Shown: positions 1 through 51,016 of the stretch, in pieces
Numbering within the stretch: the first letter of the stretch is position 1
How the letters are laid out: every line of letters begins with the position of its first letter
IMG/VR virus record: IMGVR_UViG_3300036781_000120
Span: 1 to 51,016 of that record
Origin: a virus
Taxonomy: Duplodnaviria > Caudoviricetes
DNA length: 51,016 nucleotides
Strand: one strand, 5' to 3'
Made by a program: the position numbers and the translations under genes
Notes under the pieces: model-generated
The model's database searches: none
Told to the model about the DNA's origin: nothing
The model's input: only the letters and a program-made list of their open reading frames with translations

Positions 1-2244
1 CTTTTGAGTTGTTGTAGTATTCCCTGCCAATCTAGTAGCTACTCCGCTTGCACCACCATAAATAATATCCCCTAAAGTAGTCATAGGGTTTACTAACGGC
101 GTAGCTCCAAGATTGCTGAGTGCTACCCATGTGCCGGGCGTTCCAGCAACAGTGCAAATCCATCCTAACGGCTGGCCCACAGTTGGAGTACTATTATAAA
201 CCTGGTCGTTAACAACCCACGACCCTGTAGTTGGTGCAGCGGATGCGTATATGCCAAACCCTTTTGATAATGCGCCCGGAGTAAATCCTAATGGTGTAGG
301 TTTTCCGGACTTACTCATAACTTGCCAAGCCGCGACGGTCGGGCTTATCATTACGCATTTTAACTTAACCCGGTCACCTATCGCACGAAGTACAATATCA
401 TTTGTTCCGTTTAGATTATAGTCCTGTATTTTATCGGCCGCATTGGGCCGGATTTGATAGGTTACCGCGTATCGATTATCAAATGAATATTCAATACCAA
501 CACTAGTTATAGCTAACGGTAATGTCGTTACGCTTGATACGCTTGATGCCAAAGAATATCCGGCATATGCCCCTGATTGTAAAGTTAAATTGCCTGATAA
601 ATCTATTTTAGGGGGTAATGTATAGGTTATACTCGCATTGGCTGTACGGGTTAAAACAGTATAGCCATTCGAGGTAGACAATTGCCCTGAGCAAACAGGG
701 TTAGTTATTGTTACATTATCAATACTTTGCCCCGATCCGCAATTCATCCAGATAGGCACAAGCATTAAAGGAGTTGCCCTTGTGTCGATTATTTTAGGAT
801 TGTTTATGGTTATTTTGCCTGTAGTGGTTTGAACTGCAATGTCAGCAATGTCTAAAAATACAACTACCCCGCACTGCTGTTCATTTGTTGCTGTAGAACC
901 TATTGTATTGGGGTCAATAACTGTTAAATTGTCTAACTGAACGTCGGGAGCCCCTGGATCCCAACGCGCAAAGTCAACCCCCCGTCCCACTGAATTTATA
1001 ATAGTTGCATCTGTAACTGTTATTTTACCGTATATAGGCGTTGTTGGCCTTATCCCTGTAGCGGTTAACAGGGGGTACGCAAAACGCAAAGCCCCGCTGT
1101 TGCCGTCCTGTAATGAGTTATAGCCAATAACAGTAACATTGAACTTTGGCCTTGTATAAAGAACATTAGTCATCGAACCAGGGACAATTTGTAGTCCTCC
1201 GCCAAAGTTGTTGTATGTGCTAATCCCTATCAGCTTAACGTCAATTTCATCCGTGCCTTTTCCGTTTGGCTCTACGTCAATGCCGTATGAAGGCGACTCG
1301 GTTGCTGTTTGCCCGGTATTTTTAAACATACCGCCTTGAACAACGCCCTTTGTCCAGCTAACTATAGAAAGCCCTTGCCTGCGATTATTATCGGCTATAG
1401 CGTTTTGTAATACGCCCTCGGTCGTGCCGCTGCCGAAGTAAAATCCGTCACCCCAACAGAATGATGCTTTGCAGTCATATAAACGCGGATTGGTTGCGCC
1501 AACCACAAAAAAACCGTAACCGTCTTCGCCCGAGCTCCCTGCATGCGTACCGACGTCGCCGACAACTTCAGCATTATAGATACTTACGTTTGTTGTACCT
1601 GATAAGTTAAAAAACGTATAGGCGTTGGCGGTTGTGGTCGCCATGGTGAGTTTTACGCCATTATCAAACCTTATCGTTGAATTATCTGCCGGTATTATAC
1701 CACCGCCAAAAAAACCTGTCGGGTAAGTAGGGTCCACCGGGTTAATTAAGTATACACCTTTAGTAAACCTTATGCCGCCCCCGATCTTACAAACCTTTTG
1801 CAATAGCTGCGTATCGTCTGTTGTCCCGTCACCTTTCGCGCCGAACCATTTAACATCCATATCGCCCACGTATTGCCGTACCCAGTAGCCCCCGCCGGCG
1901 GCAGCAAAGACAGTACCGCCGTTTACAGTGTATCCACTAGCAAACCATTTAAAGTTACCAGAAGTGTTAACATCGCGAATAAAAGCTTGTACCGAACCTT
2001 TTCTAACTAACGATTTTAAAGCTGCCGTATCATCAACGGTACGTGCCGTAGTACTCCTTGTATAAGAAACAGTCGGATACCAATGGATCCCCCCTATCTG
2101 ACCGGGCCAAAGCGCGCCTAAACTATCAGTCGCACCCACATCGCCCATCGTTTTAAATTGTACTGAGGGGATCGGTTTTTGAGCAAAGGCTGAAAAACTT
2201 ATTAGAATGAGGTAACTAAGCAGTAATATTTTTTTTATTTTCAT
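1..2244 (-). CDS. Tailspike/depolymerase-like protein with pectate-lyase-type beta-helix; N-terminal part, runs off the left end of the window
   Basis: Not in the ORF track because it has no stop in the window. ATG at 2244; hand translation gives MKIKKILLLSYLILISFSAFAQ..., DVKWFGAKGDGTTDDTQLLQ (Pectate_lyase_3-type start), WGDGFY/NNRRQGLSI/GIDVEPN beta-helix motifs and AAPTTGSWVVNDQVYNSTPTVGQPLGWICTVAGTPGTW. It follows the tail-tip genes. Confidence 0.8.
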   Translation of the reverse strand, partial: MKIKKILLLSYLILISFSAFAQKPIPSVQFKTMGDVGATDSLGALWPGQIGGIHWYPTVSYTRSTTARTVDDTAALKSLVRKGSVQAFIRDVNTSGNFKWFASGYTVNGGTVFAAAGGGYWVRQYVGDMDVKWFGAKGDGTTDDTQLLQKVCKIGGGIRFTKGVYLINPVDPTYPTGFFGGGIIPADNSTIRFDNGVKLTMATTTANAYTFFNLSGTTNVSIYNAEVVGDVGTHAGSSGEDGYGFFVVGATNPRLYDCKASFCWGDGFYFGSGTTEGVLQNAIADNNRRQGLSIVSWTKGVVQGGMFKNTGQTATESPSYGIDVEPNGKGTDEIDVKLIGISTYNNFGGGLQIVPGSMTNVLYTRPKFNVTVIGYNSLQDGNSGALRFAYPLLTATGIRPTTPIYGKITVTDATIINSVGRGVDFARWDPGAPDVQLDNLTVIDPNTIGSTATNEQQCGVVVFLDIADIAVQTTTGKITINNPKIIDTRATPLMLVPIWMNCGSGQSIDNVTITNPVCSGQLSTSNGYTVLTRTANASITYTLPPKIDLSGNLTLQSGAYAGYSLASSVSSVTTLPLAITSVGIEYSFDNRYAVTYQIRPNAADKIQDYNLNGTNDIVLRAIGDRVKLKCVMISPTVAAWQVMSKSGKPTPLGFTPGALSKGFGIYASAAPTTGSWVVNDQVYNSTPTVGQPLGWICTVAGTPGTWVALSNLGATPLVNPMTTLGDIIYGGASGVATRLAGNTTTTQK

Positions 2245-2245
2245 A

Positions 2246-2923
2246 TTATTTTTTAATCGTTATGTACATTGTTTCACTTGTTGTCGAGAGATCGTTTGTC
2301 GGACCATACACCCACCAACCGGTAAAAGTCCCCGGATCTGATAAATCCGCATAGGTTTTAACTTCATATAAATCTGTGCGTTTTTGAAGCGTATTCGGTA
2401 TGACGGCCCCCGTATTGTCTAACTGGGGGGTGTAGAACAATAATTCCGCATTGTGATCCATACTTAAATAGTCCGTATGGCTTAGAAACAAAGGGTATGC
2501 TGAACCTATTATTATCGGATTTACGTTAATAACGTTGCCGCCGGTATTGCTTAATATGTCGGTCCAAGTCCCATCTGTTCCCGGCTCTGCAATTGTTGAA
2601 GTATTTGCCCTCCAAAGTTTCCCGTCGTGGTCTACCACTGCGGGCGGTACGTAAGGCGTTTTTGTATTATCCCAGGCACCGGAATAAGGGCTAGCTGATA
2701 TCCCCGATAGTAAAGTGGATATTTGGGAAATCGTATAAAATTGATCTGTTAGAACAAGGTCAATAAAACCGCCACCATTCTTATTTAATCTATACGTGCC
2801 CGTAGGATTTCCCGAAATCTTTACTTGCGTAACGCTCTCTATAATCTCGTTAAAATTAGCATTGGCTTTTACCCGGAATCCGGTTTCAAGAGTATCGGTA
2901 GATTCGATTAATTGTATTGCCAT
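2246..2923 (-). CDS. Minor tail/receptor-binding adaptor protein with CBM5/12-like segment
   Basis: Lies between tail tip and tailspike; N-terminal DTLETGFRVKANANFNEI anchor-like motif; WDNTKTPY..VVDHDGKLWRA resembles a ChtBD3/CBM5-12 module. Confidence 0.55.
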   Translation of the reverse strand: MAIQLIESTDTLETGFRVKANANFNEIIESVTQVKISGNPTGTYRLNKNGGGFIDLVLTDQFYTISQISTLLSGISASPYSGAWDNTKTPYVPPAVVDHDGKLWRANTSTIAEPGTDGTWTDILSNTGGNVINVNPIIIGSAYPLFLSHTDYLSMDHNAELLFYTPQLDNTGAVIPNTLQKRTDLYEVKTYADLSDPGTFTGWWVYGPTNDLSTTSETMYITIKK

Positions 2924-5877
2924 TATGCGAAATTCTCAAATTTACATTGTTCAATTTCAGCTGGCAGCCCCGTTGCAGCTTCGAATTGTCCGAAATCCCA
3001 GCTGGAATACACTGAGCAGTCAAACGGTACGTTCAAATTTACATATTTTTTCCGCAAAACAAAATTTGCTAATTCACTTTCCGGGTTATAAGATAATTCC
3101 ATTAAAAAACCTTGCTGCGCATTCCCGTCGCAGTCAATAACGCTTATATAGCCGTTGTTCCGGCCTAATGGATCCCGGTTTTCAAAGCAGCGCCTTAATA
3201 AGCGAAGCGTGTCCCACGAAATACGCTTACTGAAAGTTATTTTTGTCGGATAAAAGAGCTTATCGAAATTACTAACTGCGGCCAATACCAGGCTATCGCT
3301 CTCCTTGAACACTTGTGTACTGTCGCAAGTATCGGGGGTAATTAATTGAGAGATAAGATCCCCATTTTTAGCGACAAAGGTATTTCGTATTATATCGCTT
3401 GGCTTTTTGTAAGCTAATCCGCTATTTACCCATTTACCCCACCGGTCGAACATTCGCGCGGGGGATTGCCTGATATTATAGGCTGTTTCCGCACCTATGA
3501 TACCTGAAGCTGTAAAATTTTCATTTGTTTCGGATTTAAATCCCGTTCCGCTACGTACCGAACTAACGGCAAAGTTATCTTCATCGTACGTCCAGCTATC
3601 CTCCGGCGTATCTAAAAACGCCTGCCGGCGTGTTAATTCAATAGCGTATCCGGAGGTTATTTGGGAACATTGCTGCGAAAGCTTCTGCTTAAAAGATTGT
3701 ATAGGCGTTAAGTAATCGTGCAGCGTACAAAATTCATCCAGTGTATTTGCAGACGAAGGTAAATTATTAGTAAATTTCTTATAGCCAAATTCGAGTTCGT
3801 TATAAATGATTCCTGTGTCAATATCTTCTACGTAATCGCTTACCTGGTCGAAAAGAATTATTTCCACATTCTGATAAAAGTAATCGAAACGCTCAAGCCT
3901 TACTACGTAGTTATTTTGGTTATTTAATTCGTAGCCTTTCCCTACGCAGTACATCGCGTTAAGCCCTTCTATAAAATCTTTAAAGGAAATTTGTATCGGT
4001 CTGTTTGCAATGTCAAAACCCCTGATCTGGTAACCGTTAGAATAGGCTATTAAAGCCGCGCAACCGTCGGCGGGATACCCGATATCCGTACGGCCTAATA
4101 AATTACTTACTAAAGCTCCCTGATTATCGGTAACCTCTTTAATAACAGCATTTGCCACCTCGAACGACATAAAAGCCTTCGTAGTTGTAGTTTTGGCCAA
4201 CGTATCGCCCGATAGGTTAAGCGTTTGATATACCTGGTCCATTTGCACCAGCCCGTCCATAACGCATCCGCGTTTTTCGCAGATATACTGCCCGTACAAA
4301 AACACTTCATCCCCTTGATTAAGTGTTAAACTGGTTGTGTATTCTGTTTGAAAAGCTACGTCGTTATATCGCGAATTAGTGAAACCCGACTGACCGCCCG
4401 GTAATTCGATAACGTTCGGGATATTATTAACTACTAAAAACCACTTATAAGACCAATAACCGTGACGCGGGCCGCAATTATGCCCTCCGGGGCAAATGCA
4501 AATAGACTTTTGATCTAATTTGATGTGGATAACCACGCTGAACTTTAAAGATATATTGAAAACGCCGCCCCCGTCTGTTTTGAACAGATATTGCCCCGTA
4601 ACTAGCGGGTTATCCGAGTATATGCCAAATGTTGGCGCATCTGGACAAAGATCGTTTTGTGTAGCTCCTGAAAGATCAAGGTAAGACCAATAGCTCAAAA
4701 AAGGCGCATCGCCTGAAGGCGCAGAACCGTTCCAGTCATTTACCGATAGCCCCCCTACTATATCTCCTGTTTTACCGCCGGTATTAACTATCGTGGTTTC
4801 CCGGATTAATTTGCTGTGTAAAGGCAGACTGATCGCGCCGTCTTTTAAACTAACTAACGTATCCGCGCGTGTTTCTAATAGATCGTTAAACGTTTTACGT
4901 TTTACGCCTACCGATACGTAATTTTCCTGCTTTTCGTAAACGTTAAAATCTACATAAGCGTCGAGCTCAGCGATAAAGGCTCCGTATTTATCGAAACCAA
5001 ACTGAAACCGTACTATAGCGTCATTTCCGTATTTATCGTGCTCTTCTATAAGTATTTGCCGTCCTGCGGGATCGTCAAACCGCAATTTTATATCTCCCTC
5101 GCTAAACAGATAGTCCACCCCGTGATAAGTATCGTCGCGTTTTAAAACTATAGCAATTTTATCCCAGTCTTTCGGCTCGTCTATTTCCCAGGTATCGGTA
5201 AGCGTAATCAACCTGAATTGATCCGGTTTCTCATATAGGTTATTAAGTGCTTCGGCGTCGTTCGGGTCGGGTTCAGGATATATACAAGAGCCGTCATTTA
5301 CCTGGGCCGCAGGATTGTAATTTGAAGCTGCGGGATCGGTACACCCGTATACGGGCCCAAAAGCAATAACCGAAAAGTCTTGTTGTGCCGTACAACCGTT
5401 CGAATCCTTAACATAAAAAGTGTAATCGCCGGGTGCAAGTCCTGTAAATACCGATACGCCCGGTGCCGAAAATGTAACTCCGTCTATAGAGCAGTTAAAA
5501 CTATCTGCCGAAGTAATGACGGTCCCGGTAACTGTTCCGTCTTTTGCGTTTAACGCAGTTTCGTTTGTGGCTATTAAATCACCGATAATCAGGTCGCAGC
5601 TATCTGCGCTGGAACAACTATCAGGTGCCCCGACGGTCATAGTTACAAATGGAAAGGCTGTTGCTGCAAAAAATCGGTAAGCTACATTAGCAACGCACTG
5701 CATATTATCACCGTGCACAAGCTCTTCCCCGTCGGTATATCCCCAGTTAGCAGGGTCTAGGCTTGGCAAAGGATGACCGCCGAAAAAGCTCGTTCTTAAG
5801 GAATTATCGTCAGTATCGAAAAAAGCTTGGTAAGTCACACCCGCATAGGTAAAACTGTTTTTAAGAATCATACTCAT
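2923..5877 (-). CDS. Tail tip/hub (central fibre) protein
   Basis: 984 aa directly downstream of the tape measure gene; contains an SprB-like repeat (FTGLAPGDYTFYVKDSNGC) and a GCTDPAASNYNPAAQVNDGSC motif. Confidence 0.6.
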   Translation of the reverse strand: MSMILKNSFTYAGVTYQAFFDTDDNSLRTSFFGGHPLPSLDPANWGYTDGEELVHGDNMQCVANVAYRFFAATAFPFVTMTVGAPDSCSSADSCDLIIGDLIATNETALNAKDGTVTGTVITSADSFNCSIDGVTFSAPGVSVFTGLAPGDYTFYVKDSNGCTAQQDFSVIAFGPVYGCTDPAASNYNPAAQVNDGSCIYPEPDPNDAEALNNLYEKPDQFRLITLTDTWEIDEPKDWDKIAIVLKRDDTYHGVDYLFSEGDIKLRFDDPAGRQILIEEHDKYGNDAIVRFQFGFDKYGAFIAELDAYVDFNVYEKQENYVSVGVKRKTFNDLLETRADTLVSLKDGAISLPLHSKLIRETTIVNTGGKTGDIVGGLSVNDWNGSAPSGDAPFLSYWSYLDLSGATQNDLCPDAPTFGIYSDNPLVTGQYLFKTDGGGVFNISLKFSVVIHIKLDQKSICICPGGHNCGPRHGYWSYKWFLVVNNIPNVIELPGGQSGFTNSRYNDVAFQTEYTTSLTLNQGDEVFLYGQYICEKRGCVMDGLVQMDQVYQTLNLSGDTLAKTTTTKAFMSFEVANAVIKEVTDNQGALVSNLLGRTDIGYPADGCAALIAYSNGYQIRGFDIANRPIQISFKDFIEGLNAMYCVGKGYELNNQNNYVVRLERFDYFYQNVEIILFDQVSDYVEDIDTGIIYNELEFGYKKFTNNLPSSANTLDEFCTLHDYLTPIQSFKQKLSQQCSQITSGYAIELTRRQAFLDTPEDSWTYDEDNFAVSSVRSGTGFKSETNENFTASGIIGAETAYNIRQSPARMFDRWGKWVNSGLAYKKPSDIIRNTFVAKNGDLISQLITPDTCDSTQVFKESDSLVLAAVSNFDKLFYPTKITFSKRISWDTLRLLRRCFENRDPLGRNNGYISVIDCDGNAQQGFLMELSYNPESELANFVLRKKYVNLNVPFDCSVYSSWDFGQFEAATGLPAEIEQCKFENFA

Positions 5878-8800
5878 AACTTGTTTCTGTCCCTCACTGA
5901 TTTAATCCGGCTATTAGCTGTACGCCTGTAATGTGCGTGTCCGCGTTCGTCCCAAACGTTTTGTTCTAAAGGTAGTTTGCTTACTGCGTTGCTTACAGCA
6001 TTGCCCATGCGCTCGTAATCGATATCCTGCTTTCCTGTATGCGTAGAAATATAAGTATCGTAAATTTGTTTGGACTTACTTACCTGTTCTGAGTTATTAA
6101 CCTGGTTATCTATGAAACGCGCGGTATCATCTGCCCGGATAACTTTTTCGTCTTTTTGTAAATAAGTATACCCGCGCTGACCTTTGTTAGCAAATCTACC
6201 TTTACCGTTTTTAACTAAGAGCTCAGGACCTTTTTCGTTCACTTCGGCAAATGTAGCGGGGCCGCTTTCACGGCCTTTTTCGAATTGCGGAACGGGTTGC
6301 GAGGCGACGATAGCTAATTCAGCTAAACCTAAAGCAGCTATCGCAGAAGCTAACACTATGCCAAAAACACCCGATTGAGCGAACACCTTGCTTACAGCTA
6401 CGGCGGTATTTATGAGAATTTCTATTTCCGCAGCCGCTTTTGCGTTCTTAGCCTGTTTGGTTTTCTCCGCGTTTATTTTTTTCGTGTACTCCGCCTCTAT
6501 TTTCTTTTTAGCTTCTGCATTTGTCCCAGCGCTATCTAAGGCATACTGCATTTCTGTTTCTAGTGCTGCCTGCCGCGCTTTAGAGGCGTTTATCGCAAAG
6601 TCAGTATAAGCGCTCGTAGCATCTATGGCAACCTGGGCGCCGTCTTTGATCGCGTCCTGCGCACTTAATCCGCTAAGATTGCCTGAAGCATCTTTAGTAA
6701 AAGCGTTAACTGCGGTACTCGAAAAATCACTTAGGAGTTTACTTAATCCGGCATTTCCGGTTACTGATCCGACTACGGATGCCGATTTTTCTAAAGTACT
6801 TATTAGGTCTTGCATCAAAGCTTTTTTAGCCTCGTACAAAGCTTTGTCTCTTGCTAAAGAGTCGGCATTATGTCGTTTTTCTAACTCGTCTATTCGCTTA
6901 TATGCTTCAGCGGCTTGCGTACTTTGTGCACCGGAGGCATTAACCACCAACTCGTATTTTATCTGCAAAGCTTTTTTCTGCAAAACGTATTCGTCGTCCG
7001 ATTGCTTTTCCTGCGAGGTCTTAATAGCTAACTCGTATTGTTCGATAGTTAACTTTCTATCTTTATAAGATTTTAAAGTAGCATCATTCGCTTTGTCGTA
7101 CGCTTTTTCGAGTTCACCGAGTTGTTTTTCAGTATCGTTTAATTCTTTGCTTAAATCCCCTTTTATAAAAGCTCCCGCTAATCCCGCGGCTTCATCTGAA
7201 GTAGAAGGGTTTAAACTCGAAGCTGTTAAAACAGGCTGATTGCCTCTGTTCGCAAATGCTTGCCGTTTTTGGGCGTTAGCTAAATCTTCGGCTTGCGCGT
7301 CTTTCCATTTCGTGAATTTTTCAGTTAGATTTACGTAAGCATCTGCTAACTGTTTAGTATTTTTAGACTCCTTGCCTTGGTTTTCCGCGTAATCCCGGAT
7401 AATGCTATCCTGTAAGGCTAACATAGTTTTTTGTATTTGTTCTTCGAGAACAGCAAAACCGTCTTTAGCCTCTTTTGCAGATCCTGATAAATCGTGTAAT
7501 CGTTTCTTTAGCGCGTCTATCCTATTGTTTATAGGGCTACCATCTATTGCGCTACCCGGTAATTTACTTAATTCGGAAATTCGCGCGCGGATTTGCGTTA
7601 TGGAAGTTAAATCGTTGTCGTCTATTTCTTTTATATCTTTCTTAGTTCCGTATATATCCTTATATATAGTCCGTAATTCATTTAGTAACCGCTGTTGAGC
7701 ATTATAAAAACCAATATCCTCATTGTGACCTTTTACTGCTTTTACATAAGCCTGATCCCGAATAGCTGTTTGTGTTTTTAACAACTCCAATTGTTCTTTT
7801 TGAGAAGCCGCAGCAAAATCGTTTATAGCTCCCTGATTCCCTGAATTAGCATCATCTTTATGCACGGAATTCGCAAAAGCGCTTAAAGCTTGGTTTTGAC
7901 CCCCGCCTCCGATTCCCAGAGATCCTATTCGTGCTAACGTTTCCGTCCAAGTAGTAGAATTCCATAAACCTAAAAGTCGTTGTGTCAGGAAAGTTATTTT
8001 ATCTAAAGTAACCTCGAAAAATGTTTTTACGTGAGTATTTTCGTCAACAGCCTCGGTAAATGTATTTTTTAATTTATTAACAGAGGCTTGTAAACTATTA
8101 ATATGAGTTATCCCAGGGGCTACTGAAGCGTTCAAACTTTCTGCGAATTTAGGTAGCACTTCGGAACTTATTATTCCGCCTGTTCTTTCTAGGTCGTGTA
8201 ATTTAGATATCGGAACGCCCAAAGCGTCAGCCATGGCCGCGGTAGCTTGCGGAATGTATATCCCTAATTCGTTTTGCAGATATCTTGCTTGCACAGTTCC
8301 AGTTTCCATCATTCGTGATAACGCTCTTAATGCGCTTGTCGTTTGATCGCTAGTTATGTGCATAATCCCCGCCGCGCGCGCAACCGCTTGGAATATTTTA
8401 TCGCTTTCTTGTAAATTAAAATTAGAGGCTTTGGCCGCGCCGGTGAAAGTATCATACGCCCTTGTTAGATTAGTAAACTCTAATCCGGTTTTATTGGCGG
8501 TATCTTTTAACGTATTTATTTTAGCGTTCGCAAAATCCGCACTACCTAAAATATACTGCAATGCGACGCGATTAGCATCTGTTTCTAAAGCCGTATCAAA
8601 GACCTTAGTCGCCGCCGCTATCGCCCCTTGCAAAGTAAAATACCCCGTTACTAGGGTAGTAAGGCTATCCTGCAAACCTCCTAAGGCCGATTTATAATTT
8701 CCGACATTCCGCTGGTGATTACCCATCGAAGCGTCAAATGCTTTTAATTTATCGTTTAACTCATTATAAGCCGCTATCTGCCCTTTTAGAGCCGGATCGG

Positions 8801-9557
8801 TAGAAGTAAAGCCATCCTTCGCATTTTTAATATCGTTGCCTAACTGTTTAAGTTTTGCAGAAGCTTCGTTATAACTGCCGGTAGCTGCTACCTGGGCCTG
8901 TGCAGCTTGCTTATTGGCTAAAGCCAACGCTGCAATAGCTTGTCGTGATTGCGCGGTCGCCAGCGTAGCCGCTGACTGCGCGGCCTGGTTCTGCTTAATC
9001 GTAGTTATGTACTGCTGATTAGCCAGGTTAGAAGCGGAGATAGCGGACTTGTTATTTTGCTGAGTTGTTATAGCTTGCTGAGTAGCCAGCTTTGCCGCTT
9101 CTATTGCGCCTTTCTGTTGAGTGAGAAAAAGATTTTGCTGTTGTATAGATAACTTGGTGGCCTCTTGCTGCGCTTTTAAATTCTGTTGTTCGGTCGCATA
9201 ATTAGCGGCCGCTACTTTCGCGTCGCTGATAGCCTGTTTATTAGCATTTAAAGTGCTATTCATGCTATCGATCGCCGCTTGCTGGTTCTTAATCTGCGTG
9301 GTAAGGGCTACAACTTGTTTAGCGTAATCGACTATAGCTTGCTGGCTGGCTTCGTCAATTAGCTTGATAGTGCGCGAACCCATCGAAGCGTTAAGCGCTT
9401 CTATCGCTTTCGTTGCTGCGTTTACGGAAGTATTTATCCTTTTGAAGTCAGCAATCACAGCCGTAGAAAACTGATCCGCTGTAGCCTCGCAATCGCGTAT
9501 AGCGGCGTTAAGGCCGTCAATGTCGAAAAGTTGTTGATACGGAACTGGATTTGCCAT
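5874..9557 (-). CDS. Tail tape measure protein
   Basis: 1227 aa, Ala/Gln-rich helical protein with a tape-measure domain (ALRALSRMMETGTVQARYLQNELG) and the typical C-terminal FEKG...AEVNEKGPEL motif. Confidence 0.9.
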   Translation of the reverse strand: MANPVPYQQLFDIDGLNAAIRDCEATADQFSTAVIADFKRINTSVNAATKAIEALNASMGSRTIKLIDEASQQAIVDYAKQVVALTTQIKNQQAAIDSMNSTLNANKQAISDAKVAAANYATEQQNLKAQQEATKLSIQQQNLFLTQQKGAIEAAKLATQQAITTQQNNKSAISASNLANQQYITTIKQNQAAQSAATLATAQSRQAIAALALANKQAAQAQVAATGSYNEASAKLKQLGNDIKNAKDGFTSTDPALKGQIAAYNELNDKLKAFDASMGNHQRNVGNYKSALGGLQDSLTTLVTGYFTLQGAIAAATKVFDTALETDANRVALQYILGSADFANAKINTLKDTANKTGLEFTNLTRAYDTFTGAAKASNFNLQESDKIFQAVARAAGIMHITSDQTTSALRALSRMMETGTVQARYLQNELGIYIPQATAAMADALGVPISKLHDLERTGGIISSEVLPKFAESLNASVAPGITHINSLQASVNKLKNTFTEAVDENTHVKTFFEVTLDKITFLTQRLLGLWNSTTWTETLARIGSLGIGGGGQNQALSAFANSVHKDDANSGNQGAINDFAAASQKEQLELLKTQTAIRDQAYVKAVKGHNEDIGFYNAQQRLLNELRTIYKDIYGTKKDIKEIDDNDLTSITQIRARISELSKLPGSAIDGSPINNRIDALKKRLHDLSGSAKEAKDGFAVLEEQIQKTMLALQDSIIRDYAENQGKESKNTKQLADAYVNLTEKFTKWKDAQAEDLANAQKRQAFANRGNQPVLTASSLNPSTSDEAAGLAGAFIKGDLSKELNDTEKQLGELEKAYDKANDATLKSYKDRKLTIEQYELAIKTSQEKQSDDEYVLQKKALQIKYELVVNASGAQSTQAAEAYKRIDELEKRHNADSLARDKALYEAKKALMQDLISTLEKSASVVGSVTGNAGLSKLLSDFSSTAVNAFTKDASGNLSGLSAQDAIKDGAQVAIDATSAYTDFAINASKARQAALETEMQYALDSAGTNAEAKKKIEAEYTKKINAEKTKQAKNAKAAAEIEILINTAVAVSKVFAQSGVFGIVLASAIAALGLAELAIVASQPVPQFEKGRESGPATFAEVNEKGPELLVKNGKGRFANKGQRGYTYLQKDEKVIRADDTARFIDNQVNNSEQVSKSKQIYDTYISTHTGKQDIDYERMGNAVSNAVSKLPLEQNVWDERGHAHYRRTANSRIKSVRDRNKL

Positions 9558-9576
9558 TGAATAAATTTAATGATTG

Positions 9577-9593
9577 GCAAAACCCCTTTTTGC
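9577..9593 (-). promoter_or_regulatory. AGGGG-loop leader hairpin, copy upstream of tape measure gene
   Basis: Minus strand GCAAAA-AGGGG-TTTTGC, 19 nt before the ATG; related copies at 16786-16806 and 20815-20831. Confidence 0.6.
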
Positions 9594-9669
9594 TGAGTAA
9601 AAGTAATAAAAAATTATTTGTAAAAATAAATTTGTTATTGTCGGTTAAAGTGGTATATTTACGGTCATT

Positions 9670-9843
9670 ATGACAAGAGCATTAAAATACCCGGTTAAGA
9701 TAGACACGAAAGTAACTTTGGAAACTGAAAAAGAGTTACGGCAATTGGCCGAAGACGACGACCGTAAGTTCGCGGATATGATCCGGGTTGCGCTTACGCG
9801 CGGTATTCGTGAAATTAAACTTGAAAAATCATTAAAACCATGA
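9670..9843 (+). CDS. Ribbon-helix-helix (CopG/Arc-like) DNA-binding protein, 57 aa
   Basis: Below the ORF-track cutoff. MTRALKYPVKIDTKVTLETEKELRQLAEDDDRKFADMIRVALTRGI has the beta-helix-helix pattern; preceded by TATATTTAC. Confidence 0.7.
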   Translation: MTRALKYPVKIDTKVTLETEKELRQLAEDDDRKFADMIRVALTRGIREIKLEKSLKP

Positions 9844-9941
9844 GAATATTAATCATTATCACCGGGTGTGTTTTACAGCTTATCCCGGTATTCTTTATTC
9901 TGAAAACATTTTTCATAAATAAAATCTGGAAACAATTATGA
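9840..9941 (+). CDS. Small membrane peptide, 33 aa
   Basis: MRILIIITGCVLQLIPVFFILKTFFINKIWKQL; ATGA overlaps with both neighbouring genes. Confidence 0.55.
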   Translation: MRILIIITGCVLQLIPVFFILKTFFINKIWKQL

Positions 9942-10138
9942 ACCTAACCGAGAAAAAGAAAATTCTTTATAAAGAAAAACCAACCGCAAACAGGTTACAC
10001 AGCGATCCGGATCATTTCCATTACTGGACTGAAACCTCAGCCGGCGCCATACATTTTAAAGTGCCTGTAAAAGAAATGGGCGAACTGCCTTTCGGAGAAA
10101 CTGAACAAGGACAATTATTAATACGCTGGATACAATGA
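9938..10138 (+). CDS. Hypothetical protein
   Basis: 66 aa; ATGA coupling on both sides. Confidence 0.7.
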   Translation: MNLTEKKKILYKEKPTANRLHSDPDHFHYWTETSAGAIHFKVPVKEMGELPFGETEQGQLLIRWIQ

Positions 10139-10350
10139 AAACAGCTTTAGTAAAAACAGAGAAAACCGCTGAGGGAGGTAAAATTACTATCCGGATCGTA
10201 GATAAAATTCCAGCCGGAGAAAGCGAATATGTACGAAACGTTAAGATCGCTTCTTTAGGCGTTACTTTTGTTGCTATTCAAGTTAACGAGGATACCGATT
10301 TATTTTCAAACCCGTTTTTGTTTAACTACATTAAAAGTTTGTTAGTTTAA
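10135..10350 (+). CDS. Hypothetical protein
   Basis: 71 aa; ATGA-coupled; converges on the tail gene 10347-11825. Confidence 0.65.
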   Translation: MKTALVKTEKTAEGGKITIRIVDKIPAGESEYVRNVKIASLGVTFVAIQVNEDTDLFSNPFLFNYIKSLLV

Positions 10351-11825
10351 CCGCTAAAAGCAACGTTTACGGTAATATCGTAAGTAGATCCCGCCTCTGC
10401 TGTAAATGTGTTATTTATGTTAGCCCCGGGCACGTTGCTTGTTGAATGCTCATATATGTCTACTCCGTCTTTTTTGATGTTCAAATGCAAGTTACAAGGT
10501 TCATCCGGTGATAATTCTGCAAAAGCAATCCCTTCTATGCTATCCCCGTCCGCTACGGTATAACTCGCACTACCTGTAGAGTTTATGGCGGGCTGATCTA
10601 CACCGTTTATTTTTACAAGCCCGTTCGCATCCGCAAAAGGTGTAGTCGGTTCGGTTACATTTAAATTAACAATCGGCGCCGAAGGTGCTCCCCCGTCGCT
10701 TATTGCCACAAAATAATCGTTTCCGTAAACCTGATTCTGCGTAATGGTGTTAGTCGGGTCCGTCGTGGTTATGGTATTTATGGAATAGGTAAAAGTTCCA
10801 TTTGGTAACGAGCGGGCGGTAATGGCTCCGTAGCTTCCGGGCGAAGCTGCTGTAAGATTTAAATAACTGTTAATCTGAAAATCGTTTATATCGATAGTCA
10901 AAGTACTGTGTGCATCTACTACCGATTCGCTCAATAAAACGTCCGCGCTTGAATATTTATGTACGGTAAAGGCTACTGCGGTATTATTGATTAAAACGTA
11001 TTTTCCTGTTTTTAAAACTAATTGCGGTAACTGGCCGTACTTATTGATCCGGCTAAAAGGCTGATCGTAAAGCTCGATTTCACCTATATTAACTTTACTG
11101 TTTACCCGGACATTCGGAGAGTACAGAGTTTTATTAATATAGGTACGGCCGTTGATCTCGATATACGAAGCAATGAACAATGGAATACAGGCCATATTAG
11201 CCCCGTCGTCAAAGTAATAGGTTTGCAGTTTAACGGAGAAGTCCAGGTCGTAGTTATTGTTTCGCCTGGTGCCTGTAGACACTGCTTTCGTTTGATCGAC
11301 CGTTCCTTCGGGCGTATAGCTTTCAAGCGATAGATTTAAACGCAGCTGACAATAAAAATCAGGAACTACCGACCAGTCGTAATAAAAGCTATCCCGGCTA
11401 TTACGCCATTTAACCGAACAAGTGTAAAGGCCGGCGGTTGCCGCGTCGATAACCTGAAAGTAATTGCTTATGCACTTAGTCGTTAAAGTCGAAGTATTGT
11501 AAATTTCATACTGGTATTGTCCTGTAGCTAAAACAGGAACTGTAAACGCGGCATAAAGCCTGTACCCGGTCTGCAGGACTACCGCCTGCATAACATTACC
11601 GATTACCGTTCCGTCGGTTAACCTGAGCTCTAAATCGCTTACCTGGTCCCCGTCGTAAAAAGGGATATCAGAGTTAATATAAAAGCCCGTCTGTTCGCCG
11701 GAAACAAGTTGCGGTAAATAGCTTTTTGCGTCTGCTATGCCTAAACGGGGAATGTTTACCGATTGTTCATCGATAACGCTGCCGGAGTACCAGCGGAAAA
11801 AGTTATTATTGTTTATCTGGCTCAC
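10347..11825 (-). CDS. Tail structural protein (distal-tail-like, with C-terminal Ig-like/beta domains)
   Basis: 492 aa, beta-rich, between tail chaperone and tape measure; its GTG start overlaps the stop of the chaperone frameshift product. Confidence 0.5.
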   Translation of the reverse strand: MSQINNNNFFRWYSGSVIDEQSVNIPRLGIADAKSYLPQLVSGEQTGFYINSDIPFYDGDQVSDLELRLTDGTVIGNVMQAVVLQTGYRLYAAFTVPVLATGQYQYEIYNTSTLTTKCISNYFQVIDAATAGLYTCSVKWRNSRDSFYYDWSVVPDFYCQLRLNLSLESYTPEGTVDQTKAVSTGTRRNNNYDLDFSVKLQTYYFDDGANMACIPLFIASYIEINGRTYINKTLYSPNVRVNSKVNIGEIELYDQPFSRINKYGQLPQLVLKTGKYVLINNTAVAFTVHKYSSADVLLSESVVDAHSTLTIDINDFQINSYLNLTAASPGSYGAITARSLPNGTFTYSINTITTTDPTNTITQNQVYGNDYFVAISDGGAPSAPIVNLNVTEPTTPFADANGLVKINGVDQPAINSTGSASYTVADGDSIEGIAFAELSPDEPCNLHLNIKKDGVDIYEHSTSNVPGANINNTFTAEAGSTYDITVNVAFSG

Positions 11826-12184
11826 TTTTGCTTCATTTTATCGAGGTCCTCTTTCATTCTATCGTTGCGCTCTTTAAGCATTTCGATAGCAGTTCTAAAC
11901 TCAAACATACTAAAATTATGGGAATTTTGAATATTATTTTCCGATAAGGCGAATAAGGTTTTTTGATAACTCTTGTCCATTATCAGTAAAACGTTTTCTT
12001 TGTGGCCCTGCTTAAAGTTTTTAGGCTTATTAAAATCGAGTAGTTTGTTATAGGTGACCCGAATAGCTTCGGTCTGGTCTTCTTCTAAAATATCTTTACT
12101 GAGTAACTTAGCATATCGATAAAGTGTATCGTAATAACTCAGGTCCTCTTCCCTGTCGAAACTCTGCTTTAGCTGAGTATTAAC
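11822..12184 (-). CDS. -1 frameshift extension of the tail assembly chaperone (gpGT-like)
   Basis: Open -1 frame of 120 codons (VNTQLKQSFDREEDL...DKMKQK*) starting right after the slippery TTA AAA AAA AAG; no good start of its own near the 5' end. Confidence 0.85.
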   Translation of the reverse strand, partial: VNTQLKQSFDREEDLSYYDTLYRYAKLLSKDILEEDQTEAIRVTYNKLLDFNKPKNFKQGHKENVLLIMDKSYQKTLFALSENNIQNSHNFSMFEFRTAIEMLKERNDRMKEDLDKMKQK

Positions 12185-12579
12185 TTTTTTTTTAACAGGT
12201 CCACATAATCGGCTATTTCTTCGTGGGTAATCCCCGTTTCGGCTATCAGCTTAGAAAGTGTATTAATGTCGGTATCCGTAACGATTGATTGTTTCACGCC
12301 GTCAATATCGATGATCAGGCAGGCAAAGGCCATAGAAGTATAGCTGATCCCCTCGATAGCGCTATAAAGTGCTAAACGAAAATTGTTAAGCTCGTTACTC
12401 AGGTCTTCTTTACGATCATTTACGGCCATAGTCATAATTGTGTCGGTATGACCGATAACCGACATAGTATCCGAACCGATCCCGGCATCCAGGATAAGGC
12501 ATCGTTGAAATTTCTGGTAATTATATTCCGGTATTTTGTGGATATCCGGATCGAAAAGATTAATGTTTCTTATCAGCAT
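12169..12579 (-). CDS. Tail assembly chaperone (gpG-like)
   Basis: 136 aa ending LKKKLILS; A AAA AAG slippery heptamer at 12190-12184; located in the tail module. Confidence 0.8.
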   Translation of the reverse strand: MLIRNINLFDPDIHKIPEYNYQKFQRCLILDAGIGSDTMSVIGHTDTIMTMAVNDRKEDLSNELNNFRLALYSAIEGISYTSMAFACLIIDIDGVKQSIVTDTDINTLSKLIAETGITHEEIADYVDLLKKKLILS

Positions 12580-13139
12580 ACCGAATTACTTTGAACGTAA
12601 CTAACTGTAAATACTAATCTGAAACCCGCATTCGGATAAGAAAGCCATTGCGTATCAGCTTCTTTTTTCTCGATGGATTTTGCAGCGGACCGGTTGAGCC
12701 AGTAAGCAAATTCCGGGAATACCTGTGCGTACGTTTCGTCCGCATAGTCATCGATACTAAAAACGCGACCGTCTTGCTGTAAGATACTGATAACAGCGAA
12801 TTTTATTTCTTCCAGGGTAGCAGGTACGCCTCCAACGCTCAGTTGCCCCCAAAAAGTATAAGCGAATTGCCGTTTAATTGTTCCAATCATAAAGCGGTCA
12901 AACTCCCCGTACTTCTCGTGTCCGGCTGCTATGAAGTAGCTTTGCGCTGTACGCGTATCGTTTGGCAAACAATACTCATAGTCGCCGTTATCCAGTAACG
13001 CTTTAGGAATGCTTACAAGGCCTTTGGTGCCCCATATCTCACGGAAAATTTGAGCACGGCCGTAGCTTTTTTGGATATACGGTAACGCGGCCGCTATTTT
13101 AGCGGCTAAGTTTGAAAGTATGGTATCTACGCCGGTCAT
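12573..13139 (-). CDS. Putative tail terminator/completion protein
   Basis: 188 aa; synteny after the neck genes; C-terminal YPNAGFRLVFTVSY strand. Confidence 0.5.
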   Translation of the reverse strand: MTGVDTILSNLAAKIAAALPYIQKSYGRAQIFREIWGTKGLVSIPKALLDNGDYEYCLPNDTRTAQSYFIAAGHEKYGEFDRFMIGTIKRQFAYTFWGQLSVGGVPATLEEIKFAVISILQQDGRVFSIDDYADETYAQVFPEFAYWLNRSAAKSIEKKEADTQWLSYPNAGFRLVFTVSYVQSNSVC

Positions 13140-13369
13140 TTCTTAGCTATTCTGTAGTCTTCACCTAACGCGATTCGCAGTATTTCAAGTCCGCTCGTGT
13201 GGCCGTTTCTTATGCTTCTTTCTATTCGCAAAGCTATCTTAACTTCTAAAGGTGCTTCGGATATCATTACGAAAGTATCGGGCAATACTATGGTTACGTC
13301 TCGTTCGCCTATTTCAGATAAAATGTTTAAATTCTCTTTTACGATTTTATCAAGTTGGTTTTCATTCAT
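13136..13369 (-). CDS. Hypothetical protein
   Basis: 77 aa; ATGA-coupled within the neck operon. Confidence 0.6.
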   Translation of the reverse strand: MNENQLDKIVKENLNILSEIGERDVTIVLPDTFVMISEAPLEVKIALRIERSIRNGHTSGLEILRIALGEDYRIAKK

Positions 13370-13767
13370 GATATTTGTCTTTCAAGTTGGTTTATTACAA
13401 AGGGGGTAAGGTTTTGCGCCGCACTCTCAAATTCTGTATCAGGTAATCCGATTATATCTTTACCGTACCTGGTCATAAGCGAATCTGTTTTTTCGTTCGG
13501 ATCGATATAAACCATTTCGGTGTTATCCGTAATCACGTCCTCTTCGCCTCTGAACTCTCCGGTTAGCAATAAATCCACCGGCCGGAAACGGTTTTTATAT
13601 TTAAAGTTCTTATACTCCCCGAGGTCTTTGCCTGTACTGTCTAAACCCTTATCCAGTTGAGCGTCGTTCGGCTGTAAAACTATTTCCTTATTGTTGTTAA
13701 TAGCTTCAGCAACCGCAAAATTGCCGTCAATCCGGGATAAGTTCAGAAGTGCTTTTAGATCTATCAT
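13366..13767 (-). CDS. Putative neck/tail-completion (virion morphogenesis) protein
   Basis: 133 aa with VDLLLTGEF and LMTRYGKDIIGL motifs typical of neck proteins; synteny. Confidence 0.55.
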   Translation of the reverse strand: MIDLKALLNLSRIDGNFAVAEAINNNKEIVLQPNDAQLDKGLDSTGKDLGEYKNFKYKNRFRPVDLLLTGEFRGEEDVITDNTEMVYIDPNEKTDSLMTRYGKDIIGLPDTEFESAAQNLTPFVINQLERQIS

Positions 13768-13930
13768 TTTCCCACTGCTTTGCTTCCGAAGTTAACCGGA
13801 AAATATCTCTTTGCATTTGCTGACCTATATACGGCCTTTTTCTGTCTATCCCCGAAAGATTTTTATACTGTTTCCCTAAATCCGATAAAGTGGCCATGGC
13901 CAGTTTATATTCGTCTTCCGTTGTTATCAC
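13727..13930 (-). CDS. Hypothetical protein
   Basis: 67 aa; GTGA-coupled to the upstream gene. Confidence 0.5.
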   Translation of the reverse strand: MITTEDEYKLAMATLSDLGKQYKNLSGIDRKRPYIGQQMQRDIFRLTSEAKQWENDRSKSTSELIPD

Positions 13931-15024
13931 CCTAAATAAGTTTTTTTAACCCGCGCGTTATTTACGCAGGGTAAACATAATTCATTAAAACCGGACAGAT
14001 CCACGTTTAATGCTGCGATTATCTCTTCGTACTTCGCCTGCAGGCCTAATGAATCGTTTTGCTTATCCCCGTCGCGCAGGAATATAATCCCGTCTTTAAC
14101 CTGTTCCAGCAACGCGTTATTGCGTATGTTCATTAAAATATACGTAATAATGTCTAAAGCGTAACGCATAGACAGCGCATCGTAGAACATCGCTTTATTC
14201 CGGCAAACAAAATCCGATATATCACAGTTAACAGAGGCTTTAAAGTTGATCCCCCAGTTATTAAAATCCGTATAGTTTACTAGATTCGTATTAAACAGCA
14301 AATCACCATTTAAGTTATTAGCATCTACCCAAAAAGGTTGAACATTTAAATATTTTACGCGTTTTTGAAACTGCGTATAATAGTTTTCGTTGCAGCTGGT
14401 ACAGTTCGGTACGTTTACGTAATCCAGTGTTTTCTTAACGCTCTGAGCGGCGCCCATATCTGTCTCGAAATATCCCAGGTAATAAACGCCGTTATCCGAA
14501 GGCACCGGAATAGGTATTGTTAAACTTTGTACGTCCCCGTTTACCGAAGTATAGTTAAACGGGATATAAGGGGTTACGATATTATCGATTGTAAAATTAA
14601 CAGGCTGCGAAGTTTCAGAGTTGAACAAATAAAACTTCATATCCGGGCACGGCATGTCCGCCTGAAACGAGATATTGAAAATGTTTAGACTTATGTCGCT
14701 GTTCCACTTTAACGAAAGCATAAGACCTACGAAACGCCCCTGGTTAGCGTTCAGGTGATAGTTATCAGCCCTCCCGTTAAACAGGTTAAAATCCGTTAAT
14801 ACGCTTTTTACGTTATTGGTTATTTTCTTGATCCGAATAACGTCCCCCATGAACTTAGTAACGCTACCGGTCTTTAAAGCCGTTAAGATTGCTGCCTGAT
14901 CTCCACCCTGTGGAATAGACTTTCCGATAACGTCGTCCGTTAAATAGGTAGGTGCGTATATCGCCGCGTCACTGAGTGCAACGGTAGGCGAAAGGCAGGT
15001 ATTAACGGCTGAAGGTATGTACAT
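13927..15024 (-). CDS. Putative head-tail adaptor/connector protein
   Basis: 365 aa; first large gene after the capsid gene; helical C-terminus ending in a CLPC motif. Confidence 0.5.
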   Translation of the reverse strand: MYIPSAVNTCLSPTVALSDAAIYAPTYLTDDVIGKSIPQGGDQAAILTALKTGSVTKFMGDVIRIKKITNNVKSVLTDFNLFNGRADNYHLNANQGRFVGLMLSLKWNSDISLNIFNISFQADMPCPDMKFYLFNSETSQPVNFTIDNIVTPYIPFNYTSVNGDVQSLTIPIPVPSDNGVYYLGYFETDMGAAQSVKKTLDYVNVPNCTSCNENYYTQFQKRVKYLNVQPFWVDANNLNGDLLFNTNLVNYTDFNNWGINFKASVNCDISDFVCRNKAMFYDALSMRYALDIITYILMNIRNNALLEQVKDGIIFLRDGDKQNDSLGLQAKYEEIIAALNVDLSGFNELCLPCVNNARVKKTYLG

Positions 15025-15056
15025 TTATAAATGTGATTAATAAACCAAACCTACAA

Positions 15057-15287
15057 TTAAATATTTACATTTCCAACGGGTAGCCATTTCTCTATCGGAC
15101 AGATTTCCCGCTTTACGCGTAACTTCGCTTCCAGCTGGCAACCGCATAAGCCGCAGTACTCCCCGTAGCCTACCTGTGACTTTAAATTAGGGCATTCCGC
15201 ACATACCTTATGCCGCTCGTCGAAAAGTTCTTGGTTAGCGCCGGTTATGCGTTTAACCTGGCCGGATATGATGCGGGGTAAGTTCAT
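15057..15287 (-). CDS. Small Cys-rich (Zn-binding) protein
   Basis: CAECP...CGLCGC...CPIEKW pattern. Confidence 0.65.
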   Translation of the reverse strand: MNLPRIISGQVKRITGANQELFDERHKVCAECPNLKSQVGYGEYCGLCGCQLEAKLRVKREICPIEKWLPVGNVNI

Positions 15288-15619
15288 GACCCTAATACGT
15301 CTTCGATTGTGGTTTTACTTTTATCGGTGGGTCGGAAATTCTGCATAAGTGATTTACACATTTTACGCTCTACAAATTCAATATGCAGCCTAAACCACAA
15401 AAAGAAAATTGTATAGGCGTAGGTAACCATAAACGCCTGACAAGCGTAGACGTCGCTTCCGTAACCACCCTCGAACCGGTGTTCGTGCATACTCTTAGAA
15501 AAACCATTTCCTGTAGGTAGCAAATAACAATGTTTGCTTAACAATAATTTGATCTTGGGAAAATTGTTTGTGAAAGACGGTTTTTCGATAATCAGGTACT
15601 TTCCGTAATAGCTTTTCAT
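15284..15619 (-). CDS. Hypothetical moron protein
   Basis: Start revised to ATG 15619 because it follows TATTTTTG-GGAAACCAACAAAACTATT-ATG, downstream of the capsid terminator. Confidence 0.6.
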   Translation of the reverse strand: MKSYYGKYLIIEKPSFTNNFPKIKLLLSKHCYLLPTGNGFSKSMHEHRFEGGYGSDVYACQAFMVTYAYTIFFLWFRLHIEFVERKMCKSLMQNFRPTDKSKTTIEDVLGS

Positions 15620-15644
15620 AATAGTTTTGTTGGTTTCCCAAAAA

Positions 15645-15676
15645 TAAGAAAACCCCTGCATAAATGCAAGGGTATC
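15645..15676 (-). terminator. Intrinsic terminator after the major capsid gene
   Basis: ACCCTTGCA-TTTA-TGCAGGGGT followed by TTTCTTATTTTT on the minus strand. Confidence 0.75.
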
Positions 15677-15716
15677 TTTTCTTCAATTAGTAAACCAACT
15701 ATTATGAAAACAATCT

Positions 15717-16745
15717 TTAAACCGCTGCTGCGATCTGATATTTTAAAATACTTGACTTGTTTGCGTCTGAGCTGTATTGCTTCATAAACGCAAAGCTGGC
15801 ACGGTATGACCATACCTGGGTATACTGACCACCAACGCAATTGTATTTGTAATACACCTGCCATTCCATACCCATGATCGGATCGACTTGTTTTTTCCAG
15901 CCCTCAGCACCCGGTATAATTGTGATTTCGTTCTTAGCCTCGTAAGGTAACCAGTTATAAACACCTACGCCGCCCATAGGGACTAAAAAGTGTGTTTCCT
16001 GGATGCTACCATCATTTGCGGTTGGCACGAAGTTAGAGCGATACTGCCCACGCGCTAAAGCCGGCGTAATAGCGTATGCCAGGTTAACGCCGTTTCCGTC
16101 GCCCTGATTAGCGATAAACTCGTAATTAGGTGTTGCTTCAGTGTTGGCAAGATCCGCAGGCATACCGGGGATAACGTTACGCTGAAATATGGTAGAAACC
16201 TTACTGTAAAAAGTTTGTTTCTGGTTATCCGGTACGGTGAAAACACCCCCGGCAAAAGTAGAAGCCGGGAACAACGAAGTAGGCGAAAGGTTAGTAAGCG
16301 ATTTGTTGGTTTCAAGGAAAGCAACGGCGTCGGCTTCCAAAACATCCGCATAGGTGTTTAAAAACCCTTGCTTCATCTGCCAGGCCAAATCTTCGGCCGC
16401 GGTGATATAGTTACCCGCGTTTATGGCCGGCGTAATACCTATGTCAAAACCTGTAGTTACGTAGGTAACCGGAACGAAAGCAGAAGTACTGCCGTCGGGG
16501 CTAACATCGCAAGTATAGGAGTTGTAATAAGTGGTTGTCATTTTGTTAAGCACAGGGATTTTTTCCGGCTGAACGTATGACTTTTTAAGCTCTTCGATTT
16601 GTGATTTCGGGAGCAAGATATCGGCGCCGTCCTTAAAAAGTTTAAAGGCTCCGTATTTGTCTTCCCTGCCTTCGTAATCTTTGAAGGTTTTGTCGTTACC
16701 GACCTGGATTATTGCGTCCTGTAGGACGGTTGCTGCTAATGACAT
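15717..16745 (-). CDS. Major capsid protein
   Basis: 342 aa directly after a scaffold-like gene, followed by a strong terminator; size and position typical. Confidence 0.75.
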   Translation of the reverse strand: MSLAATVLQDAIIQVGNDKTFKDYEGREDKYGAFKLFKDGADILLPKSQIEELKKSYVQPEKIPVLNKMTTTYYNSYTCDVSPDGSTSAFVPVTYVTTGFDIGITPAINAGNYITAAEDLAWQMKQGFLNTYADVLEADAVAFLETNKSLTNLSPTSLFPASTFAGGVFTVPDNQKQTFYSKVSTIFQRNVIPGMPADLANTEATPNYEFIANQGDGNGVNLAYAITPALARGQYRSNFVPTANDGSIQETHFLVPMGGVGVYNWLPYEAKNEITIIPGAEGWKKQVDPIMGMEWQVYYKYNCVGGQYTQVWSYRASFAFMKQYSSDANKSSILKYQIAAAV

Positions 16746-16785
16746 AATGAGATTGCGTTAATAAGTTAAAAATTAGTTAATTTAT

Positions 16786-16806
16786 TGCAACAACCCCTTT
16801 ATTGCA
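16786..16806 (-). promoter_or_regulatory. AGGGG-loop leader hairpin, copy upstream of major capsid gene
   Basis: Minus strand TGCAATAA-AGGGG-TTGTTGCA. Confidence 0.6.
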
Positions 16807-16828
16807 GAAAAGAACCTGTATTTATAGC

Positions 16829-17722
16829 TTACAGGGTTAGCTTATTTGATTCTGCTAATTCGTTGGCCCGTTTCATGTAATCCGGAGATCCCATTGTAAG
16901 GCCTTCTTTAGCTAATTGTTGGTATAGATCGGCTTTACTCGTTAAAGTAACAAGTTCGCCTCCTTTACCCCCTTTCGATCCGGACCCGCCTTTATCGACG
17001 GCTACGAAATCATATTTAAAATCTTTGTTTAACAGAAACTTAGCGTCCGCAACTTCTGTTCCGTTCATCTGGACATTGCCTTCTGAATCTGTAAACACAA
17101 TTTTGTTATCCTTCTCTTCGATTTTATACTTAGAAAGAAACAAGGCTTTTTGTTGGGCCTGCTTTTCTTTTATAAAATCGGCTTTGTCCTTATCCGCTAC
17201 CTGGGCAGGGACTGACACCTGTAATTCTGCATAAGCGCGATCTAGTTGCTGATTAGTCTTGAACGACATTTCTTTTGCGGAGAAAGTCTTTGTGAGTTCA
17301 TCTTTTTCAGCCAGTAAATCACTTACCTGCTTTTCAAAAGCTGCAATCTGGGCTTTAGTAACGTCATCGGTTTTACCCTCTGTAGCTAATTTCAGCTTGT
17401 CTTCCAGTTCTTTAATTTTTAAGTCGATCAGGCCGGGAGCTTTTTTAATCATATCATAGACTTTTTCGTCTTTATGATCTTTTTTAATCCCGTACTTGCT
17501 CAAACTTTCTAAAATATCCTTTTCGATATTTCCGTAAAGCTCTGCGGTTTTTGGCCCCAGGCGTTTACCAAATTCTTTTTCGTCGTCTTCGGCTGACCGA
17601 ACGACAAACCCTTTTCCCTTAACATATTCCGGTAATTCGGAATCATACTCATTAAATATTTGCGTTTTTAACTCTGCATTCTCCGCAACCCCTTCGCGGA
17701 TTTGCTCGATTGTTACTGCCAT
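16829..17722 (-). CDS. Capsid scaffolding protein
   Basis: 297 aa, charged coiled-coil, with a GGSGSKGGKGG linker before a short C-terminal helical domain; precedes the capsid gene. Confidence 0.75.
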   Translation of the reverse strand: MAVTIEQIREGVAENAELKTQIFNEYDSELPEYVKGKGFVVRSAEDDEKEFGKRLGPKTAELYGNIEKDILESLSKYGIKKDHKDEKVYDMIKKAPGLIDLKIKELEDKLKLATEGKTDDVTKAQIAAFEKQVSDLLAEKDELTKTFSAKEMSFKTNQQLDRAYAELQVSVPAQVADKDKADFIKEKQAQQKALFLSKYKIEEKDNKIVFTDSEGNVQMNGTEVADAKFLLNKDFKYDFVAVDKGGSGSKGGKGGELVTLTSKADLYQQLAKEGLTMGSPDYMKRANELAESNKLTL

Positions 17723-17731
17723 ATTTTATTA

Positions 17732-18298
17732 TTAAATGTTGGTTACGTTTTGTAGGTCTTCGTTAAGGTCTTTGAGGGTTTTACCCTGAGCAGTCAAAGG
17801 GCCGCCGTCTTTCTGCTTGGCAGTATACAGCGTTTTAGCTGAATTCTGGAAAACTTCAAAAACGATCTCGTTAACAGTGATTTCGCGAATAGGCTGCGAA
17901 GCTTTTTCCGTTTTCTTATTGGCCTCTTCGTTTTCTAAGGATAGATTTATGCTGGCTGTTTGGGTATCCTCTCTCGGTGCGTTGCCTGTAGGAGCAGAAA
18001 CGGTTTTACCGTCTACTGCATTCCCGTTTTCGTCACGTTCCGGGTTATAGAGCACTTCGGTTTTTAAACCCATGCGGATAAAAGCGTTTTGTTTACCGCC
18101 TTCGCGGCCTTCTTCGCGAATAAATTCGTCGTATACTTCAGGATCGTAATACTGGTGCTTAATGGAAGCAGTGTTCAAATCGGAACTGTTTGCATGTAGC
18201 CTATAATGAGCTACCAGCACCTTGCCCGGAACTATCGCCGGCGCCTTCGCCTGCAGTTTCGAGATCAACTCCGTATTGCTTGATGTATTCGTTGACAT
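17732..18298 (-). CDS. Hypothetical head-module protein
   Basis: 188 aa between portal and scaffold; overlaps the portal 3' end by 98 nt. Confidence 0.6.
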   Translation of the reverse strand: MSTNTSSNTELISKLQAKAPAIVPGKVLVAHYRLHANSSDLNTASIKHQYYDPEVYDEFIREEGREGGKQNAFIRMGLKTEVLYNPERDENGNAVDGKTVSAPTGNAPREDTQTASINLSLENEEANKKTEKASQPIREITVNEIVFEVFQNSAKTLYTAKQKDGGPLTAQGKTLKDLNEDLQNVTNI

Positions 18299-20021
18299 AC
18301 TCTAAAAGTTTACTTTTTATGATTTGAATTTTCTTTGAAGGCGTTAAAAGCGAACCAAAATCAATAATATCTCCGTTCTCGTCTTCGAATTGTGCGATAA
18401 AGATTGAAAAATTATATTTAAGTTCAAAATTAATTTGCGATATTTTATTTTGAAAATATAATTTACTTATGTCGGCTTCAGCGTAATTCGGGTAAGGTTC
18501 TAGCTTTTCTAGTATTTTCATGCGCTGCATCATGCGCGGATTATTCGAATATTCCGTTACGTTCATCTCTTCCCGTATCAGGTTAATTTCGTACTGGGGG
18601 GCGTTACTTTTTACAGCGCCGTCCAAACGCGCTTGCATCTCTTCGGTTGTTAGCAGTAAAAAGCGAGTACCCAGGTTAACCACCGATCCGGTATAAGCCG
18701 ATTCGTATTGTAGCTTCCCGATAGTATCCATGCAAAATTTAATCGCGCGTTCGAAATTCCGTTTTACCCGCAATAAAATCGTTTGCCGGTCTTCGTACAT
18801 ACTGGTAACCTGCTTTTCGTTCATAGCTTCTTTCGAAGGGTCCTGAACCGCACCGATACATGACTGTATAATATTATTTTTCCGGCTTTCGATTTTCGTA
18901 TCGATGTACTGCAGCGTTTCGGTTGGCGCCGGAATTATCTTAACAACATTATCGACGTCAAACTTTCCGTCAACATCCGGTTGCGCCTCGTAAGCAGATC
19001 CCGCGCCTACCAGGTGATTCTGAGAGCACACAGGGCAAGCTATCTGGTAATTACCCCCGGCACTTCCGTACAGTTCCATACCTGGTGCGTTTGCTGCCAG
19101 GCGCGTTATGAACCCCGCATTACAGCGATTGCCCTGTTCGTCCTGGTAAGTACATTCTGTTTTAGGGATAACGTGAATAGGGTATGAGGCGTAATCTTCG
19201 AGGTTTTCCCCGGATATGATACGGAAAAGTAATTTTTCCATAGGGTAAAGCACCTTAGTAACCGGGCTTTCTTTAATAATCGGTTGCTTGTTATCTAGCG
19301 CGTCGTCGATCAGGAATTTAGCCGGGCAATACCCTAGACCGTGAAAACCGACGGTTACGTGAATGTCGTCTATCTGCCATTCGTTTTTAACCACAACCCC
19401 GTTTGCATCGATCATTTTCGGGTAGGTGTAAAAATTCTGGTCGTCGATAGCAACTAAATCCCCGTTCTCGTTTACAAAGATATAATCCAGAAAAGTTATA
19501 CCGTCGCTGTCTAAAGTTAAATCCTTAGTGGCGGTGATATCAATAGCGCAAATGTAGGGTTGTGGCCTGCTGCCAACTTGTTTAACGGTCATATCGATAA
19601 CCATTACGCAGTTTGGCTGGTCGCGGAACGCTTGCCAAGCGGTTGTTTGCCAGAAATCGGTAAAGCCTAATTCCTGCAAATATTCCGTAAATTCCTGTTC
19701 CAGGTCTTCGCTTGATAGGATCGGGTAGATAGCTTTGTTCTGGGCATCAAAGATTTTGTAAAGACCGCTATAAATAACGTCCGCCGTTTCCATAATTGGA
19801 AGCGGGAACGTTAATTCGGTAAGGTATTTTTGATATTTAGGTATAGGTAATAAATTACTTATACGCTGTAAATGCGTGGCGGTGTAGGTAGGCCGGTTAT
19901 ATTCAAGGCACTTTTTAACGCAGAATTTGACACGATCTTCGTGAAGTGCTGCGATATTAAGCTGGTCCCGATTGTTCGGTTTCGCTATTCTCGCTTTTAC
20001 TTCTTCGGACGATAATGCCAT
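18201..20021 (-). CDS. Portal protein
   Basis: 606 aa, largely helical, upstream of scaffold and capsid; HGLGYCPAKF portal-like motif; Cys-rich insertion (C..C...CPVC). Confidence 0.75.
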   Translation of the reverse strand: MALSSEEVKARIAKPNNRDQLNIAALHEDRVKFCVKKCLEYNRPTYTATHLQRISNLLPIPKYQKYLTELTFPLPIMETADVIYSGLYKIFDAQNKAIYPILSSEDLEQEFTEYLQELGFTDFWQTTAWQAFRDQPNCVMVIDMTVKQVGSRPQPYICAIDITATKDLTLDSDGITFLDYIFVNENGDLVAIDDQNFYTYPKMIDANGVVVKNEWQIDDIHVTVGFHGLGYCPAKFLIDDALDNKQPIIKESPVTKVLYPMEKLLFRIISGENLEDYASYPIHVIPKTECTYQDEQGNRCNAGFITRLAANAPGMELYGSAGGNYQIACPVCSQNHLVGAGSAYEAQPDVDGKFDVDNVVKIIPAPTETLQYIDTKIESRKNNIIQSCIGAVQDPSKEAMNEKQVTSMYEDRQTILLRVKRNFERAIKFCMDTIGKLQYESAYTGSVVNLGTRFLLLTTEEMQARLDGAVKSNAPQYEINLIREEMNVTEYSNNPRMMQRMKILEKLEPYPNYAEADISKLYFQNKISQINFELKYNFSIFIAQFEDENGDIIDFGSLLTPSKKIQIIKSKLLEYVNEYIKQYGVDLETAGEGAGDSSGQGAGSSL

Positions 20022-20163
20022 CTTTGTTTTGTGTAAAGTTTTTGTCCTTTAATTCCCAGCCGCTATTTTTAAACCGCGCAAAAAGCCTGTTCGCGTGTTC
20101 CAGGTCATGTGGGCGATCTTCGTTAAGCTCCGCGCTGTATAAGTTAACCTGTGTGTTTGCCAT
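19957..20163 (-). CDS. Hypothetical small protein
   Basis: 68 aa; TAATG-coupled to the upstream gene. Confidence 0.6.
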   Translation of the reverse strand: MANTQVNLYSAELNEDRPHDLEHANRLFARFKNSGWELKDKNFTQNKDGIIVRRSKSENSETEQSGPA

Positions 20164-20789
20164 TACGCAGCCGGATAAGTGTTTAAGAAATCGAAAGCCA
20201 TTTGACCTACTTTCAGGTTTTTAGACCAGCCGTATTTCAGATAAAATTCTGAAGCTACGTTGTTAAGCGCTCCCAGCGTTCCGGTAATGTCGGTATCCGA
20301 AGTAAAGAAGTTGAACATATCGATAAGCAGGTCGCCCGCGTTATCGTTCCAAATTGCTTTATTGTCTTCGTTTATCATTACGAAACCCAGCTGAGTAACA
20401 CCCGGCTGGATCTGGGTAAAGGCTGTAAGCGATTGCATTACCGTGATCTGGGCCGGGGTAATAGACCGGTTCATAAACGTACCTTTTACGATGGATCCGC
20501 GCTGAAGTTCAGGCATAGCGTTTATGTTGGTATCCGCTGTCTGTTCTACCGCTGTACTGTTAGGTATGGCGAAGTTAGTAACGTAATTGGATACAATCGG
20601 TTTACCGTCGTCGGTTAAAGCCATTGCGGTTGTCCAGGCGGCCGCTGTTAATATCGTGGTGCCGGTAAAAGGCGTTTGCCCTTTTTGCCACATGGCTATT
20701 TTTTGGATTTGGCCGAAATTGGTGCCGCAAATCTGTTTAAGGATATCCGGTAATTCGGTAGGTAGCGGGCAGTTGTCAAATAAACTCAT
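20163..20789 (-). CDS. Probable major tail (tube) protein
   Basis: 208 aa; N-terminal C-P-x(n)-C-G-T-N-F-G-Q-I-Q-K pattern recalls abundant structural proteins of Bacteroidota siphoviruses; no other tube candidate lies next to the chaperone; has its own promoter and leader hairpin. Confidence 0.55.
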   Translation of the reverse strand: MSLFDNCPLPTELPDILKQICGTNFGQIQKIAMWQKGQTPFTGTTILTAAAWTTAMALTDDGKPIVSNYVTNFAIPNSTAVEQTADTNINAMPELQRGSIVKGTFMNRSITPAQITVMQSLTAFTQIQPGVTQLGFVMINEDNKAIWNDNAGDLLIDMFNFFTSDTDITGTLGALNNVASEFYLKYGWSKNLKVGQMAFDFLNTYPAA

Positions 20790-20814
20790 TTTTTAAAGTT
20801 TTAAATGTTTATCT

Positions 20815-20831
20815 GCAAAGCCCCTTTTTGC
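20815..20831 (-). promoter_or_regulatory. AGGGG-loop leader hairpin, copy upstream of putative tail tube gene
   Basis: Minus strand GCAAAA-AGGGG-CTTTGC, just downstream of TATATTTAC (20842-20850). Confidence 0.6.
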
Positions 20832-20884
20832 GATTGAATGCGTAAATATAGAAAAAATATTAAGAAACAAATAATTTGTAAAAT

Positions 20885-20918
20885 AAAAAGCGAACAGGCC
20901 TCGCGCTTATCCGCTTTT
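20885..20918 (-). terminator. Intrinsic terminator
   Basis: AAAAGCGGATAAGC-GCGA-GGCCTGTTCGC followed by TTTTTATTTT. Confidence 0.65.
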
Positions 20919-21003
20919 AATGATTTGATAAATTATTGATGAGCTGGCGCCCAACTGAAAATTAAGTTAAGCGAATATACGAAAAAGTTTTTAAGAACGC
21001 CAA

Positions 21004-21411
21004 TTATTGTAAGTTGTAGCTTATTCCTTTTTCCGCCGGCCAATTGTCCCGATCTAAGAATATACTTATAACGACCTCCGCTATTTCGTGGTTCGCTAAT
21101 TTTAGTAAACGTTTACGTGATAATTTCGGCGACAGGCTTTCTACGGAATGATTTTCGTTTTCCGAGTGGATAACGGAAAAATAAAAATAGCCACCTGTGA
21201 CGTTGAAACGCATATTCTCTATCTGCAATAGTTTACAAACAGCACAAAAAGCAACGTCGAAAAGTTCGCATAAATGGATATTTTCTGTTTTTTCGGCTTC
21301 GGATAACTCCGAACTAAAAATTTTAAAACCGTCTACCTTTTGCGATAGTTCTTTTTCTATTGTGAACTCTAAAAGCTCATTCGGAGTAACAACGTAATTT
21401 TTATATTCCAT
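21004..21411 (-). CDS. Hypothetical moron protein
   Basis: 135 aa; own TATATTTG-AGAAACCAACAAA leader. Confidence 0.7.
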   Translation of the reverse strand: MEYKNYVVTPNELLEFTIEKELSQKVDGFKIFSSELSEAEKTENIHLCELFDVAFCAVCKLLQIENMRFNVTGGYFYFSVIHSENENHSVESLSPKLSRKRLLKLANHEIAEVVISIFLDRDNWPAEKGISYNLQ

Positions 21412-21445
21412 AATATTTTAATTTGTTGGTTTCTCAAATATAAAT

Positions 21446-21481
21446 AAAAAAAAGTGTAAAGCCTCGCGCCGTACACTTTTT
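21446..21481 (-). terminator. Intrinsic terminator after the 147-aa secreted protein gene
   Basis: AAAAGTGTACGGC-GCGA-GGCTTTACAC followed by a T8 tract. Confidence 0.7.
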
Positions 21482-21504
21482 AAATGAATAAAGTAGTAAA
21501 GTTC

Positions 21505-21948
21505 TTATGGTTGTCTTCGCCAAATAGCGTAATTCTGCATGGTTGTGCTCTCTGTTCCCGATCCCGTAAAACCTGCCTGATAATAAGTGTAGGCGTGTGT
21601 AGGGATAATCCAAATCTTACTAAGCGTATTCGCGTCAACTGTTAAACTGTCAATTGCAATCGTCCCGGTTTTAGTTATTGTCGGTATCCGCACGAACTTA
21701 ACGCCGTCGTTAGACCCGTAAAGCCGTACAACCCCCGCAGGCGTTCCTGTTTTACTCACTAACAGCGTTTGTATTGATACGACATTTTGAAAACCCGCAA
21801 CGGGTACTTTTTGTAAACGTACGCCGGTATTCGTGACCGTGTCTAAAGTGGTGCCGTTCGTCTGGCTAACCATATACGCGGATTGCGCACTGACTGTAAA
21901 AGCGGACAACGCTATCAGCAAGCCGCAAAAGGTTAATAGTTTTTTCAT
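21505..21948 (-). CDS. Secreted beta-rich protein with Sec signal peptide
   Basis: MKKLLTFCGLLIALSAFTVSA|Q; own TATATTTAC promoter (21974-21982) and terminator. Confidence 0.75.
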   Translation of the reverse strand: MKKLLTFCGLLIALSAFTVSAQSAYMVSQTNGTTLDTVTNTGVRLQKVPVAGFQNVVSIQTLLVSKTGTPAGVVRLYGSNDGVKFVRIPTITKTGTIAIDSLTVDANTLSKIWIIPTHAYTYYQAGFTGSGTESTTMQNYAIWRRQP

Positions 21949-22010
21949 TGCAATGAATTTTAGTTTTAAAAGCGTAAATATAGAAAAGTTTTTAAATAAA
22001 ACAATTTATC

Positions 22011-22820
22011 TCAATAAAGTACTTCATACAGCGCGAACATTTCGGACGGATCGGAAAATATCATAAGCGCTCTTTCGTCTAAAATATCTTCAAACTTGAT
22101 TTCGCAGATACTTCCGCAATCCGGTAAAACGATTTTAGAATCGCGACCCTCATTCGGATCCAGTTCGTCAAGGAAAACACCTTTGATACACGTTCTGCCG
22201 ACTTCTCTTTCGCACTCTGCCATACGTAAGAAATAAGTCGGGAAGTCAATACGGATTTTATTCCAATATCCTTTGCCCCCTTTTACGCAGCCGATACAGT
22301 TATTATTCGAGTAGCCCAAAAGATACATAGTAGGAAGCAGTATTCCGGCTTCGGCCAAAATATAAGCGCATTCATCTTTTATAATACGCGATTCGATTAA
22401 AGGAAAACGAGGTGATGTTTCGGGGTATTGCTGCAAAAATCGTACAGCCCGGTTTATCTCTTTGAGGGAAAACTCAAACCCGAATACCTGAAGCGTTCCC
22501 ACTGGGTATTGTTTCTGGACTTTTTGACGTACGAACTTTTTTAAATGGGACGTACAAAAAGCGCGCCCAGCTATGTTCACAAAACCCGTGTCCTCTATAA
22601 CTTCGAATTGATCTGCATATTTTAAACTCCTGGTTCGTTTTATCATTTTACCGAACCAGTATTCACAATCTTCTATAAACCGTTCGTTATCGGGATGGGC
22701 GCTACCTATTTCGATATACCATATGTCTACGTTATCCATTCCGTACTTTTCGATAGCTTGCTTACAGGCAACCGCCGAGGTAATTCCGCAGGAAAACCAG
22801 CAGATAACTTTTTTATTCAT
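22011..22820 (-). CDS. PAPS-reductase-like (PP-loop) family protein
   Basis: WFSCGITSAVA PP-loop, FCTSHLKK, YSNNNCIGCVKGGKGYWNKIR; start revised to ATG 22820 after TATATTTG-GGAAACCAACAAA. Confidence 0.8.
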   Translation of the reverse strand: MNKKVICWFSCGITSAVACKQAIEKYGMDNVDIWYIEIGSAHPDNERFIEDCEYWFGKMIKRTRSLKYADQFEVIEDTGFVNIAGRAFCTSHLKKFVRQKVQKQYPVGTLQVFGFEFSLKEINRAVRFLQQYPETSPRFPLIESRIIKDECAYILAEAGILLPTMYLLGYSNNNCIGCVKGGKGYWNKIRIDFPTYFLRMAECEREVGRTCIKGVFLDELDPNEGRDSKIVLPDCGSICEIKFEDILDERALMIFSDPSEMFALYEVLY

Positions 22821-22855
22821 AATATTTTTGTTGGTTTCCCAAATATACGAAATTA

Positions 22856-24157
22856 TCAATACAACTTCTTAGCCGGCGCCGCTTTATTTCCGTAATGATC
22901 GATAATAACGTAACGCAGCTGATCCCAAAAGTGGTTGAACCCGTCTTTAGGATCGTTGGTGTACTCCCCCGACTTGTTTACGTTATACACATATTTAGCA
23001 ACCTCTTCCCAGGCAGCTTCCCCGCATTCGTTGTCATTTACGATATAAAGTTCAAGTCCTTTCATTATACCGATATGGGCTTCGATATCTTTGGGACCGC
23101 AGGGAACAGCGTAAAAGCCGTGTACCAATTGCGGGTATTTAGCTAAAATTTCTTTATCCAGTTTTGAAGCGGGCCAGCCCCTTGACAGTTGTAAAATAGT
23201 ATCCGGCTCCGCGTGATCACAAATAATACGATCGTTCTTTGTAAGCTTTAAATTGCAATACATTTTACCAAGCTCTAAAACTTCTTTCGGCTCGTAGTTT
23301 ATCAGCCTGGCATAAACGCGGTTCTTATCGAACTTAGCGCCGCCGAAGGCAGCTGGCGCTGCTGTACCGAAATCCTGCCCGAAGTACTCTTTTAAAGTTA
23401 AGTTGTGATAATCCTTAATCGAATAAGGTTTACACTTAGTAAAGATTTGCCCTTTGCGGCCTGAACTCGAATAGCCTTTTATAGCGGTTAAGAAATAATG
23501 TTTATCGTACGTCGGGGAAGACGGATTACCGTATTGCTCATAATTGTAGATTATGTGTTCAGGTAGAAAGTTATTGTCGGTGTAATTAGTTTGGATACAA
23601 ACAAAACCTGGTAATTTTTTAGGTATGAGTTTAAAATAACCGTCTTCTACCAGGCGTTCGCCGTATTCGTCATACTGGAAATTTCCTTCGCTGTCCAGGA
23701 TCGGAACGTTTTCAAAAGTGAAATACCGCTTCGAAATAAAATGCGAAATGTCAGGAGTGTTTAACATTATGATAACGATACAACCCTGTTTACGAAGGCT
23801 ATCTACGAAAGTGTTATACTTCATAGGGTCGTTAATGTCTTCGCCCTCTTCGATTATGGCTATGTCGATATCTGAAGCACCTTTTAAATTTGCACGCTTA
23901 CTATTGTCTGAAGCCCGGAAACCTTTGGTATAAACCAGCGTTTTACCAGACTGTTTATCTTTTAGATCGTGTTCATTTTTTACGAAAGCACCGTCTAAAT
24001 GTCCGTCCCGGTTAGCTGTATCATACCGCGCCCAAATTTCGTTTAGTATGCTTTCCCGAATCAATGCTTTTTCGTCGCGGACTATGACACAGCGTTTTTT
24101 ATGTACCGTGGCTGAGAAAGCAATAAACTTGCTTACCTCGTAGGTTTTCATGCCTCC
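22856..24157 (-). CDS. terL: Terminase large subunit, downstream segment (from the second half of Walker A)
   Basis: GGMKT, Walker B IAIIEE, coupling motif MLNT, nuclease motifs GQDFG, CDHAEP and DGFNHFWDQLRY (PBSX/Terminase_3-like). Confidence 0.9.
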   Translation of the reverse strand, partial: GGMKTYEVSKFIAFSATVHKKRCVIVRDEKALIRESILNEIWARYDTANRDGHLDGAFVKNEHDLKDKQSGKTLVYTKGFRASDNSKRANLKGASDIDIAIIEEGEDINDPMKYNTFVDSLRKQGCIVIIMLNTPDISHFISKRYFTFENVPILDSEGNFQYDEYGERLVEDGYFKLIPKKLPGFVCIQTNYTDNNFLPEHIIYNYEQYGNPSSPTYDKHYFLTAIKGYSSSGRKGQIFTKCKPYSIKDYHNLTLKEYFGQDFGTAAPAAFGGAKFDKNRVYARLINYEPKEVLELGKMYCNLKLTKNDRIICDHAEPDTILQLSRGWPASKLDKEILAKYPQLVHGFYAVPCGPKDIEAHIGIMKGLELYIVNDNECGEAAWEEVAKYVYNVNKSGEYTNDPKDGFNHFWDQLRYVIIDHYGNKAAPAKKLY

Positions 24158-24168
24158 CCGATACTTCA
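24158..24168 (-). other. 11-nt coding gap in terL (candidate translational bypass: UGA AGUAU CGG)
   Basis: Removing these 11 nt fuses IVCIGGR to GGMKT and restores Walker A; the CGG codon is repeated on both sides of the gap. Confidence 0.7.
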
Positions 24169-24258
24169 CCGCCCGCCGATACAAACAATTAAGTTCGCGT
24201 CGGCGGGCAGGTTATATAGGGTTTTAAATTGATCAGATACTTTTACGTTTATCGGCAT
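24169..24258 (-). CDS. terL: Terminase large subunit, N-terminal 30 codons
   Basis: MPINVKVSDQFKTLYNLPADANLIVCIGGR followed by TGA; typical terL N-terminus (F..LY, hydrophobic strand, GGR); its start overlaps the end of the HNH gene. Confidence 0.85.
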
Positions 24259-24871
24259 AATACTGCATTACTTCTTCAAGTGTTTTAGTTTTTAACTGGT
24301 AATAAAATCCCGACGGATTAATTTTAAAGTGTCGCGCCCAGTCCGCTAATATCATTCTTTTACCATCGTGTTCAACCCAAACGTTCTTTTTTATGTTTTG
24401 CCCTTGCTCAACGTATGTTGCCCAAAAACAATTGTTTGGACCGTAATCTCCGTTAACATCAAAGCGTTCAATAGTAAACCGGCCGCCTTTTACGCCCTCG
24501 GGACGTTCGCCCATATCGGTTATGAAGTTTTCAAACGAGTTGATCCAACGTTCACAAACCTTTATACCTAAGGCGCCGTATGCGGGATAAGATATGTGTT
24601 TAGGATCGTTGCAACGCTCTTTCATCCCCCGCCATACGCGATAAATCGGATCCTTTGAACGACCATGCGTTTTATTAGCTTCGCTAGCCTTATCTTTTTG
24701 CGAGCAAGTGCAGCTTTGAGTATGTCCGCTTCTAAGTTTATTCCCGACTACAACAACCTCGTTACCGCAATCACACTTACACAACCAGGCTGCGGCAGTC
24801 CTGATATTTTCAACGCGCTTTAAAACTGTCAATCGGCCAAACTTTTGACCTGTAATGTCTTTTAATTCCAT
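24233..24871 (-). CDS. Free-standing HNH-type homing endonuclease
   Basis: DITGQKFGRLTV..WLCKCDCGN..SGHTQSC N-terminal domain; WRGMKERC, YGALGIKVCERW and TIERFDVNGDYGPNNCFWAT; inserted between terS and terL with its own TATATTTG promoter; start revised to 24871. Confidence 0.9.
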   Translation of the reverse strand: MELKDITGQKFGRLTVLKRVENIRTAAAWLCKCDCGNEVVVVGNKLRSGHTQSCTCSQKDKASEANKTHGRSKDPIYRVWRGMKERCNDPKHISYPAYGALGIKVCERWINSFENFITDMGERPEGVKGGRFTIERFDVNGDYGPNNCFWATYVEQGQNIKKNVWVEHDGKRMILADWARHFKINPSGFYYQLKTKTLEEVMQYYADKRKSI

Positions 24872-24911
24872 AATAGTTATTTGGTTTAATACCCCAAATA
24901 TACAGCTTATG

Positions 24912-25691
24912 TTATTCAAAAACAATGGGTAATTCTGATAAATTTATACTTACAGTCCGGGTATTATCTTCACTGTATTTACCGGCAATTTTCAACAGTT
25001 GTATTGCTGCATCCTTAGCGTCGTAAAGCTCTACCTCGATACCGTCTTTAGTTTCTTTGTACTTTTTAATTTTGCCGTTTTCGTGATCCGCGCAAATCTT
25101 ATTCAGGTCTAAAACTTGTTTTTTGACCAGGTAAGTATCGCCTAAAACGATACGCTTTGCTAGTGGTCCCTTTTTACGGATCTCCGTTTTCAAAGCTACA
25201 ATGTTTAAAGCAATTTCTTTTTGTCGCTTTTTAGACTGGCTAACATCTAACTTTGTTTCCGCGTACATACATTCGTATTCCTGTTCCGCTGTTAAATCGA
25301 TTTCCAGGTCTTGCAACAAATGTTTTAAAGGGCGCTCGATCCAATCCTGCTGCGGTAATACGCGTTCCGTCATGTACTGCTTTAAATCAGTATCGGCCAT
25401 GCTGCGTAAAATTCGAAGGTTATCATCTGGAACGCCGATTTCCTGTTCTAAGACGTATTCGATATAAGCCTTAACAGCGGGCCGGTTATACGTCTTAACG
25501 CCGTAATTGCTTGCTGTGCTTTCAGGTTTACCGAGATCCCGGGAAGCCTGGGTTTTGTTAAGCCGCTTTAAATAAAAGTTTGCCCAGCGTAAATGCTGCG
25601 GGTCCTCAATCGCGGCCGCTAACTGGTCAACATCTAAAATCGGTTTATCGTCTTCGCTTTGCACGGGGTAAATATAAAAAATATTTGACAA
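24912..25691 (-). CDS. terS: Terminase small subunit
   Basis: N-terminal HTH (WANFYLKRLNKTQASRDLG...RPAVKAYI) and C-terminal IEVELYDAKDAAIQLLKIAGKY; true start may be GTG 25664, just after TATATTTAC. Confidence 0.8.
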   Translation of the reverse strand: MSNIFYIYPVQSEDDKPILDVDQLAAAIEDPQHLRWANFYLKRLNKTQASRDLGKPESTASNYGVKTYNRPAVKAYIEYVLEQEIGVPDDNLRILRSMADTDLKQYMTERVLPQQDWIERPLKHLLQDLEIDLTAEQEYECMYAETKLDVSQSKKRQKEIALNIVALKTEIRKKGPLAKRIVLGDTYLVKKQVLDLNKICADHENGKIKKYKETKDGIEVELYDAKDAAIQLLKIAGKYSEDNTRTVSINLSELPIVFE

Positions 25692-25727
25692 TAAAAAACC
25701 GTCCCGCTTATCAAGCTGCCAGACGGT
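25692..25727 (-). terminator. Terminator separating the early leftward cluster from terS
   Basis: ACCGTCTG...CGGGACGG followed by TTTTTTATT. Confidence 0.6.
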
Positions 25728-25857
25728 ATCATTTAGCCGGGTTACGTCCGTTAACCCTACGTCCGTTAAAAGCTAAACTATTTTCTGCATAATACTTATT
25801 ATGTTAAGTGATATTTAAAGCTATTGCAACAACGTTACAACAACTTCTCCCCCTACC

Positions 25858-26052
25858 CTATGGCCTCGCTGATAAATCAAAACTTACGGAATATGCGTAC
25901 CTGTTGTTTTCTCCAAGCTTCATAAACGCTTCTTTAATCTCGTTTTTCCTACTATTTAGTTCTACAGGTAAACAATCTATTGTTAGCGGTCTAACATCGC
26001 CGTGATCGTTTTTATACCATTTAATCGTAAAAGTCCCTTCAAATGTTTTCAT
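25858..26052 (-). CDS. Small early hypothetical protein
   Basis: 64 aa, MKT start, conserved AAAACTTTGCGATAATG leader. Confidence 0.7.
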   Translation of the reverse strand: MKTFEGTFTIKWYKNDHGDVRPLTIDCLPVELNSRKNEIKEAFMKLGENNRYAYSVSFDLSARP

Positions 26053-26179
26053 TATCGCAAAGTTTTTAATTCACCGAAACACCATGCCCCGGCACCAACA
26101 AAGCCCGGCCCCTTGTTAGGCAGCCAGGCTATTACCTGCGATTTGCAGACTTCGCGGGAACTGCGGCCCGCAGGATCTT

Positions 26180-26281
26180 TTAATGCTTACAATATATCGT
26201 CATGGCTACAACTATAAACCCGATTAAAAGCACAAAAGCTATAAACAGACACCAGAATGCGTACGCTATTTTTTCTTTCAT
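26180..26281 (-). CDS. Small membrane peptide, 33 aa
   Basis: MKEKIAYAFWCLFIAFVLLIGFIVVAMTIYCKH; ATGA-coupled to the upstream gene. Confidence 0.6.
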   Translation of the reverse strand: MKEKIAYAFWCLFIAFVLLIGFIVVAMTIYCKH

Positions 26282-26529
26282 AAATCAATATTAAACAATT
26301 CCTGCCAATTAAAACTAACAACTTTACCGTAATTAAGTTTAACCGCGTAAACTTCCCAATAGTCGGTCCGCTGCGCTATTACCGTACCTGTACGGCCTTC
26401 AAACGAATCGTTGATGCTTTGGCCGTAACGCTTAAACCAATCGCCGTGCGGACCGCATGAAATAATGCAAACAGCATCCCCCACTTCCGGGGGATTGCTG
26501 TTATCGTAGTTTGTGATTATTGTTCGCAT
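26278..26529 (-). CDS. Small hypothetical protein (SH3/KOW-like barrel)
   Basis: 83 aa; VGDAV...GRTGTVI...YAVKL pattern. Confidence 0.65.
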   Translation of the reverse strand: MRTIITNYDNSNPPEVGDAVCIISCGPHGDWFKRYGQSINDSFEGRTGTVIAQRTDYWEVYAVKLNYGKVVSFNWQELFNIDL

Positions 26530-26786
26530 GCTGCGTAAAATTCAGCGTCGTTTTTAGCGTCCCGAGCTTTCGCGGCTCTTACTATCTCAACCCATTTGCG
26601 AAACTCAGCACTGTACAATTCCAGGTTATCGATGTGACCCATACCGGTAAAACCTTTGTTAATTTCTGACTGGAAAAATGTGATTTTGTCGGAGCAAGCT
26701 TTTTTAGCCGCTTCCAGGTAGTGAGTGTGTAAGTTAACCAGTTCGTCTGAGGTAAAGTCTGAAGTTAAAATCTGTGAAGTTTTCAT
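26517..26786 (-). CDS. Small early hypothetical protein
   Basis: 89 aa, MKT start, AAAACTTTGCGATTATG leader. Confidence 0.7.
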   Translation of the reverse strand: MKTSQILTSDFTSDELVNLHTHYLEAAKKACSDKITFFQSEINKGFTGMGHIDNLELYSAEFRKWVEIVRAAKARDAKNDAEFYAACEQ

Positions 26787-26830
26787 AATCGCAAAGTTTT
26801 AAAGTAAATAACTAAATTGTTATTACAATA

Positions 26831-26881
26831 CAAATATAACTATAAAAAGTTAATATGCAAATTAAATCGTAATTATTTCAC
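26831..26881 (-). promoter_or_regulatory. Early promoter/operator repeat, copy 1
   Basis: TTTG-N19-TATATTTG (Bacteroidota -33/-7) with a TAACT-N6-AGTTA palindrome at 26837-26852. Confidence 0.8.
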
Positions 26882-27139
26882 ATTCATAAATTGCGCTATG
26901 TCAGCCAATAGCGGTAAAGTAGTGTACGCGCCGTCAGACGTACGCTTTGAGCACACTCTGAATTCGCCGTTTACGCAAATAATAGATCCCAAAGCAGGAC
27001 TATTTTTATCCGCGCCGATAGTAAACCGGTAAAATTTTTCAGACTGATCTGAATAGTTTGTATCCTGGTAAATAACAACGCCGAAAGTATTTGATACCTG
27101 ATTAAGTAATTCTGAGTTGTTGAAAATTGAAGTGCTCAT
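26873..27139 (-). CDS. Small early hypothetical protein
   Basis: 88 aa, AAAACTTCGCAACATG leader. Confidence 0.7.
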   Translation of the reverse strand: MSTSIFNNSELLNQVSNTFGVVIYQDTNYSDQSEKFYRFTIGADKNSPALGSIICVNGEFRVCSKRTSDGAYTTLPLLADIAQFMNVK

Positions 27140-27172
27140 GTTGCGAAGTTTTGTTTAGCTGAATTGCTGAAG

Positions 27173-27202
27173 CAAATATAACTATAAAAAGTTAGTATCA
27201 AA
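27173..27202 (-). promoter_or_regulatory. Early promoter/operator repeat, copy 2
   Basis: TTTG...TAACTTTTTATAGTTATATTTG on the minus strand. Confidence 0.8.
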
Positions 27203-27756
27203 ATCTTTTTTCACTTTTTTTTCCTGACTTTTCGTCTTAAAAGTTCAAGCGGTCAACTGTAACGCTCGTTATTACTTTAAATTATGAAACCCATTACCTG
27301 AAGTTATGCTAAACGGTGTAAAACAGCCCGACAAACCCCGTTATCACCCATTTTATAAACTTCTCATTTACAATACTTTAACGCTTAAAAAGCTAACAAC
27401 GGAATAACTAAAAATTGCTTGAAGTGCTTTGTTGTTCTACTATAAACTACTAATAATCAATAACTTAAATACTTTATAGAATAAGAGAAACACTAATAAA
27501 TTAAAAGAGTATAGGGAGTAATATTAATGTTATTAGTACTATAGTTATACATAGTAGCGGTAATATTTATTTTATTTTTACGCCATAGACCTGGGATCAC
27601 TGTTTTAGTTAATTCGACGCCAAAAAGGGTTTAATCGCTTGACTATCAACGGACACACAGACACAGCGAAATCGAATTTTTGTTATGCTCTCCGCATGGA
27701 AAATTTATTATTTTTTCGATGTTGTTTAAAACATTCTAATTTTGTACCTTTGCTAA

Positions 27757-27939
27757 ATGAAAAAATCCCAAAAACTTAAAATTCTGAAATCTACGATTAA
27801 GACGAAAAGAGGAAAGTTAGTTTATAACACGTACCGTTTTAACATACCCGAAGAGATCGCCCTGGAGTTTGAAGACAAATTTTTCAGCGTTAAGCGCGTA
27901 GGTAACAGTATTATATTTTCAGTAACAAATAACGACTAA
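27757..27939 (+). CDS. Small AbrB/MazE-like DNA-binding protein
   Basis: 60 aa; YRFNIPEEIA...FSVKRVGNSIIF swapped-hairpin pattern; TACCTTTG just upstream, so nearly leaderless. Confidence 0.5.
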   Translation: MKKSQKLKILKSTIKTKRGKLVYNTYRFNIPEEIALEFEDKFFSVKRVGNSIIFSVTNND

Positions 27940-27943
27940 AACA

Positions 27944-28291
27944 ATGCAAAAACGAAGAGCTTTAAGAATTTCCGACCGAAAACCAGTTAAGCCGGAAAAG
28001 GCACCGAAACAGCCAAAACCCGTTAAACTTAAAGGCGCGGCCGCCAGACCGGTGCAGGATGATCGATTAGTATTACCGAAAGGTGAAAGTATTCTGGTCC
28101 CTGACTTCAGGCCTTCGCCGGATATGAAAGATCCTGTATTATTGAAAAGCCATAAGCGTAAACCACTCACTTTATTAGCGGTCCCGGTTTTTAATGAGCT
28201 GCCAAAGTATCAGGTTATATACGACGGGATTATCGTAGCTACCAGGCATTCGATTAATGGCGCGCTGGAAGTGTACCATAGCTACGAATAA
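27944..28291 (+). CDS. Hypothetical basic protein
   Basis: 115 aa, Lys/Pro-rich N-terminus. Confidence 0.65.
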   Translation: MQKRRALRISDRKPVKPEKAPKQPKPVKLKGAAARPVQDDRLVLPKGESILVPDFRPSPDMKDPVLLKSHKRKPLTLLAVPVFNELPKYQVIYDGIIVATRHSINGALEVYHSYE

Positions 28292-28320
28292 GAAAAGTGC
28301 CTGAGCGCTTTAAAATACGT

Positions 28321-28542
28321 TCACCCTTTCGGGTAAAGCTCTTTACGGACCAGGTACCGGTAAAGCCGTAACTTCGCTTTGTACCGAGTATCTATATAGA
28401 TTTCGCCGTCATCGATCGCGGCTTTCTTTTCGGCAACGTCCTGATTATTCGTATCGAATTGATGCCATTTACCGGCGCTATCCTTCCAAAGGGCAAAGAA
28501 TTGTTTAGGCGCTGCGGCCTGATATTGCTTTAATGTTTTCAT
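28321..28542 (-). CDS. Small early hypothetical protein
   Basis: 73 aa, MKT start, TAATG coupling. Confidence 0.7.
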   Translation of the reverse strand: MKTLKQYQAAAPKQFFALWKDSAGKWHQFDTNNQDVAEKKAAIDDGEIYIDTRYKAKLRLYRYLVRKELYPKG

Positions 28543-28772
28543 TACGCTACGGTTTTAAATTGATAATCCTTATAAAAACATTTGTCGCCTTTAAATACGC
28601 AAAGCATTGCTTTACCCCGGCGTATCTCATATTTCCAGCCTAACAAAGCTGCATCCGATAAAGTTACCACGTAGGTAACATAAGTCATATTTGATTTGTT
28701 GCCGTTATAATCTAAAGGCCAGATCCGTACTCTGATCAAGGGCTGAGGTTTTAAAAGGTGTGCTACGTTCAT
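28542..28772 (-). CDS. Small early hypothetical protein
   Basis: Start revised to ATG 28772 (ATGA overlap with the upstream peptide gene). Confidence 0.6.
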   Translation of the reverse strand: MNVAHLLKPQPLIRVRIWPLDYNGNKSNMTYVTYVVTLSDAALLGWKYEIRRGKAMLCVFKGDKCFYKDYQFKTVA

Positions 28773-28867
28773 GCTTGTATAACTAAGAAGAGTAAATACC
28801 ATAAGATAATTGTTCCTAATAGGATGCCCACTATAAGCAGACGCGGCCCGTTGTTGCTGTAGTTCAT
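28769..28867 (-). CDS. Small membrane peptide, 32 aa
   Basis: MNYSNNGPRLLIVGILLGTIILWYLLFLVIQA; fills the gap between two coupled genes. Confidence 0.55.
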   Translation of the reverse strand: MNYSNNGPRLLIVGILLGTIILWYLLFLVIQA

Positions 28868-28872
28868 AATTT

Positions 28873-29061
28873 TTAATCTCTTGAATGTTTTTTCATTGAA
28901 AATAATTCAGCCTCTAAAGTTACCCAAGTATTCCAATCGTTTGAGATTCGGATACATTCTTTGTTGCTTTTCTCGATAGCGTCTTCTACGCTTTTAGCTT
29001 TCGGGTAGTAAAAGTGTTTATCCCCGTTTTGGTTGATGCTGGTTGCGATGTAAGTTTTCAT
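28873..29061 (-). CDS. Small early hypothetical protein
   Basis: 62 aa, MKT start, repeated leader. Confidence 0.7.
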   Translation of the reverse strand: MKTYIATSINQNGDKHFYYPKAKSVEDAIEKSNKECIRISNDWNTWVTLEAELFSMKKHSRD

Positions 29062-29299
29062 TGTTACGAAGTTTTAAAGTGATTAATTAACAATGGTGAA
29101 ATCGGTACGGGAATACCAGCTATAAGAATCCGCTTCCGAATGTTTCAGGCGGTATATAGTTACGCCTCCGTAGTTCTGGATGCTATCCAATATACAAACA
29201 GCGCCTTTAAAGAATTTACAGGTTAGTGTTTTCTTTATTTTTACAGTTGTTCCGATTTCTAAAGTTTTCATTGTTACGAAGTTTTAAAGTGATTAATTA
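29052..29299. repeat. 38-bp perfect direct repeat (29052-29089 and 29262-29299) bracketing one small gene
   Basis: AAGTTTTCATTGTTACGAAGTTTTAAAGTGATTAATTA occurs twice with a 210-bp period. Confidence 0.9.
29083..29271 (-). CDS. Small early hypothetical protein (SH3-like)
   Basis: 62 aa, MKT start, repeated leader. Confidence 0.7.
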   Translation of the reverse strand: MKTLEIGTTVKIKKTLTCKFFKGAVCILDSIQNYGGVTIYRLKHSEADSYSWYSRTDFTIVN

Positions 29300-29309
29300 T
29301 TCAACACCA

Positions 29310-29360
29310 CAAAGATAACTATATAAAGTTAATATCCAAATTAAATCGTAATTATTTCAC
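29310..29360 (-). promoter_or_regulatory. Early promoter/operator repeat, copy 3
   Basis: Near-identical to 26831-26881; TATCTTTG -7 box and palindrome at 29316-29331. Confidence 0.8.
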
Positions 29361-29404
29361 TCGACATAGAATTATACGTATATTGGCTTTATATTTAAAA
29401 TACT

Positions 29405-29917
29405 ATGCCCTGCCATTACACACCACACATTTGCCGCTTATGCGGAGAAACCGATAAAACTAAATTTTACAAAACCTATTTAACCCGGTGTAAAAAATGC
29501 CAGGCCAAAGAGCAGAAAGTGAGCAACGATAAAAAGAAAGCGGCAAACCCTAAAGTTAAAAAGATCAAGGTAAAAACGTTCGACCAGAAAGCTTACTACT
29601 TAGCTAACATATTAAAGGTAAGAATTTTTCAGGCCCGCAAAAGAGCGGCTTTTAGAAATATGGAATTTGACTTAACCTTAGATAAAGTAGAACAGTTATT
29701 AATAGATCAAAAAGGCAGATGTTTTTATTCTAATAGGGTTTTTGATAATTCCAGCCCGGTTAATTCAGTATCCATAGATAGACGTGATTCGGACAAAGGA
29801 TACGTTATGAGCAATATAAATTTAGTGTGTTCAAGCGTTAACTATATGAAGAGCGATTTGTCAGAATGTGAGTTCTTAAACCTGATAGCAGAAATAACCA
29901 GGCATTCGGGATATTAA
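29405..29917 (+). CDS. HNH/EndoVII-like endonuclease
   Basis: N-terminal CxxC...CxxC; QKGRCFYS, SIDRRDSDKGYVMSNINLVCSSVNYMKS. Confidence 0.85.
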   Translation: MPCHYTPHICRLCGETDKTKFYKTYLTRCKKCQAKEQKVSNDKKKAANPKVKKIKVKTFDQKAYYLANILKVRIFQARKRAAFRNMEFDLTLDKVEQLLIDQKGRCFYSNRVFDNSSPVNSVSIDRRDSDKGYVMSNINLVCSSVNYMKSDLSECEFLNLIAEITRHSGY

Positions 29918-29942
29918 CTTTTTAAGGTTAAAATAAAAAAAA

Positions 29943-29984
29943 GTGAAAATAAATTTGCAAATTAACTTTTTATAGTTATCTTTG
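29943..29984 (+). promoter_or_regulatory. Early promoter/operator repeat, copy 4 (rightward)
   Basis: TTTG(29954)-N19-TATCTTTG(29977-29984); palindrome at 29963-29978. Confidence 0.8.
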
Positions 29985-30007
29985 TTTCAACAAATCAGAT
30001 AAACAAA

Positions 30008-30229
30008 ATGAAAGTATTAACCGGTCACTTAACCAACACAGATAAAAAAGCCGTAACCGCTATAATGGAAGCCGGTTTAAACGCTGGAAAAGTTGGTAAA
30101 GCTACTTACTACATATCTAATACGGGTACTTTGTTTACTGTTAAAAAAGTAATTAAGGACCGCGGCCTAATACCTTGTGCCGGCAGCTCTTTAAGGTTTA
30201 GTACTTACACTTCAACATTTATTAAATAA
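30008..30229 (+). CDS. Small early hypothetical protein
   Basis: 73 aa; first gene after promoter copy 4. Confidence 0.7.
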   Translation: MKVLTGHLTNTDKKAVTAIMEAGLNAGKVGKATYYISNTGTLFTVKKVIKDRGLIPCAGSSLRFSTYTSTFIK

Positions 30230-30233
30230 TCAA

Positions 30234-30422
30234 ATGAAAACTTCGCAGAGCCCTTTAATGTTAACCAAAAGAGAATTAAACGATTACGGTATCATACTGA
30301 TAATAGCGTTTAAAGCCGATAGCGTTACTATAGGCAACTTTCAAAATCGTAAAGACGAAAAGTCTTGTTCACTTGAAAGCTTTAATGACCCTTACAAATA
30401 TAAACTATACAAAAATTCTTAA
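30234..30422 (+). CDS. Small early hypothetical protein
   Basis: 62 aa, MKT start. Confidence 0.65.
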   Translation: MKTSQSPLMLTKRELNDYGIILIIAFKADSVTIGNFQNRKDEKSCSLESFNDPYKYKLYKNS

Positions 30423-30424
30423 TT

Positions 30425-30568
30425 ATGAAAACACTAACCAACCTACAAAACGGAAACCCTGTTACTATGCGTAACGCGTTCCTGGTAATCGCTGCAATAA
30501 TAGTTATCGCAGCTGTTACACTTAACCACTTTGGACTAATTAACTTATCAGCTTTGAATAAATATTAA
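30425..30568 (+). CDS. Small membrane peptide, 47 aa
   Basis: MKTLTNLQNGNPVTMRNAFLVIAAIIVIAAVTLNHFGLINLSALNKY; below the ORF-track cutoff. Confidence 0.6.
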   Translation: MKTLTNLQNGNPVTMRNAFLVIAAIIVIAAVTLNHFGLINLSALNKY

Positions 30569-30569
30569 G

Positions 30570-30710
30570 ATGAAAACAGTAATCATAATGGCTTCGAGCA
30601 TCAAAGAGGCAAAACAAATAGCGACTGCCAATTACGGAGAAACAGCGGTTTATATTAAACCTTTCCGTTACGCTTCTAAGGGTAATAATTTTTACGAATT
30701 CAATTACTAA
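30570..30710 (+). CDS. Small hypothetical protein, 46 aa
   Basis: MKTVIIMASSIKEAKQIATANYGETAVYIKPFRYASKGNNFYEFNY; tightly packed between neighbours. Confidence 0.6.
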   Translation: MKTVIIMASSIKEAKQIATANYGETAVYIKPFRYASKGNNFYEFNY

Positions 30711-30713
30711 GCT

Positions 30714-30935
30714 ATGAAAGTAACGCGCTATTTAAAAAAGATGTTTGAGGGCGAAGGTTATGAGAATACCGAATTAACTCAAAACGAAATTCAACGTAGG
30801 TTAGACGCTGCGGGCATAGGCTGGCACATAGCGGACGGCATTTTATTCGCTGGAAACCCGTTAACCGAAAGTGATCACGAAATGCAGGAAACAACTAACT
30901 GGAAACTTTTTGACCTTTTAGCCTATATTGAGTAA
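30714..30935 (+). CDS. Small hypothetical protein
   Basis: 73 aa, part of the same operon. Confidence 0.7.
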   Translation: MKVTRYLKKMFEGEGYENTELTQNEIQRRLDAAGIGWHIADGILFAGNPLTESDHEMQETTNWKLFDLLAYIE

Positions 30936-31014
30936 CCGGCTATACCCCTACCCAGCAAAACAACTCCAACGCTTAACCAGGCTTGGAGTTTTCCCGGTAA
31001 AAACCAACATTCAA

Positions 31015-31221
31015 ATGAAAAAGCGTAAACAGAAATTATACATCGATATCGAAATAGTACGCAGCTATTTACACCTGCACGGAATAAAAACCCGCGAGAT
31101 CCACGGAAAGCTATACGCCTACGATGAATACTGGGACACGGTTAAAAAGGTCCACGGGGGAGAGTGGGTAAACGCAACCACCTGGACGCTCCAGGATGCT
31201 CGCGACTTCTTAGGATATTAG
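31015..31221 (+). CDS. Small hypothetical protein
   Basis: Start revised to ATG 31015 after an AAAACCAACATTCAA leader; C-terminal DARDFLGY. Confidence 0.6.
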   Translation: MKKRKQKLYIDIEIVRSYLHLHGIKTREIHGKLYAYDEYWDTVKKVHGGEWVNATTWTLQDARDFLGY

Positions 31222-31280
31222 TGGAACTCTCCCACGATACAACAACTCGACTTTGAAACGAAAAAATTAATCAAAAGAAA

Positions 31281-31502
31281 ATGGCAATTCAACAAAAAAC
31301 CAAAGATCGTTACCCGCTTCTTAACGAGGGGTATCCCGCGCTCGAATGCGCTATGTGCGATAAAAAGTGTTACCCGGACGCGAAAACAGCAGACGGGTCT
31401 GTTATTTACAATAGACACTTTTGCAAAGTGAAATCAGGTATATACCGCGAAACAGTTGAACGCCGTTTTGAAATAACAGAAAACGGAGATTTCGTAATTT
31501 AA
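31281..31502 (+). CDS. Small Zn-ribbon-like protein
   Basis: CAMC...HFC motif. Confidence 0.6.
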   Translation: MAIQQKTKDRYPLLNEGYPALECAMCDKKCYPDAKTADGSVIYNRHFCKVKSGIYRETVERRFEITENGDFVI

Positions 31503-31510
31503 TAATAGCT

Positions 31511-31786
31511 ATGACAAAACAACAAATAGGTGCCGAGCTTAAACGGTTAAGAACCGAAGCCGGCTTATCTCAAAAGGAATTAGCGGAGCATGCAGGCGAA
31601 AGCTTCCAGCATATCAGTCATATCGAGGCAGGCAAGTATAACCTTACCCTTGACCGCTTGGAACGCGTAGGCGCGGCCCTGGGCGTTACTGTAGCCCTGC
31701 AGCCAGCGGAAAAAAGCATGCTTATTACTGAGCCCGACAAAAAAGCATGCTTATTGGACGACGATAGCGCCGGCTGGGAGATATAA
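31511..31786 (+). CDS. XRE-family (HTH_3) transcriptional regulator
   Basis: IGAELKRLRTEAGLSQKELAEHAGESFQHISHIEAGKYNLTLDRLERVGAALG. Confidence 0.92.
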   Translation: MTKQQIGAELKRLRTEAGLSQKELAEHAGESFQHISHIEAGKYNLTLDRLERVGAALGVTVALQPAEKSMLITEPDKKACLLDDDSAGWEI

Positions 31787-31833
31787 AAAAGCATGCTTAT
31801 TAATTTTTAAACTTAAAACCAACAATAGAAATT

Positions 31834-33129
31834 ATGAAAACAGACGATCAAGGTTTAAACCGTAGAAATATCCCGGTTGCCTTTATGGACTACATCGCGG
31901 GAACTTTTGGGTACGACACATTCGGCGATGTTCCTAAAAAGAAGTTAAGCGAAGTAACCGACACGATTAAAATGCGGTTTTCGCAAACTGAAGCAAAGAT
32001 CAGGAGGTTATACGGTAAGAGAACCGAAACGATCAAACGCCGCGCCGGCGAAACGGCTTTAGAGTTTGCGGTAAGAGTTGATAACCGCGACCCGTATCCC
32101 GAAGTGACAGAGACCCGTATTACCGGCACAATACCAGGCGACACAATAATCACCGGTTGTCCTTTCGACGAAGCTTTACCGTCGATCCCCGGTGATGCCG
32201 AAATCCTCAGCCTATCCAACTTAAAACCCGAAACGGTTAAACAGGTAGCCGCCGAATTACTGGAACAGGAAAAAGCCACGGACAATTTTAAAGATTTAAT
32301 ACACGAAATCGTAGCGCCGATAAAGGAAAAGCATGCTTTTTTACCCAAACAGGTTATCGACCCGTACGCTACTCCGATATTCGATTTAAAGAGTTTCGGT
32401 AAACCGTTTCAGAACTTAGACGAAGTCGTTAAAAAATGGCGCGAAACGAATAGTAAAATTGTCGATTTCTTTAAAGAAGTATTATCGGACCGGGTTATAA
32501 TCTCAGAAATACACGACGAGGTTGTATGCGAAAGCGTTACGGATTTTGCAGAACGTTTCGGTAACGCGATGCTAAAGAAAAAGCATGCTTTTTTATCTGT
32601 ACCAGAAACAGGCCCGGAAAAAATAATATCCGCACAAGCTACAAACGAGCTATTAATCGAAACGGGGCAACAATGGTCAACCGAAGAACTTAAACGCTGG
32701 TCCAGCGGTCCCGGCAATATCCAAAATTTGCGTAAGCCTTATTTTAACCCCGATTTAGCACGACCGTACCGCAATACTGTAGAAAGCGCTACTTCTAACG
32801 ACGGCATTAATTGGGCAGACAATTCAGAGCAGATAAAGGATTATCTTATGAACCACATGCCGAGAGTACCATGCGTAAAAAACCCAAACATAACCGACAC
32901 GCACCAGGTAAAAGCCGAATTCCGCGAACCTTTAAAAGTACTTAGCTATACCCCGGAAAACTGGCCAGCATCTGCCCCGCCTTACCATAGCGCTGAAGGC
33001 TGGGAATTTGAGAAAGCTATGTCCCGGAGAAACTTAAAAAGCATGCTTACTATAACCTGGTTGGAAAAGCAACAAACCGAAAAGCATGCTTTAATAGCGC
33101 AGAGATTAAGGGAGATCCTGGCAGCATAA
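31834..33129 (+). CDS. Hypothetical protein, 431 aa
   Basis: Long ORF with an AAAACCAACAAT leader; no family recognised; carries four copies of the 12-mer. Confidence 0.75.
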   Translation: MKTDDQGLNRRNIPVAFMDYIAGTFGYDTFGDVPKKKLSEVTDTIKMRFSQTEAKIRRLYGKRTETIKRRAGETALEFAVRVDNRDPYPEVTETRITGTIPGDTIITGCPFDEALPSIPGDAEILSLSNLKPETVKQVAAELLEQEKATDNFKDLIHEIVAPIKEKHAFLPKQVIDPYATPIFDLKSFGKPFQNLDEVVKKWRETNSKIVDFFKEVLSDRVIISEIHDEVVCESVTDFAERFGNAMLKKKHAFLSVPETGPEKIISAQATNELLIETGQQWSTEELKRWSSGPGNIQNLRKPYFNPDLARPYRNTVESATSNDGINWADNSEQIKDYLMNHMPRVPCVKNPNITDTHQVKAEFREPLKVLSYTPENWPASAPPYHSAEGWEFEKAMSRRNLKSMLTITWLEKQQTEKHALIAQRLREILAA

Positions 33130-33143
33130 TTATTTTTAAAACT

Positions 33144-33767
33144 ATGGCAAAGATAGCAGAGTTAAAATTTACGCTTTTTGAGCAAAAGCACAAAATACCC
33201 GTAAATGTCGGGGTAGACGGGGTATTTAAAACGAAGTTACCCAAAGAGGTAGCGGATCCTTTAGGCATACGCCAGGAGTTAAAAGCTGATAAATTATCGG
33301 ATTTAGAGCATGAATTTTTTGCAGCGTTAGATAAATTTAAAACCGCAAAGACTTTTCAGTATCTCTATTTAGCTATTAGGTACGGATCTTGCGGAGTTTA
33401 CAATCGCACAGAAGAAGGGTATTCTTTATTTCACGAAACGGGTTCTAAGTACAAAGTAGATAATTGGAATTCCGACGTAGATAGCATAGCCTTTGAATAC
33501 CGTGTCGTAATAATGGAAAGTGTTGCGGGGGTTGAAAAATGGTATAGTACGATGGAGTTAACACCTGGTAAATACGAAAAGCACACAAGTTTTTATAACA
33601 ACAGTGATAAATGGAAATTAATTCCTTACACTGAAGTTTGCCACCAAACACTGAAAAAAGCGGAAGAAAGCTTAAGGAAAATAAGCGAAATGCTTTTTAA
33701 ATTTATAGATCAAGACGAACAGCAAATAATTTTATCTTTATCGGGTAATACGCTTTTATTAAATTAA
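33144..33767 (+). CDS. Hypothetical protein
   Basis: 207 aa ORF in the operon. Confidence 0.75.
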   Translation: MAKIAELKFTLFEQKHKIPVNVGVDGVFKTKLPKEVADPLGIRQELKADKLSDLEHEFFAALDKFKTAKTFQYLYLAIRYGSCGVYNRTEEGYSLFHETGSKYKVDNWNSDVDSIAFEYRVVIMESVAGVEKWYSTMELTPGKYEKHTSFYNNSDKWKLIPYTEVCHQTLKKAEESLRKISEMLFKFIDQDEQQIILSLSGNTLLLN

Positions 33768-33856
33768 TTATTTTCCACAAACATTAATTTATCAACATTT
33801 ACAAGAGTTATAATTTATAACATTATGTTTGTTATCTATTATAACTCTTTTCTTAT

Positions 33857-34069
33857 ATGCCCGAATTCTTAACGAAGCCAATTACCCGGACCCAGCAAAT
33901 ACGCGACTTGGGTTTTTACGAAAAAGTTCCTTTCACTTTAGAAGAGTATAACTATATCCGGTCACTGGTTAGCGGCCTGATAGCTGCGGAATACCCGTTG
34001 CGGGTTTTTACAGTGAGTAAGAAAAATGGAATCACTGAAGTAACAAGATTAGAGGACGCGGCTATATGA
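33857..34069 (+). CDS. Small putative DNA-binding protein
   Basis: 70 aa; ATGA-coupled to the primase; winged-helix-like pattern similar to 44724-44939. Confidence 0.55.
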   Translation: MPEFLTKPITRTQQIRDLGFYEKVPFTLEEYNYIRSLVSGLIAAEYPLRVFTVSKKNGITEVTRLEDAAI

Positions 34070-36543
34070 TAGAACTATCCATTGCAACGGGACGTACGAT
34101 TAAGAGCCGGGAGACAAAGACCTGGAAAAACCAGACCATAACCTGGAATGCCCTTGTTAAAAAGTTATCCGATCCTATCCGGACACACGAGACATACGCA
34201 CAATATAAAGCTTTAGGCAATACCAAAGAAGGCAAGGAGCAGCAAGCGGACATAAAGGATAAAGGCGGTTTCGTAGGCGGTTATTTAAAAGACGGCCGGC
34301 GTAACCCGCATTCAGTTGAGCACCGCCAATTAATAACCCTTGATCTAGATTTCTCAAATTACGACTTTTGGGACGACTTTACTTGTTATTTTGGTAACGC
34401 GGCGGTTATCCACTCCACCCATAAACACGGGCCGAGCTCGCCGCGTTACCGGCTTATAATGCCTCTTAGTCGCCGGGTATCTAAAGAAGAGTACGAAGCG
34501 ATTTCGCGTAAGCTGGCTTCGTACCTGGATATAGAACTGTTCGACCCGACCACCTTCCAGCCTGAGCGCTTGATGTTCTGGCCAACGGTAGCCAAAGATG
34601 GGGACTGGGTATTTAAACAGCAAAAAGGCGACTGGCTGGACGCGGACGAGGTTTTAAGAAGCTATGAAGACTGGCGTGATATTAGCGCATGGCCGGTGCA
34701 TGCTGAAGAAACGGTTAAGATCAACAAAGGGTTAAAGTTGCAGGGTGATCCGACCACAAAGCCGGGGTTAATCGGTGCCTTTTGCCGTACGTACGATATT
34801 CACGAAGCAATTGAAACATTTTTATCCGACGTATATGAGAAAACAGATTTCGACGAGCGCTATACTTTTATTGAAGGTAGCGGCTCTAATGGCGCTATCG
34901 TTTATGGCGATGCCGCTGATTTCCTTTATAGTAATCACGGGAGTGATCCTACTAACGGGATACTGTGTAATTCTTTTGACTTGGTACGCCTTCACAAGTT
35001 TGGGCACGAAGATGCGGACGGCGATCAGGTTGAGATAACAAAGCGGAAATCGTATCGCTTGATGAACGATTTTGCTAAAACAATCAGCGAAGTAGTAAAA
35101 GAATACGGGGTGGCCCGCATTTCCGCAGCAAGCGATTTCGACGACGGCTTTGAGGTCGAAGCAGACTATAATAACGCGTGGCTGGGCAAACTGAAATTCG
35201 ACAAGTATAACAAGTACGACGCGACGACTACGAATTTCGAGCTGATAATAAAGCACGATCCCCGGTTAAGCAACCAGCCGTATTTTAACAAAGGAGAAAA
35301 ACCAGATAAAGTACCTTTGGGCAATCTGCGGTACGATAAGTTTAACTTACGCCCCGTAAGCACAAAGCCGTTACCGTGGAACAATTTTGACGGAGAAAGG
35401 CAATGGACCGATGAAGACGACGCGGGGTTACGGCATTACCTCGAAACGGAGTACGGGATCTATAACGCTACAAAGTGCAAAGACTCGCTAATGCTGGTAT
35501 TCCGGCAAAATGCTTTCCACCCCATAACAAACTATCTTGACAAACAGGAATGGGACGGCCTCGAACGCCTGGATACCCTGCTTATCGATTACCTGGGCGC
35601 GGACGATACGCGGTTTACCCGCTTAGCTACCCGGAAAGCATTTGTCGCGGCGGTTGCCCGTGTTTACGAACCAGGAATTAAGTTTGACTATGTGTTAACG
35701 CTTATGGGTAAAGAGGGCATAAAGAAAAGCATGCTTTTAGGCAAGATGTTCGGCAAATGGTTTAGTGATAGTTTTGTCGGGGTTGAAGGAAATAAAGCGT
35801 ACGAACAATTGCAAGGTGCCTGGGGCATAGAAATGGGTGAATTAAGCGGCATAAAGCGATCAGAGGCAGAGGCGGTAAAACACTTCATAACGAAACGCGA
35901 AGATCGCTTCCGAGTAGCCTACGGCGCCAGGATCGAAGGGTTTCCGCGTCAGTGTGTTTTTTTCGGCTCTACTAACGAGTATGCGTTCTTACGGGATAAC
36001 AACGGTAACCGGCGTTTCTGGCCTGTACAGGTAAACGCTTACGGGTTACTACATATTGACGATTTACCCATCGACCAGCTTTGGGCGGAAGCTAAACAGT
36101 ATTTCCAGTGGAAAGAGCCGCTTTACCTGGACGAAGATGTAGAGCAAGAGGCTAAAGAAGTACAGAACCAGCACACCGAGACAGACGACCGTACAGGAAT
36201 GATCGTTGAGTATTTGGATACATTGTTACCGATTAACTGGGAAACAATGAAGCTGCACGAACGGAAAGCGTTCCTGCACGACCCGGAAGCGCAATTTAAC
36301 ACCGGGGAATGGCCACGCCTTAAAGTATGCGTCGCTGAAATATGGTGCGAGCTACTGCAATCGCCTTTAAAGGAAATGACCACGCATAACACGAAATACA
36401 TTCATGCGATAATGGAAAAATTACCCGGCTGGGAGAAAACCCCCAGTAACTTATCGTTTGGGATTTACGGTAAACAGCGGGCATATAAGAAAGTAGACCT
36501 GATAAAAAGAGAACAACGAAGTAAAAATAAAACCAACAAATAA
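34066..36543 (+). CDS. Primase-helicase (AEP-like primase plus VapE/VirE-type P-loop helicase)
   Basis: GGFVGG, TLDLD, HSTHKH..PRYRLIMPL and QPERLMFWP; YEPGIKFD, Walker A GKEGIKKS, EMGEL, FRVAYG and FFGSTN..FLRDNNGNRRFWPV. Confidence 0.9.
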   Translation: MIELSIATGRTIKSRETKTWKNQTITWNALVKKLSDPIRTHETYAQYKALGNTKEGKEQQADIKDKGGFVGGYLKDGRRNPHSVEHRQLITLDLDFSNYDFWDDFTCYFGNAAVIHSTHKHGPSSPRYRLIMPLSRRVSKEEYEAISRKLASYLDIELFDPTTFQPERLMFWPTVAKDGDWVFKQQKGDWLDADEVLRSYEDWRDISAWPVHAEETVKINKGLKLQGDPTTKPGLIGAFCRTYDIHEAIETFLSDVYEKTDFDERYTFIEGSGSNGAIVYGDAADFLYSNHGSDPTNGILCNSFDLVRLHKFGHEDADGDQVEITKRKSYRLMNDFAKTISEVVKEYGVARISAASDFDDGFEVEADYNNAWLGKLKFDKYNKYDATTTNFELIIKHDPRLSNQPYFNKGEKPDKVPLGNLRYDKFNLRPVSTKPLPWNNFDGERQWTDEDDAGLRHYLETEYGIYNATKCKDSLMLVFRQNAFHPITNYLDKQEWDGLERLDTLLIDYLGADDTRFTRLATRKAFVAAVARVYEPGIKFDYVLTLMGKEGIKKSMLLGKMFGKWFSDSFVGVEGNKAYEQLQGAWGIEMGELSGIKRSEAEAVKHFITKREDRFRVAYGARIEGFPRQCVFFGSTNEYAFLRDNNGNRRFWPVQVNAYGLLHIDDLPIDQLWAEAKQYFQWKEPLYLDEDVEQEAKEVQNQHTETDDRTGMIVEYLDTLLPINWETMKLHERKAFLHDPEAQFNTGEWPRLKVCVAEIWCELLQSPLKEMTTHNTKYIHAIMEKLPGWEKTPSNLSFGIYGKQRAYKKVDLIKREQRSKNKTNK

Positions 36544-36547
36544 GATT

Positions 36548-36847
36548 ATGAAATACGAAAATTTACCCACACCGATAGAAGCTATAAAAGCTTTTAACCA
36601 GGTGGTTGTACCGAAACCTATAGAGGCCTTTTTAGCTGAGTTCGGCAACGAATCGGAATTTTCCGAAAATACTAATTTACGCGGCGCTATTGTCGATGTT
36701 ATCAACTACGCTGAAAATCAGCAAGCCGATAAAATTCTATCACGTTTATCGGCAATCTTTACCGACTATAAAAACGCCGGCTTCGAAAACAGCGCCCAGG
36801 TAACTAAGTTTATAATGACTGAAATTGAACAAATTGTAAAGGTATGA
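36548..36847 (+). CDS. Hypothetical protein
   Basis: 99 aa ORF in the operon. Confidence 0.7.
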   Translation: MKYENLPTPIEAIKAFNQVVVPKPIEAFLAEFGNESEFSENTNLRGAIVDVINYAENQQADKILSRLSAIFTDYKNAGFENSAQVTKFIMTEIEQIVKV

Positions 36848-37062
36848 AAATTAAAAAAATACATTTTAACTGGCATCAAGTAAACTGGGATAATTCTGCG
36901 GGTGAAGATTTTCACGTTTATGAAATCGGTACCAAAGGTGTAACCGAAATAGAAGAGCATCCCGCAATGCGCGACGGTGACAAATGGTTCTATTACGTTA
37001 GGTTTGAAAACGGTTCTGAAATAAAGGTTTTTAATCCTAATCAAGTATTTTCAGAACCGTGA
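36844..37062 (+). CDS. Hypothetical protein
   Basis: 72 aa; ATGA-coupled. Confidence 0.7.
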   Translation: MKIKKIHFNWHQVNWDNSAGEDFHVYEIGTKGVTEIEEHPAMRDGDKWFYYVRFENGSEIKVFNPNQVFSEP

Positions 37063-37373
37063 AACCCGCCGAAGTTTCCGAAGCCTACATCGAAAAGCTG
37101 TTAAAGGAAAAGCTTAAAGCCGTATTCGGTACGCTGTATGTCCACTGGCTGTATTTGAAGTTTAAAGCGGTATGCTTTAACGGTGTACCCGACAGGCTTA
37201 TAATGTTACCCGGTAGACAGCTTTACTTCGTAGAGCTGAAGCGGCCTAAAGGCGGCGTATTATCACCGGTACAGATAACCGTTCACAAACTGTTTAAGTT
37301 TTTAGGCTTTCCGGTTTACGTGATCTGGACCGTTGAACAATTAGATAATTTTATTTTAGAAATTAGTATATGA
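37059..37373 (+). CDS. VRR-NUC domain nuclease
   Basis: GVPDRLIMLPGRQLYFVELKRPKGGVLSPVQ motif. Confidence 0.9.
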   Translation: MKPAEVSEAYIEKLLKEKLKAVFGTLYVHWLYLKFKAVCFNGVPDRLIMLPGRQLYFVELKRPKGGVLSPVQITVHKLFKFLGFPVYVIWTVEQLDNFILEISI

Positions 37374-39166
37374 GCGTTTGGGAAAACCTAAAGCACCTTA
37401 AAGGATTAAATGTTGTAAACCTGTTCGCAGGAATGGAAGTCGGGCGCCTTGCATGCGAACGCGCCGGTGTTCCTATTGATAAATATTATTCGTCTGAAAT
37501 AGATAAATACGCTATCCAGGTATCGAAAGCAAACTGGCCAGATATAATTCACCTCGGGGACGTAACAAAGGTTTACGGCTGTACGCTGCCGGACATACAT
37601 TTGCTTTTAGGGGGTAGCCCGTGCCAGGGTTTCAGTTTCGCCGGCAAACAGTTGAACTTTAACGATCCCCGTAGCGCGTTATTATTTGAGTACGTCCGCA
37701 TTTTAAAAGAGCTCAGGGAATTTAATCCGGATATCTACTTCTTGCTTGAAAACGTTATGATGAAAAAAGAATATCAGGACGTAATTTCCGAACTCTTGGG
37801 CGTTCAACCGGTAATGGTAAACAGCGCGTTAGTTTCAGCGCAAAACCGCAAACGACTATACTGGACGAACATTCCGTTCTTGGGGCAACCAGCGGACAAA
37901 GGGATTGTTTTAAAAGATATTTTGGAAACAAGCGGAACGGGTTTTGTTATCAATAGAAGTGAACGAAGTGAACGAAGTGAAAAAGCAACGTGCATAGATG
38001 CTAACTATCACAAAGGCGCGGATAATCACGGGCAACGCACTATGATAGGCGTTACTGTTATGGAAAACGGCAACGTTCGACCATATAAGAATGACGGACG
38101 TAAAGGCAGTTTATCGGAAATCGGCACTATAAGCCACGAAAATAACAAAAGTTGTACGCATACCGCTGCAAACACCCCTAAAATTATTATCGCAAATGTA
38201 AACCCTTCAGGCAGGGGCCAAAGCGGGCAGGTTTATAATATTGAAGGTAAAAGCCCTGCATTAACAACGAACAAGGGTGAGGGTGAGGGTAAAAGCCCTG
38301 CATTAACAACGAACAAGGGTGAGGGTAGCAAGATAGGCTGTTATCAAGTCGGTTTAGCGGACGACATAAAAGGTTTTGACGCAAACCGGCGCATATATTC
38401 GCAAGACGGAAAAGCACCTACGTTAATAAGTTCTACCGGTGGCCACAAAGCCCCGAAAGTAGAAATACCGCAAGAGTTGTATTTAACAGAAGAAGAAGTA
38501 AAAGCTTTTGCGCGACGGGGACGCATCGATGAAAACGGCGATTACGGAGTAAACTACGAAATACGGACAGACGAAAAAGCTAATGCAATGACGGTTAGTA
38601 ATTATAAAGATACCGGCATAATTCAAGCCGTGCGTATTGTCGGAAGAAAAATAAACCCAGAGACGAATAAACGTGACGATTACAATACCAACCTGATAGC
38701 GGAGCAACGCTTAGAAATAAACTCCGATCCTGGTAAAACCAATTGCTTAACGACAGTAGACAAAGACAACGTTATAGCTTTTTCAGAAGAAATAATTTTA
38801 TCAGAAAAAGAAGTACAACGGGGTATTTATCAGGCACAAGGCAAAGTCTGGAAAAGCGGTAATAAAATGGGTAACATGGATTTTCCGAATAATCCGAACA
38901 AGAAAGCTAAAACGCTTTGCACAGTCAACACGAAAGGGGGCAGAGAAACAAACCACGTTTTAGAAAACGGGTTAATGTATCGCAAACTAACTGTTACAGA
39001 ATGTGAGCGATTACAAACAGTTCCGGACGGATATACGCAAAGATTATCAGCTACCGCGAAGCAAATAAGCAATACTCAGGCTTACAAGATGCTCGGTAAT
39101 GGCTGGACTGCCGATGTAATTGCGCACCTATTAGGCCCTTTGGGCGATTACCGATTTCTTTACTAA
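37370..39166 (+). CDS. DNA (cytosine-5) methyltransferase with greatly expanded variable region
   Basis: Motif I LFAG, IV GGSPCQGFS, VI ENV, VIII QNRKRLYW, IX/X RKLTVTECERLQ...YKMLGNGW. Confidence 0.93.
   Translation: MSVWENLKHLKGLNVVNLFAGMEVGRLACERAGVPIDKYYSSEIDKYAIQVSKANWPDIIHLGDVTKVYGCTLPDIHLLLGGSPCQGFSFAGKQLNFNDPRSALLFEYVRILKELREFNPDIYFLLENVMMKKEYQDVISELLGVQPVMVNSALVSAQNRKRLYWTNIPFLGQPADKGIVLKDILETSGTGFVINRSERSERSEKATCIDANYHKGADNHGQRTMIGVTVMENGNVRPYKNDGRKGSLSEIGTISHENNKSCTHTAANTPKIIIANVNPSGRGQSGQVYNIEGKSPALTTNKGEGEGKSPALTTNKGEGSKIGCYQVGLADDIKGFDANRRIYSQDGKAPTLISSTGGHKAPKVEIPQELYLTEEEVKAFARRGRIDENGDYGVNYEIRTDEKANAMTVSNYKDTGIIQAVRIVGRKINPETNKRDDYNTNLIAEQRLEINSDPGKTNCLTTVDKDNVIAFSEEIILSEKEVQRGIYQAQGKVWKSGNKMGNMDFPNNPNKKAKTLCTVNTKGGRETNHVLENGLMYRKLTVTECERLQTVPDGYTQRLSATAKQISNTQAYKMLGNGWTADVIAHLLGPLGDYRFLY
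38246..38326 (+). repeat. 39-bp perfect tandem duplication (42-bp period) inside the MTase variable region
   Basis: GGTAAAAGCCCTGCATTAACAACGAACAAGGGTGAGGGT twice, encoding GKSPALTTNKGEG twice. Confidence 0.95.
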
Positions 39167-40497
39167 TGAAGCTGATACCACATGACTACCAGCTAAGAGC
39201 CATTGCGACCGGCAAGGAAAACGATAAATACCTGTATTTACTCGATATGGGCCTCGGAAAAAGCGTGGTAACGCTCACCATATTAAAATACCTGCTCAAC
39301 CGTTCCGAAGTCTTAAAGCCGCTTATCATAGCCCCGAAATTCGTTGCAGGCGATACCTGGCCCACTGAATTAGCAAAGTGGGATCATTTAGCCGGGTTCA
39401 CGATGTCGGTAATAGCCGGGACCGCTACAGAGCGCGTACAGGCGTTAAACAGTAACGCGGATATATACGTCGTTAGCCGGGATAATATCGCGTGGCTGGT
39501 AACCTACTACGGGCGCAAATGGCCTTACGATATGCTGGTACTGGATGAAAGCAGTAACTTCAAAAATGCTTCGTCGAAACGTTTTAAAGCCGTCAAATCG
39601 GTACTCCCCCGTACAAAGCGTTTAATCGAATTAACCGGAACGCCTATTCCAAACGGATTAATTGATCTTTGGGCGCAAATGTTTTTGATCGATCAGGGCG
39701 AACGGCTGCATAAGTTCCGGGAAAGCTTCAGGGCGTTGTACTATCACCCGACAAAGGCTTTAGCGCATGGTGCCATGCAATACGAGATCAACAAAGGCGC
39801 CGAAGATATTATTTACGATAGAATAAAAGACCGGTGTCTGAGCATGCGGGCAGTAGATCACCTGGACCTACCGGAACGACGGGACATTATCAGGGAGTTC
39901 TACCTGAGCCCGGCAGAAATGGAAGCGTATAAAGCGTTCAAGCGCGACAAGATATTAGAGACGCACGAAGGCCAGATAACCGCGTTTAACTCTTCGAGCT
40001 TGTACGGAAAGCTATTACAGTTCTCAAATGGTGCTGTTTACGACGAAGATAAAAACTGGCACCTGGTACACGATAAAAAGCTGGATTTGTTAGAAGAGGT
40101 CGTCGAAGAAGCGCAGGGACATAACGTAATAATCTGTTACCAGTTTAAAAGCGATCTCGAAAGGATAAAGGCCCGATTTCCTACGGCCGTACATATTAAG
40201 AAAGTAGAACAGATCAAATCGTTAAAAGCCGGTGAAATTAATATCGCTGTTTGCCACGCTGCCAGCTTAGGGTACGGGCTTAACCTGCAGGAGCATTTGC
40301 ATATTATGATCTGGTACGGTTTAACCAACGATGCGGAACAATACTGGCAAATGGTAAAACGTATCGACCGGCAGGGGCAAAAGTTCATGGTAAGCAACAT
40401 TATATTACTGGCTCACGGTACTTCAGAGTATAAAGTACATAAATCGATACTCGATAAGACTTATAACCAGGATAAGCTATTTGAAGCTTTGAAATAG
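39166..40497 (+). CDS. SNF2-like (SF2) phage helicase
   Basis: DMGLGKS, DESS, LTGTP, GYGLNLQ and RIDRQGQ motifs. Confidence 0.92.
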   Translation: MKLIPHDYQLRAIATGKENDKYLYLLDMGLGKSVVTLTILKYLLNRSEVLKPLIIAPKFVAGDTWPTELAKWDHLAGFTMSVIAGTATERVQALNSNADIYVVSRDNIAWLVTYYGRKWPYDMLVLDESSNFKNASSKRFKAVKSVLPRTKRLIELTGTPIPNGLIDLWAQMFLIDQGERLHKFRESFRALYYHPTKALAHGAMQYEINKGAEDIIYDRIKDRCLSMRAVDHLDLPERRDIIREFYLSPAEMEAYKAFKRDKILETHEGQITAFNSSSLYGKLLQFSNGAVYDEDKNWHLVHDKKLDLLEEVVEEAQGHNVIICYQFKSDLERIKARFPTAVHIKKVEQIKSLKAGEINIAVCHAASLGYGLNLQEHLHIMIWYGLTNDAEQYWQMVKRIDRQGQKFMVSNIILLAHGTSEYKVHKSILDKTYNQDKLFEALK

Positions 40498-41223
40498 TTA
40501 AATATCTAATTGTGATTCGTGAATAAACAGTTTTTCTACCGCGTCTTTTAAAGTGCGTTTATTAGCAATTCCTTTTTTAAGCACCATACTAAATACCGAA
40601 ACGAAATCTTCCGGAGCAGAGTATTCGGAGACAAAAACCGTATGCCCTCGACAAATTAACAATCGAACATAGTTCCAGAACTTTTCGTGATCGAATTTAA
40701 CCCGATATCCGGTCACTCCTTTATACGGCGGATCTAAATAAATTAAACTGTTTGGGGGTAAATCTACTTTATCATAAGAGAGAGAGGTAAATTTAACGTT
40801 TTTAAGTTTTCCTATTTGTGCTAAAATATTATTCGATGCCCCCAGTTGATAGTTACGCTGTATTCCGGTATCTGGAGTATGTAAACCAGCGTATCCACCA
40901 AAAGGTTTGCCGGAGTAGCTGCAACAAAAGCAAGCGTACCCGACTAAATGTAAATCGTATAGAATATCTTTATATTGCCTGATTTCATAATACTTTTCCT
41001 TTGATATTAAAGAAGGCGGTTTCCAACCCTCCTGCAAGGCTTTCCATAGAGCTATAAGCGGTTCGTTCACATCGTTTGCTAAACGGTGTGGGTGATTTAC
41101 TTTATCAATAAGATTACAACCACCGCAAAATAATTCCACATACGTTTGATCGGGTCTAAGGTCTTTAAGAATTATAGGTAAAATATGTTTAGCCAGTCTG
41201 GCCTTAGACCCCATGTACTTCAT
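40498..41223 (-). CDS. DNA adenine methyltransferase (Dam/D12 class)
   Basis: KYMGSKARL, ELFCGG, NDVN, YLDPPY and VFVSEY motifs. Confidence 0.9.
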   Translation of the reverse strand: MKYMGSKARLAKHILPIILKDLRPDQTYVELFCGGCNLIDKVNHPHRLANDVNEPLIALWKALQEGWKPPSLISKEKYYEIRQYKDILYDLHLVGYACFCCSYSGKPFGGYAGLHTPDTGIQRNYQLGASNNILAQIGKLKNVKFTSLSYDKVDLPPNSLIYLDPPYKGVTGYRVKFDHEKFWNYVRLLICRGHTVFVSEYSAPEDFVSVFSMVLKKGIANKRTLKDAVEKLFIHESQLDI

Positions 41224-41345
41224 TAATTGTATTTTTAAAGTGTGAAAAACTGTATAATTTTATGTAAAGCAAGTTGTACGCTATTTATACACCTGATTTT
41301 TAAGAACGTACGTATATTTGAGTAAGCAAACCAAATGTACGCATT

Positions 41346-41558
41346 ATGAAAAAATTTCAAAGGTTAATCGATAATTGCCAGGCAGAAATCGAAATCGAAA
41401 AATTAATTATCCAGGGTATCGAATCGGATATCGAAACAAAGACAAAGCAGCTTCAGGAAAAAATGATCCCGCACAAAGAGCGCATTGTTACCCTCGAAGA
41501 AGCGATCAACGACCTGCAGCAAATCCAAACCGATGACGACGAAAAAGAACCCATGTAA
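41346..41558 (+). CDS. Small coiled-coil protein
   Basis: 70 aa; TATATTTG promoter at about 41313-41320. Confidence 0.65.
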   Translation: MKKFQRLIDNCQAEIEIEKLIIQGIESDIETKTKQLQEKMIPHKERIVTLEEAINDLQQIQTDDDEKEPM

Positions 41559-41569
41559 AAAGAAGTAAA

Positions 41570-41601
41570 CAGGCCCGGCAATAGTCGGGCTTTGTTATTT
41601 T
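41570..41601. terminator. Terminator between convergent genes
   Basis: AGGCCCGGC-AATA-GTCGGGCTT followed by TGTTATTTT. Confidence 0.65.
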
Positions 41602-41954
41602 GCTAACATCTTTTGAAGGTGAATACTCAATACATCTTTTAAACTATCCCAGTTATGCTCACTCATAGTAAAGGGGCAATCCCGGATAATATCGGTTATC
41701 GTATCTTTCAATTTACCTTGCAGCCTTAAACGCGGATCAGGGTAATTATGTCCGTACTTATCCCAAAACTCGGTATAGATTTTACAATAAACATTGCCCC
41801 AAAAAGGGTAATTTTCTTCCGATTCATGCCAGTTAAAATTTCCCTCTTGTTTTTTAAGCAGTAAGTCAAGCTCACCGTTAGGCAGGTTACCGGCTTCTAT
41901 CTGAAGCGTGTACACCCTGTTTTGAATTTCGATTGGTAATTCGTTGATTTTCAT
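41595..41954 (-). CDS. Hypothetical protein
   Basis: 119 aa; AAAACCAACAAAAC leader. Confidence 0.7.
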   Translation of the reverse strand: MKINELPIEIQNRVYTLQIEAGNLPNGELDLLLKKQEGNFNWHESEENYPFWGNVYCKIYTEFWDKYGHNYPDPRLRLQGKLKDTITDIIRDCPFTMSEHNWDSLKDVLSIHLQKMLAK

Positions 41955-41971
41955 AATATGTTTTGTTGGTT

Positions 41972-42382
41972 TTAAGCAAATTTAACTATGGTAACACCTA
42001 ATTGCTCTTCGTTGGCTATCTTAATCATACTCTTTGTGCCTGGACTTTGGCCGTCCCAAAAAGCGATTAACCAATCTCCGTTTTGCGCCATTTTTAAATT
42101 GCGGTCATGCCCGGCCATAGCGTTATAAAGCTTACCATAATTATTAGTTTTAATAACCGCACCGGGTGCACCTAAGTAATCCCAAAGCGCGGGATAAAGC
42201 TTAAACTTATACCCGCGTTCTTTAGCATACTTTATGCCCAGTTTATCCGCTCCCGGTGCTTCGCCGCCTATAATAGTAATCGAACTTTTCGGTATTTCTT
42301 TTTCGCGGATAAACTTATCAACGCTTAGTTTCAATAAAACATAATTTTCGAATTTGCGGCCGCCCGCGATAATTATTCTCAT
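41972..42382 (-). CDS. SLOG-superfamily YspA-like (DUF2493) protein
   Basis: IIIAGGRKF, GGEAPGADKLG, AGHDRNLKMA and AFWDGQSPGTKSMI motifs. Confidence 0.88.
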   Translation of the reverse strand: MRIIIAGGRKFENYVLLKLSVDKFIREKEIPKSSITIIGGEAPGADKLGIKYAKERGYKFKLYPALWDYLGAPGAVIKTNNYGKLYNAMAGHDRNLKMAQNGDWLIAFWDGQSPGTKSMIKIANEEQLGVTIVKFA

Positions 42383-42386
42383 AATA

Positions 42387-44492
42387 TTAATCTTTTTTAT
42401 AATAAGTACTTACAAATCCGTCCGCCGATAATATCAACCCCTTTGCCCAGGCAGGCATATCGCACATTCTTTCGTTAACTTGTTCTAGCGTTACGCTTTC
42501 ATCGCATTCGTTAACAGTTTCATCGTGAACATGGATTGCCGTATAAATTCCCGCATTCGCTAAATTCAAAAGTCCCTGAGCCAAAACATCTCTAGCGATC
42601 GCCTGCACAATGTTCTCGACCAGTTTACCGCCATATGTCTTTATCCGGGTCCACTTTTTAGTGGTCTGATCCATTCCCCAGTAAAGTATTTGTACCCCGA
42701 AATCTCCGGGCACCAGGCTAGCGTTTACGTAGTAAAGCGATCTACCGGAAGGCAGCGTAATAATTAAGTATTTACGCCGGTACTCAAATGATAAATCTTT
42801 TTGCATAAATACTTTTTCGCCTTTATCAATAGCCTTTTTAGCGGCCCGGTCTACATCGTACCAAAGCTTAACGATAGACGGATTAGCTTCGCGCCAAAGG
42901 GTAACAAGCGGTTGTAATTCTCTTTCGGTCAAACCCATATCGAGGGCGCCCATTTTAATAAGCGCATTAACGCCGCCCTGGTAACCAAGTGCAAGCTCTG
43001 AAATTTTACCTTTAGCACGGTAATCGGACGTTTTCGTAACCGCCTCTATCGGCACCTTGAACATTTGAGAAGCGGAAGCTTCGTAAATACGGCCATGCGT
43101 TGCAAACACTTCCATGCGCCAACGTTCACCGGCCAGCCACGCAATAACACGGGCTTCAATAGCGGAGTAATCCGAAATAACAAATTGTTTGCCCTTGGCC
43201 GGGATAAAGGCCGTACGGATCAGTTGTGAAAGCGTATCTGGGATAGCCCCGAATAACGTTTCCAGCATATCAGCGTCACCGCTTAAAACTATTTCCCTGG
43301 CTAAGTTCAAATCCTTATCGTGGTATTTTCCTTTAGGCAGGTTTTGAGGCTGTATAAGACGACCGCCCCAGCGCCCCGTCCTATTGGCGCCATAATATTG
43401 CAGTAAGCCGCGTACCCGGCTATCTGATCCCACGGCCTGCAGCATAGCTGCGTATTTTTTAACGGATGTTTTGCTGAGCTCTTGTCGGATCGTTAGAATT
43501 CGCTTTATAATCGGTTCGTCGAAACGTTCTATAAGTTTAGGAATTTCAGCTTTGCGGAGGTTATCAACTAATTCCCCCGTTTCGTCTTCAATCCATTTTC
43601 TTATTTGCGCGATGCTGTTAGGGTTGGATAACCTAGTTATTTTTATAGCTTCAGCAATTAAACGTTGCCGAAAGGCTGTATCCATTTCGATAGCGTTTCT
43701 AACGAGTAGCATGTTTATTTTAATACCCGTACTGTTTATTTTTTGGTCTAAATTCCAGACTAAACGCTCTATCGGCGGTATCCGTATAAAGGTCAAATGT
43801 TCGGTTATGGCGATTTCCGAATAAACGTCCTGAACGCAGTATCGGCCAAAAGCAAACCATTTTTCGAACTCATGTTCGGGTAAATTTCTAACACGATGCC
43901 CGTTTGCTTTCGTAGGTTTACAAGGGATGCACCAAAACCGAATTAACCCTGTACCCGTTTTATCTTTTTGGATATCCAGGTTTAATGCCGCGCCTGCCTG
44001 ATCGAGGGAAAAAGGCAATCCAGCTATTCCGCAAAGCACCATAGAGCAAAGCCATTGCGCCGGATCTAACTCGATTTCAAGGCAAGCCGATAAACAGGCT
44101 ATTTCGAAGGCCGCGTTATGGGCTATTTTTATAATTGTGGGATCTCGTAAATCCCTGATTAACTGATCCGGTAAAACGTCCGTTGCCAGGTCATAAAGAA
44201 TAACCGGGTTTTTGTCGTAGCCTACAGCTATCAGAAGTATTTCACAATCGGCGGCGTATTTATAAAGACCGGCGTTTTTTAAATTTACTTTCGAGAACGT
44301 TTCGATATCGATGTGTAAACGGCGCCTACCGATAAGTTTTTCGCGTTTTTCAAACTCCTTATAATAGGATATAGGTTTATCTTTCGGATAGCTGCCTGCC
44401 CCGTGTATATATTCATGCCTTTCGATTGCTTCGTTATCCCAGCCGTCGTATGATCGCCACGGTGCGGGTTCGCCTTGATATCCCTGATACAT
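42387..44492 (-). CDS. polA: Family A DNA polymerase (3'-5' exonuclease plus polymerase)
   Basis: HIDIETFS, AHNAAFE, YCVQDV; TGRWGG; motif A DYSAIEARV, motif B RAKGKISELALGYQGG, motif C HVHDE. Confidence 0.95.
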   Translation of the reverse strand: MYQGYQGEPAPWRSYDGWDNEAIERHEYIHGAGSYPKDKPISYYKEFEKREKLIGRRRLHIDIETFSKVNLKNAGLYKYAADCEILLIAVGYDKNPVILYDLATDVLPDQLIRDLRDPTIIKIAHNAAFEIACLSACLEIELDPAQWLCSMVLCGIAGLPFSLDQAGAALNLDIQKDKTGTGLIRFWCIPCKPTKANGHRVRNLPEHEFEKWFAFGRYCVQDVYSEIAITEHLTFIRIPPIERLVWNLDQKINSTGIKINMLLVRNAIEMDTAFRQRLIAEAIKITRLSNPNSIAQIRKWIEDETGELVDNLRKAEIPKLIERFDEPIIKRILTIRQELSKTSVKKYAAMLQAVGSDSRVRGLLQYYGANRTGRWGGRLIQPQNLPKGKYHDKDLNLAREIVLSGDADMLETLFGAIPDTLSQLIRTAFIPAKGKQFVISDYSAIEARVIAWLAGERWRMEVFATHGRIYEASASQMFKVPIEAVTKTSDYRAKGKISELALGYQGGVNALIKMGALDMGLTERELQPLVTLWREANPSIVKLWYDVDRAAKKAIDKGEKVFMQKDLSFEYRRKYLIITLPSGRSLYYVNASLVPGDFGVQILYWGMDQTTKKWTRIKTYGGKLVENIVQAIARDVLAQGLLNLANAGIYTAIHVHDETVNECDESVTLEQVNERMCDMPAWAKGLILSADGFVSTYYKKD

Positions 44493-44723
44493 AATTTATT
44501 TTAAAATAATAAAGTCCCGCTTACTCTCGCAGTTCGCAGGACTTCAACCTAAACCTTATCACAATAGGACGGGTGTGTCCTGAAGTAGGACAAACATAAA
44601 AACAATAATGATAATAACAAAGAAAAAAATATTTTTTTTTATTGCTTGTTATTTCAAAAACAATTTACATATTTGCTCACTCTTTCTCAGGTATTATACA
44701 AAAAGTGAGAAACTATTATACAA

Positions 44724-44939
44724 ATGGATCAGGACATTTTATACACAAAAGAAAAATTAAATTTACTGGAAAAAGGCAAAAGCTATCCGGTAGAAAAATC
44801 TCAAACAGTCTATTCCGCTATCCGGGATAATCCTGATCTTTTTAAAAATAAAGAATTCTCTATCCGGACCGATAAGAAGCCTACCGTTTTACCTTCGGGC
44901 GAATCGAAATTTTTGCAGCGTGTTATACGAATTAAATAA
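44724..44939 (+). CDS. Small putative DNA-binding protein
   Basis: 71 aa; first gene of the rightward operon; LNLLEKGKSY...FSIRT...VIRIK pattern. Confidence 0.6.
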   Translation: MDQDILYTKEKLNLLEKGKSYPVEKSQTVYSAIRDNPDLFKNKEFSIRTDKKPTVLPSGESKFLQRVIRIK

Positions 44940-44962
44940 ATAAATAACTTAAAAATCAAATT

Positions 44963-45382
44963 ATGAAAATTGAATTTTCTATCGAGGCTGAAACAGCGGC
45001 CGAACTATTAAAAGGCTTGCAAAACTTTGTCGGTTCTACCGGCATAGGTGAAAATGCAGGAGCAAAAGGCAACAAAAAGGGTGCTTCGGACGACGCGGAA
45101 GAAGACAAACCCGCTAAAAAGATTGTCAAAAAAGTAGTTGAAGAAGAGGCCGAAGACAAAGCACCTACGCACGAAGATGCCCGCGCCGCAATTGTGAACC
45201 TGGCTAAAAAATTAGAATGGGATCCAGCCCCGCCGAAAATCCAGGCATTCACTAAAAAGTTTGCCAAAGCACACGATTTGATGGAAGACGACGGCGAAAC
45301 ACTTATCCAACGTATCCCGCAAATCCCGGTTAAAAAGTTAAAAGCGTTTTTACAGGCAATCAAAGACGAGGGAGAAATATAA
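44963..45382 (+). CDS. Hypothetical protein preceding the DUF2800 nuclease
   Basis: 139 aa with a charged linker; this position is typical of DUF2800/DUF2815 modules. Confidence 0.7.
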   Translation: MKIEFSIEAETAAELLKGLQNFVGSTGIGENAGAKGNKKGASDDAEEDKPAKKIVKKVVEEEAEDKAPTHEDARAAIVNLAKKLEWDPAPPKIQAFTKKFAKAHDLMEDDGETLIQRIPQIPVKKLKAFLQAIKDEGEI

Positions 45383-45385
45383 TCG

Positions 45386-46555
45386 ATGGCCCACGCAATA
45401 CTATCGCCTTCAGCGGCAAGTCGCTGGCTTACGTGTACGCCTTCCGCAAGGCTGGAACTTAATTTCGAAAACACGGAAAGTGATTTCGCAAGAGAGGGAA
45501 CGCTCGCGCATGCTATTTGCGAATGTCTTTTAAACGGCTATTTAGCAAGCGGGTCACCGTTTCTTACTATAGCAGAATGGAAGTATTTTAAAGATCAGGA
45601 GTTTTACACCGAAGCCATGTACGAGCATTGCCAGGCTTACGCCTCCTATGTTCTTAGCTTTTTCGCTGAAGGTGATATATTGCGCGTAGAAGACAAAATA
45701 AACTTGTCTGCGTTCGTTCCTGAGAGTTTCGGCACGTCCGATAGCTGGATTTATAAAACCGCAACCAAACATTTACATGTTCTTGACCTTAAATACGGAA
45801 AAGGTGTTCCGGTATCGGCTGATAGCAATAAGCAGCTTAAGCTTTACGCTTTAGGCATACTGGAAGAGTTGCTATGCCTGTATGATGTTGAAACCGTTAC
45901 GCTGCATATCTATCAGCCGCGCATTCAGAACAATTCGGATTTTACTATATCGGTAAAAGACTTATTAGCCTGGCGCAAAAAGATCGAACCACTTGCTAAA
46001 CTGGCTTTCGACGGTGAAGGCGAATTCGTTGCCGGTGATCACTGTTTATTTTGCAGGGCTAAAGCTACGTGTCGCGCAATTGCTGAATATAATACAGAGC
46101 TTGCAAAGCACGATTTCAAAGATCCGAATTTGCTTGACGACGAAGAGATAATCGAAGTTATCGAACGAAAGAGTATTTTTGAGAGCTGGATAAAAGCAGT
46201 AAGCGAACATGCTTTAAGCGAAGCTGTAAAAGGTAAAAACTGGCCCGGCTACAAACTAGTCGAAGGCAAAGCGGATCGTAAGTACAAGGACGAAAACGAG
46301 ATCGTAAGAACATTAACAAAGCATTTGAATTTCGGCTACGTTTCGGAAATCTACAAACCGCAGCAGCTTTTAGGAATTACTGAGCTCACTAAAAAACTGG
46401 GTACTGAAAACTTTAATACTTACGTAGCGCCTTTACTCATTAAACCGAAAGGCGCACCGACTCTGGTTCCTGAAAGCGACAAGCGGTCGGTATTCAGTAA
46501 TTCGCAAAGCGATTTTAACGACGGCTTTTCCGAAGAGGACAGCTGGGATATTTAA
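45386..46555 (+). CDS. DUF2800 Cas4/RecB-like PD-(D/E)xK exonuclease
   Basis: HAILSPSAASRWLTC, EGTLAH, FGTSD, DLKYGKG, QLKLYALG and HCLFCRAKATC motifs. Confidence 0.92.
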   Translation: MAHAILSPSAASRWLTCTPSARLELNFENTESDFAREGTLAHAICECLLNGYLASGSPFLTIAEWKYFKDQEFYTEAMYEHCQAYASYVLSFFAEGDILRVEDKINLSAFVPESFGTSDSWIYKTATKHLHVLDLKYGKGVPVSADSNKQLKLYALGILEELLCLYDVETVTLHIYQPRIQNNSDFTISVKDLLAWRKKIEPLAKLAFDGEGEFVAGDHCLFCRAKATCRAIAEYNTELAKHDFKDPNLLDDEEIIEVIERKSIFESWIKAVSEHALSEAVKGKNWPGYKLVEGKADRKYKDENEIVRTLTKHLNFGYVSEIYKPQQLLGITELTKKLGTENFNTYVAPLLIKPKGAPTLVPESDKRSVFSNSQSDFNDGFSEEDSWDI

Positions 46556-46579
46556 TTAACAATTTTAAAATTTAAACAT

Positions 46580-47224
46580 ATGGGATTAACAGGCGTTAAG
46601 GTGGTGTTACCACCAATCCGTTTTAGTTATTTGAAAGCAATTTCGCCTAAAATAAATGACGACGGCAGGGAGGACTATGGTTCTCAATTAATAGTTGATA
46701 AAGACGATACGAAAACTATCCGAATGATCGAAAAAGCTTTACAGGGTGCATTTGAAGAGGGCAAAGGCCTTTTAGGTATTAAGGTCGATAAAATGCCGGC
46801 AAAACTGAAAACGACGTATTTTGACGGCGACGAAGATAAAAATAACGGCAACCCGCCCGACGAATGTACGCAAGGTTGCATGTGCTTAAACACTTCGTCA
46901 AACCGTAAAGTAGAAGTGTTCCACGGCAACCCGCCTATGCCGTTAACTAATCCGGATAAAATTTATTCGGGTATGTACGGCCGTGCTAGCGTTACGTTTA
47001 AAGCTTACGTAACTAAAGACGGCGGTAAGGGTATCGCATGCTATCTGAATGGCATACAAAAGACCAAGGACGGCGCCAGGCTCGACGGTATGAGCAGTTC
47101 TCGCTCTGCATTCGACGACGGATTCGACGATCTGGAAATCGACGACGATTACAACAACGATTTTGCGGACGAACCGACAAAAAAGAAAGTCGTTAAAAAA
47201 GAAGTAGACGACTGGGACATCTAA
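46580..47224 (+). CDS. DUF2815 (gp2.5-like) single-stranded DNA-binding protein
   Basis: RFSYL, IYSGMYGRAS, KGIACYLNGIQKTKDGARL and an acidic tail. Confidence 0.9.
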   Translation: MGLTGVKVVLPPIRFSYLKAISPKINDDGREDYGSQLIVDKDDTKTIRMIEKALQGAFEEGKGLLGIKVDKMPAKLKTTYFDGDEDKNNGNPPDECTQGCMCLNTSSNRKVEVFHGNPPMPLTNPDKIYSGMYGRASVTFKAYVTKDGGKGIACYLNGIQKTKDGARLDGMSSSRSAFDDGFDDLEIDDDYNNDFADEPTKKKVVKKEVDDWDI

Positions 47225-47244
47225 AACCCTGCATCTACCTAAGT

Positions 47245-47278
47245 AAAACACCGGAACGCTCACAAGGCTTCCGGTTTT
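47245..47278 (+). terminator. Terminator-like hairpin after the SSB gene
   Basis: ACCGGAA...TTCCGGT followed by TTT. Confidence 0.55.
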
Positions 47279-47304
47279 CCAGGTATAAAACCAAATTAAA
47301 TATT

Positions 47305-47739
47305 ATGAAACAAATTATCACATTAGCCGAGGCTGAAATCGAAAAAGTTAAACAAAAAATTTCCCAGTTAGAGCATGAAAAAGCAGAAGCGTTACGCGAT
47401 GCAACTTGCTCTCAGAACCAGATCGATACGGAAACGGTCGAACTCGAAAAACTGGAATACAGTTTAAATCAGTTGCTTAAAAAGTTTCCAAATGACTTTC
47501 CGCAAATAGAGAAAGGCGCTAGCCCGCTTGCTGCCACGAAAACAGCCGGTAAACCCTCGCAAATAATAACTTTAGACGATTTACGCCATTTAATCAGTGC
47601 TCTTTCTAGAAAAGGAAAAAGGGTCGTCGTTAAAGAAATATTTTCCGATTACGGATACGACCGATTGCCTGAAGTACAAGAAAAAGATTACGTTGGTATT
47701 TTTAACGCCTTATCGGAATTACTACAGCAAATAGTATGA
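47305..47739 (+). CDS. Coiled-coil protein with a small helical C-terminal domain
   Basis: ITLDDLR...VKEIFSDYGYDRLPEVQEKDY pattern, common next to DUF2800 modules. Confidence 0.7.
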   Translation: MKQIITLAEAEIEKVKQKISQLEHEKAEALRDATCSQNQIDTETVELEKLEYSLNQLLKKFPNDFPQIEKGASPLAATKTAGKPSQIITLDDLRHLISALSRKGKRVVVKEIFSDYGYDRLPEVQEKDYVGIFNALSELLQQIV

Positions 47740-47903
47740 AAGAAGTAAAATACCAATACGACGCAAAGCCGGCACCGCTTTATTACGAGGTACTATCGTG
47801 CACCGGCGAACTTCTTTTTAAGGATGAATGTTACGCTATTTGTAACAGCTTCATAATCGTTAATCAAATTAAAGGCGTACGCCCTAAACCAGTTTATGAG
47901 TAA
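47736..47903 (+). CDS. Small hypothetical protein, 55 aa
   Basis: MKEVKYQYDAKPAPLYYEVLSC...; ATGA and TAATG coupling. Confidence 0.6.
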   Translation: MKEVKYQYDAKPAPLYYEVLSCTGELLFKDECYAICNSFIIVNQIKGVRPKPVYE

Positions 47904-48562
47904 TGAAAGTATTTAGCCTTATATACAAGGATTCTTTACCGTTTTTACGCGTAAAGAATCCTATCGAAAACGACGGCCGCCTGATCTCCCGCGAATGCTG
48001 GCAGCAACACGACGACGCGTATTCCAACGAAGCTATTAAAGTACTTAATCCCACTGCTAACCAACGGGAGTATTTCGGGGCGGAACTGGATATACTTTGG
48101 CGCTTTACCGAAGATAAAGGGGAAACCTGGATCGAAGTTTCAGAGCCAAACTTTATCGGCACGTCGCCGGAAAACTACGAACAGGTTTTCAGAGTTAAGC
48201 CGCGTAAAGAAGTACCGTACCAGGAACGCGTTAAAGACTGGATAGGATCCACTTTCAGCGAAGAGGCGGTAACAGATATCCCGGAACGCTGCCACAGGTT
48301 TATCGAAGAGGCAATAGAGTTGGTACAGGCTTTAGGAATGCCGAAGGACGATATTATCCGGCACATCGTGCGCACTTATTCACGGCCCGTAGGCGACCCG
48401 GTACAAGAGGTAGGCGGCGTTATGGTAACGCTTAACGGTTTAGCTACAGCGGCCGGCATAGATGTGCTCACAGCTGCGGAAACTGAGTTAAGCGCAAATA
48501 TTAAAAACGCAGAGGCTATTCGCGAAAAATGGTTAAGTAAAACTGTAATATCCCCTTTATAA
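47903..48562 (+). CDS. Protein with C-terminal MazG-like NTP pyrophosphohydrolase domain
   Basis: RFIEEAIELVQA...QEVGGVMVTLNGLA (ExxE...ExxD/G helical motif). Confidence 0.65.
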   Translation: MKVFSLIYKDSLPFLRVKNPIENDGRLISRECWQQHDDAYSNEAIKVLNPTANQREYFGAELDILWRFTEDKGETWIEVSEPNFIGTSPENYEQVFRVKPRKEVPYQERVKDWIGSTFSEEAVTDIPERCHRFIEEAIELVQALGMPKDDIIRHIVRTYSRPVGDPVQEVGGVMVTLNGLATAAGIDVLTAAETELSANIKNAEAIREKWLSKTVISPL

Positions 48563-48563
48563 T

Positions 48564-48630
48564 AAAAAAAACCGTATCGCGAGATTACGGTTTAGTTTGC
48601 AACCCTGGAATAATATTCCGGGGTTTTTAG
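48564..48630. terminator. Two adjacent hairpins terminating the convergent replication and late transcripts
   Basis: A-tract-ACCGTA-TCGCGAGAT-TACGGTTT and AAACCCTGGAA-TAATA-TTCCGGGGTTTTT. Confidence 0.75.
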
Positions 48631-48908
48631 TTTATCTTAATCCCCCAAAAGTCTTCAGCCTTTTGCAGTATAAGCACTACGACACCCATATATTCAAGTA
48701 CTTGCTGTTTTACAGCTACCGGTATCGTAGAGATCCCGGTAAATACTATAGGTATGATAAGCACGAAAAAGGTTATCATTTTAAAAATAGCCTTTACTTT
48801 GTCCGGGGTAGGCAGGGTTAAACCCGACAGACCTATTACTGTTTTAGTGTTTGCTTCATCCGTAACTACAGGCTGCTGCGTTACGACTGGTTGTGATTCT
48901 TCGCTCAT
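48627..48908 (-). CDS. Putative holin (two TM segments)
   Basis: 93 aa with two hydrophobic helices; last gene of the late transcript. Confidence 0.5.
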   Translation of the reverse strand: MSEESQPVVTQQPVVTDEANTKTVIGLSGLTLPTPDKVKAIFKMITFFVLIIPIVFTGISTIPVAVKQQVLEYMGVVVLILQKAEDFWGIKIN

Positions 48909-49057
48909 GCTAATAAAGTTTTAATTGTGTTTGCAATCGGTTTTAAGTTTCCGGCGCTGTCGTACATACCGAAATGTGCTTCTTTTGTTAAACCTCTGGC
49001 CGGTTCGTCTAAAAGCTCGTAAAGCGTTTTTTCATACCCACTAAAGGCCGTCATCAT
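48905..49057 (-). pseudogene. Fragment resembling the C-terminus of a clan GH-A glycoside hydrolase
   Basis: LYELLDEP...EAHFGMYDSAGNLKP matches the last barrel strand and helix pattern of GH5/GH39-like enzymes, but the ORF is only about 50 aa. Confidence 0.4.
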
Positions 49058-49058
49058 G

Positions 49059-49442
49059 TTAGCGTACTTTAGTCCAAATATCTTTTCCATTTATTACCTG
49101 ATGCGTATAATAACCTACGTTTCTAAAACCGGGCTTAACATACACTGTCCGTGTCTTAACCGTTCTTATACTGTCAAGGTTAGCGATAGCCGCCCAGATA
49201 TCCCGAAACTGATATTGGCTCTCGTGGTTTAAACTATCGATCTTATGATTAGTATTAACGTTTTCCTGGTGTGCGATTTCCCGGCTTTTTTGTACGTCTC
49301 CGCGAATGTCTTTAATGTCTCCCCGGATAGTAGCTATGCCCATAGTGCCGCCGATTATAAGCGGGATTAAGGCGGATGCGATATAAATGAGCGTTACCCA
49401 TTTAACATTTCGCATATACTCGTTACGTTCTTCGTTGCTCAC
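49059..49442 (-). CDS. Single-TM coiled-coil protein (lysis-associated, spanin/holin-like)
   Basis: N-terminal TM segment (WVTLIYIASALIPLIIGGTMGIA) followed by a coiled coil. Confidence 0.5.
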   Translation of the reverse strand: MSNEERNEYMRNVKWVTLIYIASALIPLIIGGTMGIATIRGDIKDIRGDVQKSREIAHQENVNTNHKIDSLNHESQYQFRDIWAAIANLDSIRTVKTRTVYVKPGFRNVGYYTHQVINGKDIWTKVR

Positions 49443-49534
49443 AATCTTTTAATTTAAATTTTAACAATTCGTTTTCAATTTTTAAGCTTTTGTATTTCTT
49501 ATAGTTCCAGACGTTTACCATTGCAAAAACCATG

Positions 49535-49915
49535 CTAATTAAAATTATCGCCCAGAGAAAGTAATCGTTTGTTTGCATAGTTTAGGCCGTAAAAAATTAA
49601 CGTTACTAATAAGAAGAAACACACTTGCCAGTTATGATCATAAATCCATTTAGTTTTTGAAAATAAGCAAAGTACATAGTAGCAATAAATAAAGACCAAG
49701 TTACAAATAAAATATCTTAAAAATAGCTGTTCGACTTTTTCCAGTTTAACGTTACTGGAACTGAGCCACGTATAAAATAACCCGCCGAACACAATAATCG
49801 GAACTATATTGAATAACACCTGGCACCGTCTGCACCAATCCCCGAAATACAGGTGTCCGGCTATGAATAAAGGATACCCATGTGTTAACAGCAATATAGT
49901 TCCACGCCTGCTCAT
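49535..49915 (-). CDS. Multi-pass membrane protein
   Basis: 126 aa with about four hydrophobic segments. Confidence 0.65.
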   Translation of the reverse strand: MSRRGTILLLTHGYPLFIAGHLYFGDWCRRCQVLFNIVPIIVFGGLFYTWLSSSNVKLEKVEQLFLRYFICNLVFIYCYYVLCLFSKTKWIYDHNWQVCFFLLVTLIFYGLNYANKRLLSLGDNFN

Positions 49916-50439
49916 GGTTTCGGCGGGTGTGTTGGATCTGGTGGCACAGGATCACCTTCAATAGATTCGACTTTAGGCTTAACAATAGCTTGGTAAACCA
50001 GTTCGGCTACAGCTGTAAATTTCTGTATTGGCGTTTCCGGGCTTAGTAAAACAGCAAGTAAGCTACCTAATCCCTGCGATATAATCTTCCAGGTATTACC
50101 GTTTTTAGATTTTAAATAAGCAGCAAGTTCGCTAATAGCTTCATCAAGCGTTAAAGGTACGTGTGATTGCACCGCGTTAAGATCTTTGAGCACGATATCT
50201 ATAAAGCCATGCAGCACGTCCGTAGATAAGCCCGGATAAGCTTTTTGAATGGCCGGCAGAATCAGGTCTACCTGATTAACATATTTGTTTGCGATTGCGA
50301 TTACACCATAAGCATAACCTGCGGCTTTCTTTTCGTCTTCAGAAAGCAAATCGTAAATTTTCTCGGCGTTGCTGAAGATCGCTTTGATCCAACTGCCTAT
50401 GCTGTTTATAGCATTTTCCAGAGCGGTTAATAGTGACAT
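49912..50439 (-). CDS. Hypothetical alpha-helical protein
   Basis: 175 aa, amphipathic, with a Pro-rich tail. Confidence 0.7.
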   Translation of the reverse strand: MSLLTALENAINSIGSWIKAIFSNAEKIYDLLSEDEKKAAGYAYGVIAIANKYVNQVDLILPAIQKAYPGLSTDVLHGFIDIVLKDLNAVQSHVPLTLDEAISELAAYLKSKNGNTWKIISQGLGSLLAVLLSPETPIQKFTAVAELVYQAIVKPKVESIEGDPVPPDPTHPPKP

Positions 50440-50456
50440 ATTTATTTGTTTTTAAG

Positions 50457-51016
50457 TTATAATTTAATATTCCAAATATAGGTAGTTGCGGCCGTTAATC
50501 CCGTCGTGCCGGAAGTTATTGTCACGTTGGATGGCCCGGTACTTGACATGGATATCATACTGGCCCCATTCAATAATGCGGTAGCTGAACTCGCCGCGCT
50601 AAATACCGGATAAGGCGTATACGGTAGCGCATTTGCTAACGTGACAGTTCCTATAGTTGCGTTAGTCCCAGAAGGGAGGGTGCCCGTAACTATTGTAACC
50701 TGTAACGCACGGCCGTTAGTGGTTACTGTTACTGTAGGAGAAGTACCAGCACCCAGGCCTGCAGCTATAGTCGGCGTTCCTTTGATCGCGTAACTACTTA
50801 GATAAGCTACCGTATCGACAGAGTTAGAATACCCAAATCTAATTATCCTTGTTGAAGGAGGATCGGCAAAAAACAAACCCGTCGAGAAAGAAGATCCTTG
50901 CGCGAATATACCTGTTCCAAAAGTCAAATTAAGGGACGCCGAAAATGTGTTAGTTCCGCTATACGTATTATTAGCCCCAAATAAATCGAAATAAGCCGGG
51001 GCAGCACTCACAGACC
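50457..51016 (-). CDS. C-terminal part of the tailspike/fibre, probably continuing the ORF at 1-2244
   Basis: Frame is open to the window edge (.GG TCT GTG AGT GCT GCC = (G)SVSAAP); Thr/Gly-rich fibre-like sequence. Confidence 0.7.
   Translation of the reverse strand, partial: SVSAAPAYFDLFGANNTYSGTNTFSASLNLTFGTGIFAQGSSFSTGLFFADPPSTRIIRFGYSNSVDTVAYLSSYAIKGTPTIAAGLGAGTSPTVTVTTNGRALQVTIVTGTLPSGTNATIGTVTLANALPYTPYPVFSAASSATALLNGASMISMSSTGPSNVTITSGTTGLTAATTYIWNIKL

What the first reader, a model, noticed from the sequence alone, without database searches (positions are those of the whole stretch)
24149..24258. Candidate programmed translational bypass (11-nt hop) inside the Walker A motif of terL
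Seen in sequence: the mRNA reads ...GUU UGU AUC GGC GGG [CGG] UGA AGUAU [CGG] GGA GGC AUG AAA ACC. A 30-codon ORF (MPINVKVSDQFKTLYNLPADANLIVCIGGR, ATG 24258) stops mid-Walker A and the rest (GGMKT...) is in another frame. Take-off at CGG 24171-24169, a stop immediately after it, and landing on the identical CGG at 24160-24158 would restore VCIGGRGGMKT exactly, giving a 463-aa terminase. An 11-bp stem (CUGCCCGCCGA 24210-24200 paired with UCGGCGGGCGG 24179-24169, extended inward by GCGAAC/GUUUGU) ends exactly on the take-off codon. Established: matched take-off/landing codons, an adjacent stop and stem-loops are the hallmarks of T4 gene 60 bypassing. Inference: this is a minimal bypass element in an essential gene of a Bacteroidota phage, which gene callers would misannotate (the ORF track gives MYRRAVKYRGGMKT).
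Basis: partly seen in the sequence, partly recalled or inferred. Interest (0 to 1): 0.95.

Follow-up and report, generated by a model that had tools for sequence, protein, structure and literature searches.

The report
Short ribosome hop inside phage terminase gene
The DNA-packaging motor gene of this soil phage is broken in its ATP-binding loop by eight non-coding bases that ribosomes most likely hop over, and related phages carry different-length inserts at exactly the same codon.

Summary
terL (Pfam Terminase_3, minus strand) reads ...VCIGGR(CGG 24171-24169) UGA AGUAU CGG(24160-24158) GGMKT. Skipping 11 nt gives a 463-aa protein colinear with unsplit homologues (...ICIGGRGGxKT).

Two 80%-identical phages are split at the same codon, with 5 nt between CGC/CGC and 22 nt between CGG/CGG. 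A distant one has 1 nt between CGA/CGU. The frame change needed differs between them, and the 22-nt case has a stop in the only frame a +1 shift could use. Both gene halves are under purifying selection (omega 0.04-0.30).

A hairpin ending on the take-off codon is the strongest of 65 sites compared. In the 22-nt relative it extends into the gap (26 bp, -51 kcal/mol).

About 8% of the nearest TerL gene calls look split at this spot, scattered over the tree.

Best reading (about 0.7): programmed short translational bypassing, stalled by UGA and driven by refolding of the 5' hairpin. It is possibly the immunity scar or cargo of a homing-endonuclease-like gene lying just upstream.

This is a new variant of a known kind; the closest parallels are T4 gene 60/MobA and the Streptomyces phage Hau3 terminase. 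No protein or RNA data exist.

The parts
24169..24258 (-). terL codons 1-30 (MPINVKVSDQFKTLYNLPADANLIVCIGGR): beta-strand 1 and the first half of the Walker A loop
   Evidence: It aligns without gaps to the N-termini of 18 relatives. omega is 0.19-0.30 against L001/L002. In unsplit P0002 and P0007 the Terminase_3 profile starts at residue 23, inside this piece.
24169..24171 (-). take-off codon CGG (Arg30)
   Evidence: It is the last sense codon of the 30-aa ORF and the 3' end of the hairpin.
24161..24168 (-). 8-nt non-coding gap UGAAGUAU, beginning with the stop UGA (24168-24166)
   Evidence: It is absent from unsplit homologues and is replaced by 5-, 22- and 1-nt gaps in L001, L002 and L036.
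24158..24160 (-). landing codon CGG, identical to the take-off codon and the first CGG triplet 3' of it
22856..24157 (-). terL resumed coding (GGMKTYEVSKF... to the stop), 433 codons
   Evidence: Pfam Terminase_3 5e-13 and PHROG 2 on the 442-aa ORF. omega is 0.065-0.096.
24169..24210 (-). 5' hairpin: arm 24210-24193, loop 24192-24187, arm 24186-24169 (17 bp), ending on the take-off codon
   Evidence: -30.8 kcal/mol, z -6.5. Present in all 4 split loci, with 2 pairs changed on both sides. The 3 strongest of the 65 distinct sites are split genes of the window's clade.
24157..24221 (-). possible outer extension of the hairpin: CCC.AUAU (24221-24214) with GUAU.C.GGG (24164-24157)
   Evidence: MFE of the 86-nt fold is -38.9 kcal/mol, z -5.6. 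It is weaker evidence than the core hairpin. The analogous 10-bp extension in L002 is much clearer.
24233..24925 (-). homing-endonuclease-like ORF between terS and terL, overlapping the terL start out of frame
   Evidence: PHROG 374 'HNH endonuclease' 1e-67. No Pfam, NCBIfam or PDB match. A 44%-identical homologue sits at the same place in L001/L083 and in no other locus searched.
24912..25691 (-). terS (small terminase subunit)
   Evidence: PHROG 51 2e-10; weak Terminase_2 hit below Pfam's cut-off.

Best explanation
terL is expressed by programmed short-range translational bypassing, a 'stop-hop'. The ribosome translates codons 1-30 and pauses with peptidyl-tRNA-Arg on CGG in the P site and UGA in the A site. 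The very stable hairpin has its 5' arm already outside the ribosome and its 3' arm still in the mRNA exit channel. As it refolds, it pulls the mRNA forward. The tRNA leaves CGG and re-pairs with the first cognate triplet downstream, the identical CGG 11 nt on. Decoding then resumes at GGA, giving ...IGGR-GGMKT..., an intact Walker A loop and a 463-aa terminase.

Shown: the anatomy, its conservation with varying gap length, and selection on both halves. Inferred: the hop itself, the driving role of the hairpin, and its efficiency.

Secondary inference (about 0.35): the insert is part of, or an immunity scar against, a homing-endonuclease-like element that targets the conserved Walker A DNA, as with MobA and gene 60.
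For: 1. Colinearity. Unsplit homologues read [IV]GGRGGxKT with no indel: G28, G29, R30 and K34 are invariant in 25 sequences, and 107 of the 120 best clusters carry the intact motif. The hop product fits a profile of the 25 unsplit sequences 5-8 bits better than a frameshift product in 3 of 3 loci where a frameshift is possible.
2. Same site, different gaps. Window: 8 nt between CGG/CGG. L001: 5 nt between CGC/CGC. L002: 22 nt between CGG/CGG. L036: 1 nt between CGA/CGU. The required frame change is +2, +2, +1 and +1. In L002 the +1 frame holds TAA inside the gap, and no ATG/GTG/TTG precedes the Walker lysine in L001 or L002.
3. The landing codon is the first cognate triplet after take-off in all 4 (read).
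4. UGA directly follows take-off in 3 of 4.
5. Selection. omega is 0.05-0.30 for the N-terminal 30 codons and 0.04-0.10 for the rest, across dS 0.67 to above 1.6. The record is 99% complete by CheckV.
6. Hairpin. z = -6.5. The split loci rank 1, 2, 3 and 7 of 65 distinct sites. Folding energy grows with gap length: -18.6 (1 nt), -27.7 (5 nt), -30.8/-38.9 (8 nt), -51.1 kcal/mol (22 nt, where gap bases 4-13 pair with the 10 nt just 5' of the hairpin, z -8.1).
7. Precedent. Matched codons flanking a stop give stop-hops in E. coli. mRNA pairing on exit is proposed to drive gene 60 bypassing. 10-nt inserts occur in the Hau3 terminase (passages of PMC5009743, bioRxiv 2024.12.09.627546 and PMC10732093).
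Against: There is no protein, RNA or ribosome data of any kind. Only 4 lineages could be examined as DNA, and 3 of them are one clade, so the hairpin ranking and the single CGG/CGC covariation are few independent events. With 4 sequences, 26 of 500 shuffles reach the observed covariation. Matched codons would also arise automatically if the inserts originate as tandem duplications; the 1-nt-gap class looks like a 4-nt duplication. Pro (CCN) and Gly (GGN) codons pair by their nature, so weaker stems occur in unsplit genes too, down to -20 kcal/mol. Gene 60 signals such as an A-site stem-loop are absent, and an SD-like element before the landing site is seen only in L002. CGG is not a rare codon here (22.5% of Arg codons). 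The L036 class has no stop after take-off.
Confidence: 0.7

Rival explanations
1. Ordinary programmed frameshifting (-1 or +2 in the window) near the stop, giving a TerL with 1-3 extra residues inside the P-loop (for example GGR-KYR-GGMKT or GG-AVKYR-GGMKT).
For: The -1 frame is open from TTG 24184 through the gap in the window and in L001. Read-through products remain strong profile matches, 741 against 749 bits. A hairpin plus a stop codon also accompany known frameshift sites.
Against: There is no slippery heptamer; GGC GGG CGG cannot re-pair at -1 (read). Relatives need different shifts. L002 cannot be rescued by any single shift because of TAA in the +1 frame. Extra residues would sit in a loop that shows no indel in 107 of 120 homologue clusters. 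Every split gene carries a second Arg codon that a frameshift does not need.
Confidence: 0.08
2. The gene is simply broken. The phage is defective, or is a recent mutant swept into the assembly, and any TerL comes from a helper or co-infecting genome.
For: The split state is scattered and unstable on the tree: 12 split rows need at least 11 changes. An unsplit protein, P0002, is 98% identical to the L001 TerL. Metagenomes do contain defective genomes.
Against: Both halves are under purifying selection across saturated synonymous divergence. The same break with the same hairpin persists in window, L001 and L002, which are 74-88% identical in DNA. The 1-nt form occurs in proteins only 66% identical. 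The gaps keep matched codons. The genome is 99% complete and densely coding.
Confidence: 0.07
3. The gap is removed before translation. This could be RNA-level excision or editing, polymerase realignment between the 3-nt repeats, or a DNA subpopulation lacking the insert.
For: Direct repeats flank each gap. Raw reads and RNA could not be examined.
Against: No bacterial or phage mechanism is known (from my own knowledge) that excises 1-22 nt between 3-nt repeats. The Logan contig at word depth 18.8 shows no variant, although contigs drop rare variants. A stop directly after the first repeat and a hairpin ending on it are not needed for excision.
Confidence: 0.08
4. TerL is made as two separate polypeptides: a 30-aa peptide plus a protein starting at Met of GGMKT, which is the gene caller's model P0001.
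For: An in-frame AUG (24151-24149) follows the landing site in the window, and the gene call P0001 starts there.
Against: L001 and L002 have no ATG/GTG/TTG before the Walker lysine. The downstream piece would lack beta-strand 1 and GGRGG. The Terminase_3 profile starts at position 11 for the downstream ORF but at position 4 in unsplit homologues.
Confidence: 0.03

Closest known systems
Phage T4 gene 60 bypass with the MobA homing-endonuclease cassette
   Same: Matched take-off and landing codons, a stop immediately 3' of take-off, and a 5' stem-loop that forms on mRNA exit. An endonuclease gene lies just upstream of the split ORF's start, overlapping it out of frame. Some relatives keep the bypass but have lost the endonuclease, and very close relatives lack the insert (abstract and section 6 of bioRxiv 2022.08.31.505936; passages of bioRxiv 2024.12.09.627546). 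Here L002 lacks the HNH-like ORF, P0002 lacks the insert, and there is a mosaic boundary at the gap: 4 of 30 N-terminal residues differ, then none for 192 residues.
   Different: The gap is 8 nt (1-22 nt in relatives) against 50 nt. There is no A-site stem-loop and no evident nascent-peptide motif. The host gene (terL Walker A) and host phylum differ. The upstream ORF has no detectable HNH domain in Pfam. There is no sequence homology, so this is an analogue and not a member.
Streptomyces phage Hau3 terminase: two 10-nt inserts beginning with UUA (PMC10732093; passages read, supplements not seen)
   Same: Short frame-breaking inserts in a large terminase gene, at junctions conserved in homologues that lack them. 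Nearby stem-loops are present. Bypassing is favoured over frameshifting because the junctions tolerate no extra residues.
   Different: In Hau3 the trigger is the rare UUA codon in the A site, tied to host bldA tRNA regulation. Here the A-site codon is the stop UGA (or a sense codon in the 1-nt class). The site lies in the Walker A loop, and gap length varies among relatives. The terminase family of Hau3 was not compared here.
Synthetic 'stop-hops' in E. coli (Weiss et al. 1987, as cited in PMC5009743; passages read)
   Same: [quoted passage not shown]
   Different: Those are low-level events in artificial constructs without stimulators. Here the arrangement is natural, sits in an essential gene, is conserved, and is accompanied by a strong hairpin.
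Mitochondrial 'byps' of Magnusiomyces capitatus (as cited in PMC5009743 and PMC10732093)
   Same: Many short non-coding inserts, translationally bypassed, behaving as mobile or recurrent insertions.
   Different: Here a single hot-spot codon is hit repeatedly.

Membership tests
Programmed translational bypassing (functional class) | Two out-of-frame ORFs that together encode one colinear protein once a short block is skipped | tested here: met
   The hop product is 463 aa and colinear with unsplit homologues, with no indel at GGR|GGxKT.
Programmed translational bypassing (functional class) | Matched (cognate) take-off and landing codons | tested here: met
   CGG/CGG in the window, CGC/CGC in L001, CGG/CGG in L002. 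L036 has CGA/CGU, which are synonymous and read by one inosine tRNA according to recalled knowledge.
Programmed translational bypassing (functional class) | Stop or slow-to-decode codon in the A site at take-off | tested here: met
   UGA follows take-off in the window, L001 and L002. This is not met in L036, where UCG follows.
Programmed translational bypassing (functional class) | Stimulatory mRNA structure | tested here: met
   The 5' hairpin ends on the take-off codon, z -6.5. It extends into the gap in L002, z -8.1. Its function is inferred, not shown.
Programmed translational bypassing (functional class) | Junction peptide or reporter evidence that ribosomes skip the block | not testable with these tools
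   No proteomic or RNA data were available, and no RNA run was listed.
T4 gene 60 / MobA element (homologous family) | About 50-nt gap with an A-site stem-loop, the KKYK nascent-peptide signal, and insertion in the topoisomerase II large subunit with a MobA HNH endonuclease | tested here: not met
   The gap is 8 nt, the gene is terL, and the upstream ORF has no Pfam HNH hit. It is an analogue only.
Hau3-type UUA-triggered terminase bypass | Insert begins with the rare UUA codon | tested here: not met
   The gap begins with UGA.
-1/+1 programmed ribosomal frameshift | A slippery site that allows re-pairing in an overlapping frame, with the same shift conserved among relatives | tested here: not met
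   There is no slippery motif. Relatives need +1 or +2. L002 is blocked by TAA.
Terminase_3 (PF04466) large terminase | Profile match above the gathering score, and a Walker A loop | tested here: met
   49.4 bits against a cut-off of 23.2 for the downstream ORF. The complete Walker A exists only in the hop product.
HNH homing endonuclease (upstream ORF 24925..24233) | HNH catalytic motif or domain | tested here: inconclusive
   PHROG 374 gives 1e-67, but to profile positions 188-404 of 617 only. There is no Pfam, NCBIfam or PDB sequence match.

The most novel reading that the evidence does not exclude
A whole class of ultra-short (1-22 nt) programmed bypass elements recurs at one codon, the Arg of the Walker A loop GGR|GG, in the large terminase of many soil Bacteroidota phages. 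On this reading the elements are gained and lost many times, either as immunity scars against, or as cargo of, a homing-endonuclease-like element that targets the conserved Walker A DNA. The hop is powered by refolding of a 5' hairpin whose length scales with the distance skipped. That would be the first natural series in which bypass distance and driver-helix length co-vary. It would also be a minimal system for testing the 'exiting-mRNA pairing drives bypassing' model.
Probability: 0.4. Interest if true: 0.9.

Novelty: new variant of a known kind. Interest (0 to 1): 0.8.

Why it matters
Natural programmed bypassing is known from very few systems: T4 gene 60 and its relatives, one yeast mitochondrion, and a candidate in Streptomyces phage Hau3.

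This case gives a compact natural series with gaps of 1, 5, 8 and 22 nt at one site, with matched codons and a hairpin that grows with the gap. That makes the proposed forward-driving role of mRNA refolding directly testable with small reporters.

It also shows that gene callers mis-annotate an essential phage gene. The window's own call starts at Met of GGMKT, and about 8% of the nearest TerL clusters look truncated at this spot.

Finally, it hints that homing endonucleases and translational recoding co-evolve at ATPase P-loops.

Tried and rejected
Assembly error: rejected. The Logan contig is identical, and other assemblies have the same break.

Frameshift, split protein and pseudogene: see the rivals.

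Transcriptional slippage on the A-run after the landing site in L001/L002: rejected, because the 0-frame UGA lies upstream of the run.

Phage-encoded suppressor or special tRNA: none. ARAGORN found 0 tRNA genes in the window.

Rare 'hungry' take-off codon: rejected. CGG is 22.5% of Arg codons in 30 long ORFs.

Cultured relatives: only distant Clostridium phage hits at 22-25% identity.

More split loci as DNA:
- The pattern scan of viral contigs gave 58 hits, of which only the 2 known contigs are terL.
- P0010's contig is not in viral contigs.
- The metagenome scan added only L083, which is 100% identical to L001, and the genome scan added none.
Their gaps are back-inferred from peptides (and by hand for P0010, P0013 and P0128).

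Expression: no RNA holder was listed.

TerL against PDB sequences with profile A1: no match.

Literature on this element: searches 'translational bypassing'+'terminase', bypassing/coding gap/take-off/phage/metagenom, 'large terminase'+'Walker A'+frameshift+bypass and 'translational bypassing'+Bacteroidetes found nothing on a Bacteroidota-phage terL bypass. Supplements of PMC10732093, which hold the Hau3 site figures, were not seen.

Full report
WHAT IS THERE. The window is a whole virus record of 51,016 bp, 99% complete by CheckV. It has a packaging and structural module on the minus strand. The order is terS (25691..24912; PHROG 51), an ORF that PHROGs calls an HNH endonuclease (24925..24233), and then terL.

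terL is in two pieces. A 30-codon ORF (ATG 24258) ends ...GUU UGU AUC GGC GGG CGG UGA. The remaining 433 codons (GGA GGC AUG AAA ACC... to 22856) lie in another frame, directly after a second CGG at 24160-24158. Skipping 11 nt gives 463 aa.

The downstream ORF is Terminase_3 (49.4 bits, cut-off 23.2), matched from profile position 11. In unsplit homologues the match begins at profile position 4, at residue 23, which is inside the part that the 30-aa ORF encodes here.

IS IT REAL DNA? The only public run that holds the stretch is a soil metagenome that may be the source. Its separate Logan assembly is identical over 23900-24500 at word depth 18.8, with no variant. These are contigs, not reads. 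Independent support comes from other assemblies, described next.

RELATIVES. A protein search found 530 relatives, and I inspected the best 120 clusters. Of these, 107 carry the intact motif. Typical sequences read ...NL[IV]ICIGGRGG[KMAQ]KTYEVSKF. In an alignment of 25 unsplit sequences G28, G29, R30 and K34 are invariant.

DNA of relatives came from IMG/VR (82 loci), JGI/ENA metagenomes (51 loci) and GTDB genomes (8 loci). A tblastn scan of the N-terminus found the gene split at the Walker A in three contigs besides the window:
- L001 (= L003, and L083 is 100% identical).
- L002 (= L004).
- L036.

Among 65 distinct sites picked by a motif script, 4 are split (the window included) and 61 are not.

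The split sites read as follows:
- Window: CGG UGAAGUAU CGG GGA.
- L001: CGC UGACA CGC GGG.
- L002: CGG UGACGUAAAGAGGGCGUAAAAU CGG GGC.
- L036: CGA U CGU GGC.

So the gaps are 8, 5, 22 and 1 nt, and the frame change needed is +2, +2, +1 and +1. The flanking Arg codons are identical in three cases, with CGG changed to CGC on both sides in L001. In the fourth they are synonymous. From recalled knowledge, CGA and CGU are read by the same inosine-containing tRNA-Arg.

In every case the landing codon is the first cognate triplet after take-off. In L002 the +1 frame contains TAA inside the gap, and neither L001 nor L002 has a canonical start codon before the Walker lysine. One frameshift rule therefore cannot serve all of them, and neither can separate initiation of the second piece. 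Skipping from Arg codon to Arg codon restores exact colinearity in all four.

FUNCTIONAL GENE, NOT DEBRIS. Between window, L001 and L002, omega is 0.05-0.30 for the 30 N-terminal codons and 0.04-0.10 for the rest. dS is 0.67 for L001-L002 and 1.0 to 2.3 against the window. The break has therefore persisted through saturating synonymous change while both halves stayed under purifying selection.

THE HAIRPIN. A 17-bp hairpin (24210-24169) ends exactly on the take-off codon. It folds at -30.8 kcal/mol, z -6.5, and 0 of 200 shuffles are as good. All four split loci have it. Two pairs change on both sides, but with four sequences 26 of 500 shuffles reach that.

Over the 60 nt ending at the Arg codon, the split loci rank 1, 2, 3 and 7 of 65 distinct sites. 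By my own arithmetic the rank-sum chance is about 1e-5 if the loci were independent, but three of them are one clade. Unsplit genes reach -20 kcal/mol, because Pro (CCN) and Gly (GGN) codons are complementary by nature.

In L002, gap bases 4-13 (CGUAAAGAGG) pair with the 10 nt just 5' of the hairpin. This makes a 26-bp structure of -51.1 kcal/mol (z -8.1), and 9 unpaired nt remain before the landing codon. Stability rises with gap length: -18.6, -27.7, -30.8 (-38.9 with a weak extension) and -51.1 kcal/mol for gaps of 1, 5, 8 and 22 nt.

MECHANISM (inferred). With CGG in the P site and UGA in the A site, the 3' arm of the hairpin lies in the mRNA exit channel and the 5' arm is free. (From recalled knowledge, roughly a dozen nucleotides 5' of the P site are inside the ribosome.) Refolding would pull the mRNA forward until the helix is complete. 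The retained peptidyl-tRNA-Arg then meets the next cognate codon. This is the role proposed for the 5' and 'extended' stem-loops of T4 gene 60 (passages of bioRxiv 2024.12.09.627546). Hops over a stop between matched codons are documented in E. coli (passages of PMC5009743).

HOW COMMON, AND WHY HERE. Of the 120 best clusters, 13 lack the intact motif. One is the window's own call, which starts at MKT. Three start far downstream and are uninformative. The other nine start at or just before the second half of the loop: P0010, P0013, P0022, P0034, P0078, P0083, P0084, P0086 (= L036) and P0111.

A profile of N-termini found 11 mini-ORFs of 30-69 aa. Three run on through GGRGGxKT. Eight leave the TerL frame right after GGR; one of these, P0125, equals the L001 piece.

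Back-translation shows that 6 of 7 tails are compatible only with one extra base plus an extra Arg codon before G[GA]xK[TS]. P0128's tail was too short for that test; by hand it fits a 2-nt gap.

On a FastTree of 122 TerL rows, the 12 rows I scored as split need at least 11 changes, no fewer than shuffled labels do. Five of those 12 labels rest only on where a gene call starts. P0078 and P0086 share the 1-nt form at 66% identity.

Within the window's own tight clade, P0002 is unsplit. It differs from the L001 protein at 4 of the first 30 residues and then at none until residue 223 (Fisher p 0.009). That is a mosaic boundary at the gap.

The HNH-like ORF lies just upstream of terL only in the window and in L001/L083 (44% identical). 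It is absent from all other loci searched. L002 has an unrelated 171-nt segment in its place, with homology resuming 3 nt before the terL ATG.

This architecture resembles the MobA element of T4: an endonuclease upstream, a replaced 5' segment, then the bypass, with some relatives keeping the bypass without the endonuclease and very close relatives lacking the insert (section 6 of bioRxiv 2022.08.31.505936). However, the ORF has no Pfam, NCBIfam or PDB match, so its nuclease nature is unproven.

CAVEAT. The 1-nt class is what a 4-nt tandem duplication would produce, for example ...GG[ACGA][ACGA]GGG. This might be a repair scar of a staggered cut. Matched codons may therefore reflect origin as much as selection. 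The window's 11 inserted bases are not a clean duplication of the preceding 11 (read), although GTATCGG recurs at 24182-24176 and 24164-24158. Whatever the origin, a functional TerL still needs the block to be skipped.

COMPARISON AND NOVELTY. In kind this is programmed translational bypassing. It is not homologous to gene 60/MobA, and it lacks gene 60's A-site stem-loop. It differs from the Hau3 terminase inserts, which start with the rare UUA (passages of PMC10732093). Four literature searches found no description of a Bacteroidota-phage terL bypass.

Verdict: observation confirmed, interpretation supported. Confidence in bypassing is 0.7, and in the mobile-element link about 0.35. This is a new variant of a known kind and of high interest to the recoding field. 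A junction peptide is still needed.

Noticed in passing
window 22011-22859 (-): A PAPS-reductase-like gene (PHROG 424, 3e-43) follows terL directly. Its listed TTG start lies four bases upstream of the end of the terL stop codon, and PHROGs classes it as an auxiliary gene; an unusual neighbour inside a packaging module.
   Followed up: no
window 24182-24176 and 24164-24158 (-): The 7-nt direct repeat GTATCGG occurs at the Ile-Gly codons of the 3' hairpin arm and again at the end of the gap plus the landing codon, 18 nt apart. It may be a trace of how the insert arose. AUCGG before the landing codon recurs in L002 and L036.
   Followed up: partly
L096 1-190: A related terL at a contig end has an unrelated in-frame N-terminal segment (...CVICVKNFELTYSREGKVETLKGYW...) in place of the Walker A region. 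It could be another kind of insertion or a chimeric contig.
   Followed up: no
L002 2715-2885 versus L083 1828-2497: Between terS and terL the two close relatives carry entirely different segments: a 54-aa ORF in one and the 208-aa HNH-like ORF in the other. Homology breaks cleanly at both ends, so this is a swap hot-spot.
   Followed up: partly
proteins P0124, P0126-P0131, P0010, P0078 (other phages): Many diverged TerL genes appear to carry only one extra base plus an extra Arg codon after GGR, with no stop. This may be a minimal 4-nt hop or a +1 shift. Their DNA could not be fetched.
   Followed up: partly
window 24151-24149 (-): The gene caller's TerL (P0001, 431 aa) starts at the Met of GGMKT, preceded by GGAGG only 1 nt away. 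This is a plausible source of systematic mis-annotation of such genes.
   Followed up: no

Follow-up and report, generated by a model that had tools for sequence, protein, structure and literature searches.

The large terminase gene (terL) of a soil phage is interrupted directly after an arginine codon of its Walker A motif, and interruptions at this same codon recur in four further lineages from other records. The phage is represented by a 51,016-nt IMG/VR record (IMGVR_UViG_3300036781_000120:1-51016; completeness rating 99%), the whole of which was analysed and is referred to here as the window. Judged by sequence comparison, the insert is a genuine interruption that is probably bypassed in translation, and a neighbouring gene labelled as an HNH endonuclease is most likely a separate, selfish occupant of the junction between terS and terL. 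The explanation that we favour, with somewhat better than even confidence, combines a separable homing-type gene with hairpin-driven programmed translational bypassing of terL.

The gene order on the minus strand is terS, a 212-aa HNH-labelled gene and terL with its split Walker A codons, and the features of this region are the following.

24912..25691, minus strand: terS (small terminase), phrog_51 E 1.9e-10, Terminase_2 E 1e-3 (below the Pfam cut-off)
40-nt spacer, minus strand: between the terS end at 24912 and the ATG at 24871 of the HNH-labelled gene
24895..24902, minus strand: −7-like box TATATTTG in the 40-nt spacer, a possible, weak promoter element
24233..24871, minus strand: HNH-labelled free-standing gene, 212 aa, ATG 24871, TGA 24235-24233, phrog_374 E 6e-67
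24169..24258, minus strand: terL N-frame, 30 codons (MPINVKV...LIVCIGGR), with the first half of Walker A (..CIGGR)
24169..24210, minus strand: predicted mRNA hairpin, ~16 bp with a 6-nt loop, its 3′ arm finishing with the take-off codon
24158..24168, minus strand: 11-nt coding gap, made up of UGA 24168-24166, 5 nt and the landing codon CGG 24160-24158
22856..24157, minus strand: terL main frame (GGA GGC ATG AAA ACC = GGMKT onward), Terminase_3 E 5.4e-13, phrog_2

The initial annotation had placed the HNH gene between terS and terL, overlapping the terL start and ending about 65 nt from the 11-nt insert. The coordinates bear this layout out, with an overlap of 26 nt between the end of the HNH ORF and the start of terL and with 65 nt separating the HNH stop (24233) from the insert (24168). 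The start codon of terS is uncertain, being TTG at 25691 in the ORF list and lying about eight codons later in relatives; the gene is 83–87% identical to the terS of the related loci L029 (86%), L002 and L071 (87%). The terL N-frame opens at ATG 24258-24256, ends with CGG 24171-24169 followed by TGA 24168-24166, and aligns to the N-termini of uninterrupted homologues, for example P0008 and P0002. The main frame, which is −1/+2 relative to the N-frame, restarts at GGA 24157 (GGMKTYEVSKF...) and has 477 homologues at E<=1e-10. At the other end of the gene, a 282-aa ORF (22011-22859, minus strand) overlaps the terL stop by 4 nt and L029 has a different, 386-aa ORF there, so the stretch 3′ of terL is also variable. 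A second assembly, a Logan contig, is identical over 23600-25000 with a word depth of 18.8; since its run may be the source sample, this match is not independent data, and the insert draws its support mainly from the four lineages of other records that are broken at that codon. No RNA run is listed with the terL region, and the one DNA run that is listed is possibly the source sample. Among GenBank phages there was no DNA match to the window, and protein matches reached only 22–25%, to Clostridium phages. No tRNA gene, as a possible suppressor or quadruplet decoder, was found in the 51,016 nt.

A promoter of its own, which the initial annotation had assigned to the HNH gene, is upheld in part. 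The upstream spacer holds the −7-like box at 24902-24895, which we take to be a Bacteroidota-type −7 box (consensus TAnnTTTG), but the full two-box pattern TTTG-N17-21-TAnnTTTG was absent from this spacer in a pattern scan of the window, and a sigma-70 scan returned nothing above chance. Across the window the two-box pattern, with the consensus as we assume it, occurs 8 times against 2.09 expected. Four near-identical 30-nt copies of a Bacteroidota-type promoter were also observed.

26831-26861, 27173-27202 and 29310-29340, minus strand: 30-nt promoter-pattern copies, TTTG...TTAACTTT.TATAGTTAT.TTTG
29954-29984, plus strand: 30-nt copy of the same promoter pattern

The likely assignment of the hosts to Bacteroidota rests on this enrichment together with the MAG titles of relatives (Mucilaginibacter, Sphingobacteriaceae, Chitinophagaceae).

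TerL scans over viral, metagenome and genome contigs gave 84 classifiable loci, among which five distinct lineages, counting the window, are interrupted directly after the same Walker A Arg codon.

Window: gap 11 nt, take-off/landing codons CGG/CGG, next codon UGA
L001 = L004 = L029: gap 8 nt, take-off/landing codons CGC/CGC, next codon UGA
L002 = L005: gap 25 nt, take-off/landing codons CGG/CGG, next codon UGA
L017 = L038: gap 4 nt, take-off/landing codons CGA/CGA, next codon ACG
L014: gap 4 nt, take-off/landing codons CGA/CGT, next codon UCG

The take-off and landing Arg codons are matched in all five lineages, being identical in four and CGA/CGT in one, a pair that a single inosine-bearing tRNA(Arg) can read. 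Directly 3′ of take-off stands UGA in three of the five, and ACG or UCG in the two 4-nt cases. By comparison, all 58 distinct uninterrupted junctions read GGR and then at once the second half of the P-loop (the junction is IICIGGRGGKKTYEVSKF in P0002, which is 80% identical, and VICVGGRGGMKTYEVSKFIAFSAT in P0008), and a hop would restore exactly the GGRGGxKT of these relatives. Between L029 and L002, whose TerL proteins are 97% identical, the gaps differ by a 17-nt indel, the take-off and landing codons have both changed, together, and all but one of the six differences within the 30-codon N-piece are silent. Interrupted alleles are spread across the TerL tree, with the uninterrupted P0002 nesting among L001 and L002. 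The matched flanking codons could also stem from the origin of the insertions, as short duplications, in which case selection would not be required. Six TerL protein calls (P0010, P0011, P0018, P0030, P0069 and P0090) begin at the Met of GGMKT or have out-of-frame N-termini, and probably represent further interrupted lineages; viral-contig scans with P0011, P0018 and P0090 returned uninterrupted relatives only. The residues of P0010 are compatible with a 7-nt gap starting with UGA.

Folding places a long hairpin, whose 3′ arm terminates with the take-off codon, in five of five interrupted lineages, and the 96-nt fold of the window reaches −38.1 kcal/mol (z −3.7). Compared on the 48 nt up to and including the Arg codon, the energies are −30.8 kcal/mol in the window and in L002, −27.7 in L001, −20.4 in L017 and −18.6 in L014, against a mean of −10.0 kcal/mol (sd 4.1, minimum −20.0) for the 58 uninterrupted junctions. 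The interrupted alleles rank 1, 1, 3, 4 and 8 of 63 by energy (one-sided Mann-Whitney p 1.6e-4), and the hairpin is specific to them. When base pairs are counted separately within each hairpin group, the groups being one column out of register in an ungapped alignment, L017 and L014 differ by compensatory double changes in 2 of 14 pairs with none broken, and the window and L002 by one double change. The 5′ arm of the hairpin accounts for the P-A-D found in interrupted TerL proteins where close uninterrupted ones have P-E-G. A weaker hairpin is present in some uninterrupted genes because Pro codons face Gly codons, which forces part of the pairing, and two uninterrupted relatives reach −20 kcal/mol; this forced pairing may be the reason why the Arg-codon site tolerates insertions.

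The HNH label of the 212-aa protein comes from PHROG and UniProt/BFVD names only, and the phrog_374 'HNH endonuclease' match covers only positions 194-404 of a 617-position profile. Pfam returned no family at E<=0.01 for the window's protein, and Pfam HNH families match 0 of 40 family members at E<=1, with a few weak HTH matches; neither NCBIfam HNH models nor sequence and profile searches of the PDB gave a match. The protein is predicted to begin with a Cys4 ribbon and to end in a helical or HTH-like part; in the conserved domain between them, residues 132-158 form a beta-beta-alpha element in the AF2 model (pLDDT 90.9; strands 132-136 and 148-152, helix 153-158). A Foldseek search of this model against the PDB had a best E of 0.37, with chance-level kinase and ribosome matches only; against BFVD it recovered numerous proteins of viruses that bear the names putative HNH endonuclease, AP2-domain, PVL ORF-50-like or HTH homing endonuclease, and its structure-atlas neighbours are viral clusters, a minority with NUMOD-type domains. 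Invariant in the family alignment are R136, N147, C148, W150, Q156 and N159, as well as a His at residue 69; R136 occupies what we take to be the position of the expected catalytic HNH His. The family comprises at least 1218 proteins at E<=1e-5, mostly viral and sporadic; confirmed stretches number 559 in IMG/VR, and genomes of prokaryotes from many phyla contribute 403. Having no Pfam model, it may be an uncharacterised nuclease family or a nuclease-derived family of DNA-binding proteins. Because the family is huge and scattered and the gene is optional at one junction, the gene looks homing-type and selfish. It is most likely a free-standing homing-type selfish gene aimed at the terS–terL junction, with a putative nuclease chemistry; its free-standing nature, as first annotated, agrees with its presence or absence at one junction among close relatives.

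The initial annotation had further proposed that the HNH gene and the insert form a co-mobile cassette, an idea against which their independent occurrence in relatives would speak, and across the relatives they do occur independently. An HNH-like gene is present at the terS–terL junction in the window, L029 and L205, and a tblastn search with the window's HNH protein against L001-L112 recovered only the window, L029 with its duplicates and, on the reverse strand, a copy in L066. The insert stands without the gene in L002, L014 and L017, three of the five interrupted lineages: terS abuts terL in L014 and L017, and where L029 has the HNH-like gene, L002 has a 54-aa ORF (2941-3105) with no PHROG match. 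The gene without the insert is found in L205, a Chitinophagaceae MAG contig on which terS is followed by an HNH-like gene (phrog_374 E 3e-63) that overlaps the start of an uninterrupted terL (...ILIGGRGSGKT...), with a junction hairpin of −10.5 kcal/mol. L205 is the one locus near this terL clade among 80 genome loci of the HNH-labelled family, and among 80 other loci, from viruses, not one lies within 3 kb of a terL of this clade. L071 has neither gene nor gap. Two further HNH-positive, insert-free junctions may exist, as suggested by pairs of an HNH-labelled family protein and an uninterrupted TerL on equal-sized contigs, P0124/P0013 (2618) and P0123/P0104 (2259).

When ten uninterrupted junctions with little upstream flank are left out and L017 is placed by ORF reading, junctions with the HNH gene number two interrupted (window, L029) and one uninterrupted (L205), and those without it three interrupted (L002, L014, L017) and 47 uninterrupted. 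The resulting contrast of 2/3 with 3/50 has a one-sided Fisher p of 0.021, an enrichment that is effectively one event because the window and L029 share a clade; a historical link between gene and insert may exist. Co-mobility is also at odds with the divergence of the HNH proteins of the window and L029, which are 44% identical and so far more diverged than the neighbouring terS (86%) and TerL (~80%). They fall into different subclades: in a tree of 122 family members, the window, P0122-P0124, P0128 and L205 form a six-member clade (support 0.92), with L029 outside. L029 and L002 show high homology on both sides of the junction and lose it only in the stretch that opens with the terS stop and closes at the terL ATG. 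The hairpin and the gap, which both loci retain, lie past this break, and the start of the gap is itself homologous; the segment by which the HNH-bearing locus differs from the HNH-free one thus does not include the gap. Gene and insert are most likely two separable neighbours and no single mobile unit. In the window (24233-24871) and in L205 (3001-3600), the HNH-like ORF extends at its 3′ end across the first terL codons, and the mobile unit may carry its own version of the terL start. L066 has a more distant family member (3262-3762, reverse strand; 30% identity) downstream of terL, on a contig whose end has removed the 5′ end of terL and with it a readable Walker A state.

A single mobile cassette is on this evidence unlikely. 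In such a unit the enzyme would cut the Walker A DNA of competing phages where it is uninterrupted, carriers of the insert would be protected, and the insert would be neutralised during translation. The geometry fits, gene and insert being 65 nt apart; in the window's own clade, the two members with an HNH gene both have an interrupted terL; the crude enrichment (p 0.021) points the same way; and T4 provides a precedent that includes loss of the endonuclease with the bypass kept. Also in its favour, on TerL backgrounds that are 97–98% identical the hairpin and gap are found in L029 and L002 and not in P0002, the first 30 TerL residues differing there in a patch-like manner, at 4 positions against ~2% elsewhere. 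Such a unit is nevertheless hard to reconcile with the HNH gene of the window's own subclade standing beside an intact Walker A in L205, with the two more insert-free HNH junctions that P0124/P0013 and P0123/P0104 suggest, with three interrupted lineages devoid of the gene, with insert-associated HNH genes that are only 44% identical and not sister, and with an L029/L002 homology break that stops at the terL ATG; the lack of Pfam HNH matches in 40 family members and the invariant Arg at the expected His also weigh against it. For the window's own clade, immunity conferred by the insert may still apply. HNH proteins of the HK97 gp74 type work with terminase, and terminase-adjacent HNH genes are known. 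A role as such a packaging accessory, instead of a selfish one, would suit the placement of the gene between terS and terL, but it is very improbable: of 48 uninterrupted relatives whose upstream flank is long enough, 47 do without the gene, as do three of five interrupted ones, the family has unrelated contexts in all 80 other viral loci, and the protein lacks the canonical HNH motif.

As for terL itself, a conventional −1 or +1 ribosomal frameshift without a hop, which would give a P-loop with a few extra residues, strikes us as improbable. The N-frame and the main frame overlap in the window, L029, L014 and L017, and the two 4-nt gaps, which have no stop codon, require a +1 shift only and could be such shifts. 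In L002, however, a TGA closes the N-frame and a TAA 16 nt onward precedes the opening of the main frame, so that the frames do not overlap and a single-step frameshift is impossible. No canonical slippery heptamer is present, one to five extra residues would enter a P-loop whose spacing is invariant across 58 relatives, and the matched codons would go unexplained. An inactivating mutation or assembly error, leaving a terL pseudogene in a defective or mis-assembled genome, might be suspected in metagenomic data from a single sample, where the sole run with the region may be the source. It is extremely unlikely, given that the same codon is affected in five lineages of different records with both pieces open, that five of six L029–L002 differences in the N-piece are synonymous, that the hairpin is specific to interrupted alleles, that a second assembler gave the same sequence and that the record is rated 99% complete. 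The 11-nt insert, for which the initial annotation proposed neutralisation at translation, is best explained as a conserved interruption that is bypassed, in view of the recurrence, the matched codons and the hairpin.

Under the favoured combination of a separable gene and programmed bypassing, one subclade of the HNH-labelled family repeatedly occupies the terS–terL junction of this group of Bacteroidota phages. The ribosome would read 30 codons of terL and halt with CGG occupied by peptidyl-tRNA(Arg) while UGA stands in the A site. Given the length of the ribosomal mRNA channel, the 3′ arm of the hairpin should be inside the ribosome while the P site holds the take-off codon, and completion of the hairpin would thus draw the mRNA out by about the length of the arm. 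We infer that the hairpin stimulates bypassing in this way, refolding behind the ribosome and pulling the mRNA forward, whereupon tRNA(Arg) would re-pair 11 nt downstream, on the second CGG, and decoding would restart. The product of the hop would be a TerL with an intact GGRGGMKT P-loop (...CIGGR-GGMKT...).

Among free-standing intergenic homing endonuclease genes of phages are mob and seg of T4. The window's gene resembles them in being optional and intergenic and in that related phages carry diverged versions of it at one site, and differs in that it has no recognised catalytic domain and that any cleavage by its product is putative. In layout, the closest system is T4 gene 60 with MobA, and its description (Manning & Atkins, bioRxiv 10.1101/2022.08.31.505936) agrees with the precedent as the initial annotation put it, in which the gap is situated beside the HNH gene mobA and shields the allele from cleavage by MobA. 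Bypass is reported there, citing Bonocora et al., in every phage with MobA, and the endonuclease is sometimes lost with the bypass retained. Both systems have an endonuclease-type gene directly upstream, overlapping the start of an essential gapped gene, and both have matched take-off and landing codons, a stop after take-off (in three of the five terL lineages), a stem-loop 5′ of take-off and a gap in a highly conserved motif. Unlike T4 gene 60, with its gap of 50 nt, the terL lineages have gaps of 4–25 nt and show no division of the target gene into two ORFs that have gained tails; unlike MobA, the HNH-like gene has no Pfam HNH match, belongs to phages of presumed Bacteroidota hosts, occurs without a gap in L205 and has a presence/absence boundary that excludes the gap.

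In gene and gap size, the closest case is the terminase of Streptomyces phage Hau3, for which a published study (PMC10732093) proposes bypassing of two 10-nt inserts, prefers it to frameshifting in view of the strong conservation of the junction, and names as trigger a rare UUA codon, linked to host tRNA supply and the lysis–lysogeny choice. Shared with Hau3 are short, frame-breaking inserts in the large terminase whose flanks abut in insert-free relatives; set apart from it are the trigger, which in the terL lineages would be UGA or no special codon, the site at a Walker A Arg codon, the long hairpin reaching to take-off, the recurrence in several lineages and, in some of them, the homing-type neighbour. 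The closest proposed mechanism is the model in which pairing of exiting mRNA acts as forward driver at gene 60 (Wills, Parsawar & Atkins, bioRxiv 10.1101/2024.12.09.627546). The common element is a 5′ stem-loop completed only once mRNA leaves the ribosome; the window differs in its single continuous ~16-bp hairpin finishing exactly at the take-off codon, and the terL gaps (4–25 nt), unlike that of gene 60, are of the order of the length of the hairpin 3′ arm. A literature search of main texts turned up no paper that describes bypassing at Walker A codons in the terminase of a Bacteroidota phage.

A further and rather doubtful extension is that the recurrent inserts at the P-loop Arg codon are resistance alleles or repair scars, selected by a junction-specific HNH-labelled nuclease with this strongly conserved DNA as its target, and tolerated only since a pre-existing Pro/Gly-codon hairpin permits hops. 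If this were true, a selfish nuclease would be in an arms race with the motif of an essential ATPase, and the race would have been settled at the ribosome, repeatedly and independently, and in phages of bacteria that use little Shine-Dalgarno pairing.

To our knowledge, translational bypassing has very few natural examples. One terL family would provide a graded natural series, with gaps of 4, 8, 11 and 25 nt, with and without a stop codon, with varied hairpins and with insert-free controls, and because of this series and its close controls, the forward drive of the ribosome over a gap becomes testable. As gene callers shorten terL (431 aa vs ~460), such phages may be scored as defective. The junction would also be a second, independent setting of a homing-type gene beside a bypassed gap, and since gene and gap can here be uncoupled, it sharpens the question of what purpose a gene 60-type link serves.
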